57,877 nt of DNA, filler included, from Sphacelaria rigidula (GCA_964200075.2; 3 parts of 3 records of this genome joined end to end with filler, not necessarily neighbours in it), one strand, 5' to 3'; numbered from the whole stretch's first letter, positions 1 through 57,877 are shown. Notes: generated from the sequence alone by a model not told the origin. Made by a program: numbers and translations.

Positions 1-62
1 CTCCCCACGCCGTACCGACAAGACCGGTCATGGCCTTCGTCGGAGGACGGGGAAAGGAGGTG

Positions 63-84
63 TATATATATATATATATATATA
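63..84. repeat. (TA)n microsatellite
   Basis: Direct reading. Confidence 0.9.
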
Positions 85-119
85 GCATGTTGCATTTCTG
101 GTGTGGCAATAAATGACAG

Positions 120-3060
120 GGTATATCCATCGATAAGCAGTGTGTACCGCGGTAGATCCTGGTATGCATCGACCGATAAGCATTGCCGTCATCAATAGTT
201 TTGGTACATGATCAATTGAAATCCCGCCGTCATTAATAGATCTGTGAAGCTATCCACCGATACATTTGGTCGGCTTCGATAGCTTCTGCTGTCGGGCCAC
301 AGAAAACTACTGTCCGGGCGATAGGGTGGGAAAGGAGTCCATCGAAATCCATCACCGATGACAACGGACAGAGAAACCCGTCAATCGATTTCCATTACTG
401 ACGACAATATTGACGTCTATTGCAGCACACCCTAGTGCCATTGCAGCGTCTATTGTCTACTGTTTAGTGTGTGGTTGCGTTCCCTCGTCGACCGTCGGGT
501 CGAACTTGTGTACCCACCACGAAGTCGCTCTCCGCTGTTGGAAATGATGTGAGAGATAATCCCAGCTCGTTGACTTTGCCGAGATTCGAACCCACCGTTC
601 CAAACGTCGAAAGGGTTTGTGATCGCCAACTGAGCCACCGAGGCGGCCGGCTATGCTCTTTGTGCACTGATAAATACGTGTCTTGTCTAAACATGACAAG
701 TAGAGTTGTTTCGTCAGGTGCTGTGTGAGAGAGAATATCAACTCTGTACCCGTTGCTTGAGGATGGAAGATGTGACCAAACCGATCGCTGACGGCAATAT
801 CATACTTCTAAGTACTAGCAACAGCGGTTTTGTCGTATTTTGCTCATGCCGACGACTGCAAGCCCGCTGAGCCTCACTCTCCTCTTGAGGTGTACATTTT
901 CACGTGTATGTTGTGCTTAAGCAGATACAGTATCACGTCATTCGTACACTTGTTGAGAGTTCATGTCTTCCGACCTCCTTCGCGTTTACAAGCTGGCACG
1001 ACACTGTGCAGTTGGTGATCCTTGCAGCGTAGTGAAATTTGCCCTGGAGAATGAAGTGTAAAGTGTGCAACGTACGCCCCGAAAACTGGCGATATTTGTC
1101 ATCATCTACGATTGTGCGGAAATTCAAACGTGTATGAAGGAACGGAAATAACGGCCGGCGTAACACTGGTGACCGGTCACCATCTCTTAACCGGTCTCAA
1201 ATATCACCTGACCATCTTTGAACTGGACGGATATACTGAAAATATCACGTGAACAGCATAGAACTGGTCCCAATCGAGGAACGTCGGCACCTGAGTGGGC
1301 AGGCTTCGATTCAAAATAACTTGGAAAACCGATCGTGCATAGAATCCAACAAGTCTTCTTGTTATGTGTGTAGCAATAGCATGCAAAGTATGCAAGCTTC
1401 GAAATTTTGCGTAGTCTTACTCCAAGGGGCGTGGACGATGATGATACCACACTCTGGACAATAGACACAAGATTAGTCCATTGCTACAGCAATACACATG
1501 GGGGAAAATCTATCGATATATTTTATCAAACACGATAGATGGTGAAACACATGTATTAATATGTATTGCAAGGGACAAAAGATGTTGCAATAGTCGATCG
1601 ATAGTCGATGGCAATGACAATAGATGAATATCACTCGCCAAAGATGAACATCATGAACTGCAGTAGATATTGGGATGTATGCACCGATAACCATTGCCAT
1701 AACCAATAGGTCTGGTGAGCCATCCATCGATGGTCATTACCGTCATCAATAGATTGGTGAGCCGTATATCGGTAGCCTGTGCTGCCAAGGATGCATTTTT
1801 TGGTCCCATCAATATGCGCCTTGCTTTCAACAATCGATTTTTCTCGGAAGCACCTATCGATAGCCAGTGACGCCAAAGATACGAAATATGTGCATACATA
1901 GCGCTAGTGATCGACGCCATTCAAGTACTTTTGTGGTCAGCAACAGATATCAGTGGCTGCGATTCAGATTACTTATCACTAGCGGTAGAGATTGGTGGAC
2001 GCGATTCAGAATCTACTGTGGCCCTCAATAGACATTGGTGGGCGCAATTGATATCCCAGTGACCAACAACATGTATTGATGGCCGCGTGGCAGATCCTAT
2101 TGTTATTAGCAATAGACATTGATGGCCGCAGTTCAGAGCCTATTGCAGAAAATAAAGTGTATCTATAGAGAACTTGGCCCCTCCATTGTCACGGCAATGA
2201 TACATTCCGTCCCTTGTCCCGAATCTACTGTCGCCTACAATAGCTATAGATAGGCATTGATGCCAGTCGATTATGACTGACAATGAACATTGACAGTCAA
2301 ATTTTCGGGGCTATTGCAGCGCCAATGTTCTATTACATATTGTGGTCTATTGCCCAGGGTATAAGCACATCTCACCCAAACACAATAGTACTGTGAGCGC
2401 CCATGTCCATCAGAGGGACAACCAAAAGTACCAACATCACACCGACGGCTTAAAATACATGTTGCGGATTCCTACAAAATACGAGCGTTACAAAACTGTA
2501 GAAACGTGATGTCATATATTGACAAGTAGAATTATTATATACCCACTGCATGCCCACCTGCGTCTCCTCTACCGTACCTTCACGGAGTATAATATGCTCT
2601 ATACATGGTATGTTGCGATGTAGCTGTGACAATAGATGACATATAGTATCTATCGGTAGGCGTTGTATACCACAGTAGTTTCTGGTATTTATATATCATT
2701 ATTCATTACCGCCACGCATGGATGTATACGCACTCCATCAATAGCTATTGCCGCCATCAATGGATTTGGTATACAATCTGTCAATAGCCATTGTCGTCAT
2801 CAATAGATTTGACACGCGGTCTATCGATAGCCATTTGGCCGTCATCAATAGATTTGTAAAGCTATCGACCAATGCATTTGGTCGGCCGTGATGGTTTTCG
2901 TTGTAGGGTCACAACAGACTGCTGCTCGGACAAAAGTGTGGGAAACTGGTCTATCGATAGACATTGCCAACGACAATAGGAAGAGAAAATTGCCGATCGA
3001 TGGTCATGACGGACAACAGTATTGGCATCTTGTGCAGCAGATTATATTGCTATCGCAATA
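120..3060. repeat. Degenerate CAATAG/ATCGATAG-rich repeat region with a ~300-bp direct repeat (~130-440 and ~2740-3060)
   Basis: Colinear blocks ..AATAGAT.TGT.AAGCTATC.ACC.AT.CATTTGGTCGGC.. at ~235 and ~2845; recurring CAATAGACATTG motif in 1450-2400. Confidence 0.65.
481..650 (-). mobile_element. tRNA-derived SINE, 3'-truncated or diverged copy of the same family
   Basis: The reverse complement reads CCGGCCGCCTCGGTGGCTCAGTTGG...GGGTTCGAATCTCGG...GGAGAGCGAC...GTGGGTACACAA...CGGTCGACGAGG, colinear with 29710-29880. Confidence 0.72.
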
Positions 3061-3559
3061 GATGCCGTCTTTTGTCCAGGGTGTGGGTGATACAAAGGAT
3101 GGGACGGGGTTCTTCATTTTCCTAGGAAACCAAAACAAGAAAATGGTGCAAGATGGAGAGCAATACACGCATGGGCACCTTTGACCATATATATTGTTGT
3201 AGTGATGATCGTGGGAACAAGCATGTCGATGGGAGGAAGATTTTACGGCGACCGTCCGACCGACCACCTAGTTTTGGGTCGGGTAATTGAAGCTGTCGCG
3301 CGCCATTGTTAGATGACCTTCACGGCTGTATCAATTGAGAAAAATGTTTCTATCACGACTTCTCGACCAGTTACTTTCGTTCGAAATCTTGTCGACAACA
3401 TATCGCCCCCGGGCCGAGGTCATGATCGTCTCTCTTCCTGCTGTGTGAGAGCTTAAGCTGTATGTGAGGCATCGGATGGATAACAGCTGCCCCGGGGGTG
3501 TTATTATTCCTCGCTATAGGATTCGTGTTTCTTCTGGCTCGTGTCCCGGACACGGTGCA

Positions 3560-6500
3560 GGGTCGCTCGAACAATAGCTTCAGAGCAAAACCTGATGACC
3601 AACAGCGACATCCGCGATAGCTTAGACCGCAGATTTACCTCCCTCCCTTATCATAGACAGTATGTGATGGCATGGTACCGAATCGCTGCCGTCTCAACGA
3701 CTGTCCGAAGCTGATTCCGCCTCACGTGAATGAAGATGATCGCTCACATGTGCATTGGCCAACTTTCAGGTTCCGCAAAAGCTTGGTGTCCAGAGAAACG
3801 GTTTTATCGATATATCCAACCAATAGTGCACTGCACTGTCGCTCTAGTACTACATGTATGCACGTCTGTACCCATTGTACTGTCTGGATGTTCAGGGGAC
3901 CCACTTTCCCCCCATCATTCCGCCACGTGCGCTGCTGATGCCAATAGCTAGACCAGCGCTACTAGCCTACTCATACTCACAAAAAGAGCCCTGACGATCA
4001 CTATGGAAGAATGTAGGTAACGGACGGCTGACGGAGATGGAGGCATTGATGACCTCCTACCGCCCCATCAACGACTTGCAAGAGTAGCTTCGCTTGCCTG
4101 TCTGTCGGTTTTATTTTCTCCTTGCATCGCTGACTTGGCAACAGACCCGCAACTGGAGGCGTATTATAATCGTGCAATGACGACTTGCTGCGGGGAGAAC
4201 CGCACTGTAGGGTGATGCCTGGATGCTCGATGATTCAACACAAGCCACACCAGCACGTTTAGAACATGCATGAACCGTAAAGTTGACTTTGATCTCCTGC
4301 ATGTGATGCACGTGTAATCTCTGTGGTGACACGAGATCTTCTGTCATGAAAAACGCTCCGGTCAAGGTATATTGTTTTACTTGCCTACAGCTCAGGTGTT
4401 CTCCTTTCATGGTCATTAGCAAACCTTGCAGGCGTGCGAGATGGCATTGCCAGCACACAATCGCTGTCATCTTTTACTGGAAGGGGCTGAGACGTGTGTA
4501 CAACAAGCTCATTCCGTGCAGAAGCTATGATCATTGCGGGCCTTGTACAGTCGCGAAGTAGTTCATTTCTAGCGGGAAGAAAGACGATGCCGTTGTTTGA
4601 TTTGCTGTACTTCTAGGAAAGTCTTGTAGCCTTACCTTTCGCTGGGATGTGGAGTACAGCACAGGTGGAATGTGCTAGTCACGAGGGGAAAACTTATACA
4701 CGAGTGGAATTGTGTTTGTCGTTGACATGCCTTGCGTGTTAACTCAGCGGTCTACCGTAAGAGTGCATGTTATCGCACCCTAGTGCGATCGCCGAATTAC
4801 ATGTTTTGCTTCTTCTATTTTTTCCGCACCCCCGTGCTAAATCAGGGCACCGTGCCAAATTGGGGACCCCCGTGCGAAAATCGAATTAAATCCCTTGCTT
4901 CTGCAGTTTGAAGAGCACCCTCGTGCGATAGCTCGGATCCGTGAGATGCTGAGTAAATGATTCGGTGCTTCCTCTTGGTTTTGCTTTTCACTCCCGTGCG
5001 ATAACACAGACCGTGCGATAGTGAAGAAGTAATTTAGCGGCTTCGAGTACCGGCACCCGCTGCTGCTGTCTTGCACTTTCCTGCCATCCCCACTCACAAC
5101 TCAACACACCCTTTTGTTCCTTGCATGGCGAGTGGTAGGTAGGTTTCCCGCCCGCTTGGGTGTCGAGTCGATGAGGAACTCGTTGCGGAGTTGTGTGATT
5201 GGTTCCTCTGATGCCGTGAACGCGTGAAAAATGCCGGTATCAGCATGGCACACGGAGGAGAACTCTTTTAGACATGCGCCTGGGACTGGTTGTATTCGTT
5301 GCGGGTTGCTTTCTCCTGGTATGTTTCTCCTCTCGTGTACTTGTAGTTGAGAGCATATGTTTCTCCTCTCGTGCTCCACTGGTGCCACTGCTGTGACAGG
5401 ATAGCATGAATGTACCGGTTATACTTTAGCCGGAGATGCAAAACAGAATTTTGTTTCGCCGGTCCTCCCGCGGCAGCAGACGAAGTCGCACCCGATATGG
5501 ATTCCATCGAAATTATCGTACCCCCATGCGATTTCAAGGACCCCCGTGCGAAAATGCAATGTGATCACTTCGAACTTTTGTTTTTGGCGCACTCCCGTGC
5601 CGAATGAAAGCACTGTGCCAAATCGGGGCACCGTACGATAGCACGCACTCTTACGGTATGCTCTGAAACTAGTGAAGGAAATAGTGGCGTCCGTCCTACT
5701 TAACCGAGAGTTGTGTAGTGAAGTTGTTGCCACCCGATCATCAGCAGGCTCGAATATTTGGGTGGGTTGTTCAAGGAAAATCAATACTTGAAGGTCTACA
5801 TGGATGGCCACCCCAACCGGACTGCCTACGTTGTTTCGCGCGATCCTTTGGCGTCAGACATATTTGAGTTATCTATGAGGCGTTGCTGTCGTGTTTAGAG
5901 TGGGAAAGCAGCGCCGCTGAGTGGGCACGGTCTTGAATCAATCCAACACTGAAGGTGCGGCTTGTACATTTGTCTCTCAGACAACGGCTGTTTTGCAAAG
6001 ACGCACAGGCAGCGTGGTTTGCGGTGCGGTCGCGCCATGAGAACGGGGCGGCGTTGCGAACCCCATTCAAGGAACATGAACCCGCATAGCCTGAGAGTGG
6101 TGACCCAGTACTTATGGCATGATTATGAATATCTGATGGGTTTCCAAGTCGGTTCATCCCACGGCTCAAACATTCACTTTCAAAACGTAGGGCTAGAAAA
6201 CACTGCTTCGATTTGAAGAGTGTCGCGAGGTCGTCCTCGAGTACGGTGTTTGGAGAAGGACTGTACGGTACAGTGCAGTACTCGATCTTGGCGGTATCAC
6301 TGCGGCACAGAGTGTGCGGTGCGGCACGGGGTGGTGTTGTAGTCACTTGGTTCAGCTCGAAGCACAGCATGTGGTTCTCCGAAACTGCAGTGCCTTATAT
6401 TACGAGGCCAAAACGATGAGTGCACCTGCAGCGACAAATGCAGTCCTCAGCAAACCGTACTTGCGAGGGTACTGCATGCATTCATGTACACCTGGTAGGT

Positions 6501-8420
6501 CACACAATTTTGTTGTACAATCCCAACTTCGGCAGTCATCGCGGAAGTACAGGAAGGGCTTCAGAAATTGACGCCCTCCGCGAAGCAGGAACGGTACGAC
6601 TGACGGCTCTATTGTGGTGCCACTTTTCCAGCAAGCACCGTCCGAGTACCTGGGGTGAAGTTGAAATAAGGAATGACAAAGCAACTCTACCCATTATCGG
6701 ACTACACGGCTCACCGCACACAGGAGTTCAATTCACTATCACAATTCTTTTGGCACACCGATCGGTGGACAGGAAATAGCGAAAGTAACCACACCGACTT
6801 TGGCACCCACCCCTTCGGGCAGAACGACGAAAACCGACGTAGGACAAGGTAGTTGGGAGTGCACAATACGAGAGAGATACGAAAGCACCACAACAGCATT
6901 TATTTTGCTGTACTCGTCGTAGTACAGGTATTTGATACTTTGCAATTTCTCGAACCCGCTGTCCTAAGGTTTGAACAATGGAGAATGCAGATGTACGAGT
7001 GAAAGATACGGCGACAGAAACCACTTTTCTGAAACAAATTGCTTCAGCGCGTAAGCTTTCGTCATAAAATCATGAGTAACAGGAAGTTACGTAGTGGTGA
7101 TCCTCGCCCCACACTCACTCTGCGTTGAAACTTTGTTGCTCAATTCGAAACCTCTTCCCGTTCCGGCCCGCTGCGGATCAGACAAGTCCCACTTCAGGTT
7201 TCGAGCTCCATACACCGCGTGCCCTGCAGCGCTGTAGAGACGTTAGCAAGGAACAGGATTCAGTTATTCGTTTCTACATTCTGACACACGTTTCCCACAT
7301 TCGTTAGCCCACGATTTCATCACCCGGCATGCGTGCTAGGGGCGTTGTGCCGTCTCTACCGCAGAGTTTCACCTCGTGAAAGACAAACTGGCTTAATGGG
7401 CGATGACCACGCACAGCCGACATGCAATGTTCTTTAGTTATATGGGCCGTGTGGGATGACAAACTACAGCACATGTGAGGTATGAAGCTCTACTCACAGG
7501 CATTCGTCGTAGGAGGCCAGAAGAGAGCTACGACCTCATTTCGTTTGTTACGAGATGAGTCATTGAGTGTGTTGGAGTCATTTCTGTTACAAAATAATTT
7601 ATCAGGTGATTTGGAGCCCGTAGCCCTTTTGGTACCGACTCCCCACTAAAACGGGGTTGACCATGGGTCAGTAAAATAAGAACAGATTTGTCAAGGAGCG
7701 ACCTGCCCAATCACGGCGAGGCGAAATTTATCGACCACACCCGAACAATCAGCGCGGGGATTGTTACCGAGTTTGATGTCACTGCCAAGATCGTGTGGGT
7801 GCCTTGTCCCTGGCCCAGATATATTTCATTCGCAGGTATGCAAAGCCCGGATGCTCGGGAAACGATTTCTCGTTTTACTTGTATTTAACATAGCGCTCCC
7901 GTGATTCCCCGCATGTTTTCTTGGGTCACCAGCCAGTACTAAAGTGTAGTAATTACACTAGCACATGATTGTCGGGGGGGGGGGGGACCGGGGAAAAGTG
8001 CACATGCTACAATGTGGTCACTGTCATGAGGCACTAAACCCAGCCAAGCCGTGGAAGGAGAGAAGAAGCTATACTCACGAGTTTCGCCTATCCCTCTACC
8101 GATGCCTTGCAGAACACAGCAAACAGTAAACATGTATGAAGTGGGCGAGGACGAAGGAGCGGTATATAGGCGGCTGATTTCGGTACCTGGGAACTATCCA
8201 GAACGTGCAAGGGAGTATGCTAAGGCAGCTGCTGCTGCAGTCGGAGAGGCGTACTGTACTGTACTGTACTGTACTGTCGTGCATGTATGTGCGCCGCAAC
8301 GCCCACATTCTTCGAAGAGAATTTGCCGCTTGCAACGAGGAGGGGAATCGCGGCCCACCCCGATCACAAAGGGCTGTGTGGCACGGTGATGGGGACACTA
8401 ATATCATCGAAAGCCACAGG
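3560..8420 (+). pseudogene. Possible decayed multi-exon gene or transposon relic, identity unknown
   Basis: Exon-like blocks such as RLEYLGGLFKENQYLKVYMDGHPNRTAYVVSRDP (~5747-5880) and TQQTVNMYEVGEDEGAVYRRLISVPGNYPERAREY (~8113-8250); others carry stops or frameshifts. Confidence 0.25.
4753..5658. mobile_element. Non-autonomous Tc1/mariner-pogo-type DNA transposon (TA|CCGTA...TACGG|TA)
   Basis: ~26-bp TIRs TACCGTAAGAGTGCATGTTATCGCAC / GTACGATAGCACGCACTCTTACGGTA, TA at both ends, and many subterminal CCGTGC(GA) motifs. Confidence 0.8.
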
Positions 8421-9284
8421 TGGCGGGCGGCCCACCCGTCGCCGCATCCTGTTGTAAGCTCTCTACGGCGACCCATACTGCTGGTTACATCAGATGTACA
8501 TCACCTAATGCGCACCCCACCCGAATGACACTTCATATCTGCACCTTGAAAAAGATTGGATGAAACTCCCGGTATTCCTCCCAACCCTGCGGTTACACAC
8601 GTGGATTTTCAGCAACATGAAGGCACTGTTTCGTGCAGACGCCAGACACGTCATTCCTCACCAGCCTCATTGGTCGTTCTGGAGGCCCGATCCAAAAGCG
8701 TAAAAATCGGAGAATCCACAGGTGGTCACGTCTGCGTTAAAAAGCCGTAGAGGAAGGCATTCATTTGATCTGGGTTATGTATGGTGGCTCGTCACTCCAC
8801 ATGGATTAATCGATAGACTGTCTCACAAGTACATTGATTTTCGCATTATTGTAAAAAATAAAGAGATGGCATAATGCAATACGATTGAACGCGTTCGACC
8901 TCGTATCGGTCTCATACGCTCGGAACACTGCCCTATGTGTCACGACAACAGTCCTTGTTTCTGATCAGTAACCTCAAGCCGCAATGGTTTTTAAAAGTAC
9001 CGATTGGTGCCATGAAGCATGCGGACCTAAAAAGAACACTCCTCGTAGTCTTGCTCTTCAGGGTATAGGTCACAAGATCACACAGATTCATAGTCATTGA
9101 CATTCACCCGTTTTGGCCAGTTCACCCGTTTTGGCCAAACAAATCGGTTCTAGATGCAATTTGGTTCACGAGGACCACTCGTACAATACTCATCCGCACA
9201 CCTTCCACACGTGGGACGAGCACGAGTATGACTCATGGCACTCGCATTCGTTGGACTGCTTGTTGACCGTTTTTGAAGGCCCGT

Positions 9285-9520
9285 GAGCACTTGCGTGATT
9301 GCTCGTTGTGGGAAACTAAATAGGCCGAGCACACGAGTCATTGCTCGTTGTGGGAAAACAATTAGGCCGAGCAATCGAGTCATTGCTCGCCGTGGAAATA
9401 ATAACAGGGCGAGCACTCGAGTCATTGCTCGTTGTGGACAAATTGATAGGGCGAGCAAACGAGTCATTGCTGGTTGTGGGAAAAGCCAATAGGGCGAGCA
9501 CTCGAGTCGTGCTCGTTTTG
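9285..9520. repeat. 42-bp minisatellite, ~5.6 copies, each with an internal palindrome
   Basis: Units GAGCACTCGAGTCATTGCTCGTTGTGGGAAAA...TAGG(C/G)C start at 9285, 9327, 9369, 9411, 9453 and 9496. Confidence 0.9.
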
Positions 9521-9587
9521 TTCCCAAACACATCAACGTGTGCACTCGTCTCGACGAGTAAATACTCCTCCGACGTGTGAAAACTTC

Positions 9588-9850
9588 CCGCAGGGACTAG
9601 AGTTGGATTCTGAAAATTCGTACATGTGTACTTTACGTCACCACGTAGCTTTCCGTCGATAAGGTGTTTCGATTTCTTTCCTTTCGCTGTCCGGGGGTCC
9701 TAGGGTGATGGGGGATGTGGGGCGATCACGTGACGTTGTGGGACTCCCGACAATAGGCGAAGACATCATTCGGAAAACTCGTCGTCAGAAGATCGTGATG
9801 ACATAAAGATCATGTGTGCAATTTTCAGAGTGCAAGTCCAAAACCCTGTG
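9588..9850. mobile_element. MITE-like element with ~55-bp imperfect TIRs
   Basis: CGCAGGG...TTCTGAAAATT...CATG...CTTTACGTCACCACG is inverted relative to CGTGATGACATAAAG..CATG..AATTTTCAGA...CCCTGTG. Confidence 0.6.
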
Positions 9851-10192
9851 TGAAAGAGCGAAGCAACTTCGAAAGTTTGTCGACAATCTATATTTTTTCC
9901 TCATGGAGCACCAATACCTAGCGGACTGCTAAGTTTGAGGGTGATCCGAGCATCGTTGCGACAGATGCAAGCAAAAGCATCCAGAGGCCTTTTTATCAGT
10001 AGAGATCCGACGACGCTATTACCACACATCACAGAGATTTGACAGGTCCGGGTATTTGATCCCGTAGTAACCGTTTTCTGACGTGTTTTTCCCTCGTAGA
10101 TCCCTAAGCTGGTGGTTGATGCTAAGAACTGAAGCACGTGAAGAGTAAGTAAAAATTGGGTCTCATCCATGTACTTGTTGTGTTACATGTCG

Positions 10193-10295
10193 CACTGCGA
10201 CCCCCCCCCCCCTGCTCGGGACGAGCCTATGGCCTCAAGAGATCAACTCATTTCTCCCTAGTACACGCCTTGCAATTTGGTCTCGCGGACTGGTT
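10193..10295 (+). repeat. Interspersed repeat (second copy at 36282-36388)
   Basis: Poly-C..CTCGG.ACGAG..CAAG.GATCAAC.CAT.TCTCCC..GTACACGCCTTGCA.TTTGGT.TCGCGG is present in both. Confidence 0.7.
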
Positions 10296-11499
10296 CAGCA
10301 CTCCCGCACCGCGTCAACTGTCGTCAAATAAACTCAGTCAAGCCCACATACCCACGCTTTCGACGGCAGAAATGAGGTGCATCGAGGAAAAGACCCGACG
10401 CATCGGGAACCGAACCTATCATCTCTCCATTCTAGCGGTCACAGTCAGACCATTGCACCACAAGGGCGCGGCGGCGCGTGAGAAAGTCATGCGTTTGATT
10501 TCAGACCAATTTGGAGGCTGCTGATTGGTCAAGGCATATTTTCGCCCTCTAGCGGCACCGCTACGGTCTTGTACAAAACTCCGGGTATGTCACTCTCTTC
10601 ATTTGTCCACGGGCAGTATGATGCCATGTATGCAAATGTTCGATGAGGGCTGCGAAGGAGATCTGCCGATGAGTGTATCTGGGGCGTTAACCTTGAACCG
10701 GCCTGTATGGCTAGTCATGTTCACTAGTCCTCGCTAACCACCAAACGTTTGTTTTGTTCTTCAATGTGGGTTTGTAATGATATCCCGTTCACAGGGTGCA
10801 AGCGAGTCGCCAACCACAGGTTTCGCTGTGCTGTCTGTTTAACAGTGATGGTTGTAATGATTCCTGTGCACCTTGCAGCGCGTGTTTTATTTAGCATGTG
10901 CTCGGGAGCATACTCACCCACCGGCATTCCCCCCGCCCCAGACACAGTTTTCCCCCAAGAGCAGCTGAAACATGTCACGCGACAGGAGCCACGTGGAAAG
11001 AGTAGTCAACAATCAAGAATGGAATGGTTGTAGATTCGGACAACGTGAGAAATATCTCCTGGACGATCCAGCACCAGTATCCGGGGCTGCTATTATAGTC
11101 GTCGGAAGGCACCACCTTCACCATGTTGCCGTGGTTCTTGAACGGAGTCATCGATAGACAGCAAGTGGGATTGGGTATATGTTCACGAACGTTTGGAAGC
11201 ATTGCGTGCTTTATCGGCACGCAAAGTACGTAGACGGCACATGTGATTGTCGTCGTGCATGGGCCCCGCCTTCGTAATGGGGGCATATCACACATGAGGG
11301 TTTGAGGTCTTCACAGTCAAACCTTGTTTACTGTGTGTGCAATTGCCAGGCACATGACAACAACAAAACGTCATACAATGCGTGATGGACAGGTTTTCAT
11401 ATGGCCAGCATTTCATGCGTATCTTTCTCACGCGTCTACGTTCCTGAAGCGGTGCAGCAACGGTCCTGTGAGATGTTCACTTTTGCCTTCTGGTCAACA

Positions 11500-11943
11500 C
11501 ACGCGGGATATTGCAACTTGGGGATTGATCATTTATTGGGGATGAGAAACCCGGGGAATTAAAATATTCGTATCAACATCAAATCTTCGAAATATGGTTC
11601 CATTTCTTCACCTACCGATAGCTATTGACAACTGCTACACGCCATTGGAATTTGGATTTCGATCACCGAAACGTTAGGGTCCTATTTGAAAATAACATTT
11701 TCGGAACCATTTTGGCGTCCGTTCGGACAGCCGAAATTCCCAAAAGTTGTTTTTTCACCTAGGACCCCATCATTTCAGTGATCGAGAACCAAATTTGTAT
11801 GGCGTGTAGCAGTTGTCAACAGCCATCAATAGGAGAAGAAATGTAACCATATTTCGAAGATATGTGTTGATACGAAGATTTTAAATCTCCGGGTTTCTCA
11901 TCCTCAAAAAAAGATTCATCCCCAATTTGAAAGATCCCGTGTT
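11500..11943. mobile_element. Foldback (long palindromic) MITE
   Basis: ~200-bp arms, e.g. GGATGAGAAACCCGG / CCGGGTTTCTCATCC and TCTTCGAAATATGGTT / AACCATATTTCGAAGA. Same family as 44031-44413. Confidence 0.8.
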
Positions 11944-14900
11944 AACAGACGATCACTCGAGACGTGTGCCCGACTGAGAGATGGTCACGCGAGAGCTTGT
12001 CATGCGCGTGTCATAGATTCATTGTTTGCACACATCTGGATGTCGCATTGAGCACACTCGAAATTCACTCAAGTAAATGTACCCAGACGAAACAGAGCGT
12101 TGTGTTGTTGGCGATGGAACGGCACAGTACACAGGTTAGCACCCGCAGAAAAGCGTTGGCAAGCGTGTCAGCAAACGATCGTGTTTGATCGAAGTGTCCT
12201 TACGAATGCACGCCATTTTGTCTTTCGAAAGTATGCGTATCACCGTTACCCTCATTAAGTCCAGGCCCTGAAACACCATGTACCGGTCGTGCTGCGAGTG
12301 GGTATTTTTCGGCCTTAAAGACACAGCTGCCTCGGACCACATATGAACGAAATGGAGGATACATTGTTGTGTTTTGTCTGACCGCGGGTCCGGATTTGCG
12401 ATTTGTTCACGGGAGAGCCCGACCATTGTCCAGCGTTCGCAGGCGCACTGCTGGTCGATTGCATGCACACCTGTGCACATGACATGCTTGGCGCACACGT
12501 GAAGGGTGCTTGAGGGGTAATGGGATGGTCGTTTGACTAAGATGATGGAGATGACAAGTGCAACATGCCACAGAAATATGGAATGTAATCAGATGTCACA
12601 GTAACAGCAGATGAACGGCGGGTCTTTCCATCCGCTTGTGCGCTTTCTTCGTCAACTTGCACCATTTACAGTTGACCTCAAAGGACCACCACTACAGTAA
12701 CCCACGCGTTGGGCATGACAAGTCATGAAACATGTCCTCACCTGAGAGCGCACGTGCCGCACATATGTACAATACCTGTTCTTTTCGGAACGTTTGTGCC
12801 CAACTACCATAGCATACCCGTTTATGTAGCACTCATTTCCGCGGTATACGTAAAATACGTGTTCATTCCAGAAGGCATTTGTTTAGTGCGGGTAGAAAGG
12901 TACTCCCTCTGATCACCAATATAAGGGAGGTAAGGAAATTCGTACTATAAGCAAGGTTTATACTATATGCTCCATGTAGGCATCGTTGGACGTCGGATGA
13001 ACTCTGTATGTATAACCGGATAATGGAAGAAAACAAAAATATTTCAAACAGGCAGGGATGAATCGTTATAATCCCCTGGTTGCCTAACCCTGGCCCTAAC
13101 CCCAACACTAAGCTGCCAGCAAGGAGGTACCAAATCACTTCATCTTGCCTTGAATTGTTGAAGTTGTTGCGCTTTGGCTCTTGGACTGCACTCCCACCAA
13201 CAGGCATGCCTCATCACATGATGGGAAGGGGTGGTGATGTCGAACTACTTCTGCTGGAGTAAGATAACCCTGTTTCGGAGGGAAATATGAAAGCACCGGT
13301 TGTAGTTGTTCTGGACGAACGCGGAGAAACCGCAAAAAAGAGCAGTTCGCTAAAACATCATACTGGAGCCGAGTCAGACCGCGTGTTGTCCTTATCTTCC
13401 TGATATTCGCCATCAGAGGGAGTACATGTTTACCGTACGATGTGTGTCGGACACAGGCTGGATGACACCTCAATAGGCCAAATGGTACGTCCAACAATGG
13501 TGATATTCTGGTTGTCTAGAAGACATTTATCCCAACGTTTGGTCAGATATCAGCGCGTTTCGAATATTTTATCCTTGAACACGGGATTTTACGAGTGGGG
13601 GGGTGGTTTTTATTTGGGGGGTGGGCAACGTCGAAAGTTGGACCGAAACACGCAAAAGTTATTTCGGGGTATCCGTACGGACCGCCATGTGTTTTGTGCG
13701 GATCTTTAGTTGCACGTTGGATTGAAATCCATCCGAACATCGAACAGAATCCAATCCTATATATATATTCATGTACATGCGTAATCTCATAACCTTCAGC
13801 AGTTTTCATGGGCCTCACGACGTCCCGAGCAGATCCAACGGCGAGTTACAATTGAAGAGAGATGACTCTACAAAAAATGCACTCACCATTAAAACCATTG
13901 TTACACGGATGCAACGGACGTTTTGCATTCGTGCCATCCGGTTGGATCACAAATCCAAACGATGTCATCCTACGGACAGATTTCATTGACTACCTCGACG
14001 TGGTCTCAGGCTTCCCATATCTTCCTGTCAATATCCACCATGGAGGTTGCTTCCGCGGCCCGGCACTGGCTCGCGTCGCCGCCCCCGCCGCCGCCGCTGA
14101 ACGCCCTCCGAAACCTCGGGCGACTATCCGACAAATACAATAACAATATTCCCAAAGAATCGCTTTTGCACTTCCCGGTCCAAGTTTTGACCTTGTTCAT
14201 CCCCTCACAAAATCTATCCCCCACTTGTAAACGTTGTCGGGCGTCTACCGGTTTCCACTAGGGCTGTAAAGGGAAGCATTCTTACGGCGAAGATTACCGT
14301 CATGTCGGCGTCATCTAGAATGTTTTCACCAATCGTGTACAGTCGTGATATACTCATCCAACAGATGTGCAGTGCGCTGTACTGAAAGCCTTGTTTCATC
14401 TCCCAACGGTTTCGCTGCCCGCCCAGCTTCCGGCGTTTTCCTGATGACAAGCATGTATTACCATGCACACCATGTAGACGCGATACGAGCCGGAAATTAT
14501 GACGTGAAGGTGACTAAAGCAAGCATCAGATAACCCGACATATGAACTCAAATGTGGTTGAAGTGTGGGAAATTAGAACAATACATTACTGTTTGTTTCC
14601 ACGGTACCCGATATGACTGAGAAGATGAAGATATTCAAGCATAGGAGCACATGTGCGCGTGTAATGAGATTCGGCAGATACGCATATTTTTTGCGCGTAT
14701 GCACATACCAAGTTCTGTATCGAAATTGATATAACTTGCTTTCGACGGTCGCTTGTACCGCTGTTGAGAACGAAAGACACCCCTCTTCTATTTATATCTT
14801 GTAGCCGTGGAATAGAACAGGATCGAACCAGGCCAGTAGCTCGGAAGGTGGTCAGGCATCTTCGAGTTCAGGATGATTTCCCCTTACTTGTAGGTATCTA

Positions 14901-15273
14901 TATATGATCTCCTCCAAGGGCGTCAGGTATTCTGCCGGTGTAGAGCAACTTCCCAAAATGTTGGTAGGTGTCCCACAAGCCTTGAGTTGTGTAATACTGC
15001 ATGTATCATGTCCGGTGAATCCCGACTTGGTATTATGCATACAAGGTCGTCTGCTTTCATTCACCTCTTGTATCATTTCAATGCTATATTTACTTCAGAT
15101 CCATACTGCCGTGTTGGTTAGGAAACCCCATGCGCTTGAATTACCTTGGGCACTAGAGTTGTAGTCGTGGCGATCAGTTTATGTAAAGCATCATTCCAGT
15201 AAGTGCAGGTAGTTCCTCTTCTTTCCGTTGATGTGCGACGATAGTGTTTTTTTCAACTCGCTTTCTGCTGCAG

Positions 15274-18219
15274 ATGACGGGAGAATCCTCCGGTGTTTTG
15301 CCAATTGTGCTGCCGCGAAATGTTTCTTCTCTTCAGAAACACCACGCGACAGAGCTGATGGCCCGCGTGTCAAAAAGAGAGTGCATCAACGAGGGCTGCT
15401 CGAAGCGGTTGAGATATGGTGTACCGGGTAGCAAGAAGGCCGAGTCCTGCTCTCAGCATGTCAGGGCGGGGATGGTTGATGGGGTGGGGAAGAAATGCGG
15501 CGACAAGGGCTGCTCCAAGAAACTGTCGTTTGGTGTAGCGGGAAGTGAGAAGGCGGAATTCTGCATCGAGCATGCCAGGGCGGGAATAGTGGATGTGGTG
15601 AACAGCACGTGCGGCGACGAGGGCTGCTCAAAAAAGCCGTCGTTTGATGTGGCGGGAATCAAGAAGGCCGAGTTCTGCTCGAAGCATGCAAGGGCGGGGA
15701 TGGTGGATGTGGTGACTAAGAAATGCGGCAACGAGCGCTGCTCCAAGAAGCCATCGTTTGGTGTGGCGGGAACGAAGAAGGCCGAGTTCTGCATCAAGCA
15801 TGCCAGGGCGGGAATGGTGGATGTGGCGAGGAGGAGGTGCGGCGACGAGCGCTGCTCGAAGAAGCCGTCGTATGGTGTAGCGGGAAGCAAGATGGCGGAG
15901 TTCTGCATCAAGCATGCCAGGGCAGGAATGGTGGATGTGGTGAGCAGGAGGTGCGGCGACGAGGGGTGCTCCAGAAGGCCGTCGTATGGTGTAGCGGGAA
16001 GCAAGAAGGCGGAGTTCTGCAGCAAGCATGCCGAGGCGGGAATGATGGATGTGATAAACAGCACGTGCGGCGATGAGGACTGCTGCAAAAGGCCGTCGTA
16101 TGGTGTAGGGGGAAGCAAGAAGGCGGAGTTCTGCTCTCAGCATGCCAGGGCGGGGATGGTGAATGTGGTGACGAAAACATGCGGCGACGAGCGCTGCTCC
16201 CGAAGGCCATCGTATGGTGTAGCGGGAAGCAAGAAGGCGGAGTTTTGCGCCCGGCATGCCAGGGCGGGGATGGTGGACGTGGTTACTAAGAAATGCGGCG
16301 ACAAAGGTTGCTCCAAGAAGCCGTCGTTTGGTGTGGCGGGAACCAAGAAGGCCGAGTTCTGCTCTCAGCATGCCAGGGCGGGAATGGTTCATGTGGTGAC
16401 GAAGAAAGGCGGCGACGAGCACTGCTCGAAGAAGCCGTCGTACGGTGTAGCGGGAGGCAAGAAGGCGGAGTTCTGGATCAAGCATGCCAGGGCGGGGATG
16501 GTGGATGTGGTGACGAAGAAATGCGGCGACGAGGGCTGCTCCAAGAAGCGGTCGTTTGGTGTGGCGGGAAGCAAGAAGGCCGAGTTCTGCATCAAGCATG
16601 CCAGGGCGGGAATGGTGCATGTGGTGAGGAGGAGGTGCGGCGACGAGGGGTGCTCCATAAGGCCGTCGTATGGTGTAGCGGGAAGCAAGAAGGCCGAGTT
16701 CTGCGTCGAGCATGCCAGGGCAGGAATGGTGGATGTGGTGAACAGCAGGTGCGGCGACAAGGGCTGCTGCAAAAGGCCGTCGTATGGTGTAGCGGGAAGC
16801 AAGAAGGCGGAGTTCTGCTCTCAGCATGCCAGGGCAGGAATGGTGGATGTGATGAACAGCACGTGCGGCGACGAGAACTGCTGCAAAAGGCCGTCGTATG
16901 GTGTAGCGAGAAGCAAGAAGGCGGAGTTTTGCGCCCGGCATGCCAGGGCCGGGATGGTGAATGTGGTGACGAAAACATGCGGCGACGGGCACTGCTCCAG
17001 AAGGCCATCGTATGGTGTAGCGGGAAGCAAGAAGGCGGAATTCTGCTCGAAGCATGCCAGGGCGGCGATGGTGGATGTGGTGACTAAGAAATGCGGCGAC
17101 AAAGGTTGCTCCAAGAAGCCGTCGTTTGGTTTGGCGGGAACGAAGAAGGCCGAGTTCTGCTCGAAGCATGCCAGGGCGGGAATGGTTCATGTGGTGACGA
17201 AGAAAGGCGGCGACGAGGGCTGCTCCAGAGGGCCGATGTATGGTGTGGCGGAAAGCAAGAAGGCGGGGTTCTGCGCCGAGCATGCCAGGGCGGGAATGGT
17301 GGATGTGGTGACAAGGGAGTGCGGCGATGAGGGCTGCTCGAAGAAGCCGCCGTATGGTGTAGCGGGAAGCAAGGGGGCGAAGTTCTGCGTCCAGCATGCC
17401 AGGGAGGGAGCGGTGGATGTGGTGAGGAGGACGTGCGGCGATGAGGGCTGCTCCAGAACGCCGTCGTCTCGTGTAGCGGGAAGCAAGGAAGCGGAGTTCT
17501 GCTCGAAGCATGCCAGGGCGGGGAGGGCTCATGTGATGAGCTACAAGTCTAGCAAAGAGGGACCCTTGAAATTGGATATTCTCCATAACGACGACCTTGA
17601 TGAGGCAAAAATATGCCGACAGTATCCCACTGCGCATGAAGTAGCTACACTGTACGACATGGAATACCTGAGCTCTGGAGAGCCCACCTCCATCCGCACC
17701 ACAAGCGACGGTGGTGAAGGAAACAGCAGCACAACCGACGGTGGTGAAAGCGTTGCCGGCGTCCGAGGAACAAAACGCAAGCGCGCACCATGCCTGAGTT
17801 CTGGTACAAGCGACGTTGTTGATGCTCGACGTAGTGTGTACCCTGTTGCCAGGCGTAGTGGGGTAACACCACTCTTACTTCCGGGCCAGCTACCCTCAGA
17901 GGCGGATCGTGAGATATCTTCCGTGTCAAGGGTGGAAGCAGGAATGAAGGTGGAGATGGCAGCTCCTTCTCCTACACACGGTGGCGCTGGCGCTGGAATG
18001 GGAGAGTGTAGCAAATATACTGACCCTTTTAAGGGTTGGAGCAGTGCAGGTGGTCACAGTAGCTCCCGCAGCAACAGTTGTGGTGTAAGTCCGGGACGGT
18101 TATATGATTCGCCGGTGGTTGTATTCGGGTCTGTTGGCGCATTTGTCGGTTTGGAATCGGTAGAGACGTTGGAGGGTTCAAGCGTAAAGTTGGAGCTAGG
18201 AGCGGCGTCCGATAGATGA
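15274..18219 (+). CDS. EsV-1-7-type cysteine-repeat (C-x4-C-x16-C-x2-H) domain protein, ~981 aa
   Basis: Long uninterrupted ORF (track 15244..18219; first ATG at 15274, directly after a pyrimidine tract and CAG). It has 19 repeats with consensus CGDEGCSKKPSYGVAGSKKAEFCSKHARAGMVDVVTKK, typical of brown-algal EsV-1-7 proteins. The low-complexity C-terminus contains KRKR. Confidence 0.9.
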   Translation: MTGESSGVLPIVLPRNVSSLQKHHATELMARVSKRECINEGCSKRLRYGVPGSKKAESCSQHVRAGMVDGVGKKCGDKGCSKKLSFGVAGSEKAEFCIEHARAGIVDVVNSTCGDEGCSKKPSFDVAGIKKAEFCSKHARAGMVDVVTKKCGNERCSKKPSFGVAGTKKAEFCIKHARAGMVDVARRRCGDERCSKKPSYGVAGSKMAEFCIKHARAGMVDVVSRRCGDEGCSRRPSYGVAGSKKAEFCSKHAEAGMMDVINSTCGDEDCCKRPSYGVGGSKKAEFCSQHARAGMVNVVTKTCGDERCSRRPSYGVAGSKKAEFCARHARAGMVDVVTKKCGDKGCSKKPSFGVAGTKKAEFCSQHARAGMVHVVTKKGGDEHCSKKPSYGVAGGKKAEFWIKHARAGMVDVVTKKCGDEGCSKKRSFGVAGSKKAEFCIKHARAGMVHVVRRRCGDEGCSIRPSYGVAGSKKAEFCVEHARAGMVDVVNSRCGDKGCCKRPSYGVAGSKKAEFCSQHARAGMVDVMNSTCGDENCCKRPSYGVARSKKAEFCARHARAGMVNVVTKTCGDGHCSRRPSYGVAGSKKAEFCSKHARAAMVDVVTKKCGDKGCSKKPSFGLAGTKKAEFCSKHARAGMVHVVTKKGGDEGCSRGPMYGVAESKKAGFCAEHARAGMVDVVTRECGDEGCSKKPPYGVAGSKGAKFCVQHAREGAVDVVRRTCGDEGCSRTPSSRVAGSKEAEFCSKHARAGRAHVMSYKSSKEGPLKLDILHNDDLDEAKICRQYPTAHEVATLYDMEYLSSGEPTSIRTTSDGGEGNSSTTDGGESVAGVRGTKRKRAPCLSSGTSDVVDARRSVYPVARRSGVTPLLLPGQLPSEADREISSVSRVEAGMKVEMAAPSPTHGGAGAGMGECSKYTDPFKGWSSAGGHSSSRSNSCGVSPGRLYDSPVVVFGSVGAFVGLESVETLEGSSVKLELGAASDR
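15382..17547 (+). repeat. Coding tandem array, 19 x 114 bp
   Basis: Units recur at exact 114-bp spacing (e.g. 15382, 15952, 16408, 16750, 17206) with no indels. Confidence 0.95.
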
Positions 18220-19227
18220 CTAATAATGGTGTTCCTCGTACTGATCTTGTTCAGATTAAGCGGGGAGTTTGCTGAACGCCAGCTTGCACGGCTCGCCCCC
18301 TCAAACGAAACGTGGCTGGTACGGATTGGTTTTCTCTGTCGATGCGGAGGAGCTCGTTAAGCTGTGGGGTCCTGATATCACTATGCCGTGTTCCACCGGT
18401 GTGTCGTCGATGCTTGGTTTTGTCAGATGTGATCGCCATGTGTCTTGCAGTCACGTGCCGAGAGCTGCCCCAAGGTAGATGCACTGTAGGAGTCGGCCAC
18501 CCAAAGAACCGTGACACTGCTGGTGGCGTATAACTCATGCAGCAAATATTTTCAGCTTTCTCTGGATGATGCTGCGCGATTTTCGAGGTGTATGTCTCGA
18601 GCACCACGATGAAACCACGGAGCGGAGAGGGGCCTTCGACTCGTCACCCTCGTTCATTTCACACCTGCATGTGTATCCCAAACCACAGCGCACGTAGTGT
18701 CTCACATGTATGTACGGACAATATAGCCTTATTTCGTCGTTCCCGTCGAGGTATACCGAAGCAGTGCTGTAAATAGGCTCCAGGCTGTATTTACGGGAAC
18801 AGCGACATTTTGGGGATATATTCACAAAAAACAGCCGATTTTATTTTTTGGGGTTCAACAATAAAATGGGGTTGAACATATTCGGGGGGTTTCGACAATT
18901 CGCCCGAAACAGTTCAGTGAGGGAACGCGGTTTCGCTTGTCCTCGGGTGCCAAGTAGTTTTGAAAGCTGGCATGGCTACCCGTACGCGTGTCGCCGACGA
19001 CGTCACCGGGGAACCCGTGCCCGACCACAAGGTCCTTGCCCGCGTCCTTCGTGTCTTCCTACAAGAATACAGCAGTCTAATCGCTGCCGTACCGCTTCCA
19101 TGGACGCACGGCATGGTGTGTGGCAGCCAACATGGGTGTGCATCTGTGTGCCTTGTGTGCGGTACGTGCCATCTACCATCAATAATGTGTGGACGTCACA
19201 CGGAAGGATGGTTTCCACACGATCGAC

Positions 19228-19327
19228 NNNNNNNNNNNNNNNNNNNNNNNNNNNNNNNNNNNNNNNNNNNNTTAATTAATTAANNNNNNNNNNNNNNNNN
19301 NNNNNNNNNNNNNNNNNNNNNNNNNNN
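19228..19327. other. Artificial assembly linker (N-run, TTAATTAATTAA, N-run; 100 bp)
   Basis: N runs flank TTAATTAATTAA, which gives stops in all six frames. An identical linker occurs at 38554-38653. Confidence 0.97.
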
Positions 19328-19439
19328 GTACACCCACTTGCGAGGTCAACGGTTGTATTAAGACTACAGCATGTAAGGTCATGAGTACCCCCTCCCCCCC
19401 CTGTATGAGCCTCTTCGTTCGTTCTTTGAGGAAAAGAGG

Positions 19440-19730
19440 TTTGAGCGGTAATCTTTATGCCGGCTAGTGGTGTGGATATTTGTACACCAGTTGTCCTTCG
19501 CATGCATTTTGCGTGTGTAGGGTTACCAAGCCAATAATTTCAACACAAGACTCTGCCGTGAGTTTGTGAACTCTGCTCACTAGTCACCCACCAGCTTCCT
19601 GTTTCTCGACCAACCCCCTACGTTTTGTTGCCCTCTCAATTTCAAGGGATTTTGCCTCCATCGCGTTGGTAGTGTCGGGATTCGAACCTGGTACCTTCTC
19701 ATCATGAGGTGTACAAAATCGTTTCACTGG
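19440..19730 (-). mobile_element. Possible second tRNA-derived SINE (degenerate)
   Basis: The minus strand has CTCATGATGAGAAGGTACCAGGTTCGAATCCC, resembling an anticodon arm plus B box. The A box is not clear and the boundaries are approximate. Confidence 0.3.
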
Positions 19731-20583
19731 CGTCGCCGACGTGAATCGGTAGTTTTATCGACTGGCCATTTTTTCCCTTCCATATGCTAGCATACATACG
19801 TGCACACACACACACGGGGCCATCGTCTATATGAGTTTAGTACGATGTACACGGTCGACGTCAATAATACTTCCAAGACATCCACGTGACCCAAAATTAG
19901 AGCACCACGTGAAAAACTTGGCAGATACGATGTCGCTCCATCGTTCATGGTTGTACGTTGAAGGGCCTAGATGGGTGCTAGTAAGCATATGACACGGCCA
20001 AGCTTATGGCGGCAATGCTGTATCTTCGATAAGGTGCTACTCGCTCAGTGGTGTGTGTGGTGTTGTAGCACTTACTGCCTTTGCTGCCATTCTGCCCCTT
20101 TATTGTAACCTGTGACGTACGCGTTAAAATCTGTCCTAATTCATCATTTGGCCCCGCCCGGCAGTACGGTCAGACACATTTTGGTATAGGCAGTAGGCAG
20201 TATATGTGTTGCAGCACGCTGTTAGTGACTAACGAGGTGGCGACGAAGATCAGATAATAGAGAGTTTCGGAGGCGTTTTTTTCTCATCTTAGGGTCAGAG
20301 TGGAAGGGAAAATAGCCGGTAACGGTGCTCAATCCACTCTGATTTTTTTTCTCAAAGCGATTTTTCCAGAGTCATCGTGCCGTTTGCGCCTCTTCACTCT
20401 GAAAACCGTTGTTCCTCTTCAGAGTTCAAAGCCGGACGAAAAACAACCACGCCCACCTTCACCACCATGGTCACGTGTCAATACACTCTAACAAGCAAAG
20501 TGGGACATTCGTCATCCATCGCAACTGCTATGCTCATCACAGGGGGGCATTCACGAAGTAGAAAAGCTTGGAATCGCAATCAG

Positions 20584-23521
20584 AAGATCTCCCTGACGCC
20601 GCCATGGTATCAACATTCGCTTGGTTGTGCTGCGTGGGAATTCAAATGCTCGACGGTTACACGTTGCCTCGGGTGCAGTTCTTCACTCTTGCCAGCTTCA
20701 GCTGGAAGAAGACGGTGGGAACGATTCGTAGTCTGCAGCGCACAAGCAGTACCACTATGGGTGGCATGTGGGAAAATCATCGAAATACGGCCGAGGTCTG
20801 CTGTTCGAAAGTGCTGCGTACCGTTCTGTCCTACTGTTTGTACCACTAACTAGTACGGCATCGCTGTACAGTAGTTCACCGTATCGCAATGCACTGTTGT
20901 AGGGTTCTGTATTGCACTCTGTACTGCATTGTCTGTACTCCACGCTGCAGAGCACTGCAGTGCCCTGAAGTGGATTAAAGTACTGCAGGTGCAGTGAATA
21001 AGCATAGTGTACGGTGCGTACAGTGCTGCGGTATACGGTACGACTGTGGCGGGCTATGCACTCTCGAAGTGGACGCTAGTCGATCCTACATTTGGCGGGG
21101 CAACCTGCGGCCAATCACTGCGACAACAACAACAAAAAACGGCAAGCCACATCACATCAGCTTCCGATATGAACCTTTTGAAGTTCTACAGGTTTCGGAG
21201 CTTCCGCTCTGCACTCTGACTATGATAACAACAAAAAAACTTCCGAAACTCTTCAATGACTTCTCCTTAGAATCGAAGGGATCATGTCCTCCTCTTGTGC
21301 AGTTTTGATGTGGAAGATCGACTTTTCAGTTCATGCCCCCCAAAGACGCGCTGAAGCCCCTTCTCGTGTGGACATGCCGTGCCAAATATATAAACCCGAC
21401 ATAATCCGTCCCAGCTACAGAAATACGCCTTGACCGAACCACTCGAAGAAAATTGGGCAGATATTCATACTATCTAATTAAAAAATATATGCTGTAACCT
21501 CGCCAGGTGGATTCTGTCGGATTGAGCATTCAGGCACGGCAAGTTTCTCCCCGAAGCAAGGGATGCGACGTTTCTTTATGTTGCGCCCACTGAATAGTCC
21601 ATCTTTGAGGCCAAAAGTTCACATGACTAAGCAACTTTTCTGACCTGAAGGGGATTCTCAATCTCACCTCTACCGACACATCATTCGAGGTGAAAATTGA
21701 GTGGTGCGCATTGTGGCAGTTCGATTTCTTCTTGACAACTTTCGGCCGCTGCTATGAGTGGTATTTGCTGGAAGGTTTGTGGAATTGTGTGAAAATGAAC
21801 TGGTACTGCACAAGTAGTTGCAGCAGCTATGAATGTCCCGGGTGGAATTCTCAGTTGGGAGCAATACCTTTAGCGTTCGATTACTGTGAAAAACTACAGT
21901 AAGCGTTTGCATAAAAAACGTAGATCGAGACATATCAGTACCTGATACAAACTACTACAGGTCTCGATCGTCATGGTAAACAACCGTGTGGCCTTAGTGT
22001 TTGAATCCTCATCAGCTACAACCGAAAAACCGTGCTTTCGTCCCAGAATACGGCAGGTGATACCCAAAACACAGCGTTTCATCCCGTGTTGTCCCAACAG
22101 CACAGCGTCTGGAAACATTTTTTGTGAATGGTTGTTTCATCCACCATTATCTGCACTACCGATCTAGAACTTTCGAGTGATGACAAATGGCATGCGAGAA
22201 ATTCCCGACTTTAATTAGGTGAAGGACTGGTGCGAACGTTGACCACGGCATATGGGTTTTGTGGATGCGGATCTCTCTGATGCTTAATTTTGGGCATATT
22301 GACAGGGCAACAAGAAAATTGAGAAGTACCGAGGCACTCCTGTGCTACATTTTAGTGATACGGCAAGCACCTATATCTCAACCAAAAGTTACCCAATTTG
22401 GCACACCAGCTTGTATGCACTTGATGCATGAGCAGCCCCGGTGATGACTGGCCCTACACAGAGTATACGCATCCATACAAAGGGCATTCTGAATGAAGTA
22501 TATGATCCCACACTGAATAAATTGGCCTAGAATGATCGTAGGCCTTCGGTAACGGTCCATTTCGCTCCCCGAGCCCCGAGCATCTCACGACTAAACCTTG
22601 TGAAGGGCATGGACCTTGCAAGGAAAACGGCGGTACGATTTTGGCGCCGACCTCCCGCCGGACTTGGTCCAGGCGACTTTACAAGCCTTGGAGGGCGACC
22701 TTCTCCCTCAACTCCGCATGCTGCACTACTACTCCTTGATAATGTTCGGCTACCACGCGCGGGACGGCCGCCTCCGGCGAAGCCACCTTACATCAACTAC
22801 AGTATGCCGCAGGTTTTGGCACACCCACACCTCACAAAAAGCCAGGCACGGTACCCGCAAGAACACGCAATAAATAGCGGGCGAGGGGGTTACGATCACC
22901 GTGGGGGAGCATCATTTGTATACCCCACTTTTCATGTACAGCCTGATGCGCTTGGCTCCAAATTGTCACTAACTGTTACATTCGCCCCGGAGCTCGTATA
23001 TTTTCGCAGGTGAAAAAATGACAAAAAATATTTGTGGATAGGTAAAACCAGCGTTGAGATCAGGTTGTTTGGTAGCGAATCCGTTTTGGACGGTTGATAG
23101 CTCCAAGATTATGGATGTAGCCGCTGCTGGACCTGGCACCACTGTTCGATTTCGAAGCTTCTTGCTACTCCAACATTCACTGCGGTTTTGCGACCAGTCA
23201 TCCGTGACTCATACCCATGCCACTTCTTGCTGCTTCCATTTATTCATATTATTTGCGTACGTGAGGTAAAAAACATAAAATCGTGCGTGTATATAGGGAA
23301 TTATGAGGATTTCCTACATAAAAACGCTCGTACTGTCCGTTGAATGCAGAACTGCCCGCTGCTTGATCACCTGCTAAAAATGTACCCTACAGGGCAGATG
23401 GAGGGGGATACTGTAGCTACAGCTTTTTACACACTTGTAAAGAGTATCGCATCAACTGATATTTGGCACTTGCTCCTTTGCAATAGTGGCCTTTTTCTTA
23501 GCACTACAAACAACCCTTATG
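20584..23521 (+). pseudogene. Possible decayed multi-exon gene or spliced transposon relic, identity unknown
   Basis: A series of exon-like blocks, several AG..GT-bounded, with protein-like translations and in-frame stops (e.g. 21690-21898, 22219-22440, 22622-22846) and one open block 23350-23521. Confidence 0.3.
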
Positions 23522-26500
23522 GTAAAGTGGTGTATTTTTAGTTTTACAAAAAATTACTTGTTCACACGTTAGCTTTTTACAAAAACTTGAAATGATCAAC
23601 CTTTTCACCCACGGCACTGTGGTTTAAACCCTGCTTTATTTCACCACTCTTGTACTTGCACCTTCCCCTTGACCTACATAGAGGAAACCTCCATTTTCGT
23701 TGCTCACCATTCGCTGCAAAATCGCATCGTGTCCGCCACTGAGTTCGGGAGGATGGCGGGGAAGACAACCCCCAAGTAGAATATAGCACGCCAACAAACG
23801 CGAGTCGGAAAGCACAGGCAGGGACAGCAAAAAAGAAACGGAAGTGTCTCAGCACCCAGCAGTACAGGCAAACAATACAAGGGTTCAGCATCGTCCAAGA
23901 ATAAAATACAGGTAATCGAGTACATCCATGCCAGCCGGGCGCTTAGTAGCGCCTAAATCTTCTCGCAGACAGTCAGTGCGAGTACTGTTTGTACATGTTG
24001 GGCTAGACTGGACAGTATCACAGCAGCGGTCCAAGCACAGAGAAGCTGGTCGCCACCCAGGGATGGGCACCCTACGCTAGGATCCCGCACTGTACTTGCG
24101 CATTGCAATTACTTGTCGGGTCAAAACAAATCCGTAACACTAGTGACAATTTTTGTTTTGCCCACCAGTCTTGTGTTTGCCGTTCGTCATTTGTCGGGCT
24201 TAGGCCGCTCACACCGTTGCCAATACATAGTTACGCAGGCCTATTAGTAAGTACCCTTTTCAGAAACGTTCCATGCACACGCTTCTCTACCTCGTTTCAG
24301 ACTTCTGCCGAGTTACCCGATGCTGGCATACGGAAGCGGTAAAACACGATTTTTCGACAGATACGTAGCCCACCGCTCCGCCCCTACTATTACCTTGATC
24401 TCGCGGTCAGATTGCCAGAATCGCATCTCTACTCACCATATTTTCGGGTGACGGAGGCTATCTGTCGAAATCATTACACGTGTCCGTCACCTGCCCATAT
24501 CTTCCCATTCGTGTCGTGCCTCTCGCCTTGCAGGAGAAAGACATGATACCTTGTTGAATCGTGGGCCCATCACCCTCATTGTCAGGAGCACTATCGCACT
24601 TCAACAGATTACTTTTGGAAACGAGGTCGAACCTTGAAATGAGGTTCAACTCCAAAACAGTGCTTTCCCGGGGCTGAAGACATGACAAATGAATTTCGTA
24701 TGGACGAGCTCATGCCCCCGACCTTCCTCGCACTATTTTTGGGGGTTTCTCGTTTTCTGTTCTTCCAAAGGGCATATGCGAAACCACCCTTTTGCCCCAT
24801 TTCGGGGTGGGAAAAAGGGACGTCTTTCAGGCCGAAAATGGTGAAATGGTGCTTTCACACATACCCTTTGGGGAAAGGGAAGACGGGAAATCCCTCAAAA
24901 GTTAGGGCTGTGAGCTGGCAGCTCTGGCCAGTTAAGTTTAAACTGGCCGCTGGCGCGGTCAGTACATCGATATTTTCCCAGTTAATCGGGTTTGCCGATG
25001 AACCGGATAGACATCGGCAGCGAGCGACGAAGCCGCGAGCCCCAACGCCCGCCCGCCCTGGTTCGTGAGAGGGCCTAGCAAAAGCGCCGCCGGAGGCAAA
25101 AAAGTATGCGGTGTTCGGCTTGTTTTCCCAAAAAAAATATCGATGTTGTACAAAATGTGATCCCTTACATCGGGGAGCTGAGAAGCTTTGATGACATTAA
25201 ACTCCCACCCGAAGCCGTGAGCGATTCGAAAATCATTCATCTGTGGCATGCAGCAGCAGAGCCTCTCCGTGAGGAGCAGAGGATGGGAACAGGAAGCCAG
25301 GACTGACAGCACGTGGGGATGAGAGCGCAAAAATATCCACGTCCGGGCCGACAAACACGCATGCAGCTGAATGGCATGGGGGATTTTGTATCTCGTGGTC
25401 GCGGGTTTCCGTTTGTTGCGTTTGTAATAGGTGTCGTGTTTTGAAACGACAAACCTTGGAACACATATATCCGCAATATAAATTCGAGGTGTAGCAAGCA
25501 TGTGTTGCATCTTGTGCAAAACGCTCTTCATAATGCAAGTGGCGATTGGCAATTGAGGTTTGGCGTTCGGCAGCTCCGCATCAAGCGTCCTGCCGAATAT
25601 AAGTCACGACTCATCTTTCTTTTTTCATTTTCCGCATTCGATGGACTAGCCATCGACCTACACGCTATGGCCGAAAAAGACGGAAAACTGCAGAACCACG
25701 TGGTACCAACGAAGCAGACAGGACAAAAGAAAAAAAAAAAATGAAATAGTTAGCTAGTGACTGGCCCAGGGCAAACCTGTTCTTCATGTACCATGGTACT
25801 ACCACCGAACGCCAGACCTATGCTGTACGAGTCGACTGAAATAAGGAAGACGAAGGATGAACATGTATACTGCTGCTTCACGCGCCATCGACGTGAAAAA
25901 ATTCCGTCGACGACTTCGGAGCGCCCTCTGCCTCAATTGGTACCCCATATTCCTCTACGACTGTTAAGTGCAGGCCTCAGGTGTACAGTCGAATTGTATA
26001 TAATGGGGTAAGCATCTTTGTTATAAAATCACTATACTAAAATTGGTAGAAAAATAGACGGTAACGGTATACCACAAATAAACTGGATAAACTGACGCTC
26101 TCGTCGCCAGTTTCAGCTCAACTCCAGTTCCATTTTAATCGACAGTATAAACTGGTCCACTTCACAACCCTACATAGAGTGGTTTCAAGGAGGTCGGGGG
26201 GCATGGGGCCCTCCATGTGGAAGTCATCTGTTCTGACTTCAGGTCAGGGAAAGCACTGTCATGGAATTGAACCTCATTTTGATGTTTCAGCCTCATTTTC
26301 GACAGTAATCTGTTCTCTTCGTTGTTCACTGCTTTGCCAATACGGAGAGCTACGGAGAACTATTCCATCTATGTCGAAAGGTTGCATACAGACGTCTTGA
26401 CCTCCCATAGATCTAACCAGCTGACCAGATGCATGCGCAAGACAGCGGAAACCGACGATTTCCGACGGTAAATGCAGCCCAGGATCCATATTTCCACTCC

Positions 26501-29465
26501 GAACATTTGACGAGAATGCCAACATCGTTTGTCACTACAATTTTTCGGATATACCATACCTTCGGTCAGGAGATGTTTTTTTCGAACGCTTTACATTCAC
26601 CCGTCACCTTTCCAGGCCTATATTTTCGTGCTACACTTCTCGCCTTGGGGGGATCGAACTGAGACCGCATTGTATAGTACTGTAGTACAGTCAGCACAGA
26701 CCGTACAGGAGTATCTTTATGATGCGATTTGAACTGTTCGACCGCCACCTAGGTTGTGCACGATTTCTTAGGGTGAACGCCGACCCAAATTATATTCCCC
26801 ACTAGAAACAAAACGCAAACCTGACCAGGTAAAAACACAGTTGGTATCATAGTGACAACCACGAGCAAGCGAACAATCTGACATGGACAGATTTTTCTTG
26901 CGGCTTCTGCCGTGGTGCTGGTAGTGAAGACGTTTCTCGGCCAATCAGCGGCCTTCAAATTGTTCTGAGATTTAAAATGTGAATTTTCGACTCAAATTAT
27001 ACCAAATCTCATCACGGATCAAGCCTTAGTAGCCGCCATTAACTAGGGAAGCTCACGCAAAGAAGATGTTTGAAAATGGTTTGTATGGAATCGAGTTAAA
27101 CCCCGAAACGCGGTATTCCAGTGATATGGGGTTTTGAGGTCGTCGGATTTCCACTGATGATATGCATCAAAGACCCAAACAGCCCCTTGACGTTTTTCTG
27201 TGTAACTTTCGTAAACAAGCTCTGATCATCCTCAAACTAGGCAGTTGGGTAAAGATGGGTACTCCGAATGAAAAAAAACGTTGAGGGATACTTCCAACTT
27301 GATTCGTTCTCTACCAACTTCCGAGAGTCCCAGCGTGAAGACCCCCAGAAGCCGGTACAGATTGAGTCAAAAAGACGATTTTGACTCGTCCGGAAGTAGT
27401 CCGAGGAACTTTTTTACAAATTTCCGTTGCGTGACGTGGAAAGTTGATCCCAAACGGCCGATTTAAGCTCAAGCGCACAAGGAAAAAAGTCGGTAGCATA
27501 CTACAGTCAATTAATCAGGGGTATTCTGCGTACATTTGTATACTGCAATGCACATGCGGGCGACTGTTCACTCTGTTTCGAGGCAGACCCTGAATTGTGC
27601 ACACGTGAGCTCTAAAATATTTCACACCCTGGACAATATATAATCAATACATGCAAAACACGAGAAGTGTGCCGGGCAAAGTATAAACCTATTGCAGCTA
27701 TTGTTGGCCATCAATAGCTGCGATGGGCCAATACTTTACCCAGTACATATTGTGCCTATTGCATCTATTGACCATTTAGTGTCCGGGAAGTGAAAATTTT
27801 AGAAAGGTAGCATGAATGGGGTCTCTCGATTTCATCATTTTTCGCCAGATATCCGGGGTCCCAGGAGGCGGTGTCCTCGAAAAAACGGCGTGAACAATCG
27901 CTGGCTAGGGAATGAATTCCGGTCCTTCATCCTAAATCAGCCCGTGAAGCCTTTTCGATCGAGAACATGTGGACGAAAGGTACGAAGGGGTACTTGACTC
28001 CTATCTTGCAGACCACCCCCGCAGATACCACCCGTTTACAGAATCATGCAAATCCCACACAACGCATTCTCAGCAGAGAGACAAACACATTGCAGTGCTT
28101 CGGCATGATACGTTAACATTTCGTTGGCGAAAACTTGAGCGTCTCCCTTTATGGCGACGGAGTTGCGGGGTGGAGTCGGCGACCGACTTGCGTACACGCC
28201 CACGGACAATGCAGGCAGTACAAAAGTGCGTTGTTCAAGTCCTTTTCACCTCGCACTGTATGCGGAGAGTACAGATAGGCCTGTGCTGTCTACACTGCAC
28301 GTTGCCCCTTTCTCCTCAACACCCTAACGTAAGAGACACACACAAACATCGTATGCAGACGGAAAGCCTGCAAATTCGCTTGAATCCAGCTCGCGATAGA
28401 TGAACGAATTCACCCAAATCAACCCCACTGCTCTTCTTTGTCGACCGAGAAAAAATATGCGAATATCGTGTCTCGACACATCACTTTTCGATCGAAAACG
28501 TGCGGTGGAAAACAAGAATTCCGATCTGATAGGTCGTGATTTCAACTATCTTTAATAAACATAGCGATAGTTTCTACGAACGGGCCCAACCTATACACGG
28601 CACTTAGCTCTCAAGGCAATATCTCATCGACATAGACGAGGCGGGCCGTGATCCGCACATCGTATTTATCGTCTTATCAATAGGAAGATACCCATGTGCT
28701 CAAAAGTCTGAGCCAATTTTTTCTCGTTGATGAAACGGTGTGTCTAGTAATCCCTATACCGTATAGACAAGGTCCACACTAAAGTCTATATGAAACCCCG
28801 AGAGATATATACAGCGGACAACGCCGATTTTTGGTGTGGATATTCTCTGGAGCACGGGGAAATAATTGATGCCTTCACCTTCACCCAATTCGTTACCCAT
28901 CTCGAGATATGGCGAACATAGGATTCCCTACCAAAATCAATCATTTACGGGCAAATGCACTACTTGCACCAAATCTGGGCTTCGCGTATCAGTTTTTGAG
29001 AGTTGTGCTTTGTAATTTGATGTTGAGAACCACTAGGGAACAATAGAAAAAAGTGTTGAGCTTTTTCTCATTCATTTTCTTCTTATTTTTTTTGTTTTTG
29101 AGGGGCGTTTTAAGAAAAAGTGGATATTGTTCTGGCCCCATATCTCAGCTTTTCAGGCTTATTAAAACTGTGATTCGAAACTTTTCATGGAGAATCGCAA
29201 AGGCACACTGAAAAAATAAATGGGCCGTTATTTGTTCTCGAGGGAAGGTAAAGGTGTTCTCGTGAAAATGGTCTTGACAATACTAAAACGTGCTAAAATA
29301 AATTAGTGAGAAAAAAATAAAAATCAACGTCTCCTACTTTTTTGGTTCATTATGCCCTTGCGAGGTCCCACACACAAAATTTCAAAGCACTACTACCAAA
29401 TCTGGGACGGGAGGTGACCTGCAAAATACTGTTCCGAATTTCAACCGGCTCGGTTTCTTATCCGC

Positions 29466-29639
29466 CTCGCCTCACCTCAATTTCGAGAGTTGGAGTTTCA
29501 AACATGGTGAGGAATATAACTAGGGCACAATAAATAATCTCTGGACGTCATTTTTTTTTTCTTCATGAGTTGAAGACAATAATTGATTCTCCGTACCAAA
29601 CTTCAAAGTCCAACTCTCGAAATTGAGGTGAGGCGGGGC
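29466..29639. mobile_element. Short hairpin/MITE-like element
   Basis: GCCTCACCTCAATTTCGAGAGTTGGA / TCCAACTCTCGAAATTGAGGTGAGGC form a perfect 26-bp inverted pair. Confidence 0.7.
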
Positions 29640-29709
29640 CTCAAACTACTGACTCGCGTGTAGTCTGGACCAGCTCGTATCAAATCGATATTTTCCATCC
29701 CCAACTGAA

Positions 29710-30087
29710 CCGGTCGACTTGGTGGCTCAGTTGGTAACGTCGAAACCTTCTGACGGTTGGGTGGTGGGTTCGAATCTCGGTGAAGTCACACGATCCAGAA
29801 TTTTTTCTCAAACCATGGCCAACAATGGAGAGCGACCACGTTGTGGGTACACAAAACAATCAACTTCACGGTCGACGAGGAAAAGGGACTGCTGAACCCC
29901 TCTCGTGATAGAAAAATAAGGCAAGCACCGCAGACGGAAGGTGGGATATTAAAACAGCAAATAAAAACTCCTGTGTTGGCTTTCCTGCTGTGTGACCCCG
30001 GCTGATGCGCCCACAAATACCGAAAGGCAGACTGGCGTTCAGAATAGAGGGGATAGATGGGATAACAACACAACACAACACCCACAC
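29710..30087 (+). mobile_element. tRNA-derived SINE, apparently full length
   Basis: A box GGTGGCTCAGTTGG, B box GGTTCGAATCT, a body shared with 481-650, and an (AACAC)n-like 3' tail. Confidence 0.72.
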
Positions 30088-31783
30088 ATTTTCGATGGAA
30101 AATGGTGTGTGGCACGCCCGAAGATACGCCCTAATAATCAAACTTTGACCTTAGCATCTTCGATTGAGAGCGATTAGTTCTTTTCTTTTGGTTACCACGA
30201 CTTACCACGGCTTTCGTTTGATCTCAAACATTGCGAATCGAGCGAAATAAGTCCCCAACGCAAGTCTCGAGAAAAACAGTATTATCTACCATCAATTTTG
30301 AACGAGATGCGGGCTCCACGGTCTTTGCGGGTCCCACGAATGTACAGCCCCGGCTCTCGCTTTTCGATATTCTCGCTCTGCCGAACCGATTCCGATAGTT
30401 ATACGTAATGAAAAAATATATGGCTCTTTGTTTTCTACTTCTCGGTACTCATTGCGCTACAGCCGAAAAGTCGTGTTCTTGGGGCATCTTCGGTCAATAA
30501 CACCCTCTCGATAAACGGGGTTTTACTCCCTATCGTTCCGACAACACAAAGTTGGTGAACGTGCCCTGAGCACAACCTGCTTTTTTGCCCAACCCCTACG
30601 ACCGTACCGTACCGACCTTCAGACTTTCGAATGATGGTGACGATTCATCTGTGAAAGAATCCCGACTGAGTGAACACCATATTTGAATATCGGCGAACAC
30701 CTGGAGTAGATGGGAAGTGAAGAGCAGCTAAAACAAAACAAAAGCAGTGTTAGCCAGACCCCGCGTCCCCCGGGACCCTCACTAGCGCCTGGACTGGAGT
30801 GCTGCGCTGTACTACACTGAATTACCAACAAGCTCTTCACTCACTTGTAGAAGCGCTCTTGGCCGAAGCCTCGTCCTCGTGCTGTACCGCTGATACTGAG
30901 TACAAGTTGTGTCAGCTGTGTGCAAGAGTCGCACCCCCCAACTAAACTGATGCGATGTTATGCCGCGACGACCAAATATAAAACCGCTCCCACTAATCAG
31001 CGAGAATAGTAATATCGTGGCGAATGCAAGTGTATGCTGAGAGGGTACTGCGCTACGGGCACTTTCCTCCACCTTGGGACACAAGCGGCTAGTGCACCCG
31101 CGAGCTGGACTGTCAACCGTACCACATACCCCCCTGACGGGACTGTCCGATAATATCGCACACGCCTACTCCATGGATATGTCCCCAATCCCCGCATGCA
31201 GGTGCGTGTTTTGAAAACGCTCCGCCGAAAATCCTGTGCACCGCACGGTTAGACCAGAGACAAACAAGGCCGTGGAAATTGACAGGAAAGCAACACAGCA
31301 AGAAGATGTCCGGAATGTTCAGGGGCATGTCCACTGCGCGAATCGTGGTGTTGGGATGCGCGTAAGTCCGTCCATACTTACATGTTGTCCTATCTTGCAT
31401 ATGCGTCAACCCTTTCCAGAAATCGAGAAGAACAAGTAGTTTCACCCGTAGACCTCGGTGCGGTAGTCGATTTGGATCACGCATACTTTTTTCAAGTAAA
31501 AATAATGCCGATTCAGCAGGTAACCTACCCTCGCGCTGTAAGGGTAAGATCTTGGGCACATCCCGCTCGTACGTTTTGTGTCCATGTCCTGAACTGTATC
31601 GGATGATGTAAGGCGTTTCGTGTGCGTGACATGTGAGTTGTCCGCGCCCACAGGTCGTGGGTGGCAATTGGGCTCGACAAATGAAAGCGCGGTCGATGCG
31701 CAGATAAGGGGTGAAGACTTGGCGCTACATCCTTTGTTTCGTCATTCAACTGTTCCATTAATAATAGAGCCAGCGGATATTTT

Positions 31784-32058
31784 CAGGGTCGGACGAATCA
31801 TAGCTGGTTTCAATGTTCCAATCACCAAATCTATGATTTCTGAGACCTCAGTGCTCGGGAGAGAGAAACAGCGTCGACCGTGGGTCAAAAACGTCTCTAC
31901 CCGAATTTGTGCCACTCTGCGTGCCTGGTGTGCGCGTACCTGGGGTGCAATGCTGAGAACAAAGCCCAAGGATTGATTCGTGTGTTACCAAGTATCGACA
32001 CTAGAAAAATTATTTTTCAGACGAGCTGTCAGACGAATTGTGATTCGTCCGCGCCATG
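31784..32058 (+). mobile_element. MITE family B, copy 1
   Basis: TIRs CAGGGTCGGACGAATCA / TGATTCGTCCG; the body (CTGAGAACAAAGCC..GGATTGATTCGT) is shared with 35518-35775. Confidence 0.6.
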
Positions 32059-32309
32059 AATCATTTGATTTCATTTTGTATCCACGTGCTGCACTATTGT
32101 AGATGGGTGATGTAAGGCTCATGTGCGTGGGATGTAAGACACCAACGCCCACAGGTCGTGGATGGCACTGGGCTGCAGTGGTGGGGCTGCGCTGTTTCGT
32201 TATTTGACCGTTCCCTTTATTATAGAGCCAGCGCGCGGAAGGCCAGCGATCAAGTTGCAGCCGTTCAGATTGTGTGCTGAACCCTCGGTGCTACTGACTT
32301 GTTATTCGT

Positions 32310-32395
32310 GCTTGTGTTTGTTTTTGTCGTTGTTTTTGTCGTTGTTTTTGTTGTTATTGCTGTTGTTTGTTGTTGTTGTTTGCTGCTGCTGCTGC

Positions 32396-32441
<46 letters not shown>

Positions 32442-32460
32442 GTTGTTTTTTGTTGTTATC
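32310..32460. repeat. Compound (GTT)/(GCT)/(GGT) microsatellite
   Basis: Direct reading. Confidence 0.9.
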
Positions 32461-33359
32461 GCTGCCCCCTTTCTTTCCTTCCTGAGGCCGTTGCTTCTGT
32501 CGTTTTCAGTCCCTTTCTTTATTTTTTATTTTTTATTATTCTGTTTTATTTTTGCTGCTCCTGACCACGGGCTGGATTGTTGCAATCAGCTAATAATGTG
32601 AGATAATCAATCAACCAATCAATTGTTCTACCTTCACATATTGCGTTGCCAGTGCTGAATGTCTTTTCATATTTGTACGCCTGTATGATAGCTTGGAGCA
32701 CTCACAAGGGGCGACGGGTGTAGACATTTACTGATTAGGAATCGATGGGGTTGTTGCTGTCGTGTTCGAAGTTAGTAGTAGTTACACAAATATACGGTAA
32801 TACGGCTAGTAATGTGATCACCATTTCCATTGACCCGACCCGCATGTTAATGACCCGGGCTTGTCATCCATGACCTGTCAACCCCCGGCTGTTATCCTCC
32901 ATTCCCCAGTCCGCTATGCCGTCAAAGTCACAACAAATAAATAACGCCCAGTGCACGTTTGAGCTACGTATTATTACTATCACGTAGTTAACGAATAATG
33001 TGATATCCTTTTGAAATGCTTTATGTTTTGAGTGGATTATTAGTAAGCTTACGCTGCTTGTCAGGTTTTCCCCCAGAGGCTAGAATCCCTGACCGTTTAG
33101 CTTCATTGGAGGAGCAGGGTGACACCGCTGTTGTAGCTGGGGGGTGCTGTGATTACCCGGGGGATGTAAACCCGAATCCGGTCAACCCCGGGACTGTCAT
33201 CCTCCATTTTCCATTTTGGGCTGTGGCCGTGCTCTTCACTCTGGTCGTCGACACCCAAAAACTCGCCGCCCGTCACCTCATCTACGTATACGGGGTGAAA
33301 TGCTACAACCTACACTGTCCTGAGTTAGATAGACCGTACTCGTAGTTCACCAATCCTGT

Positions 33360-33475
33360 TCATAGTAGTAGGAACGGTCGTAGTAGTAGTAGTATCAGCA
33401 GCAGCAGCAGCAGTAGCAGCATCACTAGCAGTCGTAGCAGTAGCAGCAGTGGTCGTGGTAGTAATGGAAAGTAGT
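33360..33475. repeat. Compound (AGT)/(AGC) microsatellite
   Basis: Direct reading. Confidence 0.8.
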
Positions 33476-35517
33476 GATAGAAAACACATTTGTGCCCTCG
33501 GCTTACTTTCTCCATTTATTTTTATTTGCTCGCTGTTCCTCCCTATTGCACCTCGTGATGGCGTCTATTTTTGTGTTCATTCTCCTTCTGATCAACGTAC
33601 CAGGGCGGGATTGGGTGTTTCATCGGTGTTTCAGGTCTACGGCATCAGAAAACGTGAGTGCAACCTGGTGCAACGTCTATTTTCTGACCACGGCTCGATT
33701 TCTATTACATAGGATCAGGTGGTGTGTGACAACAAGCCAGTCAAATTCATCAGTCAATCGGATCCTTGGCAGCTGTTATTGTGCCCACCTTCGCGAATGC
33801 GATGATTGAGAGCTAATCGATCACATCGCCTATACAGGTGGTGCTGGTAAAGTACTGACGCGTGTTCCTCGCAGGACAAAGTATGTACCACGTGGAGGGC
33901 CATCCAGCGGCACTTACTCCGCGCTGGAATTGTGAATACCGAAGAAAATTACCTCCCCTTCCCCTGCCTCCCGCCGGTTCCTGGTCTGGCGAAAACCCGG
34001 CGTGCTCCGTCCTGACTTTGTAGGGACGGACCCCCCATGAGGTTGGCGTCAGTTGGCAACGACACTGTAAAACACGCCACTCACTGCGTAAGCTAGCCGG
34101 TTTTTTTTCGCGGTCACCATGATGATGGTCGAGCTAGATCATATCGTGCGGGGTGAGAGAATCTCAATTCTGCGCAAAGGGAGTCGTTATACTTCGTGGT
34201 ATTTATATGGTGAGACGTTCATGAGGCAGTGTGTAAGCCGGGGCTGTCTCTGGAATTGGCAATACCAGAAAATGAAGCGAACCCATTGGAGGCTGTCATC
34301 CATATGCAAGATAATCAGTAGGCTTCGGGCCGAACAATCTTGGCAGGATGCAGCTCACCCTTCATGCGACCAACCGAACACATCCCGGTGCTTCTCGCCT
34401 GGAGGTTGATTGCGAGCCTAGCCCGGCGAACACCCAGCGTTCTCCGTCCCGGCTTTGTAGGGATGCGAGGTCAATGATCATATGACTATGGCATGCAAGA
34501 TCATGAGTACACCCCCCCGGAGGAGTAGGAACGGTGCTCCGTCTCGAAAGGGATGCGTGACCAATGGCCAAACGACTAAGGCAAGCAACACATGAGTACG
34601 CCTCCCCTCCCCCACCCGGAGGGAACAATTCGAGTTTTGGACACTCCAGAGTTGAAAATTCGAAGTACTGCACGAGAAGCTGGCCCAGCCTACGAACGAC
34701 CTAGGTGTGACCCTGGATCTCCCACCTCAGATTTGTGACTTATCGTGCTTTGAAATTTGCCAAGATAAAGAAATGGTTACTCTACATATGAGTGTTTTTC
34801 CCACAAGATGAGTTGAGGGCAAAAGCGAACATCGACTTTCCCCAAAACTTCCACAAGCAGCGGGTTCTCAAAATTGAGGATAGAGCTTACCATGGGGATG
34901 AGCAAGGTTCGGAATGGTGCGCGGAAACAGCATTCATATTTTTTTCGATAATATTTCGGTAGTTGTGGAGGGTACTGGTGCGGTTTTGAAGCGACCCCGA
35001 CCAAGCAAGGTGCAAGGATAAATAGGAGGGAAGTCAGTAACGGTCTGGAATGCTATCGTATAATCAAATACTAAACAATATTGATTCAGAGCTCCGTACA
35101 ATACAAAAAAACGTGCGTACTGCTCATACATCTGCGTATAGAAGGCCATACCCTACCCGATCTGCCCTTTGTTGACGCTTTTGTACTGACACGGGATGCT
35201 GAAAAATGGGAACAACATTTTCTGTGAAAATCGACTGAGGTCAAAATTGCGTCACAGTATTGCAACTAGTACGCGGTCCAACGTACCATTATACATATAG
35301 AAACTGGCACCACGTCAAACGTACCTTTGAATGTCCGAAGGGGCAAATATGCATATTTTTGCATCGAATAACCTTGTTCCCCCTTTTCAGGGGGAAACAT
35401 GATACGAACCCGGGCGCACCTTTGAAAGTCATGTGTACCTTGGGATAATGGCAAGAACACGTGCGCATGGCCAGTTCCGCATGACCAGTCCGACTATGAT
35501 CACCTGAATCACACTTT

Positions 35518-35775
35518 CACGGTTAGGACAAATCATCACGGGTTCGGATCACCAAATCCACGATTTCTTCGGCCTGATTGACAAAAAGGGAGAAGAAAGT
35601 TGACCGCTGGTCCAAGGGGTATCCACGCAATTTTTTTTTTATTCCACGTGTCTGGGCTGCGTGTACCTGGGTTGTAACGCTGAAAACAAAGCCTAGGAAT
35701 TGATTCGTACGATTCGAATCAATTACACTAAAGCCAGGTAATTTCCAGACGAATCATTGATTTGTCCGATCCTTG
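35518..35775 (+). mobile_element. MITE family B, copy 2
   Basis: TIRs GGTTAGGACAAATCA / TGATTTGTCCGATCC; ~180 bp is an inverted match to 38371-38547. Confidence 0.68.
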
Positions 35776-36480
35776 CACACTTTTAATCAGGGTCAGCACA
35801 ACAAACGCGGTGGACAGTGCAGTGCGGTGCAGTACAGTAACATGGTGTTGCCTTCTCTCTCAATACTCGTCACGTGGCCGACTTCCTTTCGTCTGCGTAA
35901 CCTCCCACTTTCCCGCCTCGAAAGTGAAAGCGCTCTTTATTGATTGGTTCAAATATCAAAGCTCGAAAGTCTTCGCTCGCCTGCGTCTCACCCATGTATA
36001 ATTCATTCTGGCAAGTTATGAAGCTAAAGCGCTCCCGCGTGGTGTACCAAGCCGCACACAGAGAACCATAGGTAGAGGGCGTGGCGTGTCCCGGAACAGA
36101 CAGCACCATGGCAACGGTATTATTGTGCCCTCGTGTTTTTTCGTTCTGTTTAGTTTTTCGATACCGCCATGTGCGCCGTGCCGTTTCTACACCATCCGTC
36201 CGCTGTTTGGAAAATCATGGAGAATTTGTCACCACGAGGGTAGGTGACATGTTTTCTCTATATTTATTTATTTATTTTTGTCACACTAAGAACCCCCCCC
36301 CCCTCCTCGGCACGAGTCCGTGGTTTCAAGGGATCAACCCATCTCTCCCCGGTACACGCCTTGCACTTTGGTTTCGCGGCATTGGATCATGACTATCAGC
36401 ACTACGGTCCGCTCACCATTCCGGGTCTTGCTCATCCTCAATGAAAGGCTCCATCCTCAATTTTGGAAATCGGCTGTAGT

Positions 36481-36629
36481 GAGCGTTTAGAATTTTATTT
36501 TGCAGTGATTTTAAACATTGGTTTTTCTTCTCTTTGCCGTAGTTGTGTATTTTGTGCCCGTTCATCATGATGACAAAGAAAAAAAAAAAACTCATCTGAA
36601 ATTGTTGCAAAATAAAATTTCAAACGCTC
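36481..36629. mobile_element. Short MITE-like element
   Basis: TIRs GAGCGTTTAGAATTTTATTTTGCA / TGCAAAATAAAATTTCAAACGCTC. Confidence 0.62.
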
Positions 36630-38370
36630 CCATAAGAGTTGGCCTTACGTCGTGAAAAAAATCTTCAGATCCAGCATGCATTTTTATTATTTCCCTGCGA
36701 TACTCCATACCAGTTTTCAAGTTACAACTCTCAACAGAGGTGGGCAATCCAGATTCAAGTCAGTATGAGATCGTGTGCGCGCCGGATCTTCGAATGTACA
36801 GCGAATGAGGTGAACGTGAGGGTACCAATCGTGTACCCGTGCTCCAAGAAATGTTCTCACCGAAAGTCAGCGTCATCCGCTCATTGTATTATGACAGCCT
36901 TTTGTATAGACTTTAGTACGGAGATATCTCCGTACGTGACGATATTTACTCGACATAGCGTTCAGTCAAAAAGTAATGATCTAATCGGGCTCATGAGAAG
37001 ATGGGCATCTGCCCCTTGATTAGACGTTGAATTAAATGTGCGGATCGCGGACTAATTCGTCTGCGCCGATTACGTTGGTGTGACAGCTTAACTCTTGGAC
37101 AGCAACTCCCCCGCAGGTGGACTGAGATGGACTATGCCGCATTCGGCGTTCAGAACAGCTGTTTTCTCGCTACACAAAACGCCCTTTTTAATAACATGTG
37201 GATGTGAGGCATCTGTAAAGAAAATATTTCCGGAGAACTCTTGACCGGTTTTGACCGTGCGGTCAACTGCGTTTAGAGTCAGTATGTGTGCTGCATGTCT
37301 CCGCTGAGAACAACGGCAAGGAATAGTCAGCGTGCCGTCGCTCTCCGCTGAACACAACCTACTGCATGATGCTGATGCGTCTGCTTAGTGTTCCACAGGA
37401 ACACCATAGAGTTATCCTGGCAACACATGAGGGTTCAGGCAGGCGGCACAAACCACGAGCGGAGTACAAAACACGTGATTTGTGCCCATGTAGCCTATGG
37501 TTGAATTGTCCTGACTAAAATGAAAAAGACGGCTAGACAGCGTATTCCACCTGTAGTCCACCGGCAGGGGGACAAAGTGACCATTTTGATAGCCGTGATT
37601 GGTCAGAATGGTTACTCCGCTCCTCTTGGACCTCATTCCTGGCTTATAATTTTCCGCGGCAAACTTCCAAACACACATGGTTGACTTGGTGAGCTCTCGG
37701 CTATTCTGCGAACAGGCCCCTTTCCCTTGTCAAAAACCACCGCCCCGCCCCCGGGACACCCCCAGGTGTCTCTGGACTGTCAGCCTGTGAAACTGTTCCG
37801 AGGCGACGCTCGGTGTCTAAGGGTGAAGAAATGTTTTTACCTGGCCCCGCTCGTACGAGGAGTCGATATCAGAGTGATGTATGTATTTTTTGTGTCTCTT
37901 CGTGTGTTGTTACCGTATGCCCTCCGCTTTCCTGGAGTGGCACAAGCTACCTAGGGCCGATCGTGCCCGAACACTTCAAGTTGTGAAACATCCCTGGAGG
38001 GATAAACACAACTTGGGGGCAAACCGAAGTCGCGGGAAACTAACTGCACGTGTAGGATAGAGCGTAGCGCGATGTTAGCTTTGCAGATCGAGAATGAGGC
38101 GCATGGTGTGCACACACCCGGGTTATTTAACTCTTTGGCCTTCGGCATTTTTTGGAATAGTATCGCCGGTCGACAATCTAACCACATCCCCACTCCAAGT
38201 TACACCGAGAACTCTCACGCAAGGGGGATGTATGTGAGTTCCCGGGCAATGTGTGTTTCGATAGATTTCGAATTGGTGCCGTAGGTGCCGGTTTGAGCAT
38301 GAACGCACCCTGCGCACGCCGGCTGGCTCCTAGGACTGTCAGCCCCGGAAATATCCGATCGCGATTGTTT

Positions 38371-38553
38371 CAAGGGTCGGACAAATCAATGATTCGCCTG
38401 GAAATTACTTGGTTTCAGTGTGATGAATATGAATCGTACGAATCAATCCCTAGGCTTTATTTTCAGCATTGCAACCCAAGCACACGCAGCCCAGACACGT
38501 GGAATGGCGCAAAAGTTGCGTGGGTACCCCTTGGACCAGCGGCCAACTCTTAT
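38371..38553 (-). mobile_element. MITE family B, copy 3 (cut by contig end)
   Basis: CAAGGGTCGGACAAATCAATGATTCG..CTGGAAATTAC..CCTAGGCTTT..GCAGCCCAGACACGTGGAAT..CCCCTTGGACCAGCGG is the reverse complement of 35600-35775. Confidence 0.7.
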
Positions 38554-38653
38554 NNNNNNNNNNNNNNNNNNNNNNNNNNNNNNNNNNNNNNNNNNNNTTA
38601 ATTAATTAANNNNNNNNNNNNNNNNNNNNNNNNNNNNNNNNNNNNNNNNNNNN
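38554..38653. other. Artificial assembly linker (N-run, TTAATTAATTAA, N-run; 100 bp)
   Basis: Same 100-bp structure as 19228-19327. Confidence 0.97.
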
Positions 38654-41600
38654 GGAGAGGTCACACGCGGGGACTGATTCCAGTACAAGTAGGTCTTCTG
38701 TAGTTCAATCGGTCTCATACGGTAGGTGCCCTTTTTTTTCGTGTAGATGTTTTTGTTTCTTGCTTTCTTCTGCGGGCTGGTTGGATTATGGGTATGGGTG
38801 GTATGCTCCTTGCACGCTGTGACCACGGGTTCGAGAGATCGAGCTAATGTGACGGATACAATAATAATATTATTAAAAATAATTGCGGCAGGCATTTGCT
38901 GGTGAGCGAAGTTTGGGTAACAGGCGTGAACGAGCCTGTACACACATGCACAAACACGAGTTTACTACAAACCACACATGGTGAAAAGCTAGCTCTTGGG
39001 TTGTGCACTTGAGCGAGGTAAACTCCTCATAACCGTCCTATCGTTTATTCACGCCATGAACGATCACTTTTGGATGTCTTGAAATAGATATATGTGTGTA
39101 TTCATGTTCATCTCCCGAAGTGAAGAAGGAAAATTGAAAGAATAACATGCGGTGAGGTCATCAGACTTTGTTTTTGTCGTTGGCGACTAAAGGCTCGAGG
39201 TTGGCTCACAATAATGACCACCCGTACCGCACTACAGTATCTACATAGTGCACGCGGCGCCAATAGCTGACCTTAAACTTCTCGAGGTCCTCTTCGTCAC
39301 TCGATTCACGCGGCGCCTTCGTTAGGGTCCGTTGCAGCACCATCTGTTACCGCGACCCTCCCCAAGACGAACGCGCCCCTCTCCGCGCCCGCCCGCCCGC
39401 CACTGCCGCCCTGCCAACAACAAATAAAATCGATCCCTGACCAATGCACTGCAACCGCTGCCTGTCCCTGGACAACAGCCCAACGAAACAGCGATCACAG
39501 ATCAACCAAGAGGCGTCACCAGTCAAAAACAATACGCGAAACCATCATGTTGAGAGCACACAAGGGGTGGCATATCTCACAGTCCAGGCACCACAGACCC
39601 CCCCCCTGAAGATATAGGTGAAGGTAGCATTATAGCACAGATGTCCCCTCACCCCTTTTGGCCTTACATAAATGTTTGACGAATTCGTCGAAAGCTGTGG
39701 TGAGAGCAACACGAAAGCTTGCAAGCCCTTGCGTTTGTTGCAAAGTGATCCAACGTACATAGACATCTGGATAGGTAAATTGATCCTTCTCCTACATCCT
39801 CCCTTCCTTGTAGGATGCGGCGCGGTCTGCAGAAAACCCCAAAAGTCAGTCGCTTCACTGGTGTTTTTTTTATGTCCACACCGATTTTTCAAGACATCTG
39901 ACTTGGGGTCAACTCGTACCAATATCTCGAAGACAGCGTACATCCTTGATGCGAGTCCCGGAACGAGCTTTCAACACGTCAACCAGATTCATTTATAAAA
40001 GTCTGACCACGTGTGGTAGCCTAAATCACATGAATTCGGAGTACCCCACCGCCTAGCAGAATTCGGGCTTACGTAAATTCTTTGTTTTTTGTGGGGCCTG
40101 ACCTGAGAGTTGTGCCGCACGTCGGAGCACACGGTGTGTTTCGGTATTGTAATGCATATCCAGGAAAAAACTAACGCGAGCACAAGGTCCTGATTCGGGA
40201 CACTCTAGTTGGCGAGCGCGGCTGCTTCCTGTAGAAGCGCGGAGACATAGGGGTAGACTAGGGGACTCTTGGGGCAATCATATCTTCGCTTGTCAACTTT
40301 GCTTGCAAAAAACATATTGAACAGGGTACAGGGATTTTTTAGGGTAAAACTTTAGGTGCGGGAAAAGCGCATTGAGCGCCAACGAAAGTAAGATAGCTCA
40401 TTACGGTCGTTGCATGTCGGATGTCGTGCTTTATTTTTCCTTCCGCTTCTCGTACTGCAGTAGTAGTAAACACGGTTGATGTATTCGTATCAATGACTGC
40501 ATGCAACGGGCAGTTACAGCCACACCGCTACAGTAGTGTCCGGAGCTACTACATACACAGTATTTTGACCGCACGAGAGGGGCCACACAGGGCGCAAAGC
40601 CTACGAACAGAGCAACAAGCATCTCCTCTGTCTGTCTTTTCCATGGTTGAGAGCTCATTGCCCAGATGGTTAAATGCGGCTTGGCTGTGAGGTATCTGTA
40701 TTTGCTATTTTGTAGGGGAACAAAATTACGGTATTGACCAATCCAGCCATCGAAATGGCCACTCTCGTCTCTTCGCTCTTCCGACTTGGTGCCCGACTTG
40801 GAATTTAAATTCGGAAACTTCCACATGGACATGGTTGAGTTCGTCAGCTTCTTGGCTGATCTGTGATCTGTCATCAGGCACCCCCCCCCGCCCCTCAAAA
40901 GCCACACCCCCCTCGCTCGCTGGAACCCCCTGAGTGTACGTACGACTATCGAGATCGTGATCCCCCGAAACTGTTCCTAGGCGAGGCTCATATTCGAAGG
41001 GTGAAGGTGCCCGATATAATACCACGATGACTGAAGTCCTCATCGCGGTAGCTAATGCACTCCCACAATATACAGTGTAATATGAGACAGAGAGCACACC
41101 AAACGTCATGCTTTCTCTGTCCGGGAACGAAGGTATACACTCTTAGAGTGCTACAATACACCACAAGATAAGCATCAAGCAGCGAGTATGGATGCACCAC
41201 ACACAAGACAGCGCAAGCACAGAGACATTATTATAGTACAGCACAAATTCCATTGGTATCCTTACTCGTACCGTACCGGCGGGTAGCTACCGAAACTCAG
41301 GGTGCAGTCGGTACAGAGCGGCTTGGAGTACGGAGTCGTCGCTGGTACAACAGAGTCAGGAGTGGCGTCCGACCACTCCTGCGACAGTCGACAGCTAATG
41401 TTCATATTCTTCATCGAGGTGTGTTTATTGTCAAGCCATTTGTGCATACACGCTTGTAGGTCACTTGCTATGATTTCGGGACAGTGTCCCGTACTACTGG
41501 GCTGTTGTGCCGTATAAGACTGTCGTAAAACCAGTGTTCTTCAACCGCACTCATGTCTGTAGTAACTACTATACGTACGTGGTGTCCCGAACACGAACTC

Positions 41601-42990
41601 TAGGTCAAGACACCAAAAGTACAGTGGTACCACACAAAAGTACCGAATTTCCACATATGCGGCAAATCAGTGGGGTGTCTCTGGGTGCGTATCGTGTCGT
41701 GATCGTGCCACCAAACTGTACTGTCCCTCGCTAAGCAGCCGCCTGCGCACGGACACCCTTTGCAGCCCACACGCGTCAAGAATATGTTCCACTACAAGGC
41801 TTAGAGAAAGCGGTGGTGTAGTGTTGTTGTGGATGTACGGTGCTGTGTTGAGGTCACCTCACGTCTGCCTGCTTCAAGGGTCCGCACGTCTGCGGGTTAT
41901 GAACCAATGCCACACGGTACAGCAGCTTCAGCCCTCTCTATCGCGAAACGGGCGATAGGCCGGACTGCAAGCAGCACAGTACATTGAGTAGCCAGTAGGG
42001 TAAGCTGTGCTGCTGAGTTGTCGGTGGCACTTGCTCGTCAATGAACGTTGCATCGATGCCATGGTTGACATTTCCAGACTGGTGCGTGGGAGTGCGCGTG
42101 TGATTGTACTTACATGGTACGCTTGTTGCTCACCCTCTCGTACAACAGGGCTGAAGTAGGCTATACATAACAGTACGATAACGGTAGAGCAACCGCCCTG
42201 TACAGCATCAGGAGAGTAATCAGGCTTGTCTCATCTACTGCGCTATTCGGTACCAGCTAGAGGATAAAGCGTACCTGAAGCTAGAGAGTAAGCGAACACT
42301 GCAGCAATCGGGAAAGGATATCTGATGTCATGCGATCATGCTGTCTGTTGTACTGTCCTCCTGTACTACTTGCTCCTGACGAACGAAACTGCTCGAGGCA
42401 CAATTGAACCGCTTCTCCAGCATTTGCCACTGCGCTCCCTGTTTCAGCTTGAATTACTCTCTTCCAGTGTACTATAATGAGAACGAACCATTGCTCTCAC
42501 CCTCTGAAAAGGAAGAAGGTTTGAGCTTAGTTAGTCTCACTCCTTGCCTGAGCTTAGCCACAAATATGCAATGAGCACTTCAGCATGTGTAGCCCGCCCC
42601 CCCTCCAACGTGCCAAGAGCTGTACGCCGACAACGCGGAAAGACGAATCTTTGGGTAAAAATCAGACCTCTATACCAGAATGTATGAGTCATTGCCCATT
42701 TACCGCTCGTGTACCACGCGTAGCCCTTCTGTTATAATCTATCTTGCGATCCTAGATCCAAGATTTTTTTAGTCAGGACTACTGTTCACACTGGATGTAC
42801 AGGCGAATGCCCTACTCCCAGTATAGTTGGCACCGTAAAGAGGAGGCTACGTACTGCACTTAGGCTGTGGTAGGATTCTTTCGCATGTTACGGAGTCTCT
42901 TGGCGGCGGTTGTGTACCACATCTGCTGGCGTACGGCACAAAAGAAACCTGTGGTGTTGCTGAGTGCCAAAAGGTAAAGATACTACGAGT

Positions 42991-43140
42991 ATGAGCAACT
43001 CTCTGTTCTTCGACTACCCATGCAACTCCAAGGGGGACAGCGACCGAGCGGCGACGGTAACTGATCTAGCATGGTGTAAGTCGGAGAATCTCCTCGCCTG
43101 TGCCCTCGACAGCGGTCGGGTGGCCATCTACCAAGACGAG
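42991..43140 (+). CDS. IFT140: IFT140 exon 1
   Basis: ATG start; MSNSLFFDY...DLAWCKSENLLACALDSGRVAIYQDE; donor GAG|GTAAGG. Confidence 0.88.
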
Positions 43141-43729
43141 GTAAGGTATACCCGGACGGTGCGCAAACCCGCTACTACAGTAGTAGGCAAAACGCGGAAG
43201 CTTAGTTTGCGGAAGGCGAGGTTCAATAAAGGCGACCCATCGTTGTCTAGCACTTGTAGGGTCAAGATATATATGAAGCCTCGGGCCAAGGTCATGTTCC
43301 CCACAAGCGGGCTGCGACCGTGCTGTCAGCATACACTCAGCAGCGCAGACGGTACAGCAGGAATTTCAGAAGGCAACTAACGTTCATCTTGTAATTTTTT
43401 GCTGCGTGCTGCTGCTGCTGCTGTGGATTCCGCGTCAAGAGGATTTTTCGGACAGCTTGCTCTATTAGGACGAGAGGGCTCATACCCGCAATCCTCAGGA
43501 GTCATACCATAATACCCCGTTTTGCCTGACAGAAGCCCGAGGGTGGGACGGAGGGATGGGGATGCGAGAAAGGGGCTACGCAGGCTGCGGCATCATTATT
43601 CACTATGTCGCAGTTGTGCTAGGCTATCATCCAAAGGGGAACAAGCGCCTGAGCACGACCCGGGCTGTACAGCTGTAAACCCTGGACATGTTTGTCATCG
43701 CCATCTTAGTGCACGATGTGTGTCACGCG

Positions 43730-43771
<42 letters not shown>

Positions 43772-46700
43772 GCACTCGTCTTGACCCCCTGTTGCTCCTG
43801 CGAAAAAGTTGAAATAATAGCACGGTCGCTAGCACATAGCAGGGCTGTGAACGCGCGTAAACTAGTGTCACACCCTCCCCCCCTCCCCTCCCCCGAGGGT
43901 GGGGAGAAACGGCTCCTGTGACAAAGTCGCGAGCCCCCTTGCTTACGAGGTAGGTGAGTACCCGGGATAATGTCGCTTGCGGACGCGGCCATTGAGACCG
44001 AGATTTCAGGATGGGTCTTGCGTTCTCTAAAAACAGCCGATCGTCGAGATGAAGATGGAGCTTTTCATGGAGGATGAGAACCCATAGGATTAAAATCTTC
44101 ATATCCACACCATTTTTTCGAAATATGGTTCCATTCCTTCATCTACTGGTAGCTCTTGACAAGTGAAATCCAAATTTGTATGACGTGTCGGATCATCTAA
44201 ATCCCCCCAAATTGGTTTTTTACCTAGGACCCCAACATTTCGGTAATCGAAATCATCATTTTTATGGCGTGTAGTAGTTGTCAAAAACTACCACCAGTAG
44301 GTGAAGGAATGGAACCATATTTCGAAGACTTGGTGTGGATACGAAGATTTTATTTCTTCGGGTTCTCATCCTCAATGGAAAGCTCCATCCTCGATTTCGA
44401 TGATCGGCTGTTTAAACCTGCTACTCCATTGGAAAAAATACAAAAACTTTTCCCAGCGTAATGCGCCGGTGGTAAGGAAGGAGCAAAAGGCGAATGCCTT
44501 GGCCACTGCCTGCGCATTCAGGGCCCTGTGTCTGTTTATCAGCATCGCGACGAGCTTGGAATGAGTAAAGTTGTCCATACCGCGGCGGGCTGGAGAAGAC
44601 GTTTCACACAAAATAGGTATAGTCATGTTGAAGCCTTTCCTCATTCTGCTGTCAATCACTGCGCAGGGAGCAGAGGTGGCAGCAGCATCCGTTGTCAGGG
44701 ACAATCGGCAGGGAGCAAGCGTCATGGACTGGTCGCCAAGGGGAAGGGTGAGCAAGCTCGTGCCACGTCTCGAGTACGCTCAGCGATCCGAGTTGAAGCT
44801 GACTTGTGTGGTGCCGTTGACTGAACCGCCCAGCAATAATCTGAGTCCGAGTGCCAGGGATAGAAGTGTGTACGTGCTGTAGTGTGCAACCCCAAATTAA
44901 TTTTGCCACTTTATAAGTCCTCTCTGCCATACGAAGTAAAGTCCATAATGTTCACACACGCCTTCAACGTTGTCGGATGCGTTACTGAGACGATGATTTT
45001 ATTCAAATATTTGGCGCTTTTCTTGTTGAAAAAAAGGATTTACATTTTTGTTCGCGCATGACTCTTCATGGGTGAACGGCTGGAAAACGTCCGTCGGCCC
45101 GAAATTGGCGGAATTCCGCCCATGTTGCGGGGAGGGGCGGGGGGCGGGGTGGAGGGTAATAAAAGATGGTCGTTTCTGCTTGTTGGCCGTCCGGAGCGCT
45201 GCGGCCTTCGTTGGAGTCTGAAGCGACGGTCACACACTCCGAGGTTCGTTTGAGAGGTCGAGTTCCCGCTTGTAATCTATTCTGAGCTTTGCAGTTTCTC
45301 GATAGTGTTATCGTGTACTCGGGAACAACGCCGCAGGGCTCGGTGAGCGGACTTCGAACGCCCCTCGGTACCCTTGAGTTGCCTGGCGGAATGGTCAGAG
45401 CTATCTCCACCGCCATGTAATATCGGCGACCCAGTGATACTTCGGCGCCCCGTTTACGACGTGGGGGGGGGATACGTGGGAGAGTCCATCGTGGTTGTGG
45501 TATGTAGTGGGCGGTTGAACGCCGAAAATCCAAAAGAAAATCGTAAAAGTCGGGAAAAAAAAAATGAAAATATCTTCAAAATAATCTCAACTTCTGGGCA
45601 ATTTCGTCATGAAAATTCTCAGTATGACTCGTTTTTAAAATGGGCATCTCTAACACTATATATTATTCAACAAATCTAGCTGTAGCACCGTGAACACTTC
45701 CGTTCAGTACCATGAACACTTCCGTTCAGTATCGTGAACACTTCCGCTGGGGCGATACGATCTGCATCCCATGAAGGACTGCATTTATGGCACGTAAGAT
45801 ATACCGCTGGTTGAAAATTTCTCGCGAGTAGTACGTTTAATAAACCCACATATAGCCTTCCCGAAGCGGCAGTCGTCCTTAGAGACAGTGGTTTGATCGT
45901 GCGATGACCAGCGTCGTTTCGGAATAGTACCGCCGGCTGACAGTCCGGGGCTTTCCAACGGGCGGTGGTTTTGGTTTTGAAGGTGGCGGGTGGGAAGCGT
46001 ACTCGTTTGTTGCTTGCCTTTGTCATTTGACCATTGACCACCCATCCCTTTCGAGACGGAGCACCGTTGAGGGTGAGAAGTGGGGGATCCCAAAATCTTT
46101 CAGATCAGCCGCACGTTTTTCGAGGAAATTTCCAAGTCTGGCAGCAGACCGGAAGGGAACGGAGTCACCATCTTGATGATTGTGATTTGTCACATGATTC
46201 ATTGTGTTTCCTTACAACACATCAGAACGACCTATCTGGCGGCCAAGAATTCTCGATCAATTGTGCGACGAGCACCCAATTATTGAAGCACACGAAAAGG
46301 GGATGTTCCTTTTTACTCCTTGTGCAGTCGTTGCGGCCTACCTCCCCCCTGCTGTGTCGGCAAGATTGCTGAACTTTTTTGTTGCAGAACACCAAGAAGG
46401 CGACAAAAACAGCGTGAAGTGTACTGTGTGCGGTGGAGAATGGTGGCACACCGATTGTTTTGTGCTGTTGTGTTCAGTCACCGATGAAAAAGTATGCACT
46501 TACAGTTCAGCAGCATTACAGGTAATTGAGTGTACTTTAGACGATGAGACATGCAGTGCAACATCAAAACACGCCCCCAGGGGTATCAGCACTGCCACGA
46601 AAGTATCGATGCTACAAACACCATTGCAGCGAGTAAGTCATATGCGTGTAGCAGCAGTAGTGGTAGCTAGCGTGCATCGTTTGCAAAGGATAAAAGCACG

Positions 46701-49700
46701 TACCCGACGAAAATGGCCCAGCAAAAGAGTTCGTGCACTCATCATGGCTTAAAACTGACCAAGGGTTTTCTTGTTCCATACAAATGCTCAATATCCATGT
46801 GTTCATGCAAATAGGCGGGCTGTGATCCTCGAAAAACAGTACTTCAATATCAAAATCAAGTTCGCTACGGGCGATTGTGGGCGATCTGGGCGGGGGCGGG
46901 GGGGGGGTGTCGCTGTCCAGGGGTTAAATAAGATCACTCAGTCTCCACTTGACCTCTCGAGAATCAGGTGCCTCGGACCAGCGGTTCTCACACTTCGGAA
47001 CCCACGTCGGAACGCTTGCTCGCGCCCTTTCCTTCTTCCCGCCGGAATCTACTCAGCTGCTAGCTATAGGGTGGATGGACGGACAGGTTTCAGCGTGGAG
47101 TGTGATGGAGACTCTGCAGGATAACGCATCCTCGTGCACGTGCTCTAACCAGGGCGTGCACAAGCAACCCATCACTGTTATGCTATGGAACCCATCGGGC
47201 ACACGACTCATCACGGGCGACAAGGTATAGGATCGCATTTTAACCGGTGGCAATAGTTTTCGTCACCTGGTGAAGCTTTCGAAAACATAGGGCTCTCTGC
47301 GAGGAATGCAGTAGTCGCTTGTGTCTGTAGGATGTCAACGCGGCACGATGTGTGCAATTTGACGGCCACTGTCGTGTGCGATCATATCTACTAGCTGCCT
47401 AAGCATGAAACTTTATGACATTTGCTTTGGAATGCCTGAGAAACGCAAGCTGCTGTCAGCGGGTTACCGTCAGGCATTACAATGACAGAATGACCAGGTA
47501 GCCTACAAGTTCTATCCGGGGTCACAGCGATTTGATTTGCTCGCCTGGTATCTGTCACTGGACATACTAGCATATTGAACAAAAAAGACAAACATTACCA
47601 TATCAGTAGATGACACACACATAAAGACGCGTTGGTTTCACGCAGACCCAAGGTCGCCACGGGAGCATACCCGGAGCGCCTCGCTCGCGGCGCGAGGGAA
47701 GTCTCGATGTCCCTACATATTAGAAAGAGCTGCTTCGCTGAAAACTTATTCTGTATGATCTCTCTCCGCTCTTGATTTCCCCAGGGAGGTGTGGTTTGCG
47801 TGTGGAAGGCCGATGCGAGAGGAAACATGGCGCCCTCGGTTCAATACCGGCGAAAGACAAGTGCTGTGACGGCGGCTGTCTTTTGCGGTGGACCCTCGCA
47901 CTCAGCGGATGCTTTGGCACAGGTAGGTTGGTACGTTGGTATATTGGCGTAACAGAATCTCACCCTCCTCTTCTGAGTGTCCTGTCACATTGCCGAGCGC
48001 ATCCACTTGAAGTTTCCCCTAACATCGTCGTTTGGATGATCCGTTGAGATGCTCGCGAGCTAGAACCAATTCCTGTGCTAGTCCACTTTGTACGCGTTTG
48101 GGTCCAAATCATTATACAATGACGTGACCGCGGTGTGAACATGCCACGGGTGTGCCGTGGCTATTGGAGGTGGATGTGGAGGCTAGTACCCCCACCGTTT
48201 CCCCATTGCAGACGTTACTGGTTACTACGGAGATGAGATGTCTCCCCATCATCCATGCTACAAAACAATAAAAAGAGACAACCCACTTGTCATGGTGCGG
48301 CAGTGACGACTCAGGTACGGTATAATCAGCCCTGCGTCCTCTAATGTATCCAAAACACGGTCACGACACGATGTCACACCGTCGTGTGGTATGTTAATTT
48401 GCAATCGGTTAAACAACGACAAGTATATTTTGGTGATCTAACCTTCTGCACGCGGCTGCTTGCAAAATTCTCAACCTGGGCATTGGCGCGGTACCGACCA
48501 TAGGCATTTTCTCCTTCCTTTTTCTTTGGGACGGAAGCCGGGGCCGTGTCCTACGCCGATGACTTAGGTCATTGTTCAGAGGTCCAGCAACTCACATCCG
48601 CCGTCGATAGGCTCGTGTTCTACGAGGCAGTGCGTCGCCTAGTCATCATCACGCGATCCCTGCTCATGACTCAGCTCCAGGTAAGCGAGCGCGACTAACG
48701 TATCGCGGGTGCCCCTTGCTATGGTCGCCTCGCCGGTATCCGATTGCCCTCAAGCGTTTCCCCTTCATCTGATGATGGCGACATCTTTCTTATCAAAGGT
48801 CTAATAATTTCCTGGTTCCATGAGATGATTCAGGTGCGCAAATCCCCGGCGCATTTTCTGGACTCTGTTATTTCCTGCGTGCGTACCCCCGCTTGCTGCT
48901 GACGGTATAGGCGCGCTTAGTATGCCCAGCATCGTCATGTATTTCATCTGTGTGAGGCCTCATAGCATGGTGATCCTCATACATACGAAACGGACGAGCC
49001 GCATTTGTCCCCATGTCTTTGTAGTTTGTCTTCTCGACTGGGTAGGAATGCGTGTGCTGCTGCGGGAGACCTTGTCCACCTGAAGCCATGCTACAGAGGT
49101 TGACCATTTCTGCCTTTCTCGTCATTGTTTTTTATTAGTCTACTCTTTGTATCTGTTTTACCTTTTTGTTTTCTTCAATGTCCTGCAGCGAGTGTTTGAG
49201 TTAATTTCTCGGGTTTGTCTCTCATGTTGATAATGACCAGAGCTAGATCCCTGGAGGATCTGTTGATATGCGACGACCAGTCAATCAAACCACAACCAAC
49301 GAGGCAACGTATTCCCTGCAGCATTTTTCAGAGCTACCCGTAGCGTTTTCTCTCTCCGACACCCACGTAGGCATCAACGATCCTGCTCGTTTTTGCTTTG
49401 TTCCGTCGTCAAAGCAGGTTGGGGAGGACGGGCGTGTCTCTCAGTTCATGAAAGTCAAGCTGTCGGTGTCTGCCTCGTCCGTTCGCGAATCTGGATTACG
49501 TGAGGTAAGAATAGCGGTGGTGGTATGACACAAAATACACAACCTCGGGGCGCGGGAATGAGCTAATGTGCACCGGCGACAACTGATCAAGGCTAGCCCA
49601 CAGCAAACTCTGGGCCCCAGTCAACACAAGCATGAACGGTGCAGTGCATCGTACCCTCGTTACAGTTCATTGCGGGTAGTTGGAAATATGTGCACCCCAC

Positions 49701-52700
49701 CCTCACATCCCGGCATACGTCAGCACTCGATAAAATCGAAGCAAATAGCATAAAACACAACGCAACCCTTCCTTCTCAGGTGACTTGGGCGGGTCCGGGC
49801 CTCTTGGCCGCGGCTACCGGTGAGGGGTTAGTTCGCTTCTGGGATCTCTCCTCGGATAAAAACTACGTCCTCACGCTCCAGTCTGGGGGGTTAGATCGGG
49901 TTGACAAATCTTCCTGCATCAGTTTCGATCCTATGCGAAGGTGAAATGAGGACAGCATAAGACGTTTGTGAAGTCATGTTGGGAGCGGGTGCAGCACTGT
50001 GAGTTTTTGTTTGGAGCGTGTAGGGGCTGTTGCGCCGGCGTTACAACGATCGCAGAGCTGTAATCGTGCCACTGCGCACAGTAGAAACCGAACGTGTGCG
50101 ACGTCCGTAGGCGTCTTCTGTTGCAGTATCTTCTAACTGCGAAACGCGTGTTTCTCCGGCGGTGGGCACGATCATTTGAGATTTCGGGTTAGTCGATACC
50201 GTTGTCAAAAAGAAGGGGGTGTCCGTACACGCTGTGCGTTTGCGTGTCAAAAGTTTTAAGATGCATTGCATTTCGATAGTACACTACACTCAGGTCGCGT
50301 GCAGTATGTATCCGAGATTAAATGTCTCGTGGGTCACATAAGAGCTGCCAGAACCTTCTTACCGCGAAAGGAGGTGCCCCTCTCTCTGGCTCACTTTTGG
50401 GCGAAGAATTATCAGCGACACACATGGACAGATATATAGAGAGACAAACAGCCGGGAACAGCCATCCAGAGAATAGAACTAACACCACGTTTGCCGCGCA
50501 GGTACCTCGCTGTGGGCTCAACGTTTGGTTGTGTGGCGATCTGGAAGTATGTCGGGGCGTACGACACGGGAAGCGATGCACCGGACGTGAAGGTCAACTC
50601 TACGTCACCTACTTCGCCCAAGTCAAGCACGGTTGCGTCAGATACAGCAGGAGGCGTGTTAGTGTGTTTGGCATGACATGGGCAAGGTCAACCCACTAGA
50701 CTTCGGAAGTTGAAGTACCATGCGCTTTGATCTGCCGTAGCACCGTGTCGATTGTACCGTATTGACTGGAGCAATCCTCCGTCAGACGCTGTCTATCCTT
50801 CTCATACCCAAACGAATTCATGCATCACCGTCAAGAACATAAAACCGCCGCGCGATCATTCAGTTGATATGCTTTCAAAATCCATCTGTCAGGGAAATTC
50901 AAACACGACAGAAAGTAGTTGAAATGTCTAGTAGATCCCAACATGTCACGTCAACCTCCATCACATTTTCTCCTCTCTGATTTAATATTTGTTCAGGGCA
51001 AAGGGCGAACGCTGCCACTCGCAAAACGTCCAACATCTCCCGGAGATTCAGGTGGTCCTAACGACTGGAAGGCACTAGCGCCGACCACGCTGGACAGTGT
51101 ACCCATCGGAATGCTACGTTGGGGTGCGGCAGGCGGTGTGCTTGGGGTTTTCAGTCGGGGCATGGCAGACGGAGCGCACGTGCTCGCAGAAACTGTGTTG
51201 CATCGGCACATCAGGTGCTACGAGGAGGAGTAGTGGCATTGCAGGAACATTGTTTCGACATAGAATGTGCTTTTCTGACGTATGCTCCAGGTTACGAAAG
51301 ACAACTATTCGTTGGGCTAGTGAGGCCTACCGCAGGGTTTGCTGTGCTCATACTGATGAGCGTCTCCGGTAGATTGGTGATCACCGCCTGCGTTCAATCA
51401 GCACTGAACCTTACAGCTTGGACGTATTGACGTGTATCGTGGCGCGGAATTCTCCACGCACACCCTGCACAAACCGTGAAAACTTGTGGACTACGGAGGC
51501 GAACAGCCCCATCGCGATGGTGGTGTCGCCGGTTGATGGCGATATTCGTTCGCCGACGGGATGCAGGTTAACATTATGTGGATTGTTGGGGGGACACGGC
51601 TCAACCAACAGTCCAACCGATAGCCGCCTCGACAAGTTTTTCTCGGGATTAATATTGTTCGCGAAAACGTTGTACGTGCAGCGGTAATGTGGCGGTGATC
51701 CAGCTGACGAGCGACACGCTTAGAATCGAGTATCAGCGGAAAGTTGGGAGCAGTGGCCTTGACGCGGAGTTAACTGGAGGAGGTGGCAACGGGGTGGATT
51801 CTTCGCTCGAGGGAGAGCAAGTGGTACGGTGCGACATCAGCATCAAGGGGTTTCACTTGCAGGTAGATCAATCTACGAGGTGTGGGGATCCAACACGATT
51901 CTGAGGGGCTGTTCTTCCCACGCTGTTGAAAAAGCACGTTCTGATGACGTCTCATCCGCAGTTGACGTCCTTACATGCCTCAGTGGAGACAGCTTACCTA
52001 TACATGAGAGGGGTTCAAAAGCAGCTGTAAGTTCTGCCAATATTTCCTTCTTCTACTCTCGTATTCGATAATGTTTCACCAGAAAACGGCATGCGCCTCG
52101 AGGCACCAGAGCACGACAATGCCCTCGTGTTTCCGTGGATAAAACTTCCACTTTAACGTTCGAGGTTCGCATCAATGCCAACAATGACGCTTCCTTTGTA
52201 ACGAACCATGATTCTAGGTACAGTAATCAGTAACCGGAGTAGCCTGAGGTAGGGGGGTGATGAGAGGGTAGCGATCGATCTCTTTTGGTAATCTTCGAAC
52301 CTCGCCGATCGTCGTAACCCCGAGTCGATAGTCCTGAGCGACGTGTCGGGACGCGCGTGCTCTACTCTAACCTGCTGCTGCAAACGCGCGGTTTCAATTA
52401 TTTGGCGCGGGTCGAAGAGGTTGTCCACTTGTGAGCCGACAGCGGAGGTTTGCACGGAGGACTTTTTCCCTCTCGCAAACACTTATCGAGTTGGGTGGTA
52501 TCCAAATGGCATGAAGTATCTATTGTTTTCGCGTGGTCTGGCGTGCCAACTGATATTATGCACCCAAGTGCATCAGAATCCCTCCCCCCCCCTCATCAAC
52601 ATCCTCTCCTCCCCCCCGCCCACATGCGACGCATTGCTTCTGTTTTGGGCTGTGCTTCAACTGGTTTTGACTGCTATCGTGCACGCCCTTTTTCGGTGTC

Positions 52701-55700
52701 CAGGGAGAGGCCCTCCTTGTGCACAACAGCAAGCAGGCACAGGTGCGTGGCGTCACCATGTCGAAGGGCTAGTTTCAGGCAATCGCGGGTTTCCGTTGGC
52801 ACTTTCGAAGGCACCTAGGGGCAGAGACGAGGACACAAGACTAGAATAAGGGTCGGCGTCGTTTGTTTTGACCGTTGCAATGATGTTTTTAGAATATGCG
52901 ATTACATCAAATAACACTATTCTGGGGGATACTCTGAACAGCATTTACGCTTTCGGGCTACGACTAGGTTCGCAAGCTGTCGTTTCCCCCCCTGTTTTTC
53001 ACGTGGTATTGGAGAGTGGTGGGGACCAAAGCAAAAGCCGAAGAAACGTCATGTCGCCTTCCCGCATATTGTTACAAGTAGCCTTGCCGCTCTTTTCGCA
53101 GGATTATTCCAACCTTTGTTAGGGGAAGGTTAAGCACTACTCAGACTTGCCAGTCAACACGTACGAATTGTCTCTGCGGTTAGTGTCAAGATTTTTTTTG
53201 TCGACTTCTGTGTAAAAACACGTTGCGCAGTTGATTCAGCTTCGAGGGCCGGGTCTATCCCCGCACAAAGGCGCAGCGTGGCCATGTGCGGCGCGATCAG
53301 TAGCGGTTGACGACACGAGAGATCAGGCCTTCGTGGCTTCGGCTTCGGCTTCGCGGGTGGACATATTCAACCTCAAGGTATGCAATGCCGAGTCCTAGCT
53401 AGCCGACAAAGAGACTAATAGCGCATCAAGCATGCCCAGAGTTTCCTCCGATATTCACGACGCACATGTCGATATTCGGATGAGCGGCCCTTGCAAATGT
53501 TTGTATTGGAAATAATGACTATATCAGGCTTGGGAACCCGTAGCTTCGAAGGATGGACGATTGACATAGGGAGGTTCTGAATCAACCCATCTTTGTTCGG
53601 GTTGCCGATTATATGGGGAAGCGCCAGCATTTCTGGCGTCCTAGGTCACTTGATTTAATTGGGCCAGCGAATCGATATAAGGGCGGGAAAAGAAGCACGA
53701 TGTCATCAACCAATTCCCCGCGGAAGGCGAAGAAATGCGTAATCAACAAAACTCCCTGCTATTGTCGATGCATTCTTTGCTCTACCGAACGGGCGTGCAG
53801 CTCTCCGCCGACTGCTGCATGCCCCGGAATATGGTTTGCGTCATTTTGACCAGATGAAGAGACAGAAAAACACCCGGCAAGTGCTCGATAAGATCAGAAA
53901 ATGCCACCAGTCTTGCGAGAAGTATTCCTACTGAGTATGTGGGGATCTGGCAACGTATGTCAATCGATCAATCTATCAGTCAGTCAAGACCCAATCAATC
54001 GATATAGTTTGCCTAATATTTAGTGCCGATTCCGTGCTCACTCGGTATCAACGTTGATTTCTCGTGCAACGTCTCAGGGAGGGTTCAAGAGTTCCTTAAC
54101 ATTCTCGGAAACGGAGGGAAGCCCTATCCTCGTGTCCCTGTGCTGCTCGTTTTTAGCAGTGGCCACTGACAAGGGGTCCATCAAGTTATACGACGTGTCT
54201 AAACGGTCGAAAGCGGACACGTCAACCTTGCCAGTGAGTTATGGATGGTGTACATGGATGGTGTACATGACAAAGTCCAATCCCGTCGTATAGTGAAGTT
54301 TTCGACCTCCATTTGACACTTCCTACGATAGCCCACCCCAAAAACGTGCCTGGTTTGGGGAGGCAAAATGTTCACGTAAATCGAAGTGGAAAAAGCCGAG
54401 CACAGCGAGCAGCTGGGAGTTCCCACGCTTGGGTTCGTTCTCGCCACTGTCGCCCGTATGAGGTGCTTCATGCAGCCTGAACCCAACATCAGGCGCTGTA
54501 TGACCATTTTTTTCGTGACGCTTTTCGGCTGTTTTTTTGGGGGGGGTATCGTTGAAAGTGTCATTTTGTGTTCTACAGCGGCCGCAGCCGCTCCGATGAA
54601 ATCAGCGTCGTCGGCAATGTACCGCCGGAAAGTGTAAGGGCCGTGGCAGCACCGTGCCGGCAGTGTAAGTTCTTTTATCGCTCTCGGAAACTTGAGTGCA
54701 CAAACTTCTATCGCCCGAGGGGTGTTGCCCCCCGTCATCTCCGTGCACTGTACGATAATCGTGAAAATATATGTTTAGCCCAGTTGTTGACACAGAGTCT
54801 CCTATTATTACTCGATACTGAACGCGTCGATCACTTTCGACATTACCCCGGTGGACGATTCAAGTCAAAAACGTAATGCGGTTGTGTCCCTTTGCGATTC
54901 CCCGTGCATATACTTCGTATATGTACAAATATTTTTGTAGAAGTACGGTAGTTTCGCGGGTGATTCGAATTGTTGTATTTTTTCACTTTCGGTGGGTCGG
55001 TCGGCAGACACCCTGCGTACATTTCATTCGTACAGCACAAATAAATGTAGGCGCTCACACAGGTGATGTTCGTCAAAACGGGTGCATGTCATCGGTAGGG
55101 TATATAGAGGTACGAAACGTTGTACGTGGTATAAATAGGTAATTGGTATGGAGTCAGGGGGGGGGGGGTGCATAGGGTCTGAGACACAGGCGTTCCGAAC
55201 CGTTTCAAGTATCTGAACACAGCACAGTCACCCGTCGGGGACGCAGCGTTGTGCACCTGCTACAATCCCCTCACATGACTGCTGGTGAGCGAGTGGCCAC
55301 CAGCTCACGACGAAAATCACATGTACTTTTATGCCATGTCGGGCTCGGTCCTTAGTTTCCAAGTATCGCGTGAAAGGTGTGAAAATTGATATGAGGTGTG
55401 TCATCTGTCGGCAACCCCTCGCATGTGACAGATCTTCGTCTGCACGTAAAGGGTAGACCACGACAATAAAGACGCGTTTTGTCGAGATTTTGGACGGAAG
55501 GGGAACCTCAAAGCTCGCGCAATCGGCCGTCAGACCCGTTCAGATTGACATGTTTTGTGATTCCTTTGCCGTTGCTGTCGTCCTGCCGTTTCATGGCGTC
55601 TTACTGAAGGTGCGACCACTAGGGACGACGGGAGCGTTCGTTTGCCCCAGTACTGGGAAAAGCCTCGGTGTTATCCGCTCGATTAGGTGTAACGCCGACG

Positions 55701-57288
55701 GAACCCGCGTGTCCATCCTGAGCGACAAGGTCCACGGCCAGGTAAGGAGAAGGGCCATTACTAACGGGGCTGTTTTTCATCAGACTTTTCAGACTTTTTC
55801 GGAAAACAGAACTTCCTTCCCGAAAAACGTGACAGCAGATTTCTCAACCACGTCAAGGAACAGGACTGTTTGAAACGGACTACATTATATTACACGGAAA
55901 AGTTAACGCGGTGTGTTTTTCGCAAAGTTTGTTTTTTGAGAAGTCCAAAATTCTCCGAAAATAGACGAGAAGTATGAAAAACAAAACGCGTTATTAACGG
56001 CCCTGAGTCACCGCGCCCACGCTCTGGCAGAAGTACAATCATGTGCGCTTAAAAAAAAGTACATCGGCTACAATTTGAAAAAACTACCAAGGAAAACATT
56101 CACACATCTGACAGCTCATGAGCTACCTGGATTTTACTTCTTACTAGAGTACTGATCCGGATCATGAGCTAGCTCATTTGGCCACTATTTCGGTATTAGC
56201 TTCCGACAGCGATGGACGCCGAGCACGCGGTGTAGCGGGAAGGTAACGCTTTGGCTTCTCGGACACTGCCGTTACGTGCTTTGTGTTTTTGTACAATGGA
56301 TCTGAGAGTTCTCTTCGATTTGCTATTTTAGGTAGCTCATGAGCTGTCCGACGTGTGCAAACATTAAAACACACTCCAAGAAGGTAACGCCTGACTCTCT
56401 CGTGTAGTATTGCAAGCTAACGTACAAGTATCACTGCTTGACCGACAAGTTGAATTGTGAAGATCGGCGAGTTTTTGTGCATACGCACTCTCTTGGCGAA
56501 ACGATATGCAAGGGGAGCTCCGACCTCAATGGTCTCCGCGAGGGGACTGATGCCCACTCTTTCAAGAACGTTTGCTAACATATCATACGGTTTTCGAGCT
56601 GATCGCTCTTGTACGCGATCGTAGGGGTGCACGTCAAGCGTATGTGGGATAGCTGAGAACCCGCGTGAGGTGCTGTACGTGTTTGAGACGAAGCCCGCCC
56701 ACAGCACAAGTAACAACGGTAACAGCGCAAACTACCAACACAAGCATCGCAGAACGTGTGCTCGCTTTTTATTTTCCAGCCTCGTCTAGAATCGATGGAA
56801 CATGCGTAAGAGAGTGGCGCATATGCGATGAGACGGTTACAGTGACTAATTACTTTACAAGCACAGGAATCACGCAGCAGATTGCCCCTTCCCGCGCCCG
56901 GTATTCTGGGTTCATTAATGCGGCCGGATGCACTATTTCCTCAGTCGCTGCGATGTGGCCGGTGTATAAAAAGTTGTGCGTCATCGCAACACCAGAAAAT
57001 TGACCACGCCGAAAATAAATTAACTCCCAACGAGCATCGCAAATACCTGCTTCACACTGTAGAGTTATCAGAATGGAATAACACGAATGTGTCTCCCCCC
57101 CTCTCCTCCCGTCCACGCTTTGAACCTGCCATGTTTTCGCGATCTCAAACCAACTCCAACGGAAGACTTTGAAGATCAGGTCTCCCGATAGCCGCATCTA
57201 CGTGTACGGTTCTGACAAAGATTCCGTGGAAAGCTACGATTGGGGCCCTCAGGGACGGGTTCCTACAGCACACTTCTGGGATCCGGAG
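42991..57288 (+). CDS. IFT140: Intraflagellar transport protein 140 (IFT-A, WD40 N-terminal half); 15 exons, 3' part beyond the window end
   Basis: GT-AG exons join in frame into ~696 aa colinear with IFT140 as I recall it: LLAIGWMDG, ITVMLWNPSGTRLITGD, MKVKLS, ATGEGLVRFWDL..NYVL, LTFSETEGSP, SIRCNADGTRVSIL, SPDSRI, VPTAHFWDPE. Confidence 0.92.
43732..43770. repeat. (CA)n microsatellite in IFT140 intron 1
   Basis: Direct reading. Confidence 0.9.
44031..44413. mobile_element. Foldback MITE in IFT140 intron 1
   Basis: Ends AAACAGCCGATC / GATCGGCTGTTT; internal arms TTCGAAATATGGTTCCATTCCTTCA / TGAAGGAATGGAACCATATTTCGAA. Confidence 0.8.
44667..44747 (+). CDS. IFT140: IFT140 exon 2
   Basis: CAG| GAEVAAASVVRDNRQGASVMDWSPRGR |GTGAGC; phase 0/0. 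Confidence 0.82.
45690..45746. repeat. 22-bp tandem repeat, ~2.6 copies
   Basis: (G/A)TGAACACTTCCGTTCAGTA(C/T)C repeated. Confidence 0.8.
45995..46050 (+). repeat. Interspersed repeat (second copy at 57822-57877, contig end)
   Basis: GCGTACTC.TTTGTTGCTTGCCTT.GTCATTTGACCATTGACCAC.CATCCCTT is present in both. Confidence 0.8.
47057..47224 (+). CDS. IFT140: IFT140 exon 3
   Basis: CAG| LLAIGWMDGQVSAW...HKQPITVMLWNPSGTRLITGDK |GTATAG. Confidence 0.9.
47785..47922 (+). CDS. IFT140: IFT140 exon 4
   Basis: CAG| GGVVCVWKADARGNMAPSVQYRRKTSAVTAAVFC...ALAQ |GTAGGT. Confidence 0.88.
48504..48680 (+). CDS. IFT140: IFT140 exon 5
   Basis: TAG| AFSPSFFFGTEAGAVSYADDLGHCSEVQQLTSAVDRLVFYEAVRRLVIITRSLLMTQLQ |GTAAGC. 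Confidence 0.88.
49418..49504 (+). CDS. IFT140: IFT140 exon 6
   Basis: CAG| VGEDGRVSQFMKVKLSVSASSVRESGLRE |GTAAGA. Confidence 0.9.
49780..49940 (+). CDS. IFT140: IFT140 exon 7
   Basis: CAG| VTWAGPGLLAAATGEGLVRFWDLSSDKNYVL...CISFDPMR(R) |GTGAAA; ends in phase 2. Confidence 0.9.
50502..50631 (+). CDS. IFT140: IFT140 exon 8 (3' boundary uncertain)
   Basis: CAG| (R)YLAVGSTFGCVAIWKY..., phase-2 start matches exon 7. In-frame donor candidates lie after 50592 (AAG|GTCAAC) or 50631 (ACG|GTTGCG). Confidence 0.75.
50997..51214 (+). CDS. IFT140: IFT140 exon 9
   Basis: CAG| GKGR...NDWKALAPTTLDSVPIGMLRWGAAGGVLGV...VLAETVLHRHI |GTGCTA; ends in phase 2. Confidence 0.85.
51682..51862 (+). CDS. IFT140: IFT140 exon 10
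   Basis: CAG| (S)GNVAVIQLTSDTLRIEY...VRCDISIKGFHLQ |GTAGAT. Confidence 0.85.
52704..52742 (+). CDS. IFT140: IFT140 exon 11 (39-nt mini-exon)
   Basis: CAG| GEALLVHNSKQAQ |GTGCGT; matches the expected 'AVAVWNGRQV'-type segment. Confidence 0.78.
53231..53377 (+). CDS. IFT140: IFT140 exon 12
   Basis: CAG| LIQLRGPG...WPCAARSVAVDD...SRVDIFNLK |GTATGC. Confidence 0.82.
54078..54233 (+). CDS. IFT140: IFT140 exon 13
   Basis: CAG| GGFKSSLTFSETEGSPILVSLCCSFLAVATDKGSIKLYDVSKR...TLP |GTGAGT. Confidence 0.9.
55610..55741 (+). CDS. IFT140: IFT140 exon 14
   Basis: AAG| VRPLG...LGVIRSIRCNADGTRVSILSDKVHGQ |GTAAGG. Confidence 0.87.
56101..56357. mobile_element. MITE-like element in IFT140 intron 14
   Basis: TIRs CACACATCTGACAGCTCATGAGCTACCT / AGGTAGCTCATGAGCTGTCCGACGTGTG. 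Confidence 0.68.
57166..57288 (+). CDS. IFT140: IFT140 exon 15 (last visible)
   Basis: AAG| TLKIRSPDSRIYVYGSDKDSVESYDWGPQGRVPTAHFWDPE |GTAGTT; the acceptor could alternatively precede 57175. Confidence 0.85.
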
Positions 57289-57877
57289 GTAGTTTGGACA
57301 CACTCAACCAAACATCTTTGAGGCCGTCTACAGCACTGTGTCTTGATTTCGCTGTTGTGGCAAGAGTCCCCGGCGTCGTCGGGACTTTGCCCGCTGTAGT
57401 ATCCAGACTTGGTAATCTGTGGGGTTCAAGCTGTGCTCAAGGATCTTCCCCGCCTTTACGAGGGTCCCTCCTCTTGCGGAAAGGACTTGAACTGCAGGTC
57501 ACATTTTTGCTCTGTTCGCGCTCTGTTGGCAAAGCGGGTAACGGTGCGTATCGCTCGGTGCGCAGTATATATACTCTTTCTAGAGGTACGTCACCAAATA
57601 ATACTAGCAACACGATATATGTTTGTTTCGGCCGCCTTTCTTAATAAGTCAGGCACCGTCTGGAGTTGTTAACAAGATAAGGTTCGTTCCTTTACCTTGT
57701 CTGATGCCTGCTAGTTTCTCCGGGACGGAAGTCAGATCACAAACGTACTTCAGGCATGACACACAAGTCGCACGGGGTCCATGCCCTTCACATTCCCACA
57801 ACACGTGGAGGGGAAGGGGGGGGGCGTACTCATTTGTTGCTTGCCTTAGTCATTTGACCATTGACCACGCATCCCTT

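Follow-up and report, generated by a model that had tools for sequence, protein, structure and literature searches.

The EsV-1-7 proteins (PF19114/IPR043822), among them IMMEDIATE UPRIGHT (IMM) and, from a phaeovirus, the name-giving protein EsV-1-7, are one of the most amplified brown-algal gene families and include a developmental regulator. In recent genomic surveys the family is credited with 2,018 curated members and forms the largest orthogroup of a 2026 atlas (10.1101/2024.02.19.579948; 10.64898/2026.04.27.720984), with hundreds of copies per genome and a maximum of 335 in Ascophyllum (10.1101/2024.02.19.579948). Published accounts also define IMM as a protein in which five EsV-1-7 repeats come after a unique N-terminal domain (10.1101/2024.02.19.579948), describe the Ectocarpus EsV-1-7 genes as having no other Pfam domains (10.64898/2026.04.27.720984), and report that an Ectocarpus Tc1/mariner transposase has picked up an EsV-1-7 domain at its N terminus (PMC12477816); zinc binding enters them as a proposal, that of a zinc finger of a new class (10.1101/2024.02.19.579948; PMC12477816). 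The original prediction for the locus described here took the EsV-1-7 ligand to be not established, and the accessible literature agrees, still speaking of a possible, uncharacterised zinc finger with its ligand unreported.

Two natural classes of modular DNA reader offer analogies. TALE repeats, from Xanthomonas and Ralstonia effectors, are metal-free helical hairpins of 33-35 aa that build a superhelix and carry two variable residues, the same one or two positions being hypervariable in each repeat of each family member. The C2H2 finger (C-x2-4-C-x12-H-x3-5-H) adopts a beta-beta-alpha fold, and arrays of the KRAB-ZNF and PRDM9 type, whose units duplicate and evolve in concert, have a handful of fast codons in a repeat that is otherwise homogeneous.

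Within a window of 57,877 nt from Sphacelaria rigidula (GCA_964200075.2; the whole stretch analysed, filler included), we find a gene, P0001, that belongs to this large known family as one of its long members, expanded recently, and represents no new kind of system. Its features are as follows:

15244..18219, plus strand: the uninterrupted EsV-1-7 array ORF (P0001), 991 codons plus stop, 2,976 nt
15274..15372, plus strand: short N-terminal leader, 33 aa from the first ATG, without a family match
15373..17538, plus strand: EsV-1-7 array of 19 tandem 114-nt (38-aa) units with the pattern x3-C-x4-C-x16-C-x2-H-x9
15715..17310, plus strand: higher-order repeat, a 7-unit (798-nt) block duplication pairing units 4-10 (15715-16512) with units 11-17 (16513-17310)
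16399..16512, plus strand: degenerate unit 10, Cys1 replaced by Gly (GGC) and Cys3 by Trp (TGG)
17197..17310, plus strand: degenerate unit 17, Cys1 replaced by Gly
17539..18216, plus strand: C-terminal tail, 226 aa, Ser/Gly-rich and mildly acidic (pI 5.45)
17773..17784, plus strand: KRKR (aa 844-847) inside RGTKRKRAP

The predicted architecture of 19 indel-free units is borne out, every unit being exactly 38 aa long within the 991-codon ORF; the predicted interval, 15382-17547, is the same array in a shifted register that counts from Cys1. Its description as a Cys3His array holds for the 17 of 19 units that keep all four ligands and fails for the degenerate units 10 and 17. Tandem Repeats Finder returns a period of 114, 18.5 copies, 82% matches and a score of 2474; the array has a GC content of 0.59 (flanks, ~0.48), a net charge of +68 and a pI of 9.5. 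In the closest relative, P0058, the Cys is retained in the unit that matches unit 17 by position, and the ligand loss in units 10 and 17 could reflect relaxed constraint across the whole gene.

Membership of the EsV-1-7 family, as predicted, is confirmed by a Pfam scan, in which PF19114 (EsV_1_7_cys) covers 19 stretches at 845.4 bits (cut-off 25; E 6.6e-262) and P0001 has no further Pfam domain, much as the Ectocarpus members lack a second one. At E<=1e-3, 5,887 representative proteins match P0001. Among the matches listed, most named relatives come from brown algae (Sphacelaria, Ectocarpus, Scytosiphon, Ascophyllum, Laminaria, Pylaiella); Nannochloropsis and a green alga, Elliptochloris, contribute one each, and the closest named ones are annotated in S. 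rigidula itself. The C-x4-C-x16-C-x2-H spacing recurs in 213 units of relatives, whose modal tandem period of 37-39 aa brackets the 38 aa of P0001; in a comparison of 194 proteins, P0001 has the most strict motifs, 17, ahead of runners-up with 16 and 15. It differs from IMM in carrying 19 units rather than five and in having at most 43 aa ahead of unit 1, a poor fit to IMM's description by an N-terminal domain. Compared with the family at large, its array is unusually homogeneous and bears a 7-unit superrepeat, and its tail recurs in no more than a few proteins, all from Sphacelaria. That tail, for which no Pfam family was found and an ESM Atlas search gave no usable match, shows 75% identity to its counterpart in P0058 and is common also to P0062 and, more distantly, P0060 (each named ‘unnamed protein product [Sphacelaria rigidula]’); all three keep RGTKRKR, whose KRKR we take to resemble a nuclear localisation signal.

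The P0001 locus is a chromosomal, intron-less brown-algal host gene. Its frame is open from 15232, with in-frame ATGs at 15274 (Met11) and then 15358 (Met39), and a pyrimidine-rich tract ending in CAG (15250-15273) directly adjoins the 5′ side of the leader. Contigs from sequencing run X1 (15156-15407) are colinear with the genome across the leader, with no joints; over the 5′ non-repetitive part (13500-15720), contigs from runs X1 and X3 match exactly at 15156-15720 and 15334-15720, again joint-free, and larger sequencing runs span all of 13500-15720. Among the 11 runs listed, none is given as RNA, and this coverage indicates neither that P0001 is transcribed nor that it is silent. Outside the array's own alternative frames, ORFs of at least 200 aa in the 58 kb comprise P0001 and two unannotated frames, neither exceeding 214 codons. 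A Pfam search of the 142 other window ORFs of at least 90 aa gave two matches, both to IFT140 beta-propeller exons, and no virus or transposon domains. An integrated phaeovirus or giant-virus gene is rejected, the surroundings containing neither dense intron-less viral ORFs nor viral marker domains. An antisense ORF of 669 aa (15628-17637) was dismissed as a by-product of the GC-rich repeat.

Judged from its nucleotides, the array is evolutionarily young, and the ‘fixed scaffold’ emphasized in the original prediction is largely recent ancestry. Synonymous diversity is zero at 10 of 38 codon positions, and all intact ligand Cys codons are TGC (54/54) and all ligand His codons CAT (19/19); a scaffold constant even at synonymous sites points to a young array in concerted evolution. 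Mean nucleotide identity between units peaks at a lag of seven (85.7%, against 79-84% at other lags), with block pairs reaching 96% (units 9/16), 92% (4/11 and 7/14), 91% (5/12) and 89% (8/15), and the unit tree recovers 9/16 (support 99/97), 8/15 (85/87) and a group of 7/13/14 (82/74). When only scaffold columns are used the 7/13/14 group is unresolved, so the case for its origin by duplication comes from the full-length tree together with the lag-7 block position. The array would have grown and homogenised by unit duplication, 7-unit block duplication and probably gene conversion, a history that would account both for a scaffold so nearly identical and for the linkage of the ‘co-varying’ triplets. 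Family-wide, conservation is confined to C4, C9, C26, H29, G8, P13, F/Y15, G16, G19, F/Y25, G33, M34 and V35; positions 5, 6, 10, 17, 18, 21-24 and 30-32, fixed in P0001, vary freely across 18 related arrays.

Variation among units is concentrated as proposed: the ten positions singled out beforehand (1-3, 7-8, 10-12 and 27-28) hold 14.9 of the 29.8 bits of summed column entropy, about half, with secondary variability at 15, 20, 36 and 38. The two reported co-variations are literally true, every CKR (units 7, 13 and 14) following NSx and every TKT (units 8 and 15) preceding SRR. Their carriers, three and two units respectively, cluster as duplicates, and unit 3, which combines NST with SKK, breaks the implication from NSx to CKR. 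Constraint among units is only mild overall (dN/dS 0.46) and stronger in the scaffold (0.30-0.36). For the ten positions dN/dS comes to 0.44 when all pairs are taken, 0.70 in block pairs and 0.71 in sister pairs, and no site class among units lies clearly above 1. The only fast-changing codons are 8, 27 and 28, which adjoin the ligands: across five independent sister pairs their pN is 0.34, giving a pN/pS of 1.06 by their own pS and 2.4 by pooled pS (Fisher p 0.011, for sites picked post hoc). In the same sister pairs the ten-position set without these three codons falls to a scaffold-like 0.37, and the remaining codons stand at 0.33. Nor is the pattern found in paralogs. When positions were compared across ten related arrays, the hypervariable ones differed from array to array, with 27 and 28 each among the ten most variable positions in 3/10 arrays and 8 in 4/10; the closest paralogs are nearly constant at 27-28 (SQ/SK in P0058, SK/SE in P0060). 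Two tiers of variation are distinguished: the linker and post-Cys2 triplets (1-3 and 10-12) differ among old unit lineages and are conserved between recent duplicates, and the ligand-adjoining residues 8, 27 and 28 evolve roughly as fast as synonymous sites, if not faster.

Structure prediction yields a strand-only model for two units (pLDDT 85.8, no helices). A six-unit model has a pTM of 0.28, a single 3-residue helical turn and no confident inter-unit packing; nothing in it therefore points to a rigid superhelix. The two-unit model matches the predicted structure of EsV-1-7 (Q8QNQ2) at E 9.7e-8 (TMq 0.85, rmsd 1.4, 74 columns, 49% identity), a fold match that is not independent of sequence similarity, since both models are predictions. 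Solved structures offered little: a sequence search of the PDB gave 0 relatives at E<=1, Foldseek against the PDB gave 45 rows at E<=10 for the six-unit model and 10 for the two-unit model, none of either at E<=1e-3, and VIA-align over 48,161 chains gave two at Z>=2, both 2.1. These misses do not make the EsV-1-7 fold new.

The resemblance to TALE arrays is one of analogy only, residing in tandem repeats that are nearly identical, comparable in length (38 aa in P0001) and variable at restricted sites; in contrast to TALE repeats, P0001 has Cys/His ligands, predicted strand-only modules and about ten variable positions. A TALE repeat protein is ruled out by the helix-free two-unit model, the ligands in each unit and the differing top-variable positions among ten arrays; no TAL-effector match appears among the four families listed for P0001. 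With C2H2 arrays P0001 shares, likewise by analogy, a tandem, duplicating and homogeneous organisation with few fast-changing codons, although in P0001 these codons are inconsistent across paralogs. The C-x4-C-x16-C-x2-H spacing, the lack of a predicted helix and the absence of a zf-C2H2 Pfam match rule out a C2H2 zinc finger.

What might such a protein do? On balance we think it the likelier reading that P0001, an intron-less host gene with a young array, encodes a nuclear polyanion-binding regulator and not a reader of one base per repeat. Each module, through its presumed ligands, is predicted to fold around one zinc as a small knot of strands alone, with successive modules that would lie as basic beads along a flexible string; the protein would go to the nucleus and bind a polyanion multivalently, most likely DNA or chromatin, and by analogy may have a regulatory role of the kind proposed for IMM. 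The functional half of this explanation draws on charge, on KRKR and on the domain fusions that other proteins show: given the net charge of +68, the conserved KRKR and the fusions of related arrays to transposase and viral proteins, binding of DNA or other nucleic acid by the array is plausible. An interaction scaffold, in which the zinc modules recruit protein or chromatin partners in the manner of LIM, B-box, PHD or RING domains rather than read nucleic acid, seems unlikely. The only likenesses among solved structures are indeed zinc modules (tandem PHD, B-box, LIM, a RING and the nsp13 zinc-binding domain), yet they are very weak (Foldseek E>1; best Z 2.1) and all fall under any useful threshold; the account of Ectocarpus EsV-1-7 genes without another Pfam domain (10.64898/2026.04.27.720984) would suit a scaffold, as would the tail, which is conserved, probably disordered and so could serve as a docking region, but the charge and the fusions to DNA-acting enzymes favour a polyanion. 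Distinctly unlikely, in our estimate, is that P0001 is a decaying copy, a recently amplified gene under little or no selection that arose as a side effect of tandem expansion in the family. Ligand loss in two units, the dN/dS of 0.46 among units, the failure of the closest relative's units to correspond one-to-one with those of P0001, and the hundreds of family copies per genome, up to the 335 of Ascophyllum (10.1101/2024.02.19.579948), would all fit; set against them are a 2,976-nt stop-free frame where other frames outside the array reach at most 214 codons, the scaffold dN/dS of 0.30-0.36, a tail that is 75% identical to that of a paralog and retains KRKR, and 17 of 19 intact units.

The proposal of a programmable reader, in which each unit contacts one base or short step as set by positions 1-3, 7-8, 10-12 and 27-28, after the manner of TALE repeats or C2H2 finger arrays, we consider most improbable. 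It draws on restricted variation, on a strongly basic array, on homogeneous nucleotides with hot-spot codons as in TALE or PRDM9-type arrays, and on the fusion of related arrays to a transposase and to viral proteins that carry the name endonuclease or primase. Because the variable residues border the presumed ligands, chain geometry may bring them close together around the metal site, and in sister pairs the pN of codons 8, 27 and 28 is about 2.4 times pooled pS. Those codons, however, were chosen after the data had been seen, the rest of the set evolves like scaffold (0.37), and the hot positions are not common to other arrays, 27-28 being near-constant in the closest paralogs. Full signatures differ in all 19 of 19 units, so that a small reused alphabet is not visible, and co-variation is limited to three and two duplicated units. 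The TALE-like code of the original prediction is unsupported on six points: synonymous-site invariance, duplicate-linked triplets, a site-set dN/dS of 0.44-0.71 (0.44, 0.70 and 0.71 for all, block and sister pairs), array-specific hypervariable positions, a helix-free six-unit model with pTM 0.28, and two units (10 and 17) missing ligands. Together these remove the sequence-pattern argument for a code, without contradicting sequence-specific binding as such. That EsV-1-7 arrays join C2H2 fingers and TALEs as a third class of natural, modular proteins reading DNA sequence-specifically is likewise highly unlikely. If it were true, each module would read a short step of DNA, its specificity determined by 1-3 and 10-12 and tuned by 8, 27 and 28; giant viruses would aim a nuclease-like domain, and a Tc1/mariner element its transposase, with such arrays; brown algae would build large, fast-evolving regulator sets from them; and P0001 would rank among the natural examples of greatest length and ‘designability’. 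With its near-identical modules, few differing sites and a block duplication as internal control, P0001 is in any case a convenient natural test object.

Array proteins of giant viruses (Nucleocytoviricota) resemble P0001 in their tandem EsV-1-7 units, with structural matches at TMq 0.75-0.94, and differ from it in two respects: they add a C-terminal domain where P0001 has its low-complexity tail, and their units are far more diverged from one another. Among predicted viral structures there were 22 significant matches, of which four bear the database name ‘Endonuclease’ and one ‘DNA primase’. A degenerate DNA pattern found nine loci in viral contigs, seven of them real arrays of four (L001), seven (L004) or 10-11 units (L002 and L005-L008); the other two, L003 and L009, are chance matches to the pattern, and a narrower alignment gave five pattern matches in viral contigs, none of which was confirmed. 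On giant-virus contigs, arrays of 7-11 units are joined to a shared C-terminal domain of ~170 aa with an invariant RPD...E.DEHQH...R.NPD. This domain has no significant matches in Pfam, PHROGs, NCBIfam or PDB profiles and sequences, and we therefore do not claim it as a nuclease; in the ESM Atlas it falls with clusters of giant-virus ‘hypothetical protein’ entries, and one such cluster has the automatic name ‘Endonuclease (Fragment)’ (score 0.90). The viral array fusions and the transposase capture give a concrete reason to try DNA first as a ligand. As an observation in its own right, the joining of arrays in giant viruses to a conserved domain of a type labelled endonuclease in databases, together with that capture, is perhaps more useful than P0001 itself.

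The 19-unit array sits in a single open reading frame, laid out as follows.

15244-18219, plus strand: uninterrupted open reading frame of 991 codons (frame analysis of the window)
15250-15273, plus strand: pyrimidine-rich, splice-acceptor-like tract ending CAG, directly 5' of the first in-frame ATG
15274, plus strand: first in-frame ATG (the second is at 15358)
15373-17538, plus strand: array of 19 consecutive 38-residue units with zero indels (translation of the 991-codon frame)

This gene adds to the known EsV-1-7 family a new member of unusual length and homogeneity: a Pfam scan for the motif found 19 matches to PF19114 in its protein (845 bits, E 6.6e-262), as the original prediction had anticipated, and Tandem Repeats Finder reported a 114-nt period (18.5 copies, score 2474). 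Translated units and per-column variability confirmed the predicted location, unit count, scaffold and variable sites, while the Cys3His assignment holds for 17 of the 19 units; unit 10 lacks Cys1 and Cys3 and unit 17 lacks Cys1, losses that had been missed. With 17 strict motifs the protein ranks top among 194 compared (runners-up, 16 and 15). The array has a computed net charge of +68 (pI 9.5), and the C-terminal tail of 226 residues is mildly acidic, with a KRKR. Beyond the array's own alternative frames, only two others of at least 200 codons occur across the 58-kb window. Antisense to the array runs a 669-codon open frame (15628-17637, minus strand), with more long frames in other phases; as a second gene it was set aside and taken as a by-product of a GC-rich, stop-poor repeat. 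Contigs from sequencing run X1 are colinear with the genome across 15250-15273, with zero joints, neither showing nor excluding an upstream exon.

The accessible portions of published accounts describe a family expanded to 2,018 curated members (at most 335 per genome), frequent tandem gene arrays, a viral affinity of the family, a developmental role for IMM, and a motif that is possibly a new zinc finger class (10.64898/2026.04.27.720984, 10.1101/2024.02.19.579948, PMC7457493, PMC12993054, PMC12477816); the literature searched reports no EsV-1-7 ligand, structure or recognition code, and subscription papers and closed supplements may add to this. Our searches returned 5,887 representative proteins at E<=1e-3; tightening the threshold to E<=1e-30 left 873. 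The closest are P0058 (420 aa, 74% identity), P0062 (72%) and P0060, each named 'unnamed protein product [Sphacelaria rigidula]' at source. All three share the tail of the window protein (75% identity against P0058) and keep its RGTKRKR, which places the gene in a small, tail-defined subfamily. Precomputed Pfam lists for three other relatives (P0054, P0040, P0029) place PF19114 alongside reverse transcriptase (PF00078), retrotransposon gag (PF14223) or electron-transfer flavoprotein domains, combinations that could reflect either genuine fusions or the merging of gene models. At 15525-15720, inside the array, summed contig depth leaps from tens to thousands (runs X1, X3, X4 and X7), and many contigs run on into unlike sequence in which further units of EsV-1-7 type are encoded, so many paralogous arrays are present in the data of the source organism.

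The original prediction read a TALE-like code from variable residues on a fixed scaffold. The sequence pattern gives no support to such a code, being mostly explained by an array that is young and block-duplicated. Units seven apart are the most alike (mean identity 85.7%, against 79-84% at other lags), and the pairs 9/16 (96%), 4/11 (92%), 7/14 (92%), 5/12 (91%) and 8/15 (89%) are correspondingly close, so that units 4-10 and 11-17 represent a block duplication. Synonymous diversity across the 19 units is zero at 10 of 38 codon positions; every intact ligand Cys is TGC (54/54) and every His CAT (19/19). In 213 units of relatives (18 arrays with at least six units were included), only C4, C9, C26, H29, G8, P13, F/Y15, G16, G19, F/Y25, G33, M34 and V35 are conserved, whereas positions 5, 6, 10, 17, 18, 21-24 and 30-32, fixed in the window array, vary freely. 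Together with the synonymous-site conservation, this variability argues that much of the scaffold reflects recent common ancestry or concerted evolution rather than structural necessity.

The same history accounts for the linked triplets. Unit-by-unit comparison found it literally correct that every CKR follows NSx (units 7, 13 and 14) and every TKT precedes SRR (units 8 and 15). In a maximum-likelihood tree built from all 19 units, 7/13/14 cluster with support 82/74, 8/15 with 85/87 and 9/16 with 99/97; on the 84 columns outside the predicted variable codons, 8/15 and 9/16 still pair and 7/13/14 is unresolved, not contradicted. Because the linked triplets lie seven codons apart, any duplication or conversion tract moves both together, and with about one independent event per association the co-variation is uninformative on function.

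Selection was estimated over all unit pairs by the Nei-Gojobori method. Codons 1-3, 7-8, 11-12 and 27-28, the variable class, gave dN 0.47, dS 1.06 and dN/dS 0.44; scaffold codons gave dN 0.09, dS 0.27 and dN/dS 0.34. For lag-7 pairs the ratios were 0.70 and 0.36, respectively.

pN/pS in five phylogenetically independent sister pairs of units
Whole predicted set (1-3, 7-8, 10-12, 27-28): own pS, 0.71; pooled pS, 0.88
Codons 8, 27, 28: own pS, 1.06 (pN 0.34); pooled pS, 2.4 (Fisher p 0.011)
Rest of the predicted set: own pS, 0.37; pooled pS, 0.25
Remaining codons: own pS, 0.33; pooled pS, 0.31

For the predicted sites taken together, all of these ratios stay below 1. Codons 8 (beside Cys2), 27 and 28 (between Cys3 and His) were picked post hoc, which makes their excess an exploratory result. 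The variation seems to fall into two tiers: linker and post-Cys2 triplets that define old, maintained unit types, and the ligand-adjacent codons 8, 27 and 28, which seem to drift or diversify. Against the five units of P0058, which have no one-to-one pairing with those of the window, differences occur at 27 of 50 predicted sites, compared with 28 of 140 for all others (Fisher p 1.8e-5). Across 10 arrays, the ten most variable positions include 27 in three, 28 in three and 8 in four, and positions 27-28 are almost constant in the nearest paralogs; the hot positions are thus not a family property.

Structure prediction gave a mean pLDDT of 68 (pTM 0.28) for six units and 85.8 (pTM 0.54) for two, both models having two three-residue strands per unit (positions 15-17 and 34-36) and zero helices of four or more residues. 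Positions 7-8 would lie near 27-28, as the four ligands must be brought together. Neither a sequence search of the PDB nor fold comparison of the two models with it detected a relative of solved structure. Among 68 predicted viral structures listed, 22 matched at E<=1e-3, with EsV-1-7 (TMq 0.85, rmsd 1.4) and EsV-1-115 among them; four of the 22 bear the name 'Endonuclease' and another 'DNA primase'. Scanning viral contigs with a sequence pattern found nine loci, seven with true arrays, including:

L002:1639-3435, minus strand: viral array protein
L004:2414-3787, plus strand: viral array protein

The giant-virus proteins of L002 and L005-L008 (599 aa) and L004 (458 aa) combine arrays of 7-11 units with a common C-terminal domain (~170 aa) that carries invariant RPD, E.DEHQH and R.NPD motifs. 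This domain had zero matches in Pfam, PHROGs, NCBIfam or PDB sequences, and Atlas placed it in giant-virus clusters; it may resemble PD-(D/E)xK nucleases. These proteins may represent a natural array-plus-nuclease architecture. A 2025 account describes an Ectocarpus Tc1/mariner transposase that gained an N-terminal EsV-1-7 domain (PMC12477816). Taken together, charge, KRKR, viral protein names and fusions, and the transposase fusion point to DNA as the likeliest candidate ligand; that EsV-1-7 arrays might bind it in a sequence-specific manner is a possibility, and a testable proposition.

Among 142 other frames of at least 90 aa in the window, Pfam matched only two.

46928-47227, plus strand: IFT140 first beta-propeller frame (E 4.1e-7)
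49636-49941, plus strand: IFT140 first beta-propeller frame (E 4.5e-12)

These look like exons of an ordinary, seemingly intron-rich flagellar (intraflagellar-transport) gene. They lie at higher window coordinates than the EsV-1-7 gene, but on a different record (CAXNAA020000708.1 versus CAXNAA020000706.1). As the 142 frames held IFT140 and no virus or transposon domains, we place the gene in host chromosomal DNA and reject an integrated-virus origin. The strongest strand asymmetries beyond the array are AT skews of -0.22 over 2 kb at 32001-34000 and -0.11 at 4001-6000 and 48001-50000. Runs of 44 N at 19228-19271, 19284-19327, 38554-38597 and 38610-38653, two pairs each 12 bases apart, are the filler joins.
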